NCBI GenBank assembly: GCA_964016885.1
Contig: OZ024741.1
Coordinates: forward strand, 204,290,001-204,354,000
Direction: 5' to 3'
Length of the DNA: 64,000 bases
From: Eledone cirrhosa
Taxonomy: Eukaryota
The notes beneath the pieces are model-generated. The model searched no databases, was not told where the DNA came from, and worked only from the letters and a program-made list of their open reading frames with translations. Numbering within the stretch: position 1 is the stretch's first letter; every line of letters begins with the position of its first letter. The translations under genes and the position numbers were made by a program. Shown piece by piece: positions 1-64,000 of this stretch.

Positions 1-409
1 ATCACCGGGAGAGATGACCCCTTAGCCTTTGTCAAGGCAGAATTCTAGAAGGAAAACTCTGATATAACACCTGCAACCCTGATGGTATCCAATGATGTTG
101 ACTTGTTTTTCTTTTTGGTAAATATCATCTTGGTTAAGAGAGTGGGACTGGCTTTGTACAGTGCCTTTGCTCACTATAAAAGCTTCACGGCACAGGCATT
201 GCTTTATATCTGGAGATCTCTTTGCACTTGTCATCACATGGTACCATGGACCCAGCACTATATGTCAATAATTGTCACAAGTGTAGTGTTTGTACCAGAG
301 TTTTCAAGTCGCTGGCTAGACTAAAAAGTCACACTCGTTCAGCGCATCGGTAAGGGTTCTCCTATATGGGTATAAAGTAGTGGCCGTACTCGAAAACGAG
401 TTGGCAGCC

Positions 410-413
<4 letters not shown>
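1..413 (+). mobile_element. Non-autonomous RTE-derived retroelement, 5' part outside the window
   Basis: Reverse complement of the copies at 25238-25846 and 33140-33750. Its 3' ~180 nt match the 3' end of the RTE LINE at 22723-22905. Ends in (TA)n. Confidence 0.8.
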
Positions 414-450
<37 letters not shown>

Positions 451-454
<4 letters not shown>

Positions 455-834
455 TAATAAAAATAATGAATAAAAACAAAGAAAACAGTTCCTTATATTA
501 AAAAATTCATCATTTTACGATCGTTTCTAGGATATATATGTGTGTGTTGGTATGTATATCATATAGATCTATGTAAAGGTTTTACAAACTATCAGAGGGA
601 ATATACATACCTACACATATATATGCTGTCTTCAGAAATAATTATTTCTCAAGACAGCATATATATGTGTAGGTATGTATATTCCCTCTGATAGTTTGTA
701 AAATCTTTACATAGATCTATATGATATACATACCAACACACACATATATATCCTAGAAACGATCGTAAAATGATGAATTTTTTTAATATAAGGAACTGTT
801 TTCTTTGTTTTTATTCATTATTTTTATTAATTTA
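451..834. repeat. ~190-bp-arm near-perfect palindrome of a PLE pLTR-like repeat
   Basis: 451-640 is the reverse complement of 641-834, centred on GAAATAATTATTTC. A single-copy relative lies at ~10075-10280. Confidence 0.9.
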
Positions 835-963
835 TCTTGACTCTGTTTTCCTGTGTTTTTCATCGAAAAAATGTTGAATATAACTTCTCTTTTCATGATA
901 TTTGGATTACATTGAGTTCTTCATACGGATTGGACACTACCGTATATTTTTGGTAGATTTATC

Positions 964-1069
<106 letters not shown>

Positions 1070-1700
1070 TATGTATACGTACATACATATATGTATACAG
1101 ACGTACAGTAGTATGTATATATATATACATACATGCACACATATATATATGTACATATGGATTCACCGAACATTTATTATAATGCTCGGTTTGTTTGTAA
1201 ACAAACATCCCGAATTAAGCCGTACAGTGTCTAGCAACCATCGTTGCTCATTTGTTCAACACTGACAAATGAACGCTGTACTAGTTTCAAGTTTATTAGC
1301 TATCGTCAGCAACGTATACCTTCCTGCCAGATGATTGAACGTCTGAAAGTATATACTTTCCTTATGCATATTAACGGCATATATATATATCACTTCGCAT
1401 ATGTTTCTCATATATATCTCCTATCTCATTTTTCATATGTATCTCCTATCTCATTTTACATCTATGTATTTTATGTATTTTTGTATTTTTTGTGTATGTT
1501 ATACCTTGCATTTTTTGTTTTGTTCCATGTGATAGAGATATTAACTATGTATTCGCCTAACTACTACGCTTCATACTGTAATTTACCCTCCGTTCTACTA
1601 TACGGTACTATCGTTCAATATGTAGATAATATATCTGTAACATTGATCCCACTTTCAAAACTTCTTACTATAACTTAAACATCTCCCTATTTATTAGTTA

Positions 1701-2107
1701 CTAGCAGATTTACCCGGCGTTGCTCGGAGTTTGAAATTGTGCTAAGAATATACAGCTAGGAAGTAAAAGAACATTATTTGTCCCCAACCTGTCAAAGTAA
1801 GCAGAAGTCTTCAATAATTAATTCAAACGAATATATTTGGTGAAAAGGTTATGTCCCTTTTTTATAAGGATTGTCAATAAAGTTTGTTATCTCCCTTACA
1901 TCAATTTTTCTACCGATAATTTTGATATCGATTTTTTATTGCTCAACGTGGGTCAATTTGAAAAATGTTTGTGATGTGACAATCTTAGCGACCTGTGCAA
2001 CGTGCACAGAAAATTTGGTCAAATTCAGTTGGTAATTGTGAAAGCCTTATGCATGCAAAGTTGTACACAGACACACACACACATCCTCGCTTTTATATAT
2101 ATAAAGA
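1701..2107 (-). mobile_element. Non-autonomous Helitron (~407 bp)
   Basis: Minus strand starts TCTTTATATATATAAAAGCG and ends CCGAGCAACGCCGGGTAAATCTGCTAG (hairpin plus CTAG). Inserted between A and T. The 3' end matches the Helitron ending at 43824. Confidence 0.85.
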
Positions 2108-2199
2108 TTATATGTACATATATTTTTTACTTCAATCTAGATTCTAACTTGTAATTTTTTTGATTTTTGATTTTTGATTTTTGATTTTTAATTTTTAGT

Positions 2200-2760
2200 G
2201 TTAATTTCCAACTCTCATTCATAATTTCTACTGTGAAACCATAATACCTAGAAATAAGTATATATTCTCTTAGCAGTCGATGGTCAATTCTACTGTCCAT
2301 GCTTAATTTAGGGGTAGTAGTGGGACCTATTGATACTCATACTCTCCCACGCCCACTAGCTTTCGGCCGGCTGTCACTAACAGGGTGGCTAGCAGTAAGC
2401 TATAACCGTGTCATATTACAGGTCTGGATGGGGTCATTGTTTGGTTGAGAGGGGGACCTGCCTAGGCGAGCTTCGTAGAACTCTGCGGTAGTTGATGGTC
2501 AACTTCCTTCGGACTTGCGCCTGCGCAGACCGGTGGTGGTGAATTGGGACTCACAAGGGAACGAGTGAAGAACTCAAGAGCACATGCTTTGTCCGTCCCC
2601 ATGTCGATTCAATTTGGATTGCCTCGGAAACATAACCTTATTATGTAACAAGCTGTCTGATGATGTCACGGCACTGGGCGCACCGAACCGTGTGGCCACT
2701 ATTGTCATTGAAATATGTATCACAGCATTATTATTAAAGGACTTTAACATATGAAACTAC
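2200..2760 (+). mobile_element. Probable PLE pLTR remnant with a degenerate hammerhead core
   Basis: CTGATGA...CCGAAC at ~2656-2687, with TGCGCCTGCGCA upstream at 2516-2527. Confidence 0.35.
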
Positions 2761-2779
2761 TTCGCTTTCTTATTCTATA

Positions 2780-4004
2780 TATATCAAATCCATGCACTAT
2801 AACCATATTAACTATTTTTCAGAACATTACTCCATTAACAATTTGCAATGTGCATAGAATTGAAAATAAAGTTCATAATAGAGAAGCATGAAAAAGGCCT
2901 GACTCCACCCAAGATATTTAAACTGGGGAAAATTCTTAAAATCAATAGAATGTTGATCAAAAGGACAATCGATTGATTTAAGGAAACTTCCTCGATCAAA
3001 GACAGACCTCGATCCAGACGCCCTCGCACCTCAAGAACACCAAAACTCGTTAAAAGTGTGAGGGAAAAAATAAGGCGTAATCCAAGAAGGTCCATGAGAA
3101 AAATGGCAGAAGAAACAGAAACATCGCCGAGAACTATGCGGAGGATATGTCGAAATGATCTGGGGATGTCACCCTATAAGTTCCAAAAGAGGGAGCTTCT
3201 TTCTGCAGCCACAATTGAAAAGAGACTCTCCAGAAGTAAACTGTTATTGAACTGTATCAAGGATGGCACGCTGCAAAACATCATCTTTACAGATGAGAAA
3301 TTATTCACTGTGCAGCAGTCTCACAATCATCAAAATGATCGAGTACTTGCAAAAAGTCTCAAATCACTTCCTTCAAGTGTAGGAAAAGGGTTCAGAACAC
3401 AGAAACCAGCATCAGTGATGATTTGGGCAGCCATTTCTGAAAGAGGTAAGTCTCCTCTGATTTTTGTGCCTCAAGGAGTTAAAATTAACAAAGAACTTTG
3501 CATAAAGGATATTTTGGAAGGAGCACTGATGCCATGGTGCATATCTGTTTATGGCGATGACATTTGGACTCTCCAACAAGATGGAACGACGAGCCACACT
3601 GCTTGTATAACACAACAGTGGTGTAGAGACCATTGTCCTGCATGGATCAGTAAGGAAGAGTGGCCTCCCACATCACCAGATCTCAACCCTCTCGATTTTT
3701 CTTTATGGTCAATTCTTGAGAGTGAAACCTGCTCTACTCCTAGCCAAAATATTGAAACTCTAAAATCAAAACTGAATAAAGTATGGGAGAAAATACCCAT
3801 GGAAACTGTTCGTGCAGTCATCGAAGACTTTCCTAGAAGACTTCCAGCGGTGGTGAGAGTTAGAGGAAAGCATTTCGAATAAATTTTTGTGCCGTTGTTT
3901 AATAGTATATTACTTACTATTTGTTGAAGTCAGATCTTGAAATAAATGTTTTTTTCAAGAACTATTTGCATTTTATTTTGTAACAGTTTTTATGCCCCAC
4001 CCTG
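2780..4004 (+). mobile_element. Tc1/mariner DD37D (maT) transposon with one nonsense mutation; left terminal inverted repeat (TIR) not seen
   Basis: ATG at 2848 is in frame with ORF 3058-3882 across a TGA at 2974-2976. Motifs FTDEKLF, QQDG and SPDLNPLD, with 37 residues between the 2nd and 3rd Asp. Right end ...CACCCTG|TA at 4004. Confidence 0.9.
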
Positions 4005-4013
4005 TATATATAT

Positions 4014-4854
4014 AAGTGGAAGCTTAATAAAATCGAGGCTTTGGCTGTGGCCAAGCAAAGTCGACCTACAATTAGGAATGAGTAGCAACTCACTCAATAA
4101 TTATTGTTATTACTCCTTAGAGTAATAACATTATCGAGGTTGACTTTTCCTTTCATCCTTACGGGGTCGATAAAATAAAGTACCAGTAATACACTGGGTA
4201 ATTGCTGGCCTTGTGCCTAACGTAGAAACAATTATGTTTAGATAGCTTGACAAATTGAAAATTGCGGAAAGCAAAACCCAACCATACAATACCAAAACAA
4301 CGAAAGAACTAATCAGGTTAAACAACAGACCTGGACAAATCGAACGATATTCTGCAATACGTCCGATGTTTCTATGAATCCGAAATCATCAATCCAACTT
4401 ACGTAACACGTAAGCTTGGGGTATTCCATGATCGAACAGGGGATTCACTTCATCGACAGGCATTTCGTTCTTTGCCTCAAACGGGTGTGAACTGTAACTC
4501 ACTACGACCGCCACAATAGACAGCCTTCAATCATTTCGTTGTCACGTGTTATTTCCAACAAGGGAAGCAACCCCCGGTTTTTGGTGGGTAAATTCAAAGT
4601 GTTAACAAAGGAAAATAATTCCGCTCAACATTCCGAATAAAAGCTCTCAACTAGACAAATAATTAACCAATCAACAGAATTGTCTAATTAAATTAATTAA
4701 TTAATTATTATGTCTAGGAGATAATAATACAAGTGGAAGCTTAGTAAAATCGAAGCTTTGGCTGTGGCCAAGCAAAGTCGACTTACAATTAGGAATGAGT
4801 AGCAAAGCACACAATAAGGGTAGGTCCTTAGAGTAATAACATTACGTTTAGATA

Positions 4855-4856
<2 letters not shown>
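4014..4856 (-). mobile_element. ~600-bp repeat with a partial tandem duplication (pLTR-like), interrupted by a SINE
   Basis: 4014-4133 is repeated at 4731-4856. A diverged reverse-complement copy lies at ~10300-10900. Confidence 0.65.
4134..4233 (+). mobile_element. 5'-truncated tRNA-derived SINE
   Basis: CTTTCATCCTTACGGGGTCGATAAAATAAAGTACCAG core shared with 19726-19916. Confidence 0.85.
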
Positions 4857-4932
<76 letters not shown>

Positions 4933-4933
4933 T

Positions 4934-4967
<34 letters not shown>

Positions 4968-4968
<1 letters not shown>

Positions 4969-5123
4969 CGGGGTCCTGGATCTTTTCATATATATATATA
5001 TATATGAAAAGATTCAGGACCCCGACGGCTGAGCTCCGGTCGTTTCGACAGCTAGATCCGAACTCAGCTCAGATCTAACTGTCGAAACAGCGGGAGCTCA
5101 GCCGTCGGGGTCCTGGATCTTTC
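4968..5123. repeat. Double palindrome of a pLTR/hammerhead fragment
   Basis: 4968-5025 folds around a (TA)n spacer and ~5006-5123 folds again. The arms carry GAAAC..GAGCTC..CCGTCGGGGTC, also seen at ~11041 and ~51161. Confidence 0.8.
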
Positions 5124-5139
5124 CCGAGGCTACAATAGA

Positions 5140-5213
5140 ACTTGCTGAAGGTGCCACATAGTGTGACTGAGTCCAGAAGCATGTGGTTGTGAAGAGATCT
5201 CCTTAACCACACA
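5140..5213 (-). mobile_element. tRNA-derived SINE head fragment (second family)
   Basis: Reverse strand reads TGTGTGGTTAAG...CAACCACATG...CAGTCACACTATGTGGCACCTT. A relative lies at ~61015-61100. Confidence 0.55.
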
Positions 5214-5645
5214 ACGTCTAGAAACCATTATTCGATGTCTAAAAGAGTTGAGATTACTCTCATGAAATAATAAACATCCAATAAAATTCCAGTCCAGCAT
5301 ATAGTAGTTGCTCCCGTAGTTACCAAAATATAGTCAGCAGACATTTTATTAGACATGTCAGCAGACATTTTGTTAGATATGTAGCGGATAAGTGGATATT
5401 CTTTGTATGGTAGTTTGATGAAAAAAATAATGCCATGATTGAGTTGTTAACAACGTTTATTTTATAATAACATTATTCACTTTGAACTTCGAGTAATAAT
5501 ATTTATGTCATGAATTATCCGTACATTAAATTGCTTTCTAACTTCTATGAGTTAGAGTAAATGCATGTGTTGTATCTTACAGATACAATATGACAGAGAC
5601 GAAAGAATAGGTGAAGCATAGAATGTAAACAATATGAACTTACTA

Positions 5646-5780
<135 letters not shown>

Positions 5781-6893
5781 CGTATTCTTAGAATATATTC
5801 TTCTTCTCAAAGATGCTGCTTCATGTCTGGCTGCCTGGCTGTTAAGGTGGAAGCCAGTAAGGGCCAAGACAGAGATAGAGTGAAAGGTCTACTGATGCCT
5901 ACATCGTTATCATTTGCTGATTGCTGCTTCGGGTCTGTCCTTTGGGTGTCCTAAGTCGTTGTATTTATAATTGGTGCTAAAGTTAGACGGGTGTATATAT
6001 GAGGTTGATTTATGATCAGCCATGTGGATATTGTCTCCCAGGAAGCTAGGGTCACAGGTCAAGTGGAATGTACGTTTATCATCGTTGACTTGACAGGACA
6101 ATGGTGGGAACTTTCCAATAATGGTTAGTCCCAAAGGCGAGAAACCTCAGATTCGCTTTCGAATCTTCGCCGGTAAAACAGGAGTATTCCGTTATAGATA
6201 TATCTGCAGAGATAAGCATTCGGAATGTGGCTGATGGAATCGGTATTACACTAATAAGGCATTTGAAATTTCTGACTCATTCACTTGTTTGGTGATCCGT
6301 GAGGAGGGTGAAGGAGGCTTGTCCATAATTCTCAGCTGTGACCTATTTTCAGGAACCATCAATGGAGACAAAATTTACAACTGTCATTCAACATTGCTTC
6401 TAAATACACATTTAGCATTTTACTTTACTACCAATTGAGCTTGCCGAATCCAAGATGACAAATGATCATTTTTTAAATAAAAATGAAAATGAAATAAACT
6501 ATTTACATACAGATGTGTGTGTGTGTGTGTGTGTGTAAACTACATACACACACATACACACACGCATATATATATCTATATCCTTATAAAAAGGAAGTTT
6601 GTTTGTATGTTGGCCGCTAATATCACTAAATAAAATTGATAATAATTAAGGTTTTTCTCGTGGGATTTCAACTAATCTGGCCCCATCAAGCTAACTGTAG
6701 ACTTATTTTCCGAAATACCATCGGGGGGGGGGGGGGAGAATTTACTGCTATTTCTAGCACACAGATACTGTCTCTTCCTTCGTCGTGCTATCAATATAGA
6801 GAGAGGGAAACACTTCACGTCTCACTCAAACCACCTCCTCCTCTCTCTAACTAAAACATTTGTTGTCGGCCGATTTGACATCTGACTTTCGTG

Positions 6894-7930
6894 GATGAAC
6901 GTCGTGGATGAACGTCTGTCCGGGTACCTAAAGGTCGACTGGTGGTTCAGGAAGCGTTCCTTAAATCGGCCCTCCGCCAAACCCACATAGGATTTGACCT
7001 CCTGTGGTTGATTTTGTCGGTTGGAAGTGACCACAGCTTCATAAATTACAGCGGGTGTGTTGCATTGCTGTTGAAGGGGACAAGCTTCGGGCTTACGGCA
7101 AGAGCACTCTGGTGGGGTGTTGCTCTTAGGGCTGTTTGTGATGTGGGCCTTCATGTTCTTAGCGCATGAGTATCCTAGTTTTACTTTGTGTCGGTTAAAG
7201 ATGGAGCGGTATTTATGACCTATGGGAAAGTGTCTATCTAAGAGGGTTAGAAATTGTTTGCCTACATTGGTTTTAACGTTGAGTGAGAATGCAACACACC
7301 CGCTGTAATTTATGAAGCTGTGGTCACTTCCAACCGACCAAATCAACCACAGGAGGTCAAATCCTATGTGGGGTATGGCGGAGGGCTGATTTAAGGAACG
7401 CTTCCTGAACCACCAGCCGACCTTTAGGTACCCGGACAGACGTTCATCCACGAAACTCGCGAGCCACGTATAGTCCCTCAAGGACTCAAGTATAGACTAC
7501 TCCATTCAATGGAAAGCCATCACTAAGTCCAAGCCATACGCAAGGGGAAATCCGTCGTGTGGACTATGTATTGATGAACGAATAAATATTCTAAAGAGAT
7601 TATGCAATAGTGATTGCCTAAACACGAGAAATGAATTCTTCACACGTTGTCCACATGTCTCGAAACACCTCTTACATAACTACAACGCTCCAGATTGAAT
7701 CACAACAACATCCTAATTTTCTTATCAACTAGAAACTTTTCGGACTTTCGCAGTTATCTCCCTTACACCTCTCGCACGCTTTTTAGTATTGCTTGTGTGA
7801 AGTGACGGTTTCTGCGCATGCGCGTTCGTACGGCTATCCTTTCTGTTCCGTATAACCATGTCCATTACGAGCTGAGGATCCGCTAAGGTGAAACAATTGT
7901 TCTCGGTATGGTGAACTAACTGTTGTGTAA
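6894..7930 (+). mobile_element. PLE 3' portion (GIY-YIG endonuclease and pLTR) with an inverted 5' segment
   Basis: 7287-7700 (+) encodes VIYEAVV...YVG.AEG.FKERF.NH...CGLCIDE...LNTRNE..RCPH. 6894-7286 is the inverted, overlapping upstream part (CSCRKPEACPL linker). Hammerhead at 7868-7905. Confidence 0.85.
7868..7905 (+). ncRNA. Minimal type I hammerhead ribozyme motif
   Basis: CGAG-CTGAGGA-tCCgctaaGGt-GAAA-CAATTG (palindromic stem III)-TT-CTCG. Confidence 0.7.
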
Positions 7931-7980
7931 CCACTTATATATATATTTATATATATATATTTATAAATATATATATATAT

Positions 7981-8550
<570 letters not shown>

Positions 8551-9033
8551 TATATGTATAAAGTTGTATTCCTGTCTGTTTGTTTGTTCACGAACTATTC
8601 CTATAGTTTTGGAGATAGACCCCATTCTGAAACTACATTGCCAAGGGTACTTGGATAAGTATATTTCATTTTAATCAAAGGGTTCCCCGCGAGCACAACC
8701 CCCCCCCCCCCCCCCCCCCCTGAACATTTTTTCCCTTCGATTTATATGAAATTTAAACCATAGGTAAATGACAAGATATGATGCCTAATCACAAAAGTTT
8801 TGAATTGATATTTTGAAAAAAAATATTTACCAGAAACAAAGTATATTACAAAAAATAATGTTTTCCAATTTTTCATGCATTACATTTTACATTGAGTAAT
8901 ATTGAAATGCAGAGTTTTTCTCCATAAATTATATCACTGATTCAAAATCAATCATCATGTTCTTACACACAGGCCTCTACAGCTAAAGACAGTTAATTGA
9001 GACTGTTAATTAATATAGACAAAACAATCCGGT

Positions 9034-9541
9034 ATGCTGCCACACAACCTTGAATTGGAGAAGGGCACAGTCACCATGCATCTCAGAAACCTGGATCAGC
9101 CAATATTGTGCAATGGGATGCGTATGGTTGTCACTGAACTACAGCTTCACATTAACAAAGCCCAAATCCTCAGTGGATGTGGTAAGGAGGACATCACATT
9201 TATACCTAGAATACCACTAATACCAACAGATGTCCCCTTTCATTTCAAACGATTGCAATTCCCAGTAAGAGTCAGTTACGCAATGACCATTAACAAGTCC
9301 CAAGGTCAAACACTGCAGGTTGTCAGTCTCCATCTAGAAGAGGGCTGTTTCTCACATGGTCAATTGTATTTAGGTTGATCCAGAGTAGGCAGTTTCCCAC
9401 AGACTCTTCATGTGCTCCAAAGAAAAAAATTTAAAACATTGTATAAGTTCCGTAAATATTTCATAATTTTCGTAGAATACATTTTTCTATTATTTTCTTT
9501 TCTCATTATATATCGCCTTCTTTTCTGAAAATTGAATGTGT

Positions 9542-9572
<31 letters not shown>

Positions 9573-9830
9573 GGGGGGGGGGCTCGGAAATTTCTTCTGA
9601 GCGAATAACAGAGGCATGAAGAGAGAGAGACACTCGGAATTACAGATATGCACCGGAAAGCATTGCAAGCTTAATTAATTAAGTGTTCCCCAATTTCAAA
9701 ATCCACCATACCAATGAGGAGTGGCTGTATGAAAGAGCAATCTTTGCTCCGCCAAAACATCAGTGAATGCCATCAACAAAATCTCTCACAAATGATCGCT
9801 GGAGGTAACCTGACCTATAAATCAGTCGAC
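9034..9830 (+). mobile_element. Helitron Pif1-helicase fragments
   Basis: LCNGMR...RLQFPVRVSYAMTINKSQGQTL...FSHGQLY at 9034-9378. WLYERAIFAP at ~9722-9751 lies out of the normal order. Confidence 0.8.
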
Positions 9831-10078
9831 GTTAAAATCATTGAATATTCTAAAGTTATTACTTTCTATATTTAGATATTCTAAATAATTCTTTTAAATT
9901 TTGTTATGCAATATTTAAATACCTTTTAACATCTCTTATTCTAATGAAAATGGACATTACGACAGATAGCAATAGGTGCTTTATGAATAGATTTGAGCAC
10001 AGTACAGACCGGGGTCAATTCAAAACCTGTTCCCAAACAGACTTTTTGTATTAATACTTTCTTTCAATAAACATACTT

Positions 10079-10220
10079 CATCATTTCTGAAGATGGCATA
10101 TATAAGTGAAGGTATGTATATCTCCTCTGATAATTTGTAATATTTTTTTTACATAGATCTTTAATACGATATACATACCAACATACACATATATATCCCA
10201 GAAACTATCGTAAAATGATG
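10079..10220 (+). ncRNA. Type I hammerhead motif with a very long stem II
   Basis: CATCATTT-CTGAAGA-[~107-nt hairpin including GGTATGTATATC/GATATACATACC]-GAAA-CTATCG-TA-AAATGATG. The homologue at ~756-775 has the palindromic CGATCG. Confidence 0.7.
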
Positions 10221-10299
10221 ATTTTTTTAATATAAGGAACCTGTTCTTTGTTTTTATTTCATTGTTTTTATTAATTTATATATATATATATTATTTTCT

Positions 10300-10900
10300 C
10301 ATAAATTTAATAATTAACTAATTAATTTAATTAGATAATTCTGTTGATTGGTTAATTATTTGTGTTTGTTTAATAACATCTGGTTGAGAGCTTATTCTGA
10401 AAGTTAGCGGAAATTATAATATTTCCTTTGTCTAACACTTTGAATGACCCGCCAAAAAACCGGGGGTTATTTCCCTTGTTGGAAATAACACGTGTCAACT
10501 AAATGTTCGAATTCGCTGCTGTTAGCGGCACCATTCAGCGTTTCGCCGCGTTCTTTGGTAGAACGAAATTGCTGTTGATAAAAATAAATCCTCTGTTCGA
10601 TCATGAATACCATGAGCTTGCCAGTCACGTAAGTCTGATATTTCATTTCGGATTCATAGAAACACTTTAAACGTATAATGTTTGATTTGTCCAGGTGTAT
10701 TTTTTCAACCTGTTAGTTCTTTCGTTACTTTGGTATTGTGTGTTAGATTTTGCCTACCACAATGTTCAATTTGTCAAGTTATTTAAACGTATGTTATTAC
10801 TCTGAGGACCTACCTTATCGAGTGCTTTGCTAACTCATTCATATCGTAGGTCGAATTTGCTTGCACACCGCCAAAGATTCGATTTTACTAAGCCTCCAAT
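10300..10900 (+). mobile_element. Second copy of the 4014-4856 repeat family
   Basis: Reverse-complement similarity along its length. Degenerate CTGAGGA-CCTAC...GTAGG-TCGAA at ~10802-10855. Confidence 0.65.
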
Positions 10901-10925
10901 TATATATATATATATATATATATAT

Positions 10926-11085
10926 AACAAAGAGGGTGTGGTAAGATACCAGGTGGACCATAACGCACTAGAGTACTCAATACTTAGGGTAGTAGAATCC
11001 TGACTCTTTTCCTATTACCCACTCTACTACCCTAAGCTTTCGAAACGGCCGGAGCTCAGCTGTCGGGATCCTGACTCTTTTCCTA
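10926..11085. mobile_element. Rearranged pLTR fragment of the 51000-51287 family
   Basis: 10926-10993 is the reverse complement of ~51215-51287. 11041-11084 matches ~51161-51203. Confidence 0.65.
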
Positions 11086-11879
11086 TATATATATATATAT
11101 CAACTCTTCCCCCTCTTTCTTCCTCTCTCTTTCTCCCTCTCACTTTCACTCTCCCTCTCTCTGCTAGCCACCTCACTGTTTCTCTCGCCTGCTCCTCTAG
11201 CTGTCTCTTTTTCACTTACTCTTGCGGAGGTCAGACGTGTTTTTTCTCGTCCACACCAATCTCGAGCTTATGTTCAGTAATTGATGTTGACTTTAATTTT
11301 TCTCTCTCTTCCAGTTGCTCACACATATGTGTTTTGGGTTTCCCTCTTCGGTTTGTTGCTTCCTGTTTTTGTTTTTTTTTTCGCTGTTTTTTCCTTTCTC
11401 TTCTCTCTTCCTTTCTGTTACTATTTTTTCTCTCTTTCCCTTTTTTTCCCAATAACTTCCTTGAGTTATTGACGCCCTGGGGTGAGACATATTGTCTTTA
11501 ATGCATTGAAATGTCCAAGATCCCCAGCAGACAACTGATGAAGGAAAATGTTCTCCCCTACTTACTTTCCTCTTTTCATAAGTACTCCTTATCCAGCAAC
11601 TACACAGCCCGTTTATTCTTACATTTATATATGTCTGTGTGTGTGTGTGCACGTATATATGTGTGTGTATGTACATATGCATGTATATATATATATATAT
11701 ATATGCATACACAAGTAGAAACAATTATTGTTGTTGTTGCCGTTATTATTATCGGCCAGGTGGCCGTCGCTTTTGTGGACTCTCTCCACGAGTAATGTAA
11801 GGTGTTTTATGATGCTTTTGCCACAGCCGCCGCCTTTGGACGTGATATGGGAAAATCCTTTCCCAAGGTTCATATCACT

Positions 11880-12500
11880 ACAAAACAGCTTTATACTTAT
11901 TTCGTGGCTTCAAGGACGGATCCGTAGGACGGATCCGACTATCAACTGGATTCATTGTGAAAATCGCCCCGTCATCCTCCTTAAGAGGGGAAGGACAGGC
12001 ACTTTCTATCTGCCTTGTGGCCATGGCAAAAGAGGTCATGTAGTTGACGCGTTTGAAGGGGTTGAAGACAGCCATTTTCCTCTTCGGCAAAGCCCTGATT
12101 AACTTTTTCATATTTCAATTGAAGAGGAAAGTCAGGGTGAAGAGGGAAGTGCTGCCTTCCAACCAGTTTGTGAAAAGGTGTGCAAGAATGGCGAGCATGG
12201 TCCGTGTGAATGGGCCTGCCTTGAACATACGCCTGTAGATTGGAGTAAAAAAAACTGGGAGAAGGCATTTTGCCCGAACGGACAGGTGACCGGGGCTTTT
12301 GTAGGATTTCTACACGAGTGACCCTTAGAGTCTCCTCATCTTTGGGGAATTTGTTATGTTTGTTTTAAATGTTTATTTTCTTAGTCTCTTTTTTATAAAT
12401 TTTATTTTACACAAAGAAAACCCCACACTGTATCGTCCTGTATCGTCTTTAATGTTTCCTTAATGTGAACCCTGTGTGGCTAATAAAGAAATCATTATTA
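11880..12500 (+). mobile_element. 3' end of an L1/Tx1-like LINE
   Basis: Broken frame CLVAMAKEVM*LTRLKG...FVKRC resembles an ORF2 C-terminus. T-rich 3' UTR, AATAAA at ~12482 and a short ATT tail. Confidence 0.45.
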
Positions 12501-12502
12501 AT

Positions 12503-12677
12503 CAGTAGAGGGTCGGACACCATGCTTTCCAGCTTAGAGTTACGGCCCTTTATGGTCTGAGTTCAAATCCCGCCAAGATTAACTTTGCTTTTCATCCTTA
12601 CGGGGTCGATAAAATAAAGTACCAGTAATGCACTGAGATAATTGCTGGCCTTGTGCCAAAAGTAAAAACAATTATTA
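12503..12677 (+). mobile_element. tRNA-derived SINE
   Basis: B box GAGTTCAAATCC and the family core. Confidence 0.85.
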
Positions 12678-13428
12678 CTATTGTTGTTATTATTGTTATT
12701 GTAACTGCTATCAATATTTTTATTATAATTATTACATTCAGTGGACAAATTCATTCATCCATTTATTTGTTTATTTTTCTATTTACTTGGTGACGTGAAG
12801 CTTTCGGCTACTGTAGTTTGTTTACTGCGGATTGTCATTACAAATCTGCTGACCCGATACTGGGTCATTGAAGCGTGACACAAATACTGAACAGAGATTA
12901 ACTTCACAGCGACCCCCTCCTAAACGGTCATTGTTTTACTTTCTGTTTACACTCCCACACTACCCCATAAAAACAACACTTTGAATGTCCAGCTCACATA
13001 ACAGTACATGCACACGCACACATATAAACACCTCAATTAAAAACAAACGCACAAGCACGCACACACTCACAGAGACACATATGAATAGATACACTAACTC
13101 ATAGACACATACGCACATGAAAATATGTGTATACATACGCACATGAGTAGCCCTGCCTATGCACTCAAATACTTTCATAGGCCTACATACACGATAAAAT
13201 AGGGCCGATGTTTATACATAATTATCATCTCAAAAATCCCATTGAACTCTGTATTATTTGTTGAATCGCCAGTCTAAAGAACATATCGATAATGGAGTCG
13301 GATCCATAACTTCTGTGGGTGACCCTGAGCTAATCCTCTGCGAAACGCATGTAACAGGTTGATACAAAATAAAAAACTAAATACATGTAAACGAAATTTC
13401 ATTGTTTTTCCTAATATAGATGTGTGTG

Positions 13429-13550
<122 letters not shown>

Positions 13551-13554
13551 TGTG

Positions 13555-13990
13555 TGTTGTTATATTTGGGGAGGGTCATGTTATAATATTGCCAGAAAAA
13601 TATCTAGTAAAACACACTCTCTGTTTGGTTTGGGTTGGTTTTCGCTTCGGTATATTTTATATTTTTATAATTAATTTAGCTGGTATCAATGATTATCATT
13701 GATTGACCAACAGTTAAAAATATAGATACAAATATAGTTTCTCAGAGATCTTTCGTCACACACGTGTGACATCATCAATGATGTTATGTTTCCTCCCGTT
13801 GTATTGCTGTAATATTTTCTTATTCTATTTTTTTTTATTGTCGCATCTGCTTGCGCATGCGTTTGTGTGCGTGTACGTGTGTTCATGCCTGAGTCTATGT
13901 ATGTTTGTATTCTACCTTTTGTCACTAATGTGTGTTTATGTGTGCGTGTTGTTATTGTATCTGTGTGTGTGTATATATGTCTGAAATGCA
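13555..13990 (-). mobile_element. pLTR-like repeat (GGGAGGGTCATG family) with a hammerhead
   Basis: Minus strand TCA-TTGATGA-tGTCACAcgtgTGTGAC-GAAA-GATC-TC-TGA at ~13743-13780. Homologous to 20360-20785 and 21616-22043. Confidence 0.7.
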
Positions 13991-14878
13991 TAGACGGTTG
14001 CCCCCCTTGCTTCTGCTAGACACAATGCATAGCTACGGGTTCCTAGATGTTTCCTGTAAACATACCGTGTTTCTTTAGAAATACGAAATTTCTATACTAT
14101 CTGTATACAGCTATGCCTGAAGCTAAATCTTATATATATATTTATATATATATATTGGTAGTAGGGTTGCTAGGATGCGTCCATAGGCGGTATGCCAGTT
14201 GAGCACTCCTTCGGAGCAGAGTATAATAATAATATGGAAAACGAAGAATCAGTGATGCATCGGAACACAGTTTATTACGTATTACAATTCTTTTTCCGGC
14301 GAACAGCTCGAGGTGCGATCTGTTTATGGATCGAATCTGACTATAGATTCGCAAGTTCCTCAGATACGTCTAATGGTTTCGAAGCAAATCCTCTGTCTGT
14401 TGGACTCCGATCCTTAGAATTTTTATCATCTGCCATCATCCTGTTTGCGTGGGTCGTCGATTGGTCAAGAGATCGAGGCGTCATCTGTATATTTGACCAT
14501 TCAAATTTGCCCACTGACCATTTCCATTCAGGCGTGAGCTGTCACTCACCTTAATTCTGTCGCCAGAATTACTGCTAGATGGGCAAATGGTTATGAACTG
14601 CCTTGCCAGTCTCTAGCTTGCCCACACACACGTGTGCTCACACATAGACAGACATTCCGAGCTCCTGCTCAGACACTTATCTGTGTGGACATACACACAC
14701 ACACACACACATAGAGCTCGTGCGTTTGCATACACACGTACACATACATATATACACCCCTCATATATAGGTACATGCTTACACAGACATACGCACACAC
14801 GTACACATACACGGACCCACCGATATACATATATCTATCCATACATACACTCACATATATAAATATATATATACACAC

Positions 14879-14920
<42 letters not shown>

Positions 14921-15699
14921 GTATGCACACATATGAAAAGAAACTGTACAAAACAACTTGGAAAGTACATAGAAACATGCATATGATGCTGTACATCAGG
15001 GAGTACACAGAAAATTTACGTGAAGAAATACGTAAAAAATACAAAAACAATGCATATAGGGAATACGTCAAACTATGCACGCAACATCTACATAGCGGTG
15101 TATACGTATATGCAGACACACTTTGATGCACATGTTGAGTGAGTTGGCATTAGGGTGTTAACGTGAAATAATCCACATAAAGAAACCTTATAAAAAAAAT
15201 TACATATGGGAAGCTCATAGGAATGCAAAGGATATACTTAAAACATATATAAAAAATATATTTTAAAAATACATATGAGGGTGTACATTAAAAAATACAT
15301 AAAACGTTATATAATGGAATACGTAGAGAAAACACATACCCTACATAAAAAGATATATGCAGGGAATACGGAAAAACCGTTTGTAACGGAGTATGGTACT
15401 GTGGCAGAAACAGAGTGTATTAGTGATGTGTGATACAGGATTGAGTATACCCATGGGAATTACACCGCCGTGCCCTGGCTATTGCGACGGCGGTGTTCAA
15501 GACAAAATACAGAATCAAATGTGTAGCATTGAGTGTGTCGACATGCCCCCACCGGGCTTACATAGTCATCAAGGTATGATGTCGGATCCTATGGACCCGC
15601 GTCGCAACCTCGACTGACGTCTGCTTTCCCGTATGGCTCTAGTTGGAGCCATCCGGGGGTTCCCATGCCGAGAGTATGCACTTTCGTTGGTGTCTACAT

Positions 15700-16990
15700 G
15701 TCATGATGATCTCCGATTTCAGGTTGACTGCGTCATCCTTTAATCTCATTATCTCCATGGCCTCGGGGGCACAGCCTGCACTTCCCCTCGCCGGCCGAAT
15801 ATGCACTGGCACGTTGAACGATACTCCAGTTGAGATCGTACGTGGTGCCGCTGTCCTTCAAGTCCCATATCAGGTCCGCCAATCTAGTGGAGTGTCTCTT
15901 GCTCCGGTCCTTGAAAGAGTTCGTGTGATTGTAGATCTTCGATTTAAAGGTCGTGGATGCTGCGCCGATGTAGGTGCGCTTGGTGTTGTGCGTGCTAACC
16001 ACACATTTGTAGACAACGCCCTTCATTAGACATCTTTCCTGCAGAAGGCATTGTGTGCCCACTCGGCAGTTGCATGTTCGGGCTGTATGCTGCTCATTCC
16101 TTATGTTTATACCATTACTTATTTGTATAGGTAAGTATATTTTACCTGTATTTTTTGTAAAGGTACGTATACTTTCTCGTACATATATTTGCTTGTATAT
16201 GTTATGGCGTGTATATTATATATACTGGTACATGTGCATATCGTTATGCGTATACCAGAGTTTTGCGTCGGTGTGAGTATGCGGATTCGTACGTATGTAG
16301 GGTGTGTGTATATGTGTACTTTGTGTTTTGGTTGACGTACGTCAGCGTACATATGTGTTTTACAGATGGTATGTGTGTGAGCGCGTTTATACGTATTTAT
16401 GTGTGTATATTTCTATACGTTTATATAATTATACACTCACACACACATATATATTTTTTTTTATATATATTTTTATGTGTATTTGGTGTATATGTTCGTA
16501 TGCGTTCGGGTACGGGCATTGCGTGGGGTCTGTATGTGCGTGCGTGTTGTTGTTTTTGTTGTTTTTTTGTACGTGCTTGTATTGGCATACCCGTTGCGTG
16601 TGTTTTCGCGGATGCTTGTGTATGTACGTATATGGTTGCGTGCATGTATATATTTAATTTCGATTACCTCTGTCATTTATTTACTTTATTCTTAACTCTG
16701 AAGCCGGGAATCATTCGGTTTCCTAATAGAATTTTAGTCTACGACTTCAGTTATACCATATAAGTGGTTTTGTCTTTGCGTGTAATTGTTTTCACCGCTC
16801 CAATTTATGACGTATTATCTTTGTCTTTCTCCGTTCTTTGCCAGGGAACGTTTCCACGAACCAAAGTATCGTCTTCCTGTCTTCCTTCGGTTGCAACGTT
16901 TGTTGAAATATTTACATCTGCGTTCATAGATTGATTTTTTTAGTTTCAGAAGGTCCCGTTAAGGGTGAAAGCAGCGATTCTTTGCTTAAA
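15700..16990 (-). mobile_element. Degenerate PLE
   Basis: GIY-YIG ORF 15733-16062 (VVYKCVV...YIGAA..FKSKIYNH...CRLC), upstream TCNCR linker and IWYN at ~16750. Inverted degenerate hammerhead at ~16945-16975. Confidence 0.8.
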
Positions 16991-17003
16991 CTTTAATCTG
17001 TTA

Positions 17004-17093
<90 letters not shown>

Positions 17094-17134
17094 TTAGTGC
17101 TCTGAAATAGCGATATATATATATGAATGTATAT

Positions 17135-17325
17135 ATAGTGTATTTTGCAATACACTGTATGCTTAATTAAAAGCATTTCGAAGACCTTACGCTATTGTTT
17201 TAGAGTAGTGACAGTCTCACTTACTTTAAATTTTCAGCAAACAGGGGAGATAAAGCTGACAGAGCTCTGTTTCGCACTTTTTGGTGCTTATCACAGCTAG
17301 GTACTCCGCCTGTTTGCTGAAAATC
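17135..17325 (-). mobile_element. pLTR-like repeat with a hammerhead-like hairpin
   Basis: Minus strand GCAC..aaaaa..GTGC-GAAA-CAGAGCTCTG-TC. 17135-17251 recurs inverted at ~23673-23785. Confidence 0.55.
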
Positions 17326-17360
17326 ATGAATGTTTGATTCTTATAGAATTGTAGTAATAA

Positions 17361-18620
17361 TCAAGAACTGATTATACAGAGCGGTTGCCGGTCAAGCAGA
17401 AATTGAAATTGAAAAAGCGTATATGAACAGACAGGATGTAACCAGTTGACAAATGCTAAGGCGGAGAAGCCGAGAACTAGGAAAAGACACTGATGAAAAG
17501 AAAGCCCAAGTTGTACAAAAAAGGGACATGGTGGCATGGGGAAGCTGAGACTGTCTGCAGCTTTGCACACCCCAATGAAGAGAAGACTGTATGCAAAAGC
17601 AGTACAGGCTGTAGCTGCAGAGCAACAATCTTTTTTAAACATGGCAGAAAATATTGTGAGACAGCTGATTGGGCTTCATCAAATTCAAAGCCAAAGTCAG
17701 TCACACCAACAATCACGACCACCATAAATAAAGGACCCAGAGTGGCCACCACTGACACCCACCCAAATGTCACGCCACTACAACTACTAAATGTCAGAGG
17801 CCTAGTAAAACTGACCAATATGAGCAAAACCCCCTACCTGAGAGACCGAGCTTCAAGGAATTAAGCAATATGCATGGCACTAACTGAAACTCACCTGCCA
17901 GCTAGCATAGTAGGTGTGGAAATCCACATACCAGAGTATGTTATATTTAGTACTGACAGGAGGGAGAGAACTCATGGTGGAGTTCCTTTGTACATCCGTG
18001 AAGGTGTTATAACATTAGTACTTTTGTCACATTCCATCTCTATCTGTGACATGCTAGTAGTACACATAAAGCAACTCAAAATAGCTAGTATGTGTCACAT
18101 ATCGACCACCTGATGCTGCTAGTCATGCGGACAAATTTGAAGATAGCCTCAGAAAGATGTTAGAGTGCAGATATGCAGCCGACAAGAAGCACTTGGTTTC
18201 CATAAAGCTATCTGGAAAAGGATTCAGGAGGAAATTCTGAAGCAAAACTGAACCGATAGTCTCTCTACGGAAGATGTCAGCATACAACTTAAGCAATTCA
18301 TGGAATTAATGCAAGCCATATGCTATAGATTTTCCCCGGAAAGAAAGGTCAGCAAACACAAAAATATTATTCCTAGAGAGAAGATCCTTATGAGACGGAG
18401 AACGAAGATCTCAAACCGGCTACATATATAAGAAAAGAACAAGAAGGAATCCCAATTAAAGCATGCACTGTTTGAAATTGAGAATGAACTCAAACTCCCC
18501 AATGAAAAGGAGAGGACAGAAAGAGAAACTGGGGTTATAGAAAGCATAAAGACGAACCTTAGGGCTTTCTTTGAATTTCCAAAAGCAACTGACTCCGTAC
18601 ACTACGGATATGGCCACTTT
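17361..18620 (+). mobile_element. Degenerate CR1/Jockey-group LINE (Cys/His-rich region, APE endonuclease, internally deleted)
   Basis: LLNVRGL, ALTETHL, DRRERTHGGVPLYIRE and YRPP endonuclease motifs, followed by an IESIKTNLRAFF linker. Confidence 0.7.
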
Positions 18621-19354
18621 TACGTAATTTTAACCCTGGAGGTTAAAATGATTAAGGGACGAAGTTTATCGAATATAATGGACATAGCTCAGATCGTTTC
18701 CTCACTCACTCAATAATCTAATTAAGTCCGTGTTATCAAAATTTGAACTCAACCTATTAGAGTGTACACATACATGAATCAGTGAGGATGACGATTTCGT
18801 GTAGGTGGGAGAATTAAGATACCCGGACTAATGCACCAGTTTCTACGATTCCGATCTGCAGGCGGTGGTCAGAGTGGAACAACCATGTGCAGAAAATTAG
18901 GTTATGTTAGTATGCATTACGTAATTTGGCGTGGAGCCGCGTCGTCAGCAGGAGTTCGCCTCCCTATAATGGAAAGTTCCGTATGGCGTGCTAGTACATC
19001 CCATTGCTGGACACAAGTGAATGTAGTAGTAGTCCTCAACTTTTAGTGACGTGTGACGTTACATCAAAGAGAAGATAAGGCATATAGTTATGTATCTACC
19101 TAAATGTTCTGAAGACTAGGATTTTAATCACCTGTTTAAGCATTCCCTATGCTCCGATGATTCCAGACATCCCTCTGGAAGAAACAATTGTCAGCAAATA
19201 AATATATTAAACTAAGATTTGATTGTTTTAATATTTTGTGTATATATATATATGTGTGTGTCTGTGTGTGTGTGTAGTAATAATAATAATAAATGTGAAA
19301 ACTAAAATCCGAAGAGGGCCCGATAAGGATAATATATATCAAATATATAAATAT

Positions 19355-19428
<74 letters not shown>

Positions 19429-19431
<3 letters not shown>

Positions 19432-19530
19432 CATTCGATTCGTTTGCAATTTTGCAAACAAGCCTCAATTTTATAGCCATGTCAGGAGAATAAACACTTC
19501 ATTCTTGCTCTTATGTTGGCATGCTAACAG

Positions 19531-19601
<71 letters not shown>

Positions 19602-19708
19602 CAGTTCTGTTCGCATGCCAACATAAGAGCAAGAATGAAGTGTTTATTCTCCTGACATGGCTATAAAATTGAGGCTTGTTTGCAAAATTGCAAACGAATC
19701 GAATGTTA
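19429..19708. repeat. ~105-bp inverted repeat around a (TA)n spacer
   Basis: 19429-19534 is the near-perfect reverse complement of 19603-19708. Confidence 0.9.
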
Positions 19709-19725
19709 TTATTAATGTTCGGAAA

Positions 19726-19916
19726 GGGCGGTGGATTGGCAGTATCGGTAGAGGGTCGGACGCCATGCTTTGACGCATAGAGTTACGGTCCTTGCCATTC
19801 TGAGTTCAAATCCCGCCGAGGTTTACTTTGCCTTTCATCCTTACGGGCTCGATAAAATAAAGTACCAGTAATGCACTGAGTAATTACTGGCCTTGTGCCA
19901 AAAGTAGAAACAATTT
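19726..19916 (+). mobile_element. Full-length tRNA-derived SINE with a 14-bp target-site duplication (TSD)
   Basis: A box TGGCAGTATCGG and B box GAGTTCAAATCC. TSD TTAATGTTCGGAAA at 19712-19725 and 19917-19930. Confidence 0.9.
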
Positions 19917-19986
19917 TTAATGTTCGGAAAACTCAGATTACATTTATTGTATTCAGCCATGTAGAGCGAAAACTTTATTTTTTATA

Positions 19987-20017
<31 letters not shown>

Positions 20018-20229
20018 AAATATATAAATATATAAATATATATATAAATATATATATAAATATATATATAAATATATATATATAGCTCAAATATATAAAT
20101 ATATATATATATATATATAGCTCTGGTTCATCTGAACCATTGAGCACTTGCCTCACATCTCGGAGATTGTTTTTCGTTATTTCGTGGGCCGAAATACGAA
20201 TCTCGATAATTTATGTTTGTTTATATATA

Positions 20230-20305
<76 letters not shown>

Positions 20306-20359
20306 AATATATATATATTTCGTTTCTGAATTTGTTTATCTGAAAACGTGTGTTGAAAC

Positions 20360-21470
20360 CGATATTGTTATACTTTGGGAGGGTCATGTTGCCAATAAGA
20401 AACACACGCACCAGTTGCTTTCACTTCAATTTATTATAATAAATTTATAAATTTAGGAATTTATAAATTTCCGGTTGATTCCACAACCAGATGATTGTTT
20501 ATATATTGTCAAAGTTCTTTCGTCACACATTCTGTGACATCTTCAGTGACTGGGGATTCTTTTCTTTGTTTTTGTGCCTCTCCTTTGTTCTGTCCTACGC
20601 CATCTTGTTTTTGTGTGTGTTGCGTGCTTAGTTTGCGCATGTGTTACATCCGGGTGTCTGTGTTTGTTTATATTTGTTTATTTATTTGTTTATTTACATT
20701 TACTGGTTGGTTGTTTGTTCTATGTGCGTGTGTGTTTTCATTTTGTCCTTAATTGTAAGTTGTAACGTTGCTGTTCCATTCATGTTTTCTATTTAATTTT
20801 AATTTTTAATTAAAATTTTAATTTTAATTTTTAATTTTTAATTTTTAATTTTTAATTTTTAATTTTTAATTTTTAATTTTTAATTTTTAATTTTTAATTT
20901 TTAATTTTTAATTTTTAATTTTTAATTTTTAATTTTTAATTTTAGTTAGAGTTCATTCATGTTTACACCCGGATGTAACACATGACTTCAAAGAGATTTT
21001 TAGTTTTATCGGAAAGAAAAAAGTGTTTGTAGAATTTTTAAAATTAGAAATATCGTTAGACAGTTTAGTTTGAAAATTATGTATATATATATATATGTAT
21101 ATATATTAGTTTAGCGAGGTTTTTTATATGAAATCGTGTGTCGAAACAGATATTGTTATACTTGGGGAGGGTGATATTTGCGTAATATTGCCAGAATTAA
21201 TAACAGAACACACTCACTGTTTGGTTGGTTTTCGCTTCTCGCTGTCTTTTTACATATGTAAACTATATATATGTGTTTGTGTCTATATTGTATCTGTATT
21301 ATTTTTGACCGTCGGTCAGTCAATGGCAACATTGAGGACCGAGTAAGTTAGATCGCAGATATAAAAGACAGCGAGAAGCGAAAACCAACCAAACAGTGAG
21401 TGTGTTCTGTTATTAATTCTGGCAATATTACGCAAATATGACCCTCCCCAAGTATAACAATATGTATATA

Positions 21471-21515
<45 letters not shown>

Positions 21516-22043
21516 GTATATATGTATATATATATGTATATATATATTTATATATATGTATATATATGTATATATATATAGGTATATATATGTATATATA
21601 TGTATGTATATGTATATGAATGGAACAGCAACATCTCAACTTACAATTAAGGACAAAATGAAAACACACGCACATAGAACAAACAACCAACCAGTAACAT
21701 GTAAATAAACAAATAAATAAACAAATATAAACACACACAGACACCCGGATGTAACACATGCGCAAACTAAGTACACAACACACACACAAACAAGATGGCG
21801 TAGGACAGAACAAAGGAGAGGCACAAAAACAAAGAAAAGAATCCCCAGTCACTGAAGAGGTCACAGAATGTGTGCGAAAGAATTTTGACAATATATAAAC
21901 AACCACCTGGTTGTGGAACCAACCAACCAACCGGAAATTTATAAATTCCTAAATTTATAAATTTATTATAATAAATTGAAGTGAAAGCAACTGGTGCGTG
22001 TGTTTCTTATTGGCAACATGACCCTCCCAGAGTATAACAATAT
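20360..22043. mobile_element. Nested inverted copies of the hammerhead-bearing pLTR-like family
   Basis: 20360-20785 versus 21616-22043 and 21149-21262 versus 21359-21461 are inverted pairs. CTGAAGA..GAAA cores at ~20507-20550 (-) and ~21848-21890 (+). Confidence 0.85.
20790..20944. repeat. (TTTTTAA)n heptamer tract
   Basis: Direct reading. Confidence 0.9.
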
Positions 22044-22044
22044 A

Positions 22045-22051
22045 TAGATAG

Positions 22052-22139
<88 letters not shown>
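22045..22139. repeat. (GATA)n microsatellite
   Basis: Direct reading. Confidence 0.95.
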
Positions 22140-22312
22140 GAGATTCTACAGGACTAGAACTGTTTCATGCTTTAGAAATCATCAGGAATCTGGCTTTCCA
22201 AAAATAAATGTTGTGGTATTTATATCTTTTCAGGTGGTAGAAGAGGGTAGGGAGTAGGATGGGTGGAGGTCATTGGTTGAAAGAAAAGGGAATTCATTAA
22301 AAGCTAATTCTT
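22137..22312 (-). mobile_element. pLTR-like repeat with a degenerate hammerhead
   Basis: Reverse complement of 26299-26475. CTGATGA-tttctaaagcat-GAAA. Confidence 0.65.
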
Positions 22313-22560
22313 TAAGGCTATAATTTATATTTAGAGTGACAAAGGCAGAAATAATTCTATAAACCAGTTCAAAATATTGGGTGCCTATCATATCATTATT
22401 GTCATATTTCTCTTAAGCTATATTCCAGGTGTCAACAGACACATTCACATACACACATATATATATACACACATATATATACACACACATATACATACAT
22501 ATATACATACACATACATATATTTATATATATATATATATGTGTATACACACACACACAT

Positions 22561-22639
<79 letters not shown>

Positions 22640-22722
22640 TACACATATATATACACACATATATATACATATATATACATACACACACATATATACATAT
22701 ATATATATACATATATATATAT

Positions 22723-23620
22723 ATGGTGGCTGCCAACTCGTTTTCGAGTACGGCCACTACTTTATATCCATGTAGGAGAACCCCTACCGATGCGCTGAAC
22801 GAGTGTGGCTTTTTAGTCCAGCCAGCGATTTGAAAACTCTGGTACAAACACTACACTTGTGACAATTATTGACACCTAGTGCTGGGCCCATGGCACCATG
22901 TGACCCGAGGTGTCGTGTGAGATCACTACTCGACCTGCATACCCTTCCACAAACATCACATGTCGTCGTCTGATGAACACTTATACCTCCACAGGTGCCT
23001 GCTTCCCTGTTCTTGTGCACTCCCAGGTGACTCTTTAGACCTGCCATGCTCAGACAAACCCTATTACAGGTCTCACATGTCAGGTCAGGCCGTCTGTCAG
23101 TGTCTTCGGGAAGGCCAACATGGATTCCTTTCCAGACATCTCTTTTTAGTGTCGCGTGCCTTCTTCTTGTTTCCTCAAATAGACTCTTGCCACTAGCCAT
23201 TGCTTTCCTCCAATGCGATCGGTCGCTAGCGCATACTTCCCAGTGCTCACAAGGGATGTTACTTTTCTTGAGCGCCTCCGTGATGCAGTCCTTAAAACGC
23301 ATCTTGGGTTTGCTCGCGTTCCGTTTTCCCATTTGGAGCTCGCCATAAAGCAGCTGCTTCGGCATTCGCTTGTCATTCATCCTTACAAGATGACCTGTCC
23401 AGCGCAGCTGATGTTTCAAAATCAAGGACTCGACACTATCACAGCCACTTCTGTCCAGAACCTTGACGTCACTGACAAACAATTGCCAGCTTATGCAGAG
23501 GATCCGACGTAAGCAGTACTCGTGGAACCTCTCAAGTCGCTTCATCTGTCTACGGTACCACCCACGTCTCACAAGCATAAAGAAGTGCCGCGAGCACACA
23601 CGCATGATACACTTTGAGCT
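22723..23620 (-). mobile_element. 5'-truncated RTE-clade LINE, ORF C-terminus with three C2H2 zinc fingers
   Basis: LERFHEYCLRRIL, QLRWTGHLVRM..KRMPKQLLYGEL and DRSHW RTE motifs. Three CxxC...H...H fingers before the stop at 22784. Confidence 0.9.
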
Positions 23621-23784
23621 ACATACATACATATATACACACACTTACATATACATACATATACAGGGGAGATATCTCCCCTGTTTGCTGAAAATTAAAG
23701 TAAGTGAGACTGTCACTACTCTAAAACAATAGCATAAGGTCTTCGAAATGCTTTTAATTAAGCATACAGTGTATTGCAAAATAC

Positions 23785-23824
<40 letters not shown>

Positions 23825-24146
23825 TAAAACATGTCTATAGAATCACCAGATAAAATATATACCATTTCCTCTCCCAATCAGCATAATTAACCATATAAAA
23901 AATCGATTAGACCAAGCTATAAGAATAAAGGCTTCTATGAAGAAATCTCCGACAAATAACCGAAAGCAACCCTTCGCGTCAGTTGCGACGGGAATATTTA
24001 TCGAGTATTTCGACAGCGTGTATGAATCGCTCAGATATACAGTCAACTAAACATAATTAGGTGTAAAGTAAACTAGGAGAAAAGTGAACATATTTAGTTA
24101 CCTCGACCATGGTTTCGTCCGCATTTTAAGATATCCGATAGCATCG

Positions 24147-24222
<76 letters not shown>

Positions 24223-24225
<3 letters not shown>

Positions 24226-25130
24226 TTCCTTGCTCACATTCCAACCAGGTTTGATGGTCTTTATTCTCTCACGTTCACGATTTCACCGAACTTATATTCA
24301 TGGAAATTTGGGACTTGACTCGTTCTTCCTCATTTTTCGTTGCTTCACCATCTTTGTTTGTTTACACTCTCGTGTCCCCTTTATTTACGTGTCCCAACGA
24401 CTTTTTTAGCCGTTGCTCGCACCAACCGGAGGTATATGGTCTTTAAAGCGATAAAATACCAATGATGGTTGGAAGATCACTGATGAAGGACTAACTTTAT
24501 TCATATGTAACCCATTAGCAACCACGCAGCACGTTTATTCTCATATTTACACATATTTTTTCCCCCGCTGTGACCCGTCTATTTCGTTCTTACTGCTTCC
24601 TCTTTCTCTGTATCTTTACGCTCTCTAACAGTCACTCTCTTTGTTAGCCTCTTCCTCACCCTTCACTCACTCACTCTCTGTTACTACCTCTCCTCCTCCT
24701 CCTTCTTCCCGTTTGACCTGTGCGTAATTCTTTTCTTTCGCACGCTTGGTCAGGCTGGTTCGACTTTTCTCTCTCTCTCGTCTACGATTTCACAGAACTT
24801 ATGTTCACCGAATTCACAGACTAGACTCCTTCTTCCTCCCGTTAGACCTGTACGGAATTCCTTCCTTGCTCACATTCCAACCAGGTTTGATGGTCTTTAT
24901 TCTCTCTCGTTCACGATTTCACCGAACTTATATTCATGGAAATTTGGGACTTGACTCGTTCTTCCTCACTTTTCGTTGTTTCACCATCTTTGTTTGTTTA
25001 CACTCTCGTGTCCCCTTTATTTACGTGTCCCAACGACTTTCTCGCGCCAACCGGAGGTATATGGTCTTTAAAGCGATGAAATACCAATGATGGTTGGAAG
25101 ATCACTGATGAAGGACTAACTTTATTCATA
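24223..25130 (+). mobile_element. Partial tandem repeat (~630-bp period), pLTR-like
   Basis: 24223-24505 is repeated at 24859-25130. An inverted copy lies at 47637-47778. CTGATGA near each unit end. Confidence 0.7.
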
Positions 25131-25237
25131 TATATATATATATACACACACATAAAGACACATATACACACATACGCATAAATATATATATACATATATA
25201 CACATACATACATATACACATATATATATATACATAT

Positions 25238-25846
25238 ATGGTGGCCGCCAACTCGTTTTCGAGTACGGCCACTACTTTATATCCATGTAAGAGAACCCCT
25301 ACCGATGCGCTGAACGAGTGTGACTTTTTAGTCCAGCCAGCGACTTGAAAACTCTGGTACAAACACTACACTTGTGACAATTATTGATACATAGTGCTGG
25401 GCCCATGGTACCATGTGACGACAAGTGCAGAGAGATCTCCAAATATAAAGCAATGCCTGTGCCGTGAAGCTTTTATAGTGAGCAAAGGCACTGCACAAAG
25501 CCAGTCCCACTCTCTTAACCAAGATGATATTTACCAAAAAGAAGAACAAGTCAACATCATTGGATACCATCAGGGTTGCAGGTGTTATATCAGTTTACCT
25601 TCTCCTAGAATTCTGCCTTGACAAATGCTAAGGGGTCCTCTCTCCCGGTGATTTTGGATGGCCATTGACTCTTAAGAGCTCATTTGCCCTTTGACAGGTT
25701 TTGTTTTTAGTCCTGCAGGATGTCCAAAGTCACCCTCCTCAGCAAGAAACCTTGGTGGGGCTGCCAGTTTAGTCGCCAACGACCCGACCATGAGACAGGT
25801 TGTACTGGGATACATGTTACCAGTAGCACCAACTGGTGACCTGACA
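25238..25846 (-). mobile_element. Full-length non-autonomous RTE-derived element (~610 nt)
   Basis: Near-identical to 33140-33750, with the same 5' end. Shares its 3' 180 nt with the RTE LINE. Confidence 0.85.
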
Positions 25847-25915
25847 TATGTATATATATATATATATACACATATATATTCATACATATATATATAGATA
25901 TATACACACACACAT

Positions 25916-26091
25916 ATGGTGGCTGCCAACTCGTTTTCGCGTACGGCCACTACTTTATATCCATGTAGGAGAACCCCTACCGATGCGCTGAGCGAGTGTG
26001 ACTTTTTAGTCCAGCTAGCGACTTGAAAACTCTGGTACAAACACTACACTTGTGACAATTATTGACACATAGTGCTGGGCCCATGGTACCA
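25916..26091 (-). mobile_element. 3' fragment of the same RTE family
   Basis: Matches 22723-22900. Confidence 0.85.
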
Positions 26092-26260
26092 CACATATAC
26101 ACACATATACACAGAAATATCCACGGTATGTTGTGGGGTCCACATACACACACACAGACATACATGTATACATACACATATACACATATATACACATATA
26201 CACACACATATATATATACATATATACACACACACATACATATACATACATATACACACA

Positions 26261-26291
<31 letters not shown>

Positions 26292-26298
26292 ATACACA

Positions 26299-26475
26299 AG
26301 AATTAGCTTTTAATGAATTCCCTTTTCTTTCAACCAATGACCTCCACCCATCCCACTCCCCACCCTCTCCTACCACCTGAAAAGATATAAATACCACAAC
26401 ATTTATTTTTGGAAAGCCAGATTCCTGATGATTTCTAAAGAATGAAACAGTTCTAGTCCTGTAGAGTCTCATCTA
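26299..26475 (+). mobile_element. pLTR-like repeat with a degenerate hammerhead
   Basis: CTGATGA at 26425-26431 and GAAA at 26444. Inverted twin at 22137-22312. Confidence 0.65.
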
Positions 26476-26554
26476 TATTAAAACGTTTATACTCTGCCAT
26501 GTATTGAGTACCTTACTTACTGTGGTTACTTCCGATTCAACCCGGAATAACTTT

Positions 26555-26631
<77 letters not shown>

Positions 26632-27059
26632 CTATGGCCATTACTTTTTCGCTTTCTCGTCTATTTCTCAAAGTTTTAGCCCCTCATCTATTTATTACGG
26701 TGGCTATCCATCTATCTCTTTCAGTTTTCTAACTTCCTACTTGTTAATTACAATTCGAACACATGTATGTGTATATTTGTGTTTATCTCTCTTGTATATT
26801 CAATTATGTTACACGGCTCAGAAAAACTTCTTTCTTGGAGCTATTTAATTGTAAGAGACTATTTTGAGTTTCTAACTCAATATCTGATATTGTCGGCTCC
26901 GTCTCGTTGAGCTAATTTAAATGTCGTGTAAACCAGGCTGCTAATTTTAGCAGCATGTGTTTATGAGACACGCTAGGCTCTGAAGACATGTGCGTTATTT
27001 CATATCACACATTATTCAGTCTTCTGATATACTTAGAAATGGAAGGATTGCTAATTTTT

Positions 27060-27139
27060 AACACCTACTGATGAGCAGAAAGTTGGTGATTCCTTCGCTT
27101 AATAATTTGTGAAACAGCTCCTATAACTGTCTAGGTGTT
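27060..27139 (+). ncRNA. Canonical type I hammerhead ribozyme
   Basis: AACACCTA-CTGATGA-GCAGA..TTTGT-GAAA-CAG..CTG-TC-TAGGTGTT: 8-bp stem I, intact core, GUC triplet with predicted cleavage after 27131. Confidence 0.85.
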
Positions 27140-27559
27140 TCAGGTGCCCAATATAGGTTTGTTCTTCTTTTTCTTGATTTATTACTTTTAATTAAGTCTG
27201 ACACACCATATTGTTATAGTTAGTATTTTTTTCACCCTAGTGAACTTGGTCCTTTACAATTCGAACACGTGTATGTTTATATGTGTGTGTATCTCTCTTG
27301 TATATTCAATTATATTACTTGTTAATTACGATGTTTTTATAATGTGACATCTACTTTGTATTTTTTTTTTTACTTTTTGCTCTACGCACCCTCCGCATCA
27401 CTCCCACCCCCTATCCACCACCTTCCAGCTAATGTTTGGCAGACATCGCCTTGCACCCCTCCCCTCTCTACCATCTCCCGGCCGTTGCTTACACTCACAC
27501 ACACAATTACTCTCCTACATCACCAATGTCAATTCGCTGCTCTGAAAACCGTTAATGAT

Positions 27560-30500
27560 TACATCGGGCAGACGTGCACTCTGAAATCCGTCTAGGAGGG
27601 CAGTGACTCCGATCTAAAACAAAAACGATTGAAGGAGGTTGGTGTAGACTCCGTAAGCAGTAGTGAAGGCCATCCGTCTGGGAGAATAGACACTCCAAAT
27701 AAAAACTGATACAGGATGGAGAGGACTCTTGAGTTCAGTAAGACAATCTCTCTAGTGTTGGTGGCACGAATGTTTCCAGTCTACGTTGTAAAGTGTTTGG
27801 TGATAGGAAGGGCATCCAGCCAGAAAAACCCAGCCAAAAATACGAAAAACACGACAAATATGATTCTTACTAATTGCGTATACAAGGATAACACTAATCA
27901 TGTTAGTGCTGGGAACAGAAGTGGGGTGTCTAGAGAAGCCGTGTGAGAGAACCCATCGACCATCATCAAGCAATTACACATCCACTTTCCATTTCAGGTA
28001 CATAGAATTTATACCAAAAAAAAACTAACAACTGTCAAGTTACAAATCTCAGAACTGCCACCCTCGATGTCGGCACATTGAAAGGTAAATCAGGTGAAAT
28101 TGCGGAACTGTTAGAGAGAAGAGAAGTTGATGTATGCTGTGTACAAGAGGTGAGATGGAGGGGTGCCTCAGTGAGACTAATCACGGGTAAACAACAGATA
28201 TAAACTTTACTGGGTAAGAAATGACAATGGTAGTAGGAGGTGTAGGCATTCTGCTAGCAGAGAAATGGATAGACAAAATGATAGAGGTAGTTAGAGTAAG
28301 TAACATAATTATCAAGCTTAGAATAGCTGTAGGAAATAAAATGGTGACAATTAAAACTACCTATGCACCACAGGAAGGACTGAGTAAAAAACAAAAGAAC
28401 CAATTCTATTACAGGAACTATTACAGACAACCTTAGTTATTAGTGAAAGAGACCTCATCATCCTGGCAGGCAACTTCAATCGACATGTAGGGCAGTATCA
28501 CGGCAGATTCTGTGGAGTTCAAGGCAGCTATGGTTATGGCTCAAGAAATGAAGAGGAATTGAGGCTCCTGCAATTCTGTGATGCAAATAAACTGATCATT
28601 TGCAACATAAATTTCAGGAAACCCACTAACTATCTGGTCTCATATCAATCAGGCGAACATACAAGCCAAATTGATTACTCACTTGTAAAACAACGAGACT
28701 GTAATAAATACCAAGGCCTTCTCTGAGGAAGAATGCACCACCCAATATAAGTTAGTTATTAGGGACATGAAAAAAAAAACAGAAGACAGAAGACAATCAG
28801 GAAAATATGGAGACGAAAGTTTGGAAGTTAAAGGACCTTTCAGTTAATATAGGTTTAGAAAGCACCTGCGGAATGCACTTGATGAGGGGAGTGATACATA
28901 TAACGTAGAGGACAATTGGGAATTCTTGTGTGACAAACTTTTGTGAAATACTGACGAGACTTGCAGCTGGAGTGAAGCACCGGTCAGACAGGAGGGGACC
29001 TAATGGGGGAACAGCACAGTGAATGCAGCCATTAAAACAAAGAGACGGGTATGGAAAGACTTGGAAAGTGGGGGTAGCAGAGATTAGTAACAGGTAGCTA
29101 AGAAAGAAGCTAGACAACAAGTATACCCAACTCGGAGAGAGGCTGATGAAAGAAAGTTTGCGAATGTCTTCAGGTGAAGACCAGTGGCGCGAAATGTTCC
29201 GCACCGCAAGGCAGTGTCACTGTTGTGTAGCTCCCACTATTTCAATTTTGTGAAGGTATATGGCCTATTGGTTAGGGTGTTGGATTCAGGATCATAAAGT
29301 TTGTTGTTGAGGAAAAGTATGTTAGACATGACACTGGTGCATTTAGCACCACTGATGCTCAAAACAATAAAGCCTGGAAATGTTACTATGGGAGACTGAT
29401 GAATGTAGAGAATGAATGGGAGGAAGAGATACTACCCCCAACTTATCCAAAGGAAGGACCAGCTATTGAAGTTGACGGAAATAGTTCTAGCACAGCTAAT
29501 TAGAGAAAGAGTCAAACAAGACAAGAAGCACTTTGGTTTCATGTCTGGGGGAAGTACTACAAATGCCCTCTTCTTAGTGAGATAACTATAAAAGAAGTTC
29601 TTAGCCAAGAATAAGCCACTACATCTAGCTTTTGTTGACCTAGAAAAGGCCTTTGACAGAGTACCTCGTTCTGTTATCTGGTAGTCCTTAAGGAAATTAG
29701 GTGTAGAAGAATAGCTTCTGAGAACAGTACAAGCCATGTACAGGGGAGCTCTCTGCAAAGTGAGAGCATAAAGTGAGTTTAGTGAGGAATTCAAGGTACA
29801 GGTAAGAGTTCATCAAGGTTCGGTTCTTAGCCCACTGCTGTTCATCATAGTTCTCCAGGCCATAAGAGAGGAGTTTAAAACGGGTTGTCCATGGGAACTT
29901 CTCCATGCAGATGATTTGGTCCTTATAGTTGAAACCATAAAAGAACTAGAAAATAAGTTTCGATTAAGGAAACAGAATTTAGAATGAAAGGGGTTAGGAG
30001 TAAACTTGCTAGTGAGTAGAAAGAAGATAGGACCCTGATTCCTTCAGGGAAGTGGCCCTGCTCAATATACAGAAAAGGAGTAGGCAGAAATTTTATACTA
30101 TGTACACAATGTAAATCCTGTGTAAACGGGATGTAGTGGGATAACAGGTAGATTAACAGGAAGGGAAGACTTTGTATGAGTCACAGGGGTAAACGTGAAG
30201 AAGAGCGTCTATGATATGAACCTTTTTCTGTCACAGGACGGGTCCATAGAATTTGTTGGTGGCTTCTGCTATCTAGGTGACTCAATTAGCAGCGGAGGGG
30301 GTGCGTTGAGAGCATAATAGCTAGAATAAGGTTAGAATGGAAAAGTTTAGAGAGCTACTCTCACTGTTGACAACAAAAGGTTTCTCCCTACATATAAAAG
30401 GACGATTGTATGGCGCCTGGGTGCGAAGTGCGAAGCTGCATGCTAGTGAAACATGGGCAGGTACTGCAGAGGACATGCATAGACTGGGGAGAAATAAAAC

Positions 30501-30750
30501 AGCCATGCTTCGTTGGGTGTGCAGTGTAATTGTGACAGAAAGGCAGAGCTTGGAGAAGCTGAGGGAGAAGCTGAGTTTAAGAGGAATCCGAAGTTGTGTG
30601 ATGGAAAAAAGGTTGTGTTGGTTTGGACCAATCGCTGAGTGAAGAAATACCAGGGAATTACAATGGAAAGAAGCCGCAGTAAAGGTAGGCCAAGAATAAC
30701 CTGGGCAGAGGTTGTGAGAACTGACCTTCGCCTTTTTTAAACTCACCAAC
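27560..30750 (+). mobile_element. Near full-length degenerate RTE LINE (5' UTR, APE endonuclease, reverse transcriptase)
   Basis: DVCCVQEVRWRG (~28128), TYAPQEG, FVDLEKAFDRVPR (~29631), HQGSVLSPLLF and WELLHADDLVL (~29892). Many stops and frameshifts. Confidence 0.9.
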
Positions 30751-30759
30751 TCCCACTCC

Positions 30760-31410
30760 TACTTCAATTTCACATTCTCACACCCCCCACACACCAAACA
30801 CTCCTTCCCCATCTCCCAATTCCGTCGCCTCCGCTGCTTGCAAGGACTAACCCATGAGAATGAAGCCTAAGCCCAATATATGGCTAGAGTGTTCACTCGG
30901 CGAGGGTGCCCCTAACCTTGATCCAAGCCGCCCTGGCCCGAAGCCATGAGGTCGACCACACCACCACCCTCACACCATGAAACTCCGCACCAACCGACTA
31001 CCCATCCCCCTTACCTACCACCCCTCTACCTTGCCTCTCCAGAGGATGAACCTCCGTCTTTTCTGCAGCCTCCGGTCGGGCCTCTCCACCTGCCTCAATT
31101 TCCACCGCAGACCCCTCCCTCCCCTGCTTCAAGCGCACGCGGTGCACACTATGTGAGGCTGTCTATATTGGCCAAACCGGTCATCGTTTGGCGTATAGAT
31201 TTTCCGATCAGCTCCGTGACCTCCGACTGGGCAATCCTTCTCCTATCACCCGACATTTCTGCTCCGCTTGATACTCCACGAATCACCTCACAATTTTCGG
31301 CCTTGTCACCTGTACCAGACAATCGGACTCACGCCTCAGGAGGTAACAGCACCTCATTTTTTCTCTCCAGTCCTTTACCACCCTACCCTCCCGGTCTAGA
31401 CACACCACCT
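30760..31410 (+). mobile_element. Degenerate PLE fragment
   Basis: SHPPHTKHSFPISQFRRLRC and CEAVYIGQTGHRLA. Related to 45240-45966. Confidence 0.7.
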
Positions 31411-31588
31411 CCAGAGAGAGAGTAAATAGAATCAAACTCAGTGCTGTACTCTGTTTACACTATGCACACTACAACCACTGTAACTCTGGAATACAACTCT
31501 ATACGTGACAGGCCTCGTAACAGCATTGCGTGCTTCGAACGGCACGCTAGCCTGTAATTGTACTTACACACATAACTAACACACTCAC

Positions 31589-31659
<71 letters not shown>

Positions 31660-31711
31660 TACATACATACATACATACATACATACATACATACATACAT
31701 ACATACATACA

Positions 31712-32080
<369 letters not shown>

Positions 32081-32424
32081 AGTTGGTAGGAGTAAAGAAA
32101 GGTTTAAAATTAAAATCAAAATCGAGTAAAATTTCTTCCATCATGCTTCCTGAGATATTTTCAATTGCTACAAGGGAAACAGTCCTTTTTCTTGACCCAT
32201 GTATCACGTGTTAATTCCTCCCTCTGCCTATAAAGATTTTCTCACTTGCTGGAAACGCGTCTGGAGAACAGTACTTTTCTCTGAGGTGTTCCTTGAGAAG
32301 CTGATTGGCCTCACAACGATGATGCATTTCTATAATGTACAATTGTTGCATACGGATCAGCGAAACTGTACAGTCGAGGCTTTGAAGAAAAAATAGGTCT
32401 ATATATGTGTCTATTATTTCCTTT

Positions 32425-33098
<674 letters not shown>

Positions 33099-33139
33099 TA
33101 TATATATACATATATATATATATACATATATATATATAC

Positions 33140-33750
33140 ATGGTGGCTGCCAACTCGTATTCGAGTACGGTCACTACTTTATATCCATGTAAGAGAACCC
33201 CTACCGATGCGCTGAACGAGTGTGACTTTTTAGTCCAGCCAGCAACTTGAAAACTCTGGCACAAACACTCCACTTGTGACAATTATTGACACATAGTGCT
33301 GGGCCCATGGTACCATGTGACGACAAGTGCAGAAAGATCTCCAGATATAAAGCAATGCCTGTGCCGTGAAGCTTTTATAGTGAGCAAAGGCACTGCACAA
33401 AGCCAGTCCCACTCTCTTAACCAAGATGATATTTACCAAAAAGAAGAACAAGTCAACATTATTGGATACCATCAGGGTTGCAGGTGTTATATCAGAGTTT
33501 TCCTTCTCCTAGAATTCTGCCTTGACAAAGGCTAAGGGGTCATCTCTCCCGGTGATTTTGGATGGCCATTGACTCTTAAGAGCTCATTTGCCCTTTGACA
33601 GGTTTTGTTTTTAGTCCTGCAGGATGTTCAAAGTCACCCTCCTCACCAAGAAACCTTGGTGGGGTTTCCAGTTTAGTCGCCAACGACCCGACCATGAGAC
33701 AGGTTGTACTGGGATACATGTTACCAGTAGCACCAACTGGTGACCTGACA
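33140..33750 (-). mobile_element. Full-length non-autonomous RTE-derived element
   Basis: Near-identical to 25238-25846. Confidence 0.85.
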
Positions 33751-34425
33751 TATACATACATACATACATACATACATACATACATACATACATACATACA
33801 TACATACATACATACAATGGCGACCGTTGTGGTCAGTGTCCGATAATCGGACGTGTGTAATTACGGCTTACATGAAGGCAAGATACCATATATTGGAAAA
33901 AGTTGAGCTACATTACGCAGTAAGATTACATACAATAATTCTACATAAGTGTTTGAACTGTAAGTGTGTTGTAAAACACCTATTTATATGAACGATACAT
34001 ACACTTATGATATATGAACGATACATACACTTTAACATATAAATGCAACGTTGTTATATTACATTTATAAAGAAATATACAAAAACATAAATGTTTGAAC
34101 TGTGAATATGTTGTGAATAAGTTGTAGGACACCTATTTATATGAATGATACATAAACTTTAACATATAAATACAGCGTTGTTATATTATATTACATTCAT
34201 AAAGAAATATACTAAGTAACGGTTCTTTTTGTTCTCGATTCAAACGATTCAAGAACAACATTTAAAACACAGTTGTAGAATTAAAAACTAACTGAAAAGA
34301 AATATTACGCAAGCTGTGAATAACTTTAAATTTGATTCTGACAGAACTTTGTCGAAACTTTTAAAGAAGATCATCGACTATTTTGAAAAATAAATACGAA
34401 ATATTAGGGAATAAACGAACTCATC

Positions 34426-37320
34426 ATGGCAAAAAGTACAAGTCTCCTTCGACCAAATCACAACTACAACCGTTGTATACAGTGGAGCTACGAGCTTAAC
34501 AAAGAATTATATGAAGCATACAAACAATCTGTACCCCAAAAGTTCGGTTTTATGCAAAGGCTAAAAAATTTATGGAACTCCAAACACCCAGAATTAGACT
34601 TTTCGCCAAAGCATTTAAATGAACAGGCAAAACGTATCATTAGATGTAAATTGATACATCTAACGGAATTGAGTGATACTACAAATACAGCCCTTGTAGA
34701 CAACCACCCCACCTCCACTGACAGACAAAGAGAATGGCCAGCTAAATCTAATAGTGAACAGCTCACCAACAATTTTGCTGAAATCCATCCCACTTCCACT
34801 GAAGAACAGCGAGAATGGTCAGCTAACTCTAGTAGTAATTGTCACCATATCAACAACGAGGCTGAAATTCATGACTCTACTGTACAAACAGAACACCAAA
34901 AACTTGTGGACACCTTACAAGTGATATGGGACGATATGTTTCAAGAGATACACAGCCTTAATGTGAGTGACAGACCATACAACACCAGAATCAGTAAAGA
35001 ACCCACTAAATTTGAATTGGAAGTGGTGAACGAAATAACTGGCAATTAGCTGAAGGCTATACGATCTAAAGGTGTAGAAACGACATTTGAAACGCTTAAT
35101 ATTTTGTTATATGTTTCAGCTGTCACATTGCTATCATATAACACACATCTAAAACCACGCAATCAAGATACAAACAAAAAGCCTGAACCAGCGTGGATGC
35201 GAAATTTAAAAAGCAAAATTTTGTCCCTGAGACGAAGTATCTCACACATCGCAGTCGTTATGAAATGCAACATAGAGAGCAACTTCACACGACACCAGGA
35301 AGACCTAAAAAAAAAAGTTAGAGAGACGATTTAGAGATACAAAATTTAAAACTTTGAACTCCAAATTACACCAGTTGAAACAACAACTCACAGCTACAAC
35401 AGAAAGATTAAAATATAAGTCAACAGCACATAAACGACAAGTACTAAATAGATTGTTTGCCAGAGATCCTAAATCAGTTTATCGCAGCTTCGGTGGCAAA
35501 AGCTCAATCCCTGTAAATGACACCCCTTCAAAAGAACAGGTTGAGAGCTACTGGAGATCTGTATGGTAAACGGATGACGGATTCAACAGACAAACTGATT
35601 GGCTAAAAGAACTGGAACAGGACTACTGCCAACATGTCCAGACAAAACAAGATGACATAGATGGGTCAATACTGGAAACAGCTCTACAGAAAATATCGAA
35701 TAGGAAATCACCAGGCCCAGACCTCATTACAGGATACTGGTTGAAGAATTTCACTTTCTATCGGCAAGATCTCATACGGCTGTTTACAGAAACCATTAAA
35801 GGCACACAAGAATTGCCCAGATGGTTATCAACTGCCACTACTCTCCTCATTCCCCAAAATAGCCAAACCACCCTTGCTAAAAATTACCGCCCAATAGCCT
35901 GCCAAAACATCATGTATAAATTATATACTGGGTGCCTTAACCAGTTCTTACAGGATCACTGTGCTACCAACTACATCATAACACCTGAGCAAGCTGGTGG
36001 AAAGAGGGAGGTGTGGGGTTGCATAGATCACCTACTAACTAATAAAATGATTCAGGAAAAAACAACAAAGAACCGCAGAAACATGACTGTGGTGTGGCTT
36101 AACTATCAAAAAGCATTTGATAGTGTACCTCATGGGTGGATTATTAAGGCTTTACAGTTAGCCAAAGTCCCACAACCATTGGTAGCTGCTGTTGAACGCC
36201 TGACCAAGAACTGGTACACCAATTTGATCCTTAGAGGTGAGAAGGAGCAAGTTAAGACTGATATGATACATTACCAGAAGGGCATCTTTCAGGGTGATAG
36301 CTTGTCAGTGCTACTCTTCGTTCTCTCACTAAATTCACTATCTTACCTACTCAGGAAACAAGGTGGACAAAGAAGTGGGTCCAGAAGTATCTCCCATCTT
36401 TTCTTTGTTGATGACCTGAAGTTGTATGGGCCAAATATCAATGACATCAAGAAACAATTGGACCTCATTACACAATTTTCAACAGATATCAAAATGAAAT
36501 TTGGTGAGTCCAAGTGTGTATAATTGGCAGTAAAACGTGGAAGAGCTGTGCCCTCCTCTAGAAATCTAGAGATGAACGGCCTGACAATACAACCTCTACA
36601 GTCAGGTGACAACTACAGATATCTTGGACAGGATGAGAATGTCAGATATGATGGACCCATAAATAATGAGAGAACCAGAACTGAATACCTCAGAAGAGTA
36701 AAGAAAATATGGTCATCAGAACTGTAAGCGTACAACAAATACATTGCCCACAATACTTATGCTGTGCCAATTCTAACGCCAACATTTGGCCTGCTGAACT
36801 GGTCATTGCAAGAACTAAGTGAGATGGATGTTAGAACTCGCAAACTTCTCAGTGTTACTGGGAACTTTAACATCAATGGTGATGTGGATAGGCTATACTT
36901 CTCACGCAAGGAAGGTGGCCGGGGTCTAAAATCCATATTAACAACATATGAGACCCGGATAGTAACACTGAAGCAACACCTTCAACAGAGGAAAAAGGTT
37001 GGCAACCATCTTGCCCAGGTTTATGAGCATGAAAGAAAAAATATCATTAGAATAGCGACTGATCTGGAGGAGAGATATGGAATAAAGCCTCATATAAATC
37101 TCTCACCCAGAGAAATCGGAAGATCCTATTCAATGTTCAAACAAGATGAAAAAATTGACCAATTTACAGAAAAAGTTGTGCATGGATACTTGAGACGTAA
37201 AACACAGACTATAGAGGGGATAAACCACTCAAAAAGCCTGGCATGGAGTTCCGACAAGTTTATGACATCACACCTTGAGGGATATCTCTATGAAATACAG
37301 GAACAAGAACTCCCTACCAA
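34426..37320 (+). mobile_element. R4/Dong-like non-LTR retrotransposon, interrupted ORF, 3' end missing
   Basis: NYRPIAC, YQKAFDSVPH, GIFQGDSLS, HLFFVDDLKLY, FGESKC, YRYLG, RLYFSRKEGGRGL and EIQEQ. Confidence 0.85.
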
Positions 37321-37329
37321 ACCCTTAAA

Positions 37330-38375
37330 TGCATGTTGCAACGCTGCTCCTTCAGTTGGAAGTCAGCACCCGCTCGAGCAACATAGTATCCATCAAAATT
37401 AAGGCCAGGACAAACTTCAATTCATAGTGGTAGAGCAGCCAAATCATTGACGCTCTGAAGCAAGTTTATGGAGACAAAGCCCCAAAGAAATCAACGACCT
37501 TTTAGGAGTGGAAGAGATGAGGTTGAAGATGATCTTCGCAATGGCAGGCCTTCCACGTTAGTCTGTGGAAAACATTAATGCTGTTCGCAACCTAATTGAA
37601 AAGGATAGGCGAATAATCATTGAATCAGTAGTCGATACATTCAATATATCCGTGGGTTCTGTACACGCAATTCTGGTGGTGAGTTTGGGGCTGAACAAGC
37701 TTTCCGCTGGATGGGTCCCAAAGCTCTTGCGCCCAGATCAGCAGCAAACAAAGGCAGATCTTTCGATGGAAATTTTGAACAAGTGGGATGAAGACGCTGA
37801 AGCTTTTCTGCAGACAATTGTTATCTGGGATGAAACGTGGCTCTACCAGTACGATCCCGAGCACAAAACTCAAACGAAGCAGCGGCTGCTCAGGGGTGGA
37901 CGCGGGCCAGTCAAGGCAACATCGGAGCATTCGTGAGTGAATGATGGGATGCAGATGGGATTTTGTTGGCTGACTTCCTCGAGAACAAGAGAACAATCAC
38001 AGCTGCATATTAAGAAGGCGTTTTGAAAAAACTGTCCAAGAAAATCACGGAAAAAATACTTACGGAAGCTGCATCGGCGATACGCCCGCTCACGGCGCTG
38101 GGCAGACACGTGCTGTATTACGTGAGTTTCTATGGGAAATCATCTGATACACACCTTACAGTCCTGATTTAGCCCCATACGACTTCATTTTCTTTCCAAA
38201 CCTGAAAAAATCCTTGAAAGGTACCTATTTTCCATTAATTGAAGATATTTTTAAAAAAGCTGCTTTGATATGGTTTAAATTGCATGTCCCTTAGTTTTAC
38301 ACAGATGAACTTAAAGGTTGGTATCAACGCTTGCAGAAGTGTATTGACCTAGTTGGAGCATATGTTGAAAAATAA
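37330..38375 (+). mobile_element. Mariner (DD34D) pseudo-transposase, irritans/Hsmar2-like
   Basis: WVPKLLRPDQ, DETWLYQYDPE, YSPDLAPYDF and the C-terminal GAYVEK*. Confidence 0.9.
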
Positions 38376-38557
38376 ACAGAATGTGTGACGAAAGAACTTT
38401 GACAATATATGAACAACCGTCCGGCTGTGGAACCAACCAACCAACCAGAAATTTATAAATTCTTAAATTTATAAATTTAATTTATAATAAATTGGAGTGA
38501 AAGCAACTGGTGCATGTGTTTCTTATTGGCAACATGACCCTCCCAAAGCATAACAAT
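38376..38557 (+). mobile_element. Fragment of the GGGAGGGTCATG pLTR-like family
   Basis: Matches 21863-22043. Confidence 0.8.
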
Positions 38558-38674
38558 ATATATATATAAGGACAGACACTGGTCTGTTGGAGACGCAGGA
38601 CATGGCAGTGATAATGAGGGACAGAGACCGCTGGAGAGAACTCGTCCATGGATCTCGGGAATTTTACCCGCCCT

Positions 38675-38818
<144 letters not shown>

Positions 38819-38839
38819 GCGCGTGAGAGAGTGAGAGAA

Positions 38840-39245
38840 GAGGGAATTGGAAATAGCACGGAAAATATATTTAAGGATCTGTTTTTCTTTTTTTCTTCTT
38901 TGATTTGTCAAAGTAACATAATTGAAAAAATAAGAGGGACAATTCTTTTTTAAAAAGAGTTTTATAATGTATATAAAATATATAAAATATAACCGGTTTC
39001 GATGTATCAGTGAAATCCATCTTATCAAATGTTGAGTATTATAATTAAAAATTAAAGGTTTTAAATTAAGTGTTGAGGCAGGTGAGTGTATTCATGTTTT
39101 CTAGCCCCTAGCATTCGAATGTTGTTTTGAGAATTGCCTCCCTTGTTCTTGAAAAAGAGTTCCCCACGAGATAAGACCATATTTCGTGAGAACATTTTTG
39201 TTTTGTATTTTTGTAATTTTGTCCTAGCACCTGGTGAGAAGTCAG
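38840..39245 (-). mobile_element. PLE 3' end/pLTR family copy
   Basis: Minus strand CTGATACATCGAAACCGGTT. Homologous to 52515-52690 and 53085-53150. Confidence 0.65.
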
Positions 39246-39939
39246 TATGTATATATATATATATATATATATACTATAAGGATAAGGAACAAGGATTCAG
39301 TGTTGCATCATAATATATATATAACATATATATAGCACATATGTTTATTTTAGGTATATTTATATGTCAATCAATTTCTAGTTGATATAAAATGCTCGGA
39401 TCTATTCATTGGAATCTTGGAGCATATTTTACGGGTGATATGGTGCATGTCTATCTGACATGACACCCTTAATTTAACTTAATTTTGGATATATTTAAAT
39501 ACGGCCCCTTAATTGTAGAGCTAACTCAGTTGAAAGGACTTGACTGCTATTTCTAGTTGTCGATAACCCTATTCACGCCACTGGGACGAAGCTGGTACGA
39601 TGTGTGTATTTTTAGTAAATACAGCACGTGTTACTAGCCAGTCGCTGATTTGAATTTGATGCGTAAACACAGATAGTTAGTCCTCTTCCTTGTTGAAAAT
39701 CCAGGATCTGGCTACTGTCGTTTACCAATCGATTAATTGGTGAAATATATTTCTTTAATGGAATATATACAAGGAAGATTAATAAATTTATAAGGTATCT
39801 ATTTTTGAAGTTCTAGTTAAACTTTATTTAGTTACCTACATAGCTGTGTGTGCTTACACACTTTTACAAATTATCCCCTGTGATTGTTTCATATGTTTAT
39901 TTTAGATATATTTATATGTCAATCAATTTCTAGTTGATA

Positions 39940-42900
39940 TCTCTATATACATAAAACGGTAGATGTCTGTCTGTGTGTGTGTATGATTTTTATGCATTTC
40001 CACATTTCTCTACCGATTTTGATGAATTTTTTTCCAATGTGCTCCAAATTTACCAGGGCAGGTCAACACGTAATTATTTTTGCCAAAAATGTCCTCCTTC
40101 TATGAAAACAAATCGATAAAACTAAATACATGCTGTAACCCTCTCTCTTACATGCTTCATTCCTCTCACTACTACCATCAAAAATATATGAAACTACATA
40201 CATGCTGCAACTCTCTTTAAAAGGTTCATATTTTCCTCTACTCCACTCTCAATCTCCTCTGCAACTCTCTTTAAAAGGTTCGTCACTCTCTCTACTCCCC
40301 CTCAATCTCCTCTGCAACTCTCTTTAAAAGGTTACTGCCTCCGTCTACTACCCTATCAACATTACAATTTAGAACGACAAAACTTCTTTTGAAGGAACGC
40401 GATACAAACTTTGAAACCTAAGCAACACAACAACCATAGCTTTACTCTCTCTGACGCTCTTCACTCCCTATATGACAACACTGCAGTGGAGCGTTCCGTA
40501 TTGAGCGTTCCGTATTGGCATACGGCTTATCTGGGGCATTTTCAATCGGCTTATTGCTAATAATAACCCGCAATATAACACTTCATATAACAGATTAATG
40601 CTATAGACATATGAATCGGAATGTAACCCGTGAACTTTTTCCTGGGCAAAATTATTCGAACAGACATGACCTCATTGCCAGAGTGTTCAGACTGAAACTA
40701 GCTAAACTCATGGCTTTAATCAAAAAGGTCAGGAATTTGGGGCTGTAAAATGTGACATGTTCACCGTCGAATGGCAAAAACGAGGGCTGCTTCATGCTCA
40801 CATTTTTATTTGGTTAGCTGATAAAATTAATTCAAATGCCATAGACAGCTTCATTTCGGCTGAAATCCCTAACCCAGCAACTGACCAGGAATTACATGAC
40901 ATCGTCAAAGCTAACATGGTCCGTGTGCGTCGGGTCCTAATGAGCATCACACGTGTCTGAAAGGGGGGTCATGCAGTAAGGGATACCAAAAAGATTTGTT
41001 GGCGAGACTCAGACTGGTGACGATGGGTACCCCCTGTACAGGCGGAGACGGCCCGAGAACGGTGGCTTCACCACAACAGTAAAGGGAGGTCAAGTCCACA
41101 ATAGATGGGTGGTCCCTTACTGCCCGCTTCTCTTGAAGATGTTCAACGCCCACATCAACGTTGAGTTTTGCAACTCCGTCAAGTCTATAAAATACATATG
41201 CGAAAATGTAAATAAGGGCTCTGATGAGGTCACAGAATACCTGGCGGGGCGGTACATCAGTAGCAATGAAGCTTTTTGGCGCCTATTTGGTTTTCCCCTA
41301 CACCAACGGCACCCCGCCATCGTACAGCTTGCGGTACATTTGGAAAATGGGCAAAGGGTTTACTTTACGGACCAAACCGCCGCCAAGCTGGCCGCCGATC
41401 CGAAAGAGTCCACTCTGACATGTTTCTTCAAACTTTGCCAGTTCGATACATTTGCACAAACAATTGTGTACCCCCAGGTTCCATCCGACTTTATATGGTC
41501 GAAAAACACTTGGGTGCGAAGAAGGTCAGGTCAGGCTGTTGAAAGACATCCTGGTGTAACATTTGACAGCTGTCTTGGAAGGGTTTACACTGTGCCCCCA
41601 AGTCAGCATGAGTGCTTTCATCTCCGCCTTCTTCTGCATGAAGTTGTAGGCCCACAAAGTTTTCAAGGACCTCAACACTGTTGATGGAGAAATATGTGAT
41701 ACGTACCGGGGAGCCGGCTTTAAGCGTGGTCTTTTGGAAGATGTTTCGCAATGGGATTCCACTTTAGCAGAGGGTGCTTTGTTGAAATCACCTAAAGGTC
41801 TATGGGAACTCTTTGCCATTTTGCTTCAAAAGTGTGACTTGGGTGATCCCAAATCTTTATGGGTCAAGTACAGAGACTTCATGTCTGAGAATTTCCTGCG
41901 CCTGGCTCATCTGCAGTATCCTTCAGTGGAAGTTGCTTACAGCGGCATTATCTACAACAGGGCACTCATTGATATCGAGGACGCCCTCCTCGACATGGGT
42001 GGGAGTGAGTTGGCGACGTATGGCTTGCCGTCAACCGTCACAGATGAAGCTAACACGTTGGCCCCGGATTTGTTGCAGGAAACAGAATATGACATCGAAT
42101 CTCTTTCCCAATACTTAGAAGAAAATGAGCCCAAACGTCTGTCGGACCAAAGGTTGGCCTATTTAACTATCATTGACGCGGTTCAAAATCAGACTGGGGG
42201 TATTTACTTTCTCGATGCTCCTGGGGGTACCGGAAAAACTTTTGTAACAAAATTGATTCCCGCTAAGATTCGTCAGGAGAGAAAAATTGCGTTGGCCGTT
42301 GCATCATCCGGGATCGCTGCTACTTTGCTGCCGAGAGGCAGGACAGCACATTCAACCTTTAAACACCCCTTGGATTTAGTAAAAAAATGAGACACCAACA
42401 TGCAATATCAGCAAGAGCTCACACGAAGCTCTGGTTCTCAAAACATGTTGCCTCGTTGTTTGGGATTAGTGCACAATGGCACACAAGGGTGCCCTTGAGG
42501 CATTGGACAGGACCCTGAAAGACATTAAGGATTCTACGGGTCCTATGGGTGGCGTAACACTTCTGCTATCAGGGGATTTTCGGCAAACGCTGCCTGTCAT
42601 CCCCAAAGGGACAAGAGCTGATGAAGTGCGTGCCGGCCTTAAGTCGTCCACGTTGTGTCCTCGGGTGAAGACTTTGTACCTGAGCACAAATATGCATGCT
42701 CATTTGCATGGTGACAACATGTCTGCAGCATTTGCTCAGAACATTTTAGCACTTGGTGAGGGCAAGGTCCCTGCGGATGACAAGGGCGGCATAGCAATCG
42801 ACTCCCTGTGCAACATTGTGAGCAGCCCTTCTGACCTTTGGCAGGCAGTTTTTCCTAATGTCTCATCTAACTTTAAAAACTTCGATTGGCTCAGCGAAAG

Positions 42901-43823
42901 AGCCATCCTTGCTCCGAAAAATGCCATGGTTAATTTTATTAACGAGCAGCTGATTGAGAAAATTCCCGGTAAAGAGCACATTTTCAAATCTATCGACCGG
43001 ACGTCAGACCCCGACGATATCGTTAATTATCCGGTTGAGTTATTAAATTCCCTTGAGCCTCCAGGGCTCCCACCTCACATTCTTAAGCTTAGGATTGGCT
43101 GTCTCATTATGCTAATAAGGAACTTGCGCCCACCAAAGCAGTGCAACGGTACTCGCATGGTCGTCAAGTCAATGACGCCCCACTTGATTGAGGCCACCAT
43201 TGTAACGGGGTGCGGGAGAGGGGAGAATGTTTTCATTCCAAGGATGAACCTTTTCCCCTCGGCCTCAGATATCCCGTTCGATTTCCGGCGATCCCAATTC
43301 CCGATGAGACCATATTTTGTCATGTCCATTAACAAGTCACAAGGGCAAACATTGTCGGTGGCGGGCATCCATTTGGGGGAGCCATGCTTCTCCCATGGTC
43401 AACTTTACGTTGCTTGTTCCCACGTAGGGAGCAGGAATGCACTTTTTGCTTACACTCCTCAAGGGGTGACACGCAATATCGTCTACAAGGAGGTGCTATA
43501 GATGTTGGTGCAGGTGTTGGAGGTGTTGGAGCTATGCCGTCTGGAAAACTATTTCCTGGTAGGGTCACCTATGGTGGACAGATGTGACACCCAGCGGCAT
43601 CAGGGCCACCATCTTGCAACTTTGGTCTGCTAAATTCGCTATTGGAAGATTATTAACCCATCATTGATTGTCCAAAATGCTAATTGGTTCGTAACTTTTA
43701 ATAACCGGTTCAATTGCTTTATGCACTTAATCGATAACCTTATGCGCTTTCAAGCCACGTTTACCTGTATGTAACTTTTCATAGCAAAGGAATAAACCCG
43801 AGCAACGCCGGGCTAAACTGCTA

Positions 43824-43824
<1 letters not shown>
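39940..43824 (+). mobile_element. Helitron with both termini and a broken RepHel gene
   Basis: A|TC start and CCCGAGCAACGCCGGG hairpin plus CTAG|T end. Rep motifs VEWQKRGLLHAH, GYPLYRRR and HINVEFC. Pif1 motifs DAPGGTGKTF, GDFRQTLPV and INKSQGQTL. Confidence 0.95.
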
Positions 43825-43899
<75 letters not shown>

Positions 43900-44419
43900 C
43901 GAAATATTGTTAAGACAGTTACTTTTACATAATTGTTCCATTGCACAATATATATTTCAATGACAATGGTTATATCATTGACAGTCTTACGTGACTTCGT
44001 CAGATGCTCATACAATTCGAGCATCACACCAGCAGCATATCTGCATATCTGCATAACTATACCATTTAATTGATTGGCAATCGTTTCATTAAGGTGACTG
44101 TGATATTCCATTCCTGGTATAATAATATCTTCAGAATCAATTAAATACAAATAATATTTGCCATTACAAATTATTACAGATACCTGAAAAGTACAAACAA
44201 TTCAAATACTCTGAGTATTTAATTTGTTTATAACAGGAATGGATCTTCAATCAATTAAATGATTTAATTTAAATCCTTGTTAAACCTTATTCTATTATAT
44301 ATATATATGTATAACTACAATGATTTGAAATTTACCGATTAGATTAAGCTCTGGACTGTCTCTTACCTATTTATATGAACACAAATACTTGGGCATTCGT
44401 ATAGAGGTATCAGGGCAGT

Positions 44420-45193
44420 AAGAGGCTGACCATCGATCTCATACTCCTGCAGAACCTTCCATATCAGGTGCTGAGGAACGCGGTCGTATGCCTTTTCGAG
44501 GTCTACGAAACAAGAATATACCTCTTGGCAATACTCCCACGATTTCGGAATTTGCAGACGAATTGGTGTTATTTAACTCAAAAGAAGGTGATCTCCAACT
44601 TGCACTCGATAGATTTGATGCCGAGTGCTGCATGGCTGGAATGAAAATCAGTGCTAAGAAAACTGAGACACTCGTCTTCTCAAGGAGTGAACTCTACATG
44701 TGAATGGAGTTCCACTGAAGCAGGTGGAGATGTCAAGTATCTTGGTGTCATATTCACGAATAATGGAAGGCAGGAGGCCAACCCTTACCTATGGTCATAA
44801 TTCTTGGGTAATGACCGAAAGAATACGATCGCGAATACAAGCGGCCGAAGGGTCTTTAGAGTAACGTTATTCGATAGAGTGTGTAACTGGTAGATCAGAG
44901 ATTCCCTCCATGTAGAGCCGTTACTTCTCTGAATTGAGAGATCACAGCTTTGAAAACTATGGGCAGCTGGTTAGAATGTTTCAGGAAAGAATCGGTGGGC
45001 AGATTTTAGGGGCAAAACCAACCAACAGGAGACCCAGAGCAAGATGGTAGGTAACATCCAATAGCTTGTCTGGTTTCGCCTAGGGATCCAGATGGATCAG
45101 TTGGAAACGGTTGCTTCTGACAGTACCCACTGCAAGGAGTATTTGAGGATGCTTCCCCCATGACCTTCTCAGGAATAAGTGGGCGAAGAAGAT
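44420..45193 (+). mobile_element. RTE LINE 3' fragment with deletions
   Basis: FADELVL...GMKISAKKTE and SWVMTERIRSRIQAAE. A second copy lies at 52690-53085. Confidence 0.8.
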
Positions 45194-45229
45194 ATATGCA
45201 CACACACACACACATATATATATATACAT

Positions 45230-45300
45230 ATATCCGCCGCCTCTGCAGCCGAGATGCTGACTTTGACCCCTAGTCAGCCATTTCATCCGCAGAGGTTAAC

Positions 45301-45331
<31 letters not shown>

Positions 45332-47183
45332 ACACCTCGTCCACATCGCCCTCACTCGCGCCCGTGCTGTTCACCGCTACACCACGCTCACCCCACGCCA
45401 CCACACACCCACCCACCGTCTCCCCTTCCCCATCACCTACCACCCCTCCACCCTACCCCTCCACCGCACCATCCTCCGCCTCTTCCGACCCCTCCACCTC
45501 CCACATCTTCCCATCCCCACCACTCCCCTCCTTCAAACGCGCACGCAATCTCCGCACCCTTTCCCCCCTCTCCTGTTCCCTTCCTTGTTCCAGGCCTCGT
45601 TGCAACACCTGCCCCCACATCACCAACACCACCACCTTCCAGGGTCCCAACGGCCACTCTCTCTCTGTCCGGCATGCCTTCCGCTGCACCTCCTCCAACC
45701 TAGTCTATGGACTTCGCTGCACGGAGTGCAGCGCAACCTACGTCGGACAGACTGGACGTCGCCTGGCGGACCGTTTCACCGAACACCTCCGGGATATTCG
45801 TCTCGGCGGGAGTTCCCCCATCGCCCGCCACTTTGGCTCCCCTGTACATTCCGCGCACCACCTCACAGTCTGTGGCCTACTCCAATGCCACGGAACACCC
45901 GCCACCCGCCTCAGGGTCGAACAACGCACCATCTTCACCTACAGACCCACACTCCCCCCGGCCTGAACTCCCCACCCCTATTCCTTTAGCCTTCGACCAC
46001 CCTGTTCCCCCCCCCCCACACACACACACATATCCCCCACTAACACCACTAACACACTCCTCCTTTTCACCGCCCACCCCATAACTAACAATACTAACAC
46101 ACACACACACACCCCCGACCCCGACCCCAACTAACAATACTAACATCCCCCCCCCTATCACGCACACACCCACCGGTACATATATACACGCACTCACTAT
46201 CCACACACCCTACTACCGCCACTAACCCTCACCCACACATCCACTCCCACCACCCCACAACTAATACCACTAACATCCTCCCGACCCCACGCACACGAAC
46301 ACACACACCCACCCACACCCACTTGCACCACCCACTCTACACACCCTAACACCACTGACCCCCACTAACACACCCGCATTCAACCCTTTCCCCACCACCA
46401 GTATACTAACACCCACTAACACCCCCTTCACCACACACACACTCAGCCAAACACGCACACACACACCAGTACACTACACTCCCTCCACCGTCCCCCACAC
46501 CCTTTCTCTCCCTCTCCCCGCTCCACCCCACACCCTCACACACACATCCCACTAACACCTCTACTAATACACACCCCATCCCCCCGCACTCCACTTTTCA
46601 CACCTACCCACCCTCTCCCCTGTCCACCGCACCTCCGCACACACTGACACACTGACTTTCTCCACCTGCCATTCTCCTCTACTGCTGCTATGCCTTGACC
46701 CTCTGACCACTTCTCCGCACACACAGACACACAGCCCTCTCCACCTGTCATTCTCCTCTACCCTCCTCCTGCCTTGACCCTCTGACCACTTCCTGTTGCG
46801 CGCGCACCCCACATCTCCCCTCTTCCGACCAACACAACCACGGATTACACACCATTGGCCATCGTTCCCACTATCAACTCCATCACATGGAAAATATCCG
46901 GCATCTGACCACACCCGGAACTACCTTAGGAACTTACCCACGGACATACACTCACAAAAATCTTTTTTCTAACCACGCCACCTACATCCACAATACGTAT
47001 AAACACCACACACACGTGCGTACCCCCACATATATACACACTCAGTCTCCGGAATCCTCTCTCCCCTCTCCCACCCCTCTTACCCTCCCCATCCACACAC
47101 GCATACGCACACCGACCTACACCCCACCCCACACACACACCTTTTCCTGAACATGGAACCTCGTTCTTCCCCCAACTCACATT

Positions 47184-47216
<33 letters not shown>

Positions 47217-47620
47217 GTACACCTACACACATACACCACCTTCATCCCTCCCCGCTCGGACACCCCGCCTCCCTCTCCCCACTCCACCCACCACCACCCC
47301 TACACGCCCCACACCCTTCCACCACTTGTTTATCTTCATGTTTATTTTTATTTTTATTTTTTTTATATTTATTTTTTTATATTTATTTTTATTTGTACCC
47401 CTTCCACCGTTTTTCCTCCCTTTCCTCCCCCCATCCCGCCTTTTTTCTAAATGTCTCTCCTCCACTCCCCTACACACCCTCGGAACTCTCTTCCCACACA
47501 CTTTTCGCCTGAAGAAGGGCTTATGCCCGAAACGTCCCCCCCCCCCACTCTCAAGAGCGTGAAACTAATAAACCTTTGTTCGTACTGCCTCTCTGTTTTG
47601 TTCCCGTTCCATTTTTCACC
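45230..47620 (+). mobile_element. PLE: GIY-YIG ORF, C/A-rich spacer, pLTR with hammerhead and AATAAA
   Basis: CSRPRCNTC...CTSSNLVYGLRCTECSATYVGQTGRRLADRFTEH at 45364-45966. AATAAA at 47567-47572. Confidence 0.85.
47505..47540 (+). ncRNA. Minimal PLE-type hammerhead motif
   Basis: CTGAAGA-aGGGCttatGCCC-GAAA-CG-TC. The 3' strand of stem I is not evident. Confidence 0.7.
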
Positions 47621-47806
47621 ATATATATATATATATATGAATAAAGTTAGTCCTTCATCAGTGATCTTCCAACCATCATTGGTATTTCATCGCTTTAAAG
47701 ACCATATACCTCCGGTTGGTGCGAGCAACGGCTAAAAAAAGTCGTTGGGACATGTAAATAAAGGGGACACGAGTGTAAAATATATATATATATATATATA
47801 TATATT

Positions 47807-50170
47807 TAGAAGAATGGTATTAGTAGAGATAATAGTTGTTGTTGAAATAACAAGAATGGCTTTTGGGTTTATATACAAAGGTTTACTTCATTGAAGTAAA
47901 AAAAAGGACAATAAACATATTACCACTAGTTGTGAAGATTGACGATGTTATTAGTGTAGTTGGTTCTTGAGGCTGTTGGTAGTAAAAAGAGTTGCTCTTA
48001 ACATGTTCACTGGAGTAGGCTGGTATTTGCACTCCGCGTGTTGTCGGTGAAGGCTGAAGTGGAGAAGGCGAAGTCGCCTCCGTTCTCCAGGGCTGCTGCG
48101 GGTAAAAGAGAGGTAGAGCGCTCTCGCTGTCTCAATATACAGTCCCCATGAGGACGTAACTCCAATTACCTCTTGTGCTTGACACTAGGGGTCATTACAG
48201 TCCCCAAGGGACTTAACTCTCGTGAGTTCTGGATTTCACCACTAAGGGTCACTACAATATCCTCCTCCAGACGATAGGCGAAAAGCCCGAAGGTAATTGT
48301 AGCGAACCCGCAAGAATGGGATCCAAGCAAAGGTATGAAACAGCAAAAAATAAAAAGGTATATGCATACATAATACAAATAAAAATAAAAATAAAAAGGT
48401 ACATGCATACATAATACAAAGAAAAAGAAAAAAGAAAAGACTCCATAGTGGCCAGTTCATATAAAAAATGTCTGACAGAGTATTTTGGGCCAGTGAACTC
48501 TTCGACCGGAACGGGTCGTGGTCTTGTATGTAGGTGAAGGTGGGACAGAAGGAGCAGGTGTATGCACAATAAAGATTGGGGTATTTGTGGCTCAGGTGTA
48601 TGAGCGTCAGTGTATGCTCTTTTTACTCTATCCACCGAAATTGTCTCTCTGGATCTCTTAATGTCTACTGTGAAATGTTTGTCAGTATGTGCTAACACAC
48701 TGTAGGTTCCAGAGTACGGTTGTGTGAGGGGTTGACTAACCGCGTCTTTTCTGACAAAGACATGTGTCGGGACTGCACTTTTAATAGTTTGTTTCCTAGT
48801 ATCCATAGACGGTAAGTCCTGAAAATAGGAGCGCAAACGAGATACGTAGGAAAGAGGATCTTGAAAAGCAAGATCAACAGGGGCAAGGTTTGCCCAGGCA
48901 ACGCTAGAGGAGCCACCATACAATAATTCGGCCGGGGAGAACCTACTGAGAATTTTACTGATGACCGAATTCCTAATAGCACAATAGGAAGGTACTCGCT
49001 CCAACGTAGAGAGTCTGTATAGGCGCTAAGAGCGGCCTTTAATTGTCGGTGAAAACGTTCCACCATTCCGTTTGAAGCAGGATCATAAGATGTGGTCAGA
49101 ATGCGTTGAGCGCCAATAATTTTTGTCAGCTCTGAGAAAAGATGAGATTCAAATTGCCTACCACGGTATGTGGTAATTGTGGTTGGCAGGCCATAGTGGG
49201 CAATCCACCCTGATACCAGGGCACGCGCTATCGTCTCGGCGGTAATGTCCTTTAAGGAGATGGCTTCAGGCCATCGCGAAAAACGATCAATGCAGGTCAA
49301 AAGGTAAGAATATCCATTACTGAATGGCCAAGGTCCAACGATATCAATGTGGATGTGTTGAAAACGAGCATCTGGAGTACTGAAAGTACCAAGTGGAGTC
49401 CGGATGTGTCTGTGGACTTTAGATTTTTGACACTATATGCAGGAACGGCACCAGGTAGTAATTTCTCGCTTCATATTTGGCCAGAAAAATGTAGCCGTTA
49501 TGAGCTTTACTGTGGCTGAAATTCCTGGGTGAGAAATGCTGTGCAAAGAAAGGAACACAATTCGACGGTGAGTCTCGGGAACATAAGGTCGTGGTGAATC
49601 CGTAGATACATCGCAGAGAATCTGCCTGTCGGTAGTCGACAAGGACAGATATTTCAGGTTGCAAGTCGCAAATTCAGCTGATTGAGTATCCAACGATTCG
49701 AGTGCAGGCTGGTCTGCTGCCAAACGACTTAAATCTATCTCCTGGGATGACGGAATCGAGCTGATTGGCAAGCGTGACAGGGCGTCTGCAGCTGTATTTA
49801 GTGAACCAGTAATTGATTAGGCCTAGGAAGTGACGCAACTGGTGAAGTGTAGTAGGCGGAGGTAAATCCTGTATAGCCTTAACTCACTGCGGAAGGGGTC
49901 GAATACCCTCGGCGCTGATGATGTGACCTAAAAAATTCAGTGAAGCGGATCCGAAAACACACTTTGCGGGATTCACTCGAATGCGGTAATCCTGGAGTCG
50001 GCGAAATAAAAGGGTCAGGTGACGCATATGCTCTCTGGAGAGGAACTAGCGACGAGAAGATCATTTATATATGCATAAACGAAGTCCAGACCACGAGTGA
50101 CTTCGTCTATGAACCGCTGAAAAGTGCTAGCGGCATTCCTGAGTCCAAAAGGCATGGTTAAAAATTCGAA
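47807..50170 (-). mobile_element. Gypsy LTR retrotransposon remnant: RT fragment, integrase, polypurine tract (PPT) and 3' LTR
   Basis: MPFGLRNAASTFQRF (~50155), HSISHPG, CIDRFSRWPEA, GRQFES and NGMVERFHRQLK. Purine tract at ~48261-48269, then the LTR starts TGTAGTG at 48256. Confidence 0.9.
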
Positions 50171-50646
50171 GGATAGTGTATGAAGTGGAGGAGGGAGGTT
50201 ATAGAATAGGTAAATCGAATGAGAGTAGGAGACAATAAAAGATAATAGAAAGAAATAAAAAATATATAAAATTAGATAGTGAGAAATGAATTTAAAAAAT
50301 CACAATGCTATCTTACAATTACAGGTTAATAAGTTGAGTAACAAAACCGATACAAAATTAAAGGGCTCTTAACATATCTGCTATAAGTAGTTAGAAAAAC
50401 GTATTTGGCCAATTCTATCTTAAAATTACAGGGGTAGGGGAACTGATGCTACAGAGGTCCGATGGGCTGCATCGGGGTAGGCGAAAGGGGAAAAGTAGAC
50501 GAGGAAGAAAATAGGGGTGGAAGGAAGTGATAGGATGAGACAGGGGGAAGAAGACGACAAAGAGGAAAAGAAAAGAGATACATCTACCTATGTTAGCTGC
50601 GGTTTTCCCTAACTTATTCGGCAAGTGGGGGGTTATCAGCCCTTGT

Positions 50647-51285
50647 CTACCCACCCGGGTCGTTATGGGGTTTGAGGGCGAGGTAAGTCCTACGCAATCT
50701 GTGTTTGCATGCGGTTACCAGTTCGTCTTTCTTGTTTAGGAGTTGGTCCTTCGAAAACAACATTTGTAATGTTTCCTCCGAGCATAGGTTACACGGACGG
50801 CGTCCTCCCGTGTAAGAGTTAGCTCTGGACACTAAGCTCCAAGTGAGATTGTAGGTTATATTATTATCTTGGAGGTCCCAGATGTGGCCCGAAAGTGTAG
50901 TGGCATGTCGCCGGACCGGGTTTCGGAAAGTATGTCGGTGTTGGTAGAGCAGGGTCTTGAAGTCACACGCGGTTAATCCAGGCAAGTTCAGCCACCCCTA
51001 CCTCCCACCAAATGCCATGATAGACTTATTTGTGTTTACAACAAATTTTAACCAATCCTCTTGACAACTACAATCTTCCCATATAAGGAAGTACCCCCTT
51101 GACAAGTTCGGCTATTTATTCACCAGTCTAAAAATTCTAATTTAGTCCAGAAATAGCCGTCGAAACGGCTTGAGCTCTGCCGTCGGGGTCATACTTTTTC
51201 CTATTTCCCACCCACTCTACTACCCTAAGTATTGAGTACTCTGGTGCATTATGGTCCATCTGGTTCCTTACCACAATTCCTTTGT

Positions 51286-51287
<2 letters not shown>
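50647..51287 (-). mobile_element. PLE GIY-YIG C-terminus with an adjacent opposite-strand pLTR/hammerhead
   Basis: LSGHIWDL...CNLCSEE...LLNKKDELVTACKH. Plus strand ACCCC-cTTGACAA..CGGCTATTT..AAATAGCCG-tc-GAAA-CGGC..GCCG-TC-GGGGT at ~51094-51189. Confidence 0.8.
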
Positions 51288-51330
<43 letters not shown>

Positions 51331-51457
51331 CACGGGAATAAGATTCTATTCAAAACAGTGGTTATAGAGAAAAGATGTAATTGGAAATAGCACGGAAAAT
51401 ATATTTAAGGATCTGTTTTTCTTGTTTTCTTCTTTGATTCATCAAAGTGACATTATT

Positions 51458-51640
51458 GTGGATTGGCAGTATCGGTTGAGGGTCGGACGCCATGCCTTCC
51501 AGCATAGTTACCTCCCTTTACGATCTGAGTTCAAATCCCGCCAAGGTTGACTTTGCCTTTCATCCTTACGGGGTCGATAAAATAAAGTACCAGTAATGCA
51601 CTGGGTTATTGCTGGCCTTGTGCCTAAAGTAGAAACAATT
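51458..51640 (+). mobile_element. tRNA-derived SINE inserted into a pLTR-family copy
   Basis: A and B boxes plus the family core. The host repeat resumes after ATTATTG. Confidence 0.85.
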
Positions 51641-51764
51641 ATTGAAAAAATGAGAGGGACAAAAATTAAAGATTTAAAATTAAGTATTGAGGCAGGTTTG
51701 TTCATTTTTCTTGTTAAGAAGAAGACTGGATCTAAAATGGAATCTTATATATAGAGGTAGTCAC

Positions 51765-51818
<54 letters not shown>

Positions 51819-51820
51819 GG
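51765..51820. repeat. (AGT)n/(GGT)n microsatellite
   Basis: Direct reading. Confidence 0.9.
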
Positions 51821-52075
51821 TTGTGGTGTTGGTTGTGTTTTTTCAGAGAACAAAATTATTTTTAGGAAGAGGGAGATTTTCTGTAAATATGTGTGTGTAT
51901 CTCAATTGTGTTAATGGACTGGTCAAGAATTCAGATAGGAGTGGCAGGGACGGGATGGGTGAGAGAGATAAATGGGATTGGCAAAAGTAGGGTTGTAAAA
52001 GAAATTCTATTTTTGGAATATGGTTTTAGAGAATATTAGTGTGTATGTGTGAGAGTGTATATATAAAAATGCACG

Positions 52076-52137
<62 letters not shown>

Positions 52138-52344
52138 TGGTGGGAAATTAAAAAACAGAGCAAAGCATCAGTGATGGTTTTCAATCAGTAATTTTTTGAA
52201 AATATGTGTATGAGCAATTTCTTTTTTATTTCGTGGTGCGTGTGTGTATGAGAGAGAGGGAGAGAGAAAGAGAGAGAATCTAATGAGGGTTATTACATAT
52301 TTAATTTTGGTTTAAATCTGTTAGTAAATAGTATTTATTTATCT

Positions 52345-52690
52345 CAGGTACTGCAATGGGCACAAAGGTAGCCCCCACATACGCCAACTTAGTCATGGGA
52401 TTCCACGAACAAGAAATTTACAACCAATTCCTTCTATTATTCGGAGACTCTTTCGTTACACATCTCAAAAATAATTGGAAGAGATACCTAGACGGTTGCT
52501 TTATACTATGGCAGGAAAACATGAATACACTCACTAACCTGCCTCAACACTTAATTTTAAATCTTTAATTTTTAATTCTTTTTAATTGTAATACTCAACA
52601 TTTGATAAGATGGATTTCACTGATGCATCGAAACCGGTTATATTTTATATATTTTATATACATTATGAAACTTTTTTTACAAGAATTGTT
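52345..52690 (+). mobile_element. Internally deleted PLE: RT core joined to the 3' end
   Basis: GTAMGTKVAPTYANLVMG...WKRYLDG, then directly into the 38840-39100 family sequence. Confidence 0.8.
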
Positions 52691-53085
52691 TTGTAGACCT
52701 CGAAAAGGCATACGACCGCGTTCCAACTTGCATTCGATAGGTTTGATGCCGAGTGTTGCATGACTGGAATGAAAATCAGAAAATCAGTGCTATGAAAACT
52801 GAAACACTCGTCTTCTCAAGGAGTGAACTCTACATGTGAATGACGTTCCACTGGAGCAGGTGGATATGAGTAATGGAAGGCAGGAGGCTGAATTAAGTGC
52901 ACGAATTGCAGGAGCTGGTGCAGTAGTGAACCAACTTCTGCATTCGGTAATTGAAAAAAGGGAAGTAGGTATAAAAGCCAAACTCACCATCTTCAATTGG
53001 GTATTCGTGCTAACCCTTACCTATGGTCATGATTCTTGGGTAATGACCGAAAAAATACGATCGCGAATACAAGCGGCCGAAATAG
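52690..53085 (+). mobile_element. RTE LINE RT fragment
   Basis: CFVDLEKAYDRVP and LTYGHDSWVMTEKIRSRIQAAE. Confidence 0.8.
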
Positions 53086-53699
53086 GAAACTCTTTTTCAA
53101 GAACAAGGGGTGCAATTTCAAAACAATATTCGATTGCTAGGGGCTAGAATCTTTTAATCATGCATGTGTGTAGTATAAGTTAATGTGTGTGTGTGTGTGA
53201 CTTGAGTTGTAAGCTATTTGTTTCCTCTTAAAAACTGTCAAGTTTGTTACAATACGGAAAGGTAGTTTGCCCTTAAAAAACCAAGGGAGATAATTCTCAC
53301 TAGGAAATATTTTTTCTTCTCTTACAGAGTGGAGATTGTTCAGTGATAATGTGATTTTGTAAGGCTTAAACCTCTTTTTAAAAACTATTCTAATACTATC
53401 TTAAATTTTTTTACGCCAAATGAAGGTTGTTTAGTCAAGTTTAGATATAATTATTATGCATGTTAAGTGGTGTATAAGGTGTTTTGTAAACACATTTCAT
53501 ATAGCTGCCTAAAAAAAATTTAAAAAAACAAATTGCGTGTTAACTAGTGCGTAATGTAATTTTGTAAAACTTGTACATCTTTTCTTTTTTTTTAAATAAC
53601 TGAACCCCGAAACCTAAAGGTTTGGTGTTGTATAGTTATGGAAATGTATTCATGAGGCTGGTTGGTAAATGTGAAGATATGTGCTAACATGGATTGTAT

Positions 53700-56220
53700 T
53701 TAGAGATTTTTAAAGATCAATGTTGGAAATTGAAGATTTGGTCATGCCTGGAGATTAATAGGTCCTTTCTAATTATGATTCAAGCAGTTCTAGCAAGCAA
53801 AGTTCACATTCTCGTTGTTTGTGCTAATATGGTCTGGCCGATTGTATAATTGATTCCAGATAAATGCCATTGACTCACATAAGTTTGGGTTCTTAAATGA
53901 GTGTGTATGCACATTTAGCTGGGGGTTGAAGAAATTTCAGGTAGTCTTCACATATTTATACATACCTAGGTTTGTAGTAATTCTACATTGATATATGATA
54001 TTCTTATATAGGCATTTTCCTATTAAAGAAGATTTATCAGGTTGTCTACAGTTATAGTTTTTCCATGTGTGCTGATTGAGGTTTGGTCCTGTTTGAGTAT
54101 TTGGAGTGGTAGTGGAATTAGTAATGGGTTAAATAAGATTGACTTGTTTTTTAAGTTTGTTGTTTGGGTCTGCATATCAGTTTTTTTCTTTGATTTTTTG
54201 TGGGTTTTTTTCGTGTTTTTTTTTTGGGGGGGGGGGGAAATGATGACATTCTCTATGTTGGTGCCATCCATCCATTACAAGTTTTGAGTTTTTTTATGTT
54301 GTAAGTAAAGAGACATTTAAGGTTTAAATTAGTTATAAAATGTTGGAGGTTCATGGTAATTGTAGAATAGCTGATGGTTCTCCTGTTCAACATTTGATGG
54401 TATCTATGGGAAGGAAGGTTTTATCTATTATTTTAAAGAAAAGAAGAGAGATTTTAGTTTTCACCTGAATATTATGTAAAGGGTTATACCAGAGATATGA
54501 TTTAGAGCAGGATTTTGGTACGGCATTGGTTAGGGATTTTGTTTATCATCAGTGGTTACAGTATTTATATGATTCTGTACGGTCAGCATTCCTTTGTTGT
54601 TTGTGTTGGTATGAGTTTGAATGGTTTCCAGGGTGATTCTGCATCTGGTACATATTTCATTGTAATATTAAATCCAGCCATTTGGAGCGCATTATAGTTG
54701 CCTGCGACTGGTTCAGTCGATACGGCTGGTTATAGTCGATACGGCTGGTTTAAATGCTAAAGGGTTAAACATTATAACATACTCTCACAAGTCCATATTA
54801 AAATTTTTCATGAATGAAATTACTTGATATTGTTTTAGTACAACCAATGACATTTTTACAATATAAAAACATATAATGAAAACTAATTCACACAAAACAT
54901 AAACAATCCTCATTTTCCTACAACAGCTGATATGTTTTATCTAAGAATCAAGGACTACAGAAATAACTTTAAAAATGAGACACATAATGTCTCTTGTGTG
55001 TTGAGAAGGAAGATATCAGTGCAAATGACGAGAGAGAAGATTAGAAAGACACAAACAAAAGGCTGTTAACAGAATCCTACTGAAATCACTGATATTCACA
55101 AGGTTTCAGAATAAAATAAGAATTAAGAGACTAAGTCCATTGAATTTTAACATGCTTAACCCTTTAGCAATTAAACCAGCCGTATCTAACCAGAATTCTG
55201 TTCAAACTGGCTGTAACTGGCCACTCATACTACATTAAGGTATAGTTCCCAAAATAAATATCAAAATCTCATAGATTCAATATTATGTGAGGTAAAGCCT
55301 TTGCCTTGAAAATATAATACTAAATATAGAGTAATGTAAATACTAAAGGGCTAAAGGTAGTTTGAGTTGTGGAGAGACTGGAGATCCTGAGATATTCCTT
55401 TTATAATAGAGTTAATAATGGCCCGAAGGTGGTTAGAGTTTGTTAACACATGTAAGGTTTTCATTAGTTTTATGGAAGGGTTTGAATAGACCGGAATTTA
55501 GTTGGCAACCTTATAATTGTGCCCAAAGGTAATTTTTAAGTGTATGTGCTTAAAGAAGGATTGAATTGCCTTTGTTCTACATTCGAGCTGTTGCTCATTG
55601 AAATTATTGACCAGTAGAAGAGTGTCGTCTCTATAAATTCCACCATGAAGATCCGTAAATTCTAAATTAAGCTTATGCAATAGATAAATTTCAACTTTGT
55701 CTGTAACCGGGGCTGAATCACTGGATCCTATAGTTATTTTGAAGTTACTGATCCTATTCTTACATGTCCAGTATTCATTTTAGAATTTAATTACCGAATA
55801 TCTAGGGGCTAGCACTATTTTGGCTTCTTCCCTAGTTAAATCAGAGTTCTGCATTGTGAATATAAGGGCCTTATTGAGGAGATCGGGAGGAATGGATAAT
55901 AATCATCAATGTTGAACTGGATAAATTTTGATATAGATTTGTCATCTATCCTAGTAAACCAGTTGATTACCTCATTGGTTCTGTCCCAGAGTTTAATTAG
56001 CTGATTTACTGCTCTATTTAATGTGTTTGCTTATATCTCCTATGTCAGATTTAGAATGGCAGATAAGTTTAATCATTGGGTTAGTTTCAAAGTCATTTTT
56101 ATGATCATTTAGGTTAAATATAGGTTGTCTAGGTTCAAACGATTCTGTAGTCTGCTACTCCTAATCTATTTACTATCGCTAGCCCTTCATATCCTTAATG
56201 ATTGACTTTTCAGTATTCAA
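53700..56220 (-). mobile_element. Old, fragmented PLE (RT to GIY-YIG)
   Basis: RT motif GIYRDDTLL (55498-55680), LWYNPL (~54485), NCRQPDK..GKCLYKNIIYQCRI (~54000) and CELCLLE (~53800). Confidence 0.7.
55157..55353. mobile_element. TTAA-flanked MITE (piggyBac-like)
   Basis: TTAACCCTTTAGCA...TACTAAAGGGCTAA inverted termini. An orphan end lies at ~54742-54767. Confidence 0.65.
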
Positions 56221-56349
56221 TAAATGAATCATTGAATATCAGCAAATGTGCCTTGTTCATCTATTAACCTCGCTCGCTCTCTCTCTCTCTCTCTGTTTAT
56301 TTATTAGTCTTCACATTTACTATTATCATATATATATATACATGTATAT

Positions 56350-56550
56350 TTCAAGGAGACAACAAACAGAGGCACAAAAAGTTAGTTTCATGCTTTATAT
56401 TGGAAAGAGGAAAGAAAGTTTGATGTGTCGGGCTTAAACCCTTCTTCAGGAGTACAAATAGAGACAGGATCACAATGGAGAAACAGAAAGAATGTCCAGT
56501 AAAGACACACAAAAAAAAAAACGAAAATGAAGAGGAGAAAAATAAGAAAG
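56350..56550 (-). mobile_element. pLTR remnant related to 47500-47620
   Basis: Minus strand CTGAAGAAGGGTTTAAGCCCGACAC (GAAA mutated). Confidence 0.6.
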
Positions 56551-57099
56551 CCATTTCACATTCATACACGTATATATAGATGCATACATATACAAATAAT
56601 GTAGTAACTCATTTGAATCCAATATCATTTATAAATATACATGCACATCAATATATTCAGTATCAAAGTTTTGCATATACAAAGCAATGCATATAACATA
56701 AATCAAGACACACACACAGCTGCATGCAATAAGTTAATTAACTTAAAACCCTAAGTATGTGATAACACTTTCACCTTCTTTAATACAGAAGTTAAAAAAA
56801 TTCGATATAATACAATCATATATAATATATTCGTCACACATACATATATATATATATGCATGTATGTGTGTAGACAAACAGGCGAAAAATATTTACTGCA
56901 TTTTGTAGAGTATACTTATTCATTTAAAGATCGTGATTTATTTTATCACTACTCTGAGTTTCTTGATATGTGAATGTTCACCAGGAGGCAAAGAATAATA
57001 GTTTGGAACATATAAACAAGAATTGAAGTACACAATTAGCATCGCAGGTTATTCTGAATAAGAACTGATAAAGGGTAGAGCTGATTACTTTAGACCTGC

Positions 57100-57460
57100 C
57101 AGAAGCAGATAAGATGCACCAGTTAGTGATAGGAAGAGTATCTAGCCATAGAAACCATGCCCCAAAAATGGAACATACTAGCAAGTCATGAACTGCACAA
57201 GCTGCATCAATGGCAACCTTTAAGGAGAACAATAACTCCAAATAAAAACTGATACAAAACTCAACTCTTTATTCCTGCATAAGACATTTATAGTGCTGGC
57301 AGCACGATAAAATGCACCCAGCCTACTGTTAAGACATCACAACAAGAAAATAAGCTGGTTTTCTATGTTAATGTGTGTGCAAGGAAACACAGAATGTGAA
57401 GAGTAATAAAACCCTTCCAACCCATGCCAGCATGGAAAAACAGACATAAAATGACGATCA
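57100..57460 (+). mobile_element. Old SINE/RTE-derived fragments
   Basis: Similarity to the RTE 5' region (27680-27715, 27800-27830). Tail CCAACCCATGCCAGCATGGAAAAACAGAC shared with ~60227 and ~62177. Confidence 0.55.
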
Positions 57461-57524
57461 TATACATAAAAACAATGAATTGCTACATGGCACTCATTAC
57501 TCTTTGTTATTATTATCACTGTAA

Positions 57525-57745
57525 TTGTGGGTGGTGGACTGGCAGAATCCTTAGACCATCAGACAAAAAGCTTTGCATCATTTATGGCTCTTTACATTCT
57601 GATTTCTAATCCCACCGCGGTCAACTTTGCCTTTCATCTTTTTGAGGTCAATAAAATAAAGTACCAGTGAAGTACTCGGTCAATGTAATTGCCTTATTCT
57701 TCTCCTCAGAAATGGCTGACATTGTACCTAAATTAGAAATCCTTA
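57525..57745 (+). mobile_element. Old tRNA-derived SINE
   Basis: Diverged family core CTTTGCCTTTCATC...AATAAAGTACCAG. Confidence 0.75.
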
Positions 57746-58159
57746 TTACGATTGTAATTAGTGATGGCATTTTTTGTAACATGTTTTATATTGAATTTCA
57801 AGATCACTATCACTAAAAGGAAAAGGTAAAATATAACTATAAAAACCATTATTGGGAAGGAGAAATTCAATTTTAGGATTCAATGGATCATGGCCTTCAG
57901 TTAAGTTATGAAAAATATTATTAAAGAAGCAAGGAGGTAGAATAATATCTCTTGGTAGACTACAGTATTATCTTCAAAGACATTTCAATGAGCTTAAACA
58001 CTAGTTAACTCAAATGTCTTTTAGGGAAATATGTTCATTATTTTTTGTTCATCACTTTTATATTTTGGGGGTGTTTTTTTGCACAAGATTTCTAAAAGTT
58101 TTTTTTTTATTTTATTCAATTTCATTATCATTATTGTTAACATCATTATTATACATGTG

Positions 58160-58367
58160 TTATTCCGGTTTCTTCAATGATAAATAAAGAGTTTTATTTA
58201 TAATCGATCTATCGGGGTTGATTTTGCGCAGTAGCTGTGCAATACAGTTGGTCAGCTGCTCATTGGTCATGTTTAATTTTTTTGATTTGAACTTTTGTAA
58301 CAAGTCTTTTGTACTCATAGGTTTACGCATTAAATAACGCCGGATAATTTCCTCAGAGATTCCTTCA
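58160..58367 (-). CDS. GTF2F1: TFIIF subunit 1 (RAP74), last coding exon (winged-helix domain)
   Basis: EGISEEIIRRYLMRKPMSTKDLLQKFKSKK...LLRKINPDRSIINKTLYLSLKKPE*. Pyrimidine tract plus CAG acceptor at 58368-58370. Confidence 0.93.
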
Positions 58368-59514
58368 CTGTAGTAAGAGAGAAAGAAAAAAATGTTATAA
58401 CCATTATAGAGAGTGTATACATATTCATGTATATTTATTATACACAATTTCAATAACTCTTACTTTGAATGCATACATGAAGGCTAATGTGATGAAAAAA
58501 TCATACAATTGGTTCAATTGCAGTATTCATATTCTTTTGTTGTAGTTTTATTCATGGTTAACCTGATCAAGTTGATAAATGATCAAAGACATTCCAGGCG
58601 TGACCACTTCATTTTTTTTTGTCTATACGTATATATCTGAGACAACAAGTGAGTACAATGTGATCTGACATGAACCTGGTTATTATTTTTAGAAAAAGCC
58701 CGAAAAAGCTCCATCTTAGGCTTGTTAGTTAGCTGAATCAAGTACCACCTACTTCCAATCACTGCTGGATTGAGTGGCATTAGATTCTTCAACCAAGAAT
58801 AAAATATACTCTCCAACATGCCTGACAAATGTTTGGAATTTTCAAGGAAGCACAGAAGGAAAATATTGAATTACAACTGCAATCAAATGGAATAGCATGA
58901 CAAAAAAATAGAGAAATCTCCTTGAATTTCAGCTAACATTTAATATCTAAGATTTCTTTGTATGTATCAGCCAATAAAGCTCACATGTCAAGAACATCCA
59001 ACTACAAGGTAAGCTAGTGGTTATGGCAAAACTACTAGTTTCTTAGCTCATAACTGCTGAATACTGATATTTATCACAAAGTACTTCTATGGACAAGGCA
59101 AACTCCACCATCATCATCATTTAATATCCATTATCCCTACTAGCAAAGTCCATAAGTTAGTGAAACTACCTGGAAGACAGGTATTCCACTCCCTACATGA
59201 ACAGTTGGAAGTAATATGTAAATGTCTCTCATATTTCTACAAAACTGTTAAGGGCTAATACATAATCTGGTTTCATAAAGGTAACCAAATCAAAATAAAT
59301 CACCTTCCATTAATATTTCCAGTTAAACTGATACCTAATCCAGATAATAAGGTGAATTAAGGCATATTGAACTATGTATAGCTCTTAAACAGAGCTGAAT
59401 CAATTTCAACTGAAGACAATATATACAAACATGTAAAGTGGTTAATAAATTTTAAAAACAAAACCCAATATCATTATGTACTTTCATAAAGAGAAATGGA
59501 GCAACAAGACAAAC

Positions 59515-59611
59515 CTGCTAGTGCATGGAACATTGCTAACAGGACTGTCAGTTCGCACTTTTTTATTTGAAAAAGATGTCTCTGGCTCAGCTTTCCGTTT
59601 CTGTGGCAGAA
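59515..59611 (-). CDS. GTF2F1: GTF2F1 internal exon (97 nt)
   Basis: tttcag|...LPQKRKAEPETSFSNKKVRTDSPVSNVPCTS|gtttgt. Phase 1 in and phase 2 out fit both neighbours. Confidence 0.85.
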
Positions 59612-59659
59612 CTGAAATAAAGAAAAATTAAACATTTGATAATTACATGATTAAACATA

Positions 59660-60275
59660 ATTTATATAGAAGTAGTTGATAGCTTCTGTTACCTAGGTGA
59701 CAGAATTAGCAATGAAGGAGGTTGCTCTGAAAGTATAGTAACTAGAATGAGAACAGGATGGAAAAAGCCCAGAGAGCTACTGCCTCAATTGACAACAAAA
59801 GGTTTCTCTCTATGAACAAATGGCCAGCTGTATGAAGCCTGCATGTGATGGATGTGCAATGTTGCATGGAAGTGAAACATGGGCAGTAAATGCAAAGGAT
59901 ATGTAGAGGCTGGAGAGAAATGAAGCAAGCATGCTCTAATGGATATGGGATATTAATATGCATGAACAGCAAAGTAGGGATAGGCTGAGAAAAAAACTGC
60001 GTATAAGAGGAATGAAATATAGTGTAGAAGAGAGAAGACTGCACTGGTATAGACATGTGATATGTGAATGATGACTGGTAAGTGCCAGGAATACCCAGTG
60101 GAAGAAAGCTGCAGTAGGAAGACCTAGGCAGAAATGATGAGAGCAGATCTCACAACACTGAACCTGACACAGAAGATGACAAAGGAACATAGTCGGTGGA
60201 GGGAAGCTATGCTGCAAAAGATCCGTCCAACCCATGCAAGCACAGAAAAGCAGACATAAAAAGATGGTGATGATG
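59660..60275 (+). mobile_element. Intronic RTE LINE 3' fragment
   Basis: VDSFCYLGD, MLHGSETWAV and RRLHWYRHV, plus the RTE tail. Related to 30250-30720. Confidence 0.8.
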
Positions 60276-60685
60276 GCTTGATTTCAAAAATGATTCAGGA
60301 AGGGAGCTGCCCACATCTATTACAGGCTCACTGGTAATTGACAAAGCCAATTAGGGACAAATAGACCTAGTCACAGAGTTTTCAAAGGAAATTCTGTTTT
60401 GGATTCAGTTACAGAGAGGAGTAGGTGTATTTTATCAAGGTACCAACATTAACATTTTACAGGACTGTAAAGGGTGAATTTGATCATGGTACCAGCACTA
60501 GACAGGTTGTCACATGCTAGGCCAGACCAAAGAATCCTCTCAAACCCTATATTGTATCTGTTTGATTGCCAACACTAGATCTTCAAATTTCTCACTACAT
60601 ATAATTTTCTGTGACACAGTGTTTGTACTTGTGGATAAGTCTTTTATAGTAGTGGTAGTACTTATTCAGTTATTTGTTTAATTAC

Positions 60686-60776
60686 CTTTTGTTTCCTCGG
60701 GTTGTGATACTGCAGGAGTCGGAGTTGCAGTAGGCGCAGGTTTCTTCTCCAGAACTTTTTTAGATCTTTCTTTAAT
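60686..60776 (-). CDS. GTF2F1: GTF2F1 internal exon (91 nt)
   Basis: ttatag|IKERSKKVLEKKPAPTATPTPAVSQPEETK|gtaatt. Phase 0 in, phase 1 out. Confidence 0.82.
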
Positions 60777-61009
60777 CTATAAGATAAAATGTTTCATTTA
60801 TTAAGAGAAAAAATAACAAAATGTAGCTTAATCCTTTCTTTTTCGCTCAGCTTTTAATACTTCATACTTGATATATTCAGACATATATGAAGAGAGAGTT
60901 TGCAGTCTATTGACACTATAAACATTGACTAATTTTAGACCACATGAAGAAAAGCAACATCAAGCTAGATTTGGGTGATTGTTTGGAGAAATATGTACAA
61001 ATAGTGGAC

Positions 61010-61300
61010 ATAGAATGACTGAATAGTTAAAAAGTTTGCTTTGCAATCATTAGGTCCCATATTTGATCCCACTGCCAGGAATCTTGAGTAAGTGCCTTGT
61101 AGGTGAAACTGAGTAGATGGAAACTGCTTGAAAGCCTATCAACTTGACTGTACCTATAATGCAAAGGGCCAGTCTTGTCACACACTATATTATGCTAAAT
61201 GGCTCTGATAATTATGTTAAGCGTATACGTCCCTCTGGAATGCTCAGTCACTTACACGTTAATTTCATGAGCAGGCTGTTCCATTGGTCGAAACTGATGG
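61010..61300 (+). mobile_element. Old SINE, second family
   Basis: Degenerate tRNA-like head similar to 5140-5213. Confidence 0.5.
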
Positions 61301-61447
61301 AGGTCCATTCCATATACAAATAGCCATCAAGTGTCATATGGGTGTTTATGCGAACAGCAACACTATCTTATATATTTAAGAATTACCCAAATATGTCTTA
61401 TTTGAGCCTTGAAAGACAGCAAGGTCATGTGAAATGTGTTTACATAC

Positions 61448-61521
61448 CTTTAAAAGTTGAGATGTACGTTTCTCATCAATATCAGAATCACTTCCAGATG
61501 ACGAAGAACTGCTGTCGCTAT
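61448..61521 (-). CDS. GTF2F1: GTF2F1 internal exon (74 nt)
   Basis: cttcag|(D)SDSSSSSSGSDSDIDEKRTSQLLK|gtatgt. Contains the SDID motif of the RAP74 charged region; phase 0 out. Confidence 0.85.
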
Positions 61522-61581
61522 CTGAAGAGAAGAAAACAAAAGGATACAGAAGAAGTCTTTAACAACAAATGTTGCAATCTT

Positions 61582-61875
61582 TAATAATTATTTCTACTTT
61601 TGGCACAAGACCAACAATTACCCAGTGTATTACTGGTACTTTATTTTGAATGGCAAGGGCCGTAACTCAATGCGTCAAAGCATGGCGTCTATAATAATTG
61701 TTTCTACGTTAGGCACAAGGCCAGCAATTACCCAGTGTATTACTGGTACTTTATTTTATCGACCCTGTAACGATGAAAGGCAAAGTTAACCTCGGCGGGA
61801 TTTGAACTCAGAATGGCAAGGGCCGTAACTCTATGCGTCAAAGCATGGCGTTCGACCCTCTACCGATACTGCCAA
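61582..61875 (-). mobile_element. Two adjacent SINE copies, one internally deleted
   Basis: 61692-61875 is nearly complete. 61582-61690 repeats its 3' and middle parts without the core. Confidence 0.85.
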
Positions 61876-61877
61876 TA

Positions 61878-62228
61878 ATGGATGTACAATGTTAGTGTGC
61901 ATACACGTTGAGGTGTGGATGAACTAAGCGAAAGGATAGATATAGGAGGAATCAGATGTGGTGTGCAAGACTATGTTGGTTTAGACATGTGATGGGTATG
62001 GATGAGAAACGCTGAATGAAGAAGTGGCAGGTGGTGCCAGTAGAAGGAAGCTACAGTAGAGAAAGACTGAGAAAAACCCAGGGAGAACTGGTTAGAGTTG
62101 ATCTAAAAATGCTGAATTTCAGAGAAGATGACAAAAGAATTTTGCAGGAGGGGGGAGGCTGTGTTAGAAAGACCCATCCAACCCATGCAAGCATGGAACA
62201 ACAAACGAAAAATGATGATGATCATGAT
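61878..62228 (+). mobile_element. RTE LINE 3' fragment
   Basis: WFRHVMGMDE and the CCAACCCATGCAAGCATGGAA tail with (GAT)n. Confidence 0.7.
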
Positions 62229-62353
62229 AAAAGAAAGCATACAAATGAGGGTAAACCACTGAATTACACAAGACAATGAAGAAATTTCCATATGGTTGTT
62301 CAAATTGCTAAAAACAACAGCCTATTCTCCTCTCAAACCATACTCTAACATCT

Positions 62354-64000
62354 TGTTACTGATAATGGTTGTGATACTGATAATGGTTGTGATACTGATA
62401 ATGGTTGTGTTACTGATAATGGTTATGTTACTGATAATGGTTATGTTACTGATAATGGTTGTGTTACTGATAATGGTTATGTTACTGATAATGGTTATGT
62501 TACTGATAATGGTTATGTTACTGATAATGGTTATGTTACTGATAATGGTTGTGTTACTGATAATGGTTGTGTTACTGATAATGGTTATGTTACTGATAAT
62601 GGTTGTGTTACTGATAATGGTTATGTTACTGATAATGGTTGTGTTACTGATAATGGTTGTGTTACTGATAATGGTTATGTTACTGATAATGGTTATGTTA
62701 CTGATAATGGTTGTGTTACTGATAATGGTTGTGTTACTGATAATGGTTGTGTTACTGATAATGGTTGTGTTACTGATAATGGTTGTGTTACTGATAATGG
62801 TTGTGTTACTGATAATGGTTATGTTACTGATAATGGTTATGTTACTGAAAATGGTTGTGTTATTGATAATGGTTATGTTATTGATAATGGTTGTGATACT
62901 GATAATGGTTATGTTACTGATAATGGTTGTGTTACTGAAAATGGTTGTGATACTGATAATGGTTGTGTTACTGATAATGGTTGTGATACTGTTAATGGTT
63001 GTGTTACTGACAATGTTTGTGAAACTGATAATGGTTGTGTTACTGATAATGGTTGTGTTACTGACAATGTTTGTGATACTGATAATGGTTGTGTTACTGA
63101 TGAATGGTTGTGATACTGATAATGGTTGTGATACTGTTAATGGTTGTGATACTGATAATGGTTGTGTTACTGTTAATGGTTGTGTTATTGATAATGGTTG
63201 TGTTACTGTTAATGGTTGTGTTACTGATAATGGTTATGTTACTGATAATGGTTGTGTTATTGATAATGGTTGTGTTACTGATAATGGTTGTGTTACTGAT
63301 AATGGTTATGTTACTGATAATGGTTGTGTTACTGATAATGGTTATGTTACTGATAATTGTTGTGTTATTGATAATGGTTGTGTTACTGATAATGGTTGTG
63401 TTATATAACCATTATCAGTAACACAACCATTATGTTACTGATAATGGTTGTGTTACTGATAATGGTTATGTTACTGATAATGGTTGTGATACTGATAATG
63501 GTTATGTTACTGATAATGGTTATGTTACTGATAATGGTTATGTTACTGATAATGGTTGTGTTACTGATAATGGTTGTGTTACTGATAATGGTTGTGTTAC
63601 TGATAATGGTTATGTTACTGATAATGGTTGTGTTACTGATAATGGTTATGTTATTGATAATGGTTGTGATACTGAAAATGGTTGTGTTACTGATAATGGT
63701 TGTGTTACTGATAATGGTTGTGTTACTGATAATGGTTGTGTTACTGAAAATGGTTGTGATACTGATAATGGTTGTGTTACTGATAATGGTTGTGATACTG
63801 TTAATGGTTGTGTTACTGACAATGTTTGTGAAACTGATAATGGTTGTGTTACTGACAATGTTTGTGATACTGATAATGGTTGTGTTACTGATAAATGGTT
63901 GTGATACTGATAATGGTTGTGATACTGTTAATGGTTGTGATACTGATAATGGTTGTGTTACTGTTAATGGTTGTGTTATTGATAATGGTTGTGTTACTGT
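62354..64000. repeat. 18-bp minisatellite (GTTACTGATAATGGTT[G/A]T)n in a GTF2F1 intron
   Basis: Roughly 90 tandem units running to the window end. Confidence 0.97.

Follow-up and report, generated by a model that had tools for sequence, protein, structure and literature searches.

Two groups of elements come closest to the locus described here, the non-LTR retrozymes of animals and the Penelope-like elements (PLEs). How retrozymes move, and how the tail and the inverted arms of PLEs originate, are open questions, and published proposals that involve PLEs rest on co-occurrence or on pLTR similarity. A PLE origin of retrozymes, for instance, was proposed from pLTR similarity in Xenopus (preprint 10.64898/2026.07.22.740005). 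A tail, inversions and (TA)n targets are described as PLE features (PMC8557442). The same source gives as marks of the Hydra clade a C-terminal EN without CCHH, a CxCx5C linker, DKT, CxxC and CxH motifs, (TA)n targets and a hammerhead. For a PLE of the anole, two internal starts of reverse transcription and priming of both strands were reported in vitro (PMC11167929). In the giant squid, 235 Rfam hammerheads have been counted, in a passage that gives the number without analysis (PMC6962438).

We analysed 64,000 nt of Eledone cirrhosa DNA (the window), which holds a hammerhead unit between direct repeats. The unit is a real, decayed member of the non-LTR retrozymes, and its value lies in the twin-hairpin signal of its family and in the link of that signal to Hydra-type PLEs. 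Our reading of the locus is an old copy of a hammerhead repeat, ending before twin hairpins that Hydra-type elements share; a Hydra-type enzyme is likely to have copied it.

The copy in the window

Table 1. Features of the hammerhead unit, in window coordinates
Feature	Position	Strand	Remark
Insertion	26748..27318	+	one full 506-bp monomer (26748-27253) followed by the first 65 bp of a second; truncated on the 5' side; 3' end = start site 1
Left target-site duplication, 14 bp	26738..26751	+	last 4 nt overlap the 5' end of the element (microhomology)
Right target-site duplication, 14 bp	27316..27329	+	first 3 nt overlap the 3' end of the element
Right terminal repeat (nt 1-65 of the unit again)	27254..27318	+	terminates at start site 1
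Reverse-transcription start site 1 (inferred), internal copy	26807..26809	+
Penelope-type 'tail' between start sites	26810..26890	+	site 2 at ~26890
Hairpin 1, CGGCTC...GAGCTA	26814..26843	+	just 3' of site 1; common to Hydra-type elements; z -2.25
Hairpin 2	26894..26914	+	just 3' of site 2; own fold weak (z -0.96)
5' flank strand of conserved 18-21-bp helix with loop II	27037..27060	+	partner 27078-27100
Type I hammerhead	27060..27139	+	sequence reading and descriptor scan; predicted cut after 27131
Stem I	27060-27067 / 27132-27139		8/8 Watson-Crick
Core CUGAUGA	27068-27074
Stem II	27075-79 / 27106-10		G.U at base
GAAA	27111-27114
Stem III	to 27130		CAG/CUG beyond A15.1-U16.1

The original prediction had described a direct repeat of ~60 bp around slightly more than one monomer, with no recognisable ORF. 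Both points were borne out: the terminal repeats (26748-26812 and 27254-27318) extend over 65 nt at 92% identity with a spacing of 506, and the longest ATG ORF overlapping the unit has 47 aa. Its outer coordinates also coincide with a target-site duplication of 14 bp (26738-26751, 27316-27329), which is exact (2 matches versus 0 in 100 shuffles) and is visible because this copy sits at a non-microsatellite site. The left flank (26630-26751) is single-copy in the genome, and an empty-site test through a repeated flank was dropped for that reason. The right junction is unchanged in contigs covering 27253-27716 (0 differences), from three runs of one sample with genomic-DNA-like behaviour.

Compared with the family majority, the window copy has 26 differences in 506 nt; 4 nt are deleted after stem I, and the outer flank helix shows a G>A substitution. 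The copy holds one hammerhead and no inverted arm. We infer that it is a one-armed product of start site 1 at a non-microsatellite site, and it is an ordinary decayed insertion.

Other repeats populate the window. A LINE endonuclease-like remnant, seen by eye, lies downstream of the unit at ~28000-28600. Three further stretches (41650-43498, 2977-3879 and 35570-36520) hold fragments of a Helitron-like PIF1 helicase, a transposase of Tc1 type and an RT, and an 18-bp minisatellite of at least 91 copies (62354-63999) runs off the window end. A repeated short CUGAUGA element that ends in (TA)n occurs at 24480, 25105 and 47661 and may be a truncated PLE end. The stretch 39496-39557 resembles the hairpin-2 region of the unit in degenerate form (E 0.004) and may be an old, distant relative.

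Family A and its sister families

The window unit is one copy of a dispersed, protein-less family, here called A. Searching the 3.0-Gb genome with the unit gave 3413 first-look candidates, 40 of which were scored and showed 83-100% identity. Exact patterns, whose counts are lower bounds, matched at least 728 times for a 24-mer of the tail, at least 104 times near the junction and at least 64 times for an intact core, against 0 matches for the reversed controls. Three sister families, B, C and D, are colinear with A round the whole monomer at 65-82% identity to it. Monomers measure 498-523 nt in A, 518-532 in B, 536-549 in C and 543-562 in D, with a GC content of 0.31-0.35. Units inside one family-A locus are ~94% alike, so the family is old.

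Conservation of the hammerhead was followed in 50 aligned family-A sequences. In the alignment 91.7% of cells are paired, compared with 30-42% when it is slid, and covariation reaches 0.146 versus 0.093 after shuffling (0/500), a test that relatedness inflates. Two-sided changes occur in stem I (U-A 30, C-G 18) and in stem III (U-A 25, C-G 18). Between families the sequence of stem I varies and its pairing is kept, and B-D have a long stem III; a cross-family control of stem I is inflated by G.U pairs and was left out of the evidence. Fully intact cores were counted in 32/67 copies of A (the window copy is not among them), 9/11 of B, 19/21 of C and 31/38 of D. In family D, C3:G8 is replaced by U3:A8 in 38/38 copies, an exchange reported to be natural and active (PMC3088659). 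The compensatory changes in these alignments indicate a ribozyme kept under selection in all four families. A 7-bp outer 'pseudoknot', whose changes are mostly one-sided, was discarded in favour of a longer helix that joins the 5' flank to loop II.

Two further arrangements were seen in the sampled loci. A fifth, distant, two-armed hammerhead unit of ~560 nt lies beside a PLE of another clade (L056:700-2000). In locus L193, three 173-nt retrozyme pieces of identical length at ~295-nt spacing represent local tandem duplication after insertion.

Insertion footprint and twin hairpins

The footprint of family A was scored on 153 segments from 89 distinct loci, which remained from 195 mapped segments after duplicates and segments cut by a locus edge were dropped. 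Loci were picked by whole-unit similarity (30), junction pattern (30), intact core (30) and by hand (22), a selection that over-represents read-through of the cut site. We found 131 of the 153 3' ends at two sites, 74 at site 1 (q52-67) and 57 at site 2 (q130-143), and (TA)n follows 91 of these 131; 5' ends are scattered. The cut site is crossed by 97/153 segments and crossed twice by 9, which are tandem copies with two hammerheads, in a sample partly chosen for the hammerhead. Few ends fall near the predicted cut (3' ends 2/153; 5' ends 1 versus 3.3 expected), and the longest segment, 855 nt, is shorter than two monomers. Head-to-head inversions are present in 50 of the 89 loci: 32 inverted pairs combine site 1 with site 2, 5 are same-site and 13 have an irregular arm. 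The copies of the family thus bear a Penelope-type tail-and-inversion footprint. The original prediction of a reverse-transcribed, circularly permuted ribozyme unit, with tandem or permuted copies to be found by a BLAST-type search, agrees with the dispersed copies recovered, with their fixed 3' and variable 5' ends and with the number that cross the cut site.

A CGGCTC...GAGCT hairpin is present in two copies, and each start site lies 2-5 nt 5' of one of them. This rule extends to the sister families, where ends at hairpins 1 and 2 number 3 + 5 of 9 in B, 13 + 15 of 33 in C and 15 + 20 of 40 in D; loci of B and C were found by a pattern that contains hairpin 1. Spacing of the hairpins differs (64 nt in B, 80 in C, 83 in D), and the ends move with them. 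Genome-wide, the twin-hairpin pattern has 866 matches versus 9 in the control. The hairpin stems are nearly invariant and are without covariation of their own.

A Hydra-type element with the same hairpins

We examined 35 GIY-YIG loci for the hairpin pattern and found it outside retrozyme copies only in L053, where it belongs to a Hydra-type element; many of these loci are without 5' ends, which makes the set a weak control. A genome search with the Hydra-type protein gave 70,565 first-look candidates, of which 150 were scored. ORFs of the family have 826-844 aa with DKT, CxCx5C, CxxC and CxH motifs, and its copies combine a C-terminal EN without CCHH (by eye), (TA)n targets and a hammerhead. 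A Pfam search returned no match for the C-terminal part of the protein. The clade assignment is made by motifs, with RWR instead of RWK and a unit of ~5 kb versus the <3 kb listed for the clade. The family is very young, with 22 copies identical over 251 nt. Loci L308-L312 and L243-L277 hold a young autonomous Hydra-type PLE with many open frames above 800 aa, in ~5-kb tandem units with a long AT-rich 3' region.

In this element the twin hairpins precede the ORF, ~92 nt apart, and hairpin 2 of the window copy is identical to its counterpart at 17/21 nt. Of the tailed copies among the matches listed, 24/25 stop directly ahead of hairpin 2 and continue as AT repeats; in 5/10 loci the inverted arms break off 3 nt short of hairpin 1. 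Outside the hairpins no homology between element and unit was detectable (best E 0.11), and the hammerhead of the sampled element is of a different build. Since the sampled Hydra-type family is young and family A is old, it represents a candidate type of partner and may not be the partner family itself. A retrozyme and a young, ORF-intact candidate host share one short RNA signal, present twice, from which both insertion ends are predicted in five families.

The literature search, which covered sources outside subscription journals and supplements, turned up no description of a duplicated start hairpin or of a link between Hydra elements and retrozymes. What appears to be new here is the twin-hairpin signal and its link to an intact Hydra-type element; the retrozyme class itself had already been described. 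We tentatively raise the idea, which we regard as somewhat doubtful, that nothing beyond the duplicated hairpin of 21-30 nt is needed in cis for a dimeric Hydra-type protein to pick the RNA and set two starts, one per strand. If true, this would explain the Penelope tail together with the inverted arms, and a viroid-like circular RNA whose hammerhead locks itself could then parasitise a PLE with which it shares no other sequence. If the signal holds, it would also be a portable tag for Penelope-directed cDNA insertion, and a minimal in vitro system becomes conceivable.

Proposed mechanism and template

The scheme we propose takes as shown the dispersed family, the hammerhead fold, the two 3' ends, the (TA)n targets, the head-to-head arms and the shared hairpins. 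A partial-tandem copy would be transcribed, and the hammerhead would excise a monomer that is ligated into a circle, or alternatively the uncut multimer would be used. A Hydra RT-endonuclease would then bind the two hairpins, nick AT-rich DNA and start cDNA 2-5 nt 5' of either one. If both strands are primed, each hairpin giving rise to one arm, inverted pairs with one tailed arm would result. Reverse transcription that passes its own start point would yield the 'slightly more than one monomer' seen in the copies.

With regard to the template, we lean towards circular RNA and regard an uncut multimer as the less likely alternative. The latter can be put as a reading of its own, with the same family and mobiliser and no circle: an uncut linear read-through RNA would serve as template, and the hammerhead would only trim or release transcripts. 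We hold this version to be less likely than not. As family-A chains are no longer than 855 nt, a finite linear template explains them as well as a circle does, and the longest chains of the sister families (1236 nt in B, 991 in C and 1149 in D, or ~two units) count on the same side. Uncut RNA was moreover the main template of the anole PLE, the one PLE tested, where hammerhead mutants inserted normally (PMC11167929). In Xenopus, only 1/9 predicted retrozymes cleaved (preprint 10.64898/2026.07.22.740005). A same-template test, which compared shared with unshared private changes, was not positive (A 6 versus 153, D 26 versus 112, C 14 versus 80); neither these changes nor the identity of units inside a locus could tell a circular from a tandem template. 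An A>G strand bias was looked for and not seen. Against a purely linear template, however, selection has kept the hammerhead in each of families A-D even though cDNAs read through the cut, ends do not cluster at the cut site (the counts are given above), and the retrozymes of coral, mussel and axolotl are reported as circles (PMC7229834). Eight monomers folded as circles gave z of -3.3 to -8.7 in the sense and -1.9 to -4.4 in the antisense orientation (12 shuffles each). Our preferred model keeps the circle, as a modest preference.

The mobiliser, in this model, is of Hydra type and acts through the hairpins, which we hold to be quite likely. One could instead suppose that an abundant Neptune-type (or other) PLE clade does the work and that the Hydra-like hairpins are a relic or arose by convergence. 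Neptune-like PLEs, a label that rests on an observed zinc-finger linker and on the description in PMC8557442, are indeed numerous in this genome (10,597 GIY-YIG candidates) and are said there to prefer microsatellites too. Yet all hairpins within the 35 GIY-YIG loci belong either to adjacent retrozyme copies or to the L053 Hydra element, and the Hydra element follows the same end rule at both hairpins; we consider a Neptune-type mobiliser improbable. Neptune- and Penelope-like loci L031-L065 were tried as partners and rejected, since the unit matches there are neighbouring retrozyme insertions and not pLTRs.

The hammerhead of the window copy and its flanking helix

A descriptor scan of the 64-kb window returned 3 matches, with the hammerhead of the unit as the only strong one. 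Core positions C3-A9, G12-A15 and U16-H17 and stems I-III are all present, and a GUC precedes the predicted cut 3' of 27131. The perfect 8-bp stem I, the CUGAUGA/GAAA/GUC core and the 3-bp stem III that the original prediction had placed at 27060-27139 are all read there, but its wording 'intact canonical' was too strong. Pair 10.1-11.1 at the base of stem II is G.U (27110 = T; C11.1U), where 60/67 family-A copies have G-C, and the fifth pair of stem III is a C.A mismatch. An Rfam search gave no hammerhead match at the gathering level or at E<=5, and the long loop II probably puts this hammerhead outside the Rfam models. Minimum free energy folding of the window copy yields a structure other than the hammerhead (z -0.35), so the motif is taken as real from the covariation across copies and not from the fold of this one.

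The window copy had also been called the best candidate for an active monomeric ribozyme, a ranking that C11.1U, the stem III mismatch, the 4-nt deletion and a core that is not fully intact do not sustain. That it is fast, monomeric and currently active, with a role at its own locus, is a reading we judge improbable. In its favour are the intact stem I and core nucleotides, and weak bases of stem II are tolerated at times (PMC3088659). However, these lesions stand beside the G>A substitution of the outer flank helix and the 26 differences from the family majority, one hammerhead alone makes excision of a monomer by itself impossible, and the predicted fold is a competing helix, in which the 5' flank pairs with loop II.

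This helix recurs in families A-D. Pairing of 18-21 bp between flank and loop II was found in every family, with mean energies of -15 to -21 kcal/mol versus -6 to -8 after shuffling, and flank-loop swaps between families supported family-specific pairing in part. The helix starts at the distal ends of stems I and II and leaves 6-14 nt for the return to stem II. Because this linker is so short, the full helix would be expected to block cleavage, and a partial one would brace stems I and II. The piece 27040-27160, once proposed for transcription in vitro, takes in the 5' flank, which folds into the competing helix. Most metazoan retrozymes are said to be without such a block of the ribozyme (Discussion of PMC7229834); the conserved flank helix would offer an animal circle a way to avoid cutting itself.

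A second type I hammerhead occurs in the window at 26419-26469 (+) and at about 22140-22190 (-), and was missed by the descriptor scan. It has a 6-bp stem I, a U.U at the base of stem II, a 3-bp stem III and GUA. Its 26-nt core has 10,296 exact genome matches, often in close inverted pairs, and its element terminates in (TA)n at ~26556.

Relation to PLE ORFs

The window unit has no ORF with RT plus GIY-YIG. Searches with Neptune-like proteins over 96, 80 and 30 unit loci gave matches in 6, 3 and 0, and searches with Hydra proteins over 206 and 30 loci gave nearby ORF fragments. In 14 loci with Hydra matches that were checked by coordinates, 4 of which were read, the ORF pieces are separate insertions, and these 14 contain no chimeric two-armed insertions of retrozyme and Hydra element. 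The attachment of all homologues to PLE ORFs had been named as the finding that would speak against the original prediction; in no inspected locus is the unit the terminal repeat of a PLE. In this sample of loci, then, the unit is not the pLTR of an ORF-bearing element. It is very probably a non-autonomous hammerhead element mobilised by a PLE. The opposite case, in which the copies are 5'-truncated pLTRs of an undiscovered autonomous PLE and form no independent non-autonomous lineage, is very improbable: PLEs do show the tail, the inversions and the (TA)n targets (PMC8557442) and PLE ORF fragments lie near some copies, but another unit and not an ORF lies upstream of a full unit, the first 30 twin-hairpin loci all belong to the unit superfamily, the 14 Hydra-match loci show separate insertions and the four families are colinear round the whole monomer.

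PLE ORF fragments also occur elsewhere in the window, Neptune-like at 45274-45963 and 52323-52538, and Hydra-like at 6861-7656, 15769-16095, 50668-50979, 53862-54098 and 55363-56148.

Comparison with known systems

The unit shares with the metazoan non-LTR retrozymes described in PMC7229834 and preprint 10.64898/2026.07.22.740005 an ORF-less, AT-rich monomer with one type I hammerhead, head-to-tail repeats, a highly self-paired circle (predicted here) and co-existing PLEs. Its monomer of 498-562 nt compares with ~170-400 nt in the former source and 51-972 in the latter. In contrast to the retrozymes described there, the unit is found mostly as dispersed insertions of 1-2 units and has a helix predicted to be able to block the ribozyme. 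Its link to PLEs is a twin hairpin of 21-30 nt, whereas the Xenopus link is pLTR homology (10.64898/2026.07.22.740005).

Like the pseudoknotted hammerheads of PMC3088659, the unit pairs the stem I side with loop II in place of the usual loop-loop contact, and family D has the natural U3:A8 in common with them. Its helix, however, has 18-21 bp with a return linker of 6-14 nt, against 6 bp in the tested example of that source, and the active fold probably leaves no room for all of it.

With the Hydra-clade PLEs (PMC8557442) the unit has in common (TA)n targets, partial tandems, an inverted 5' arm, a tail at one end and a hammerhead, and with the sampled Hydra-type family the twin hairpins and the end rule. 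It differs in having no ORF and a tail of ~64-83 nt versus 30-40 nt (PMC8557442), and its hammerhead and body are not homologous to those of the sampled family. The Poseidon PLE of Anolis (PMC11167929) resembles the unit in two internal starts of reverse transcription that define a tail, an AT-rich target and priming of both strands. Both of its starts fall within a single AC-rich stem-loop of the ORF, whereas those of the unit each adjoin their own copy of the hairpin in a non-coding RNA.
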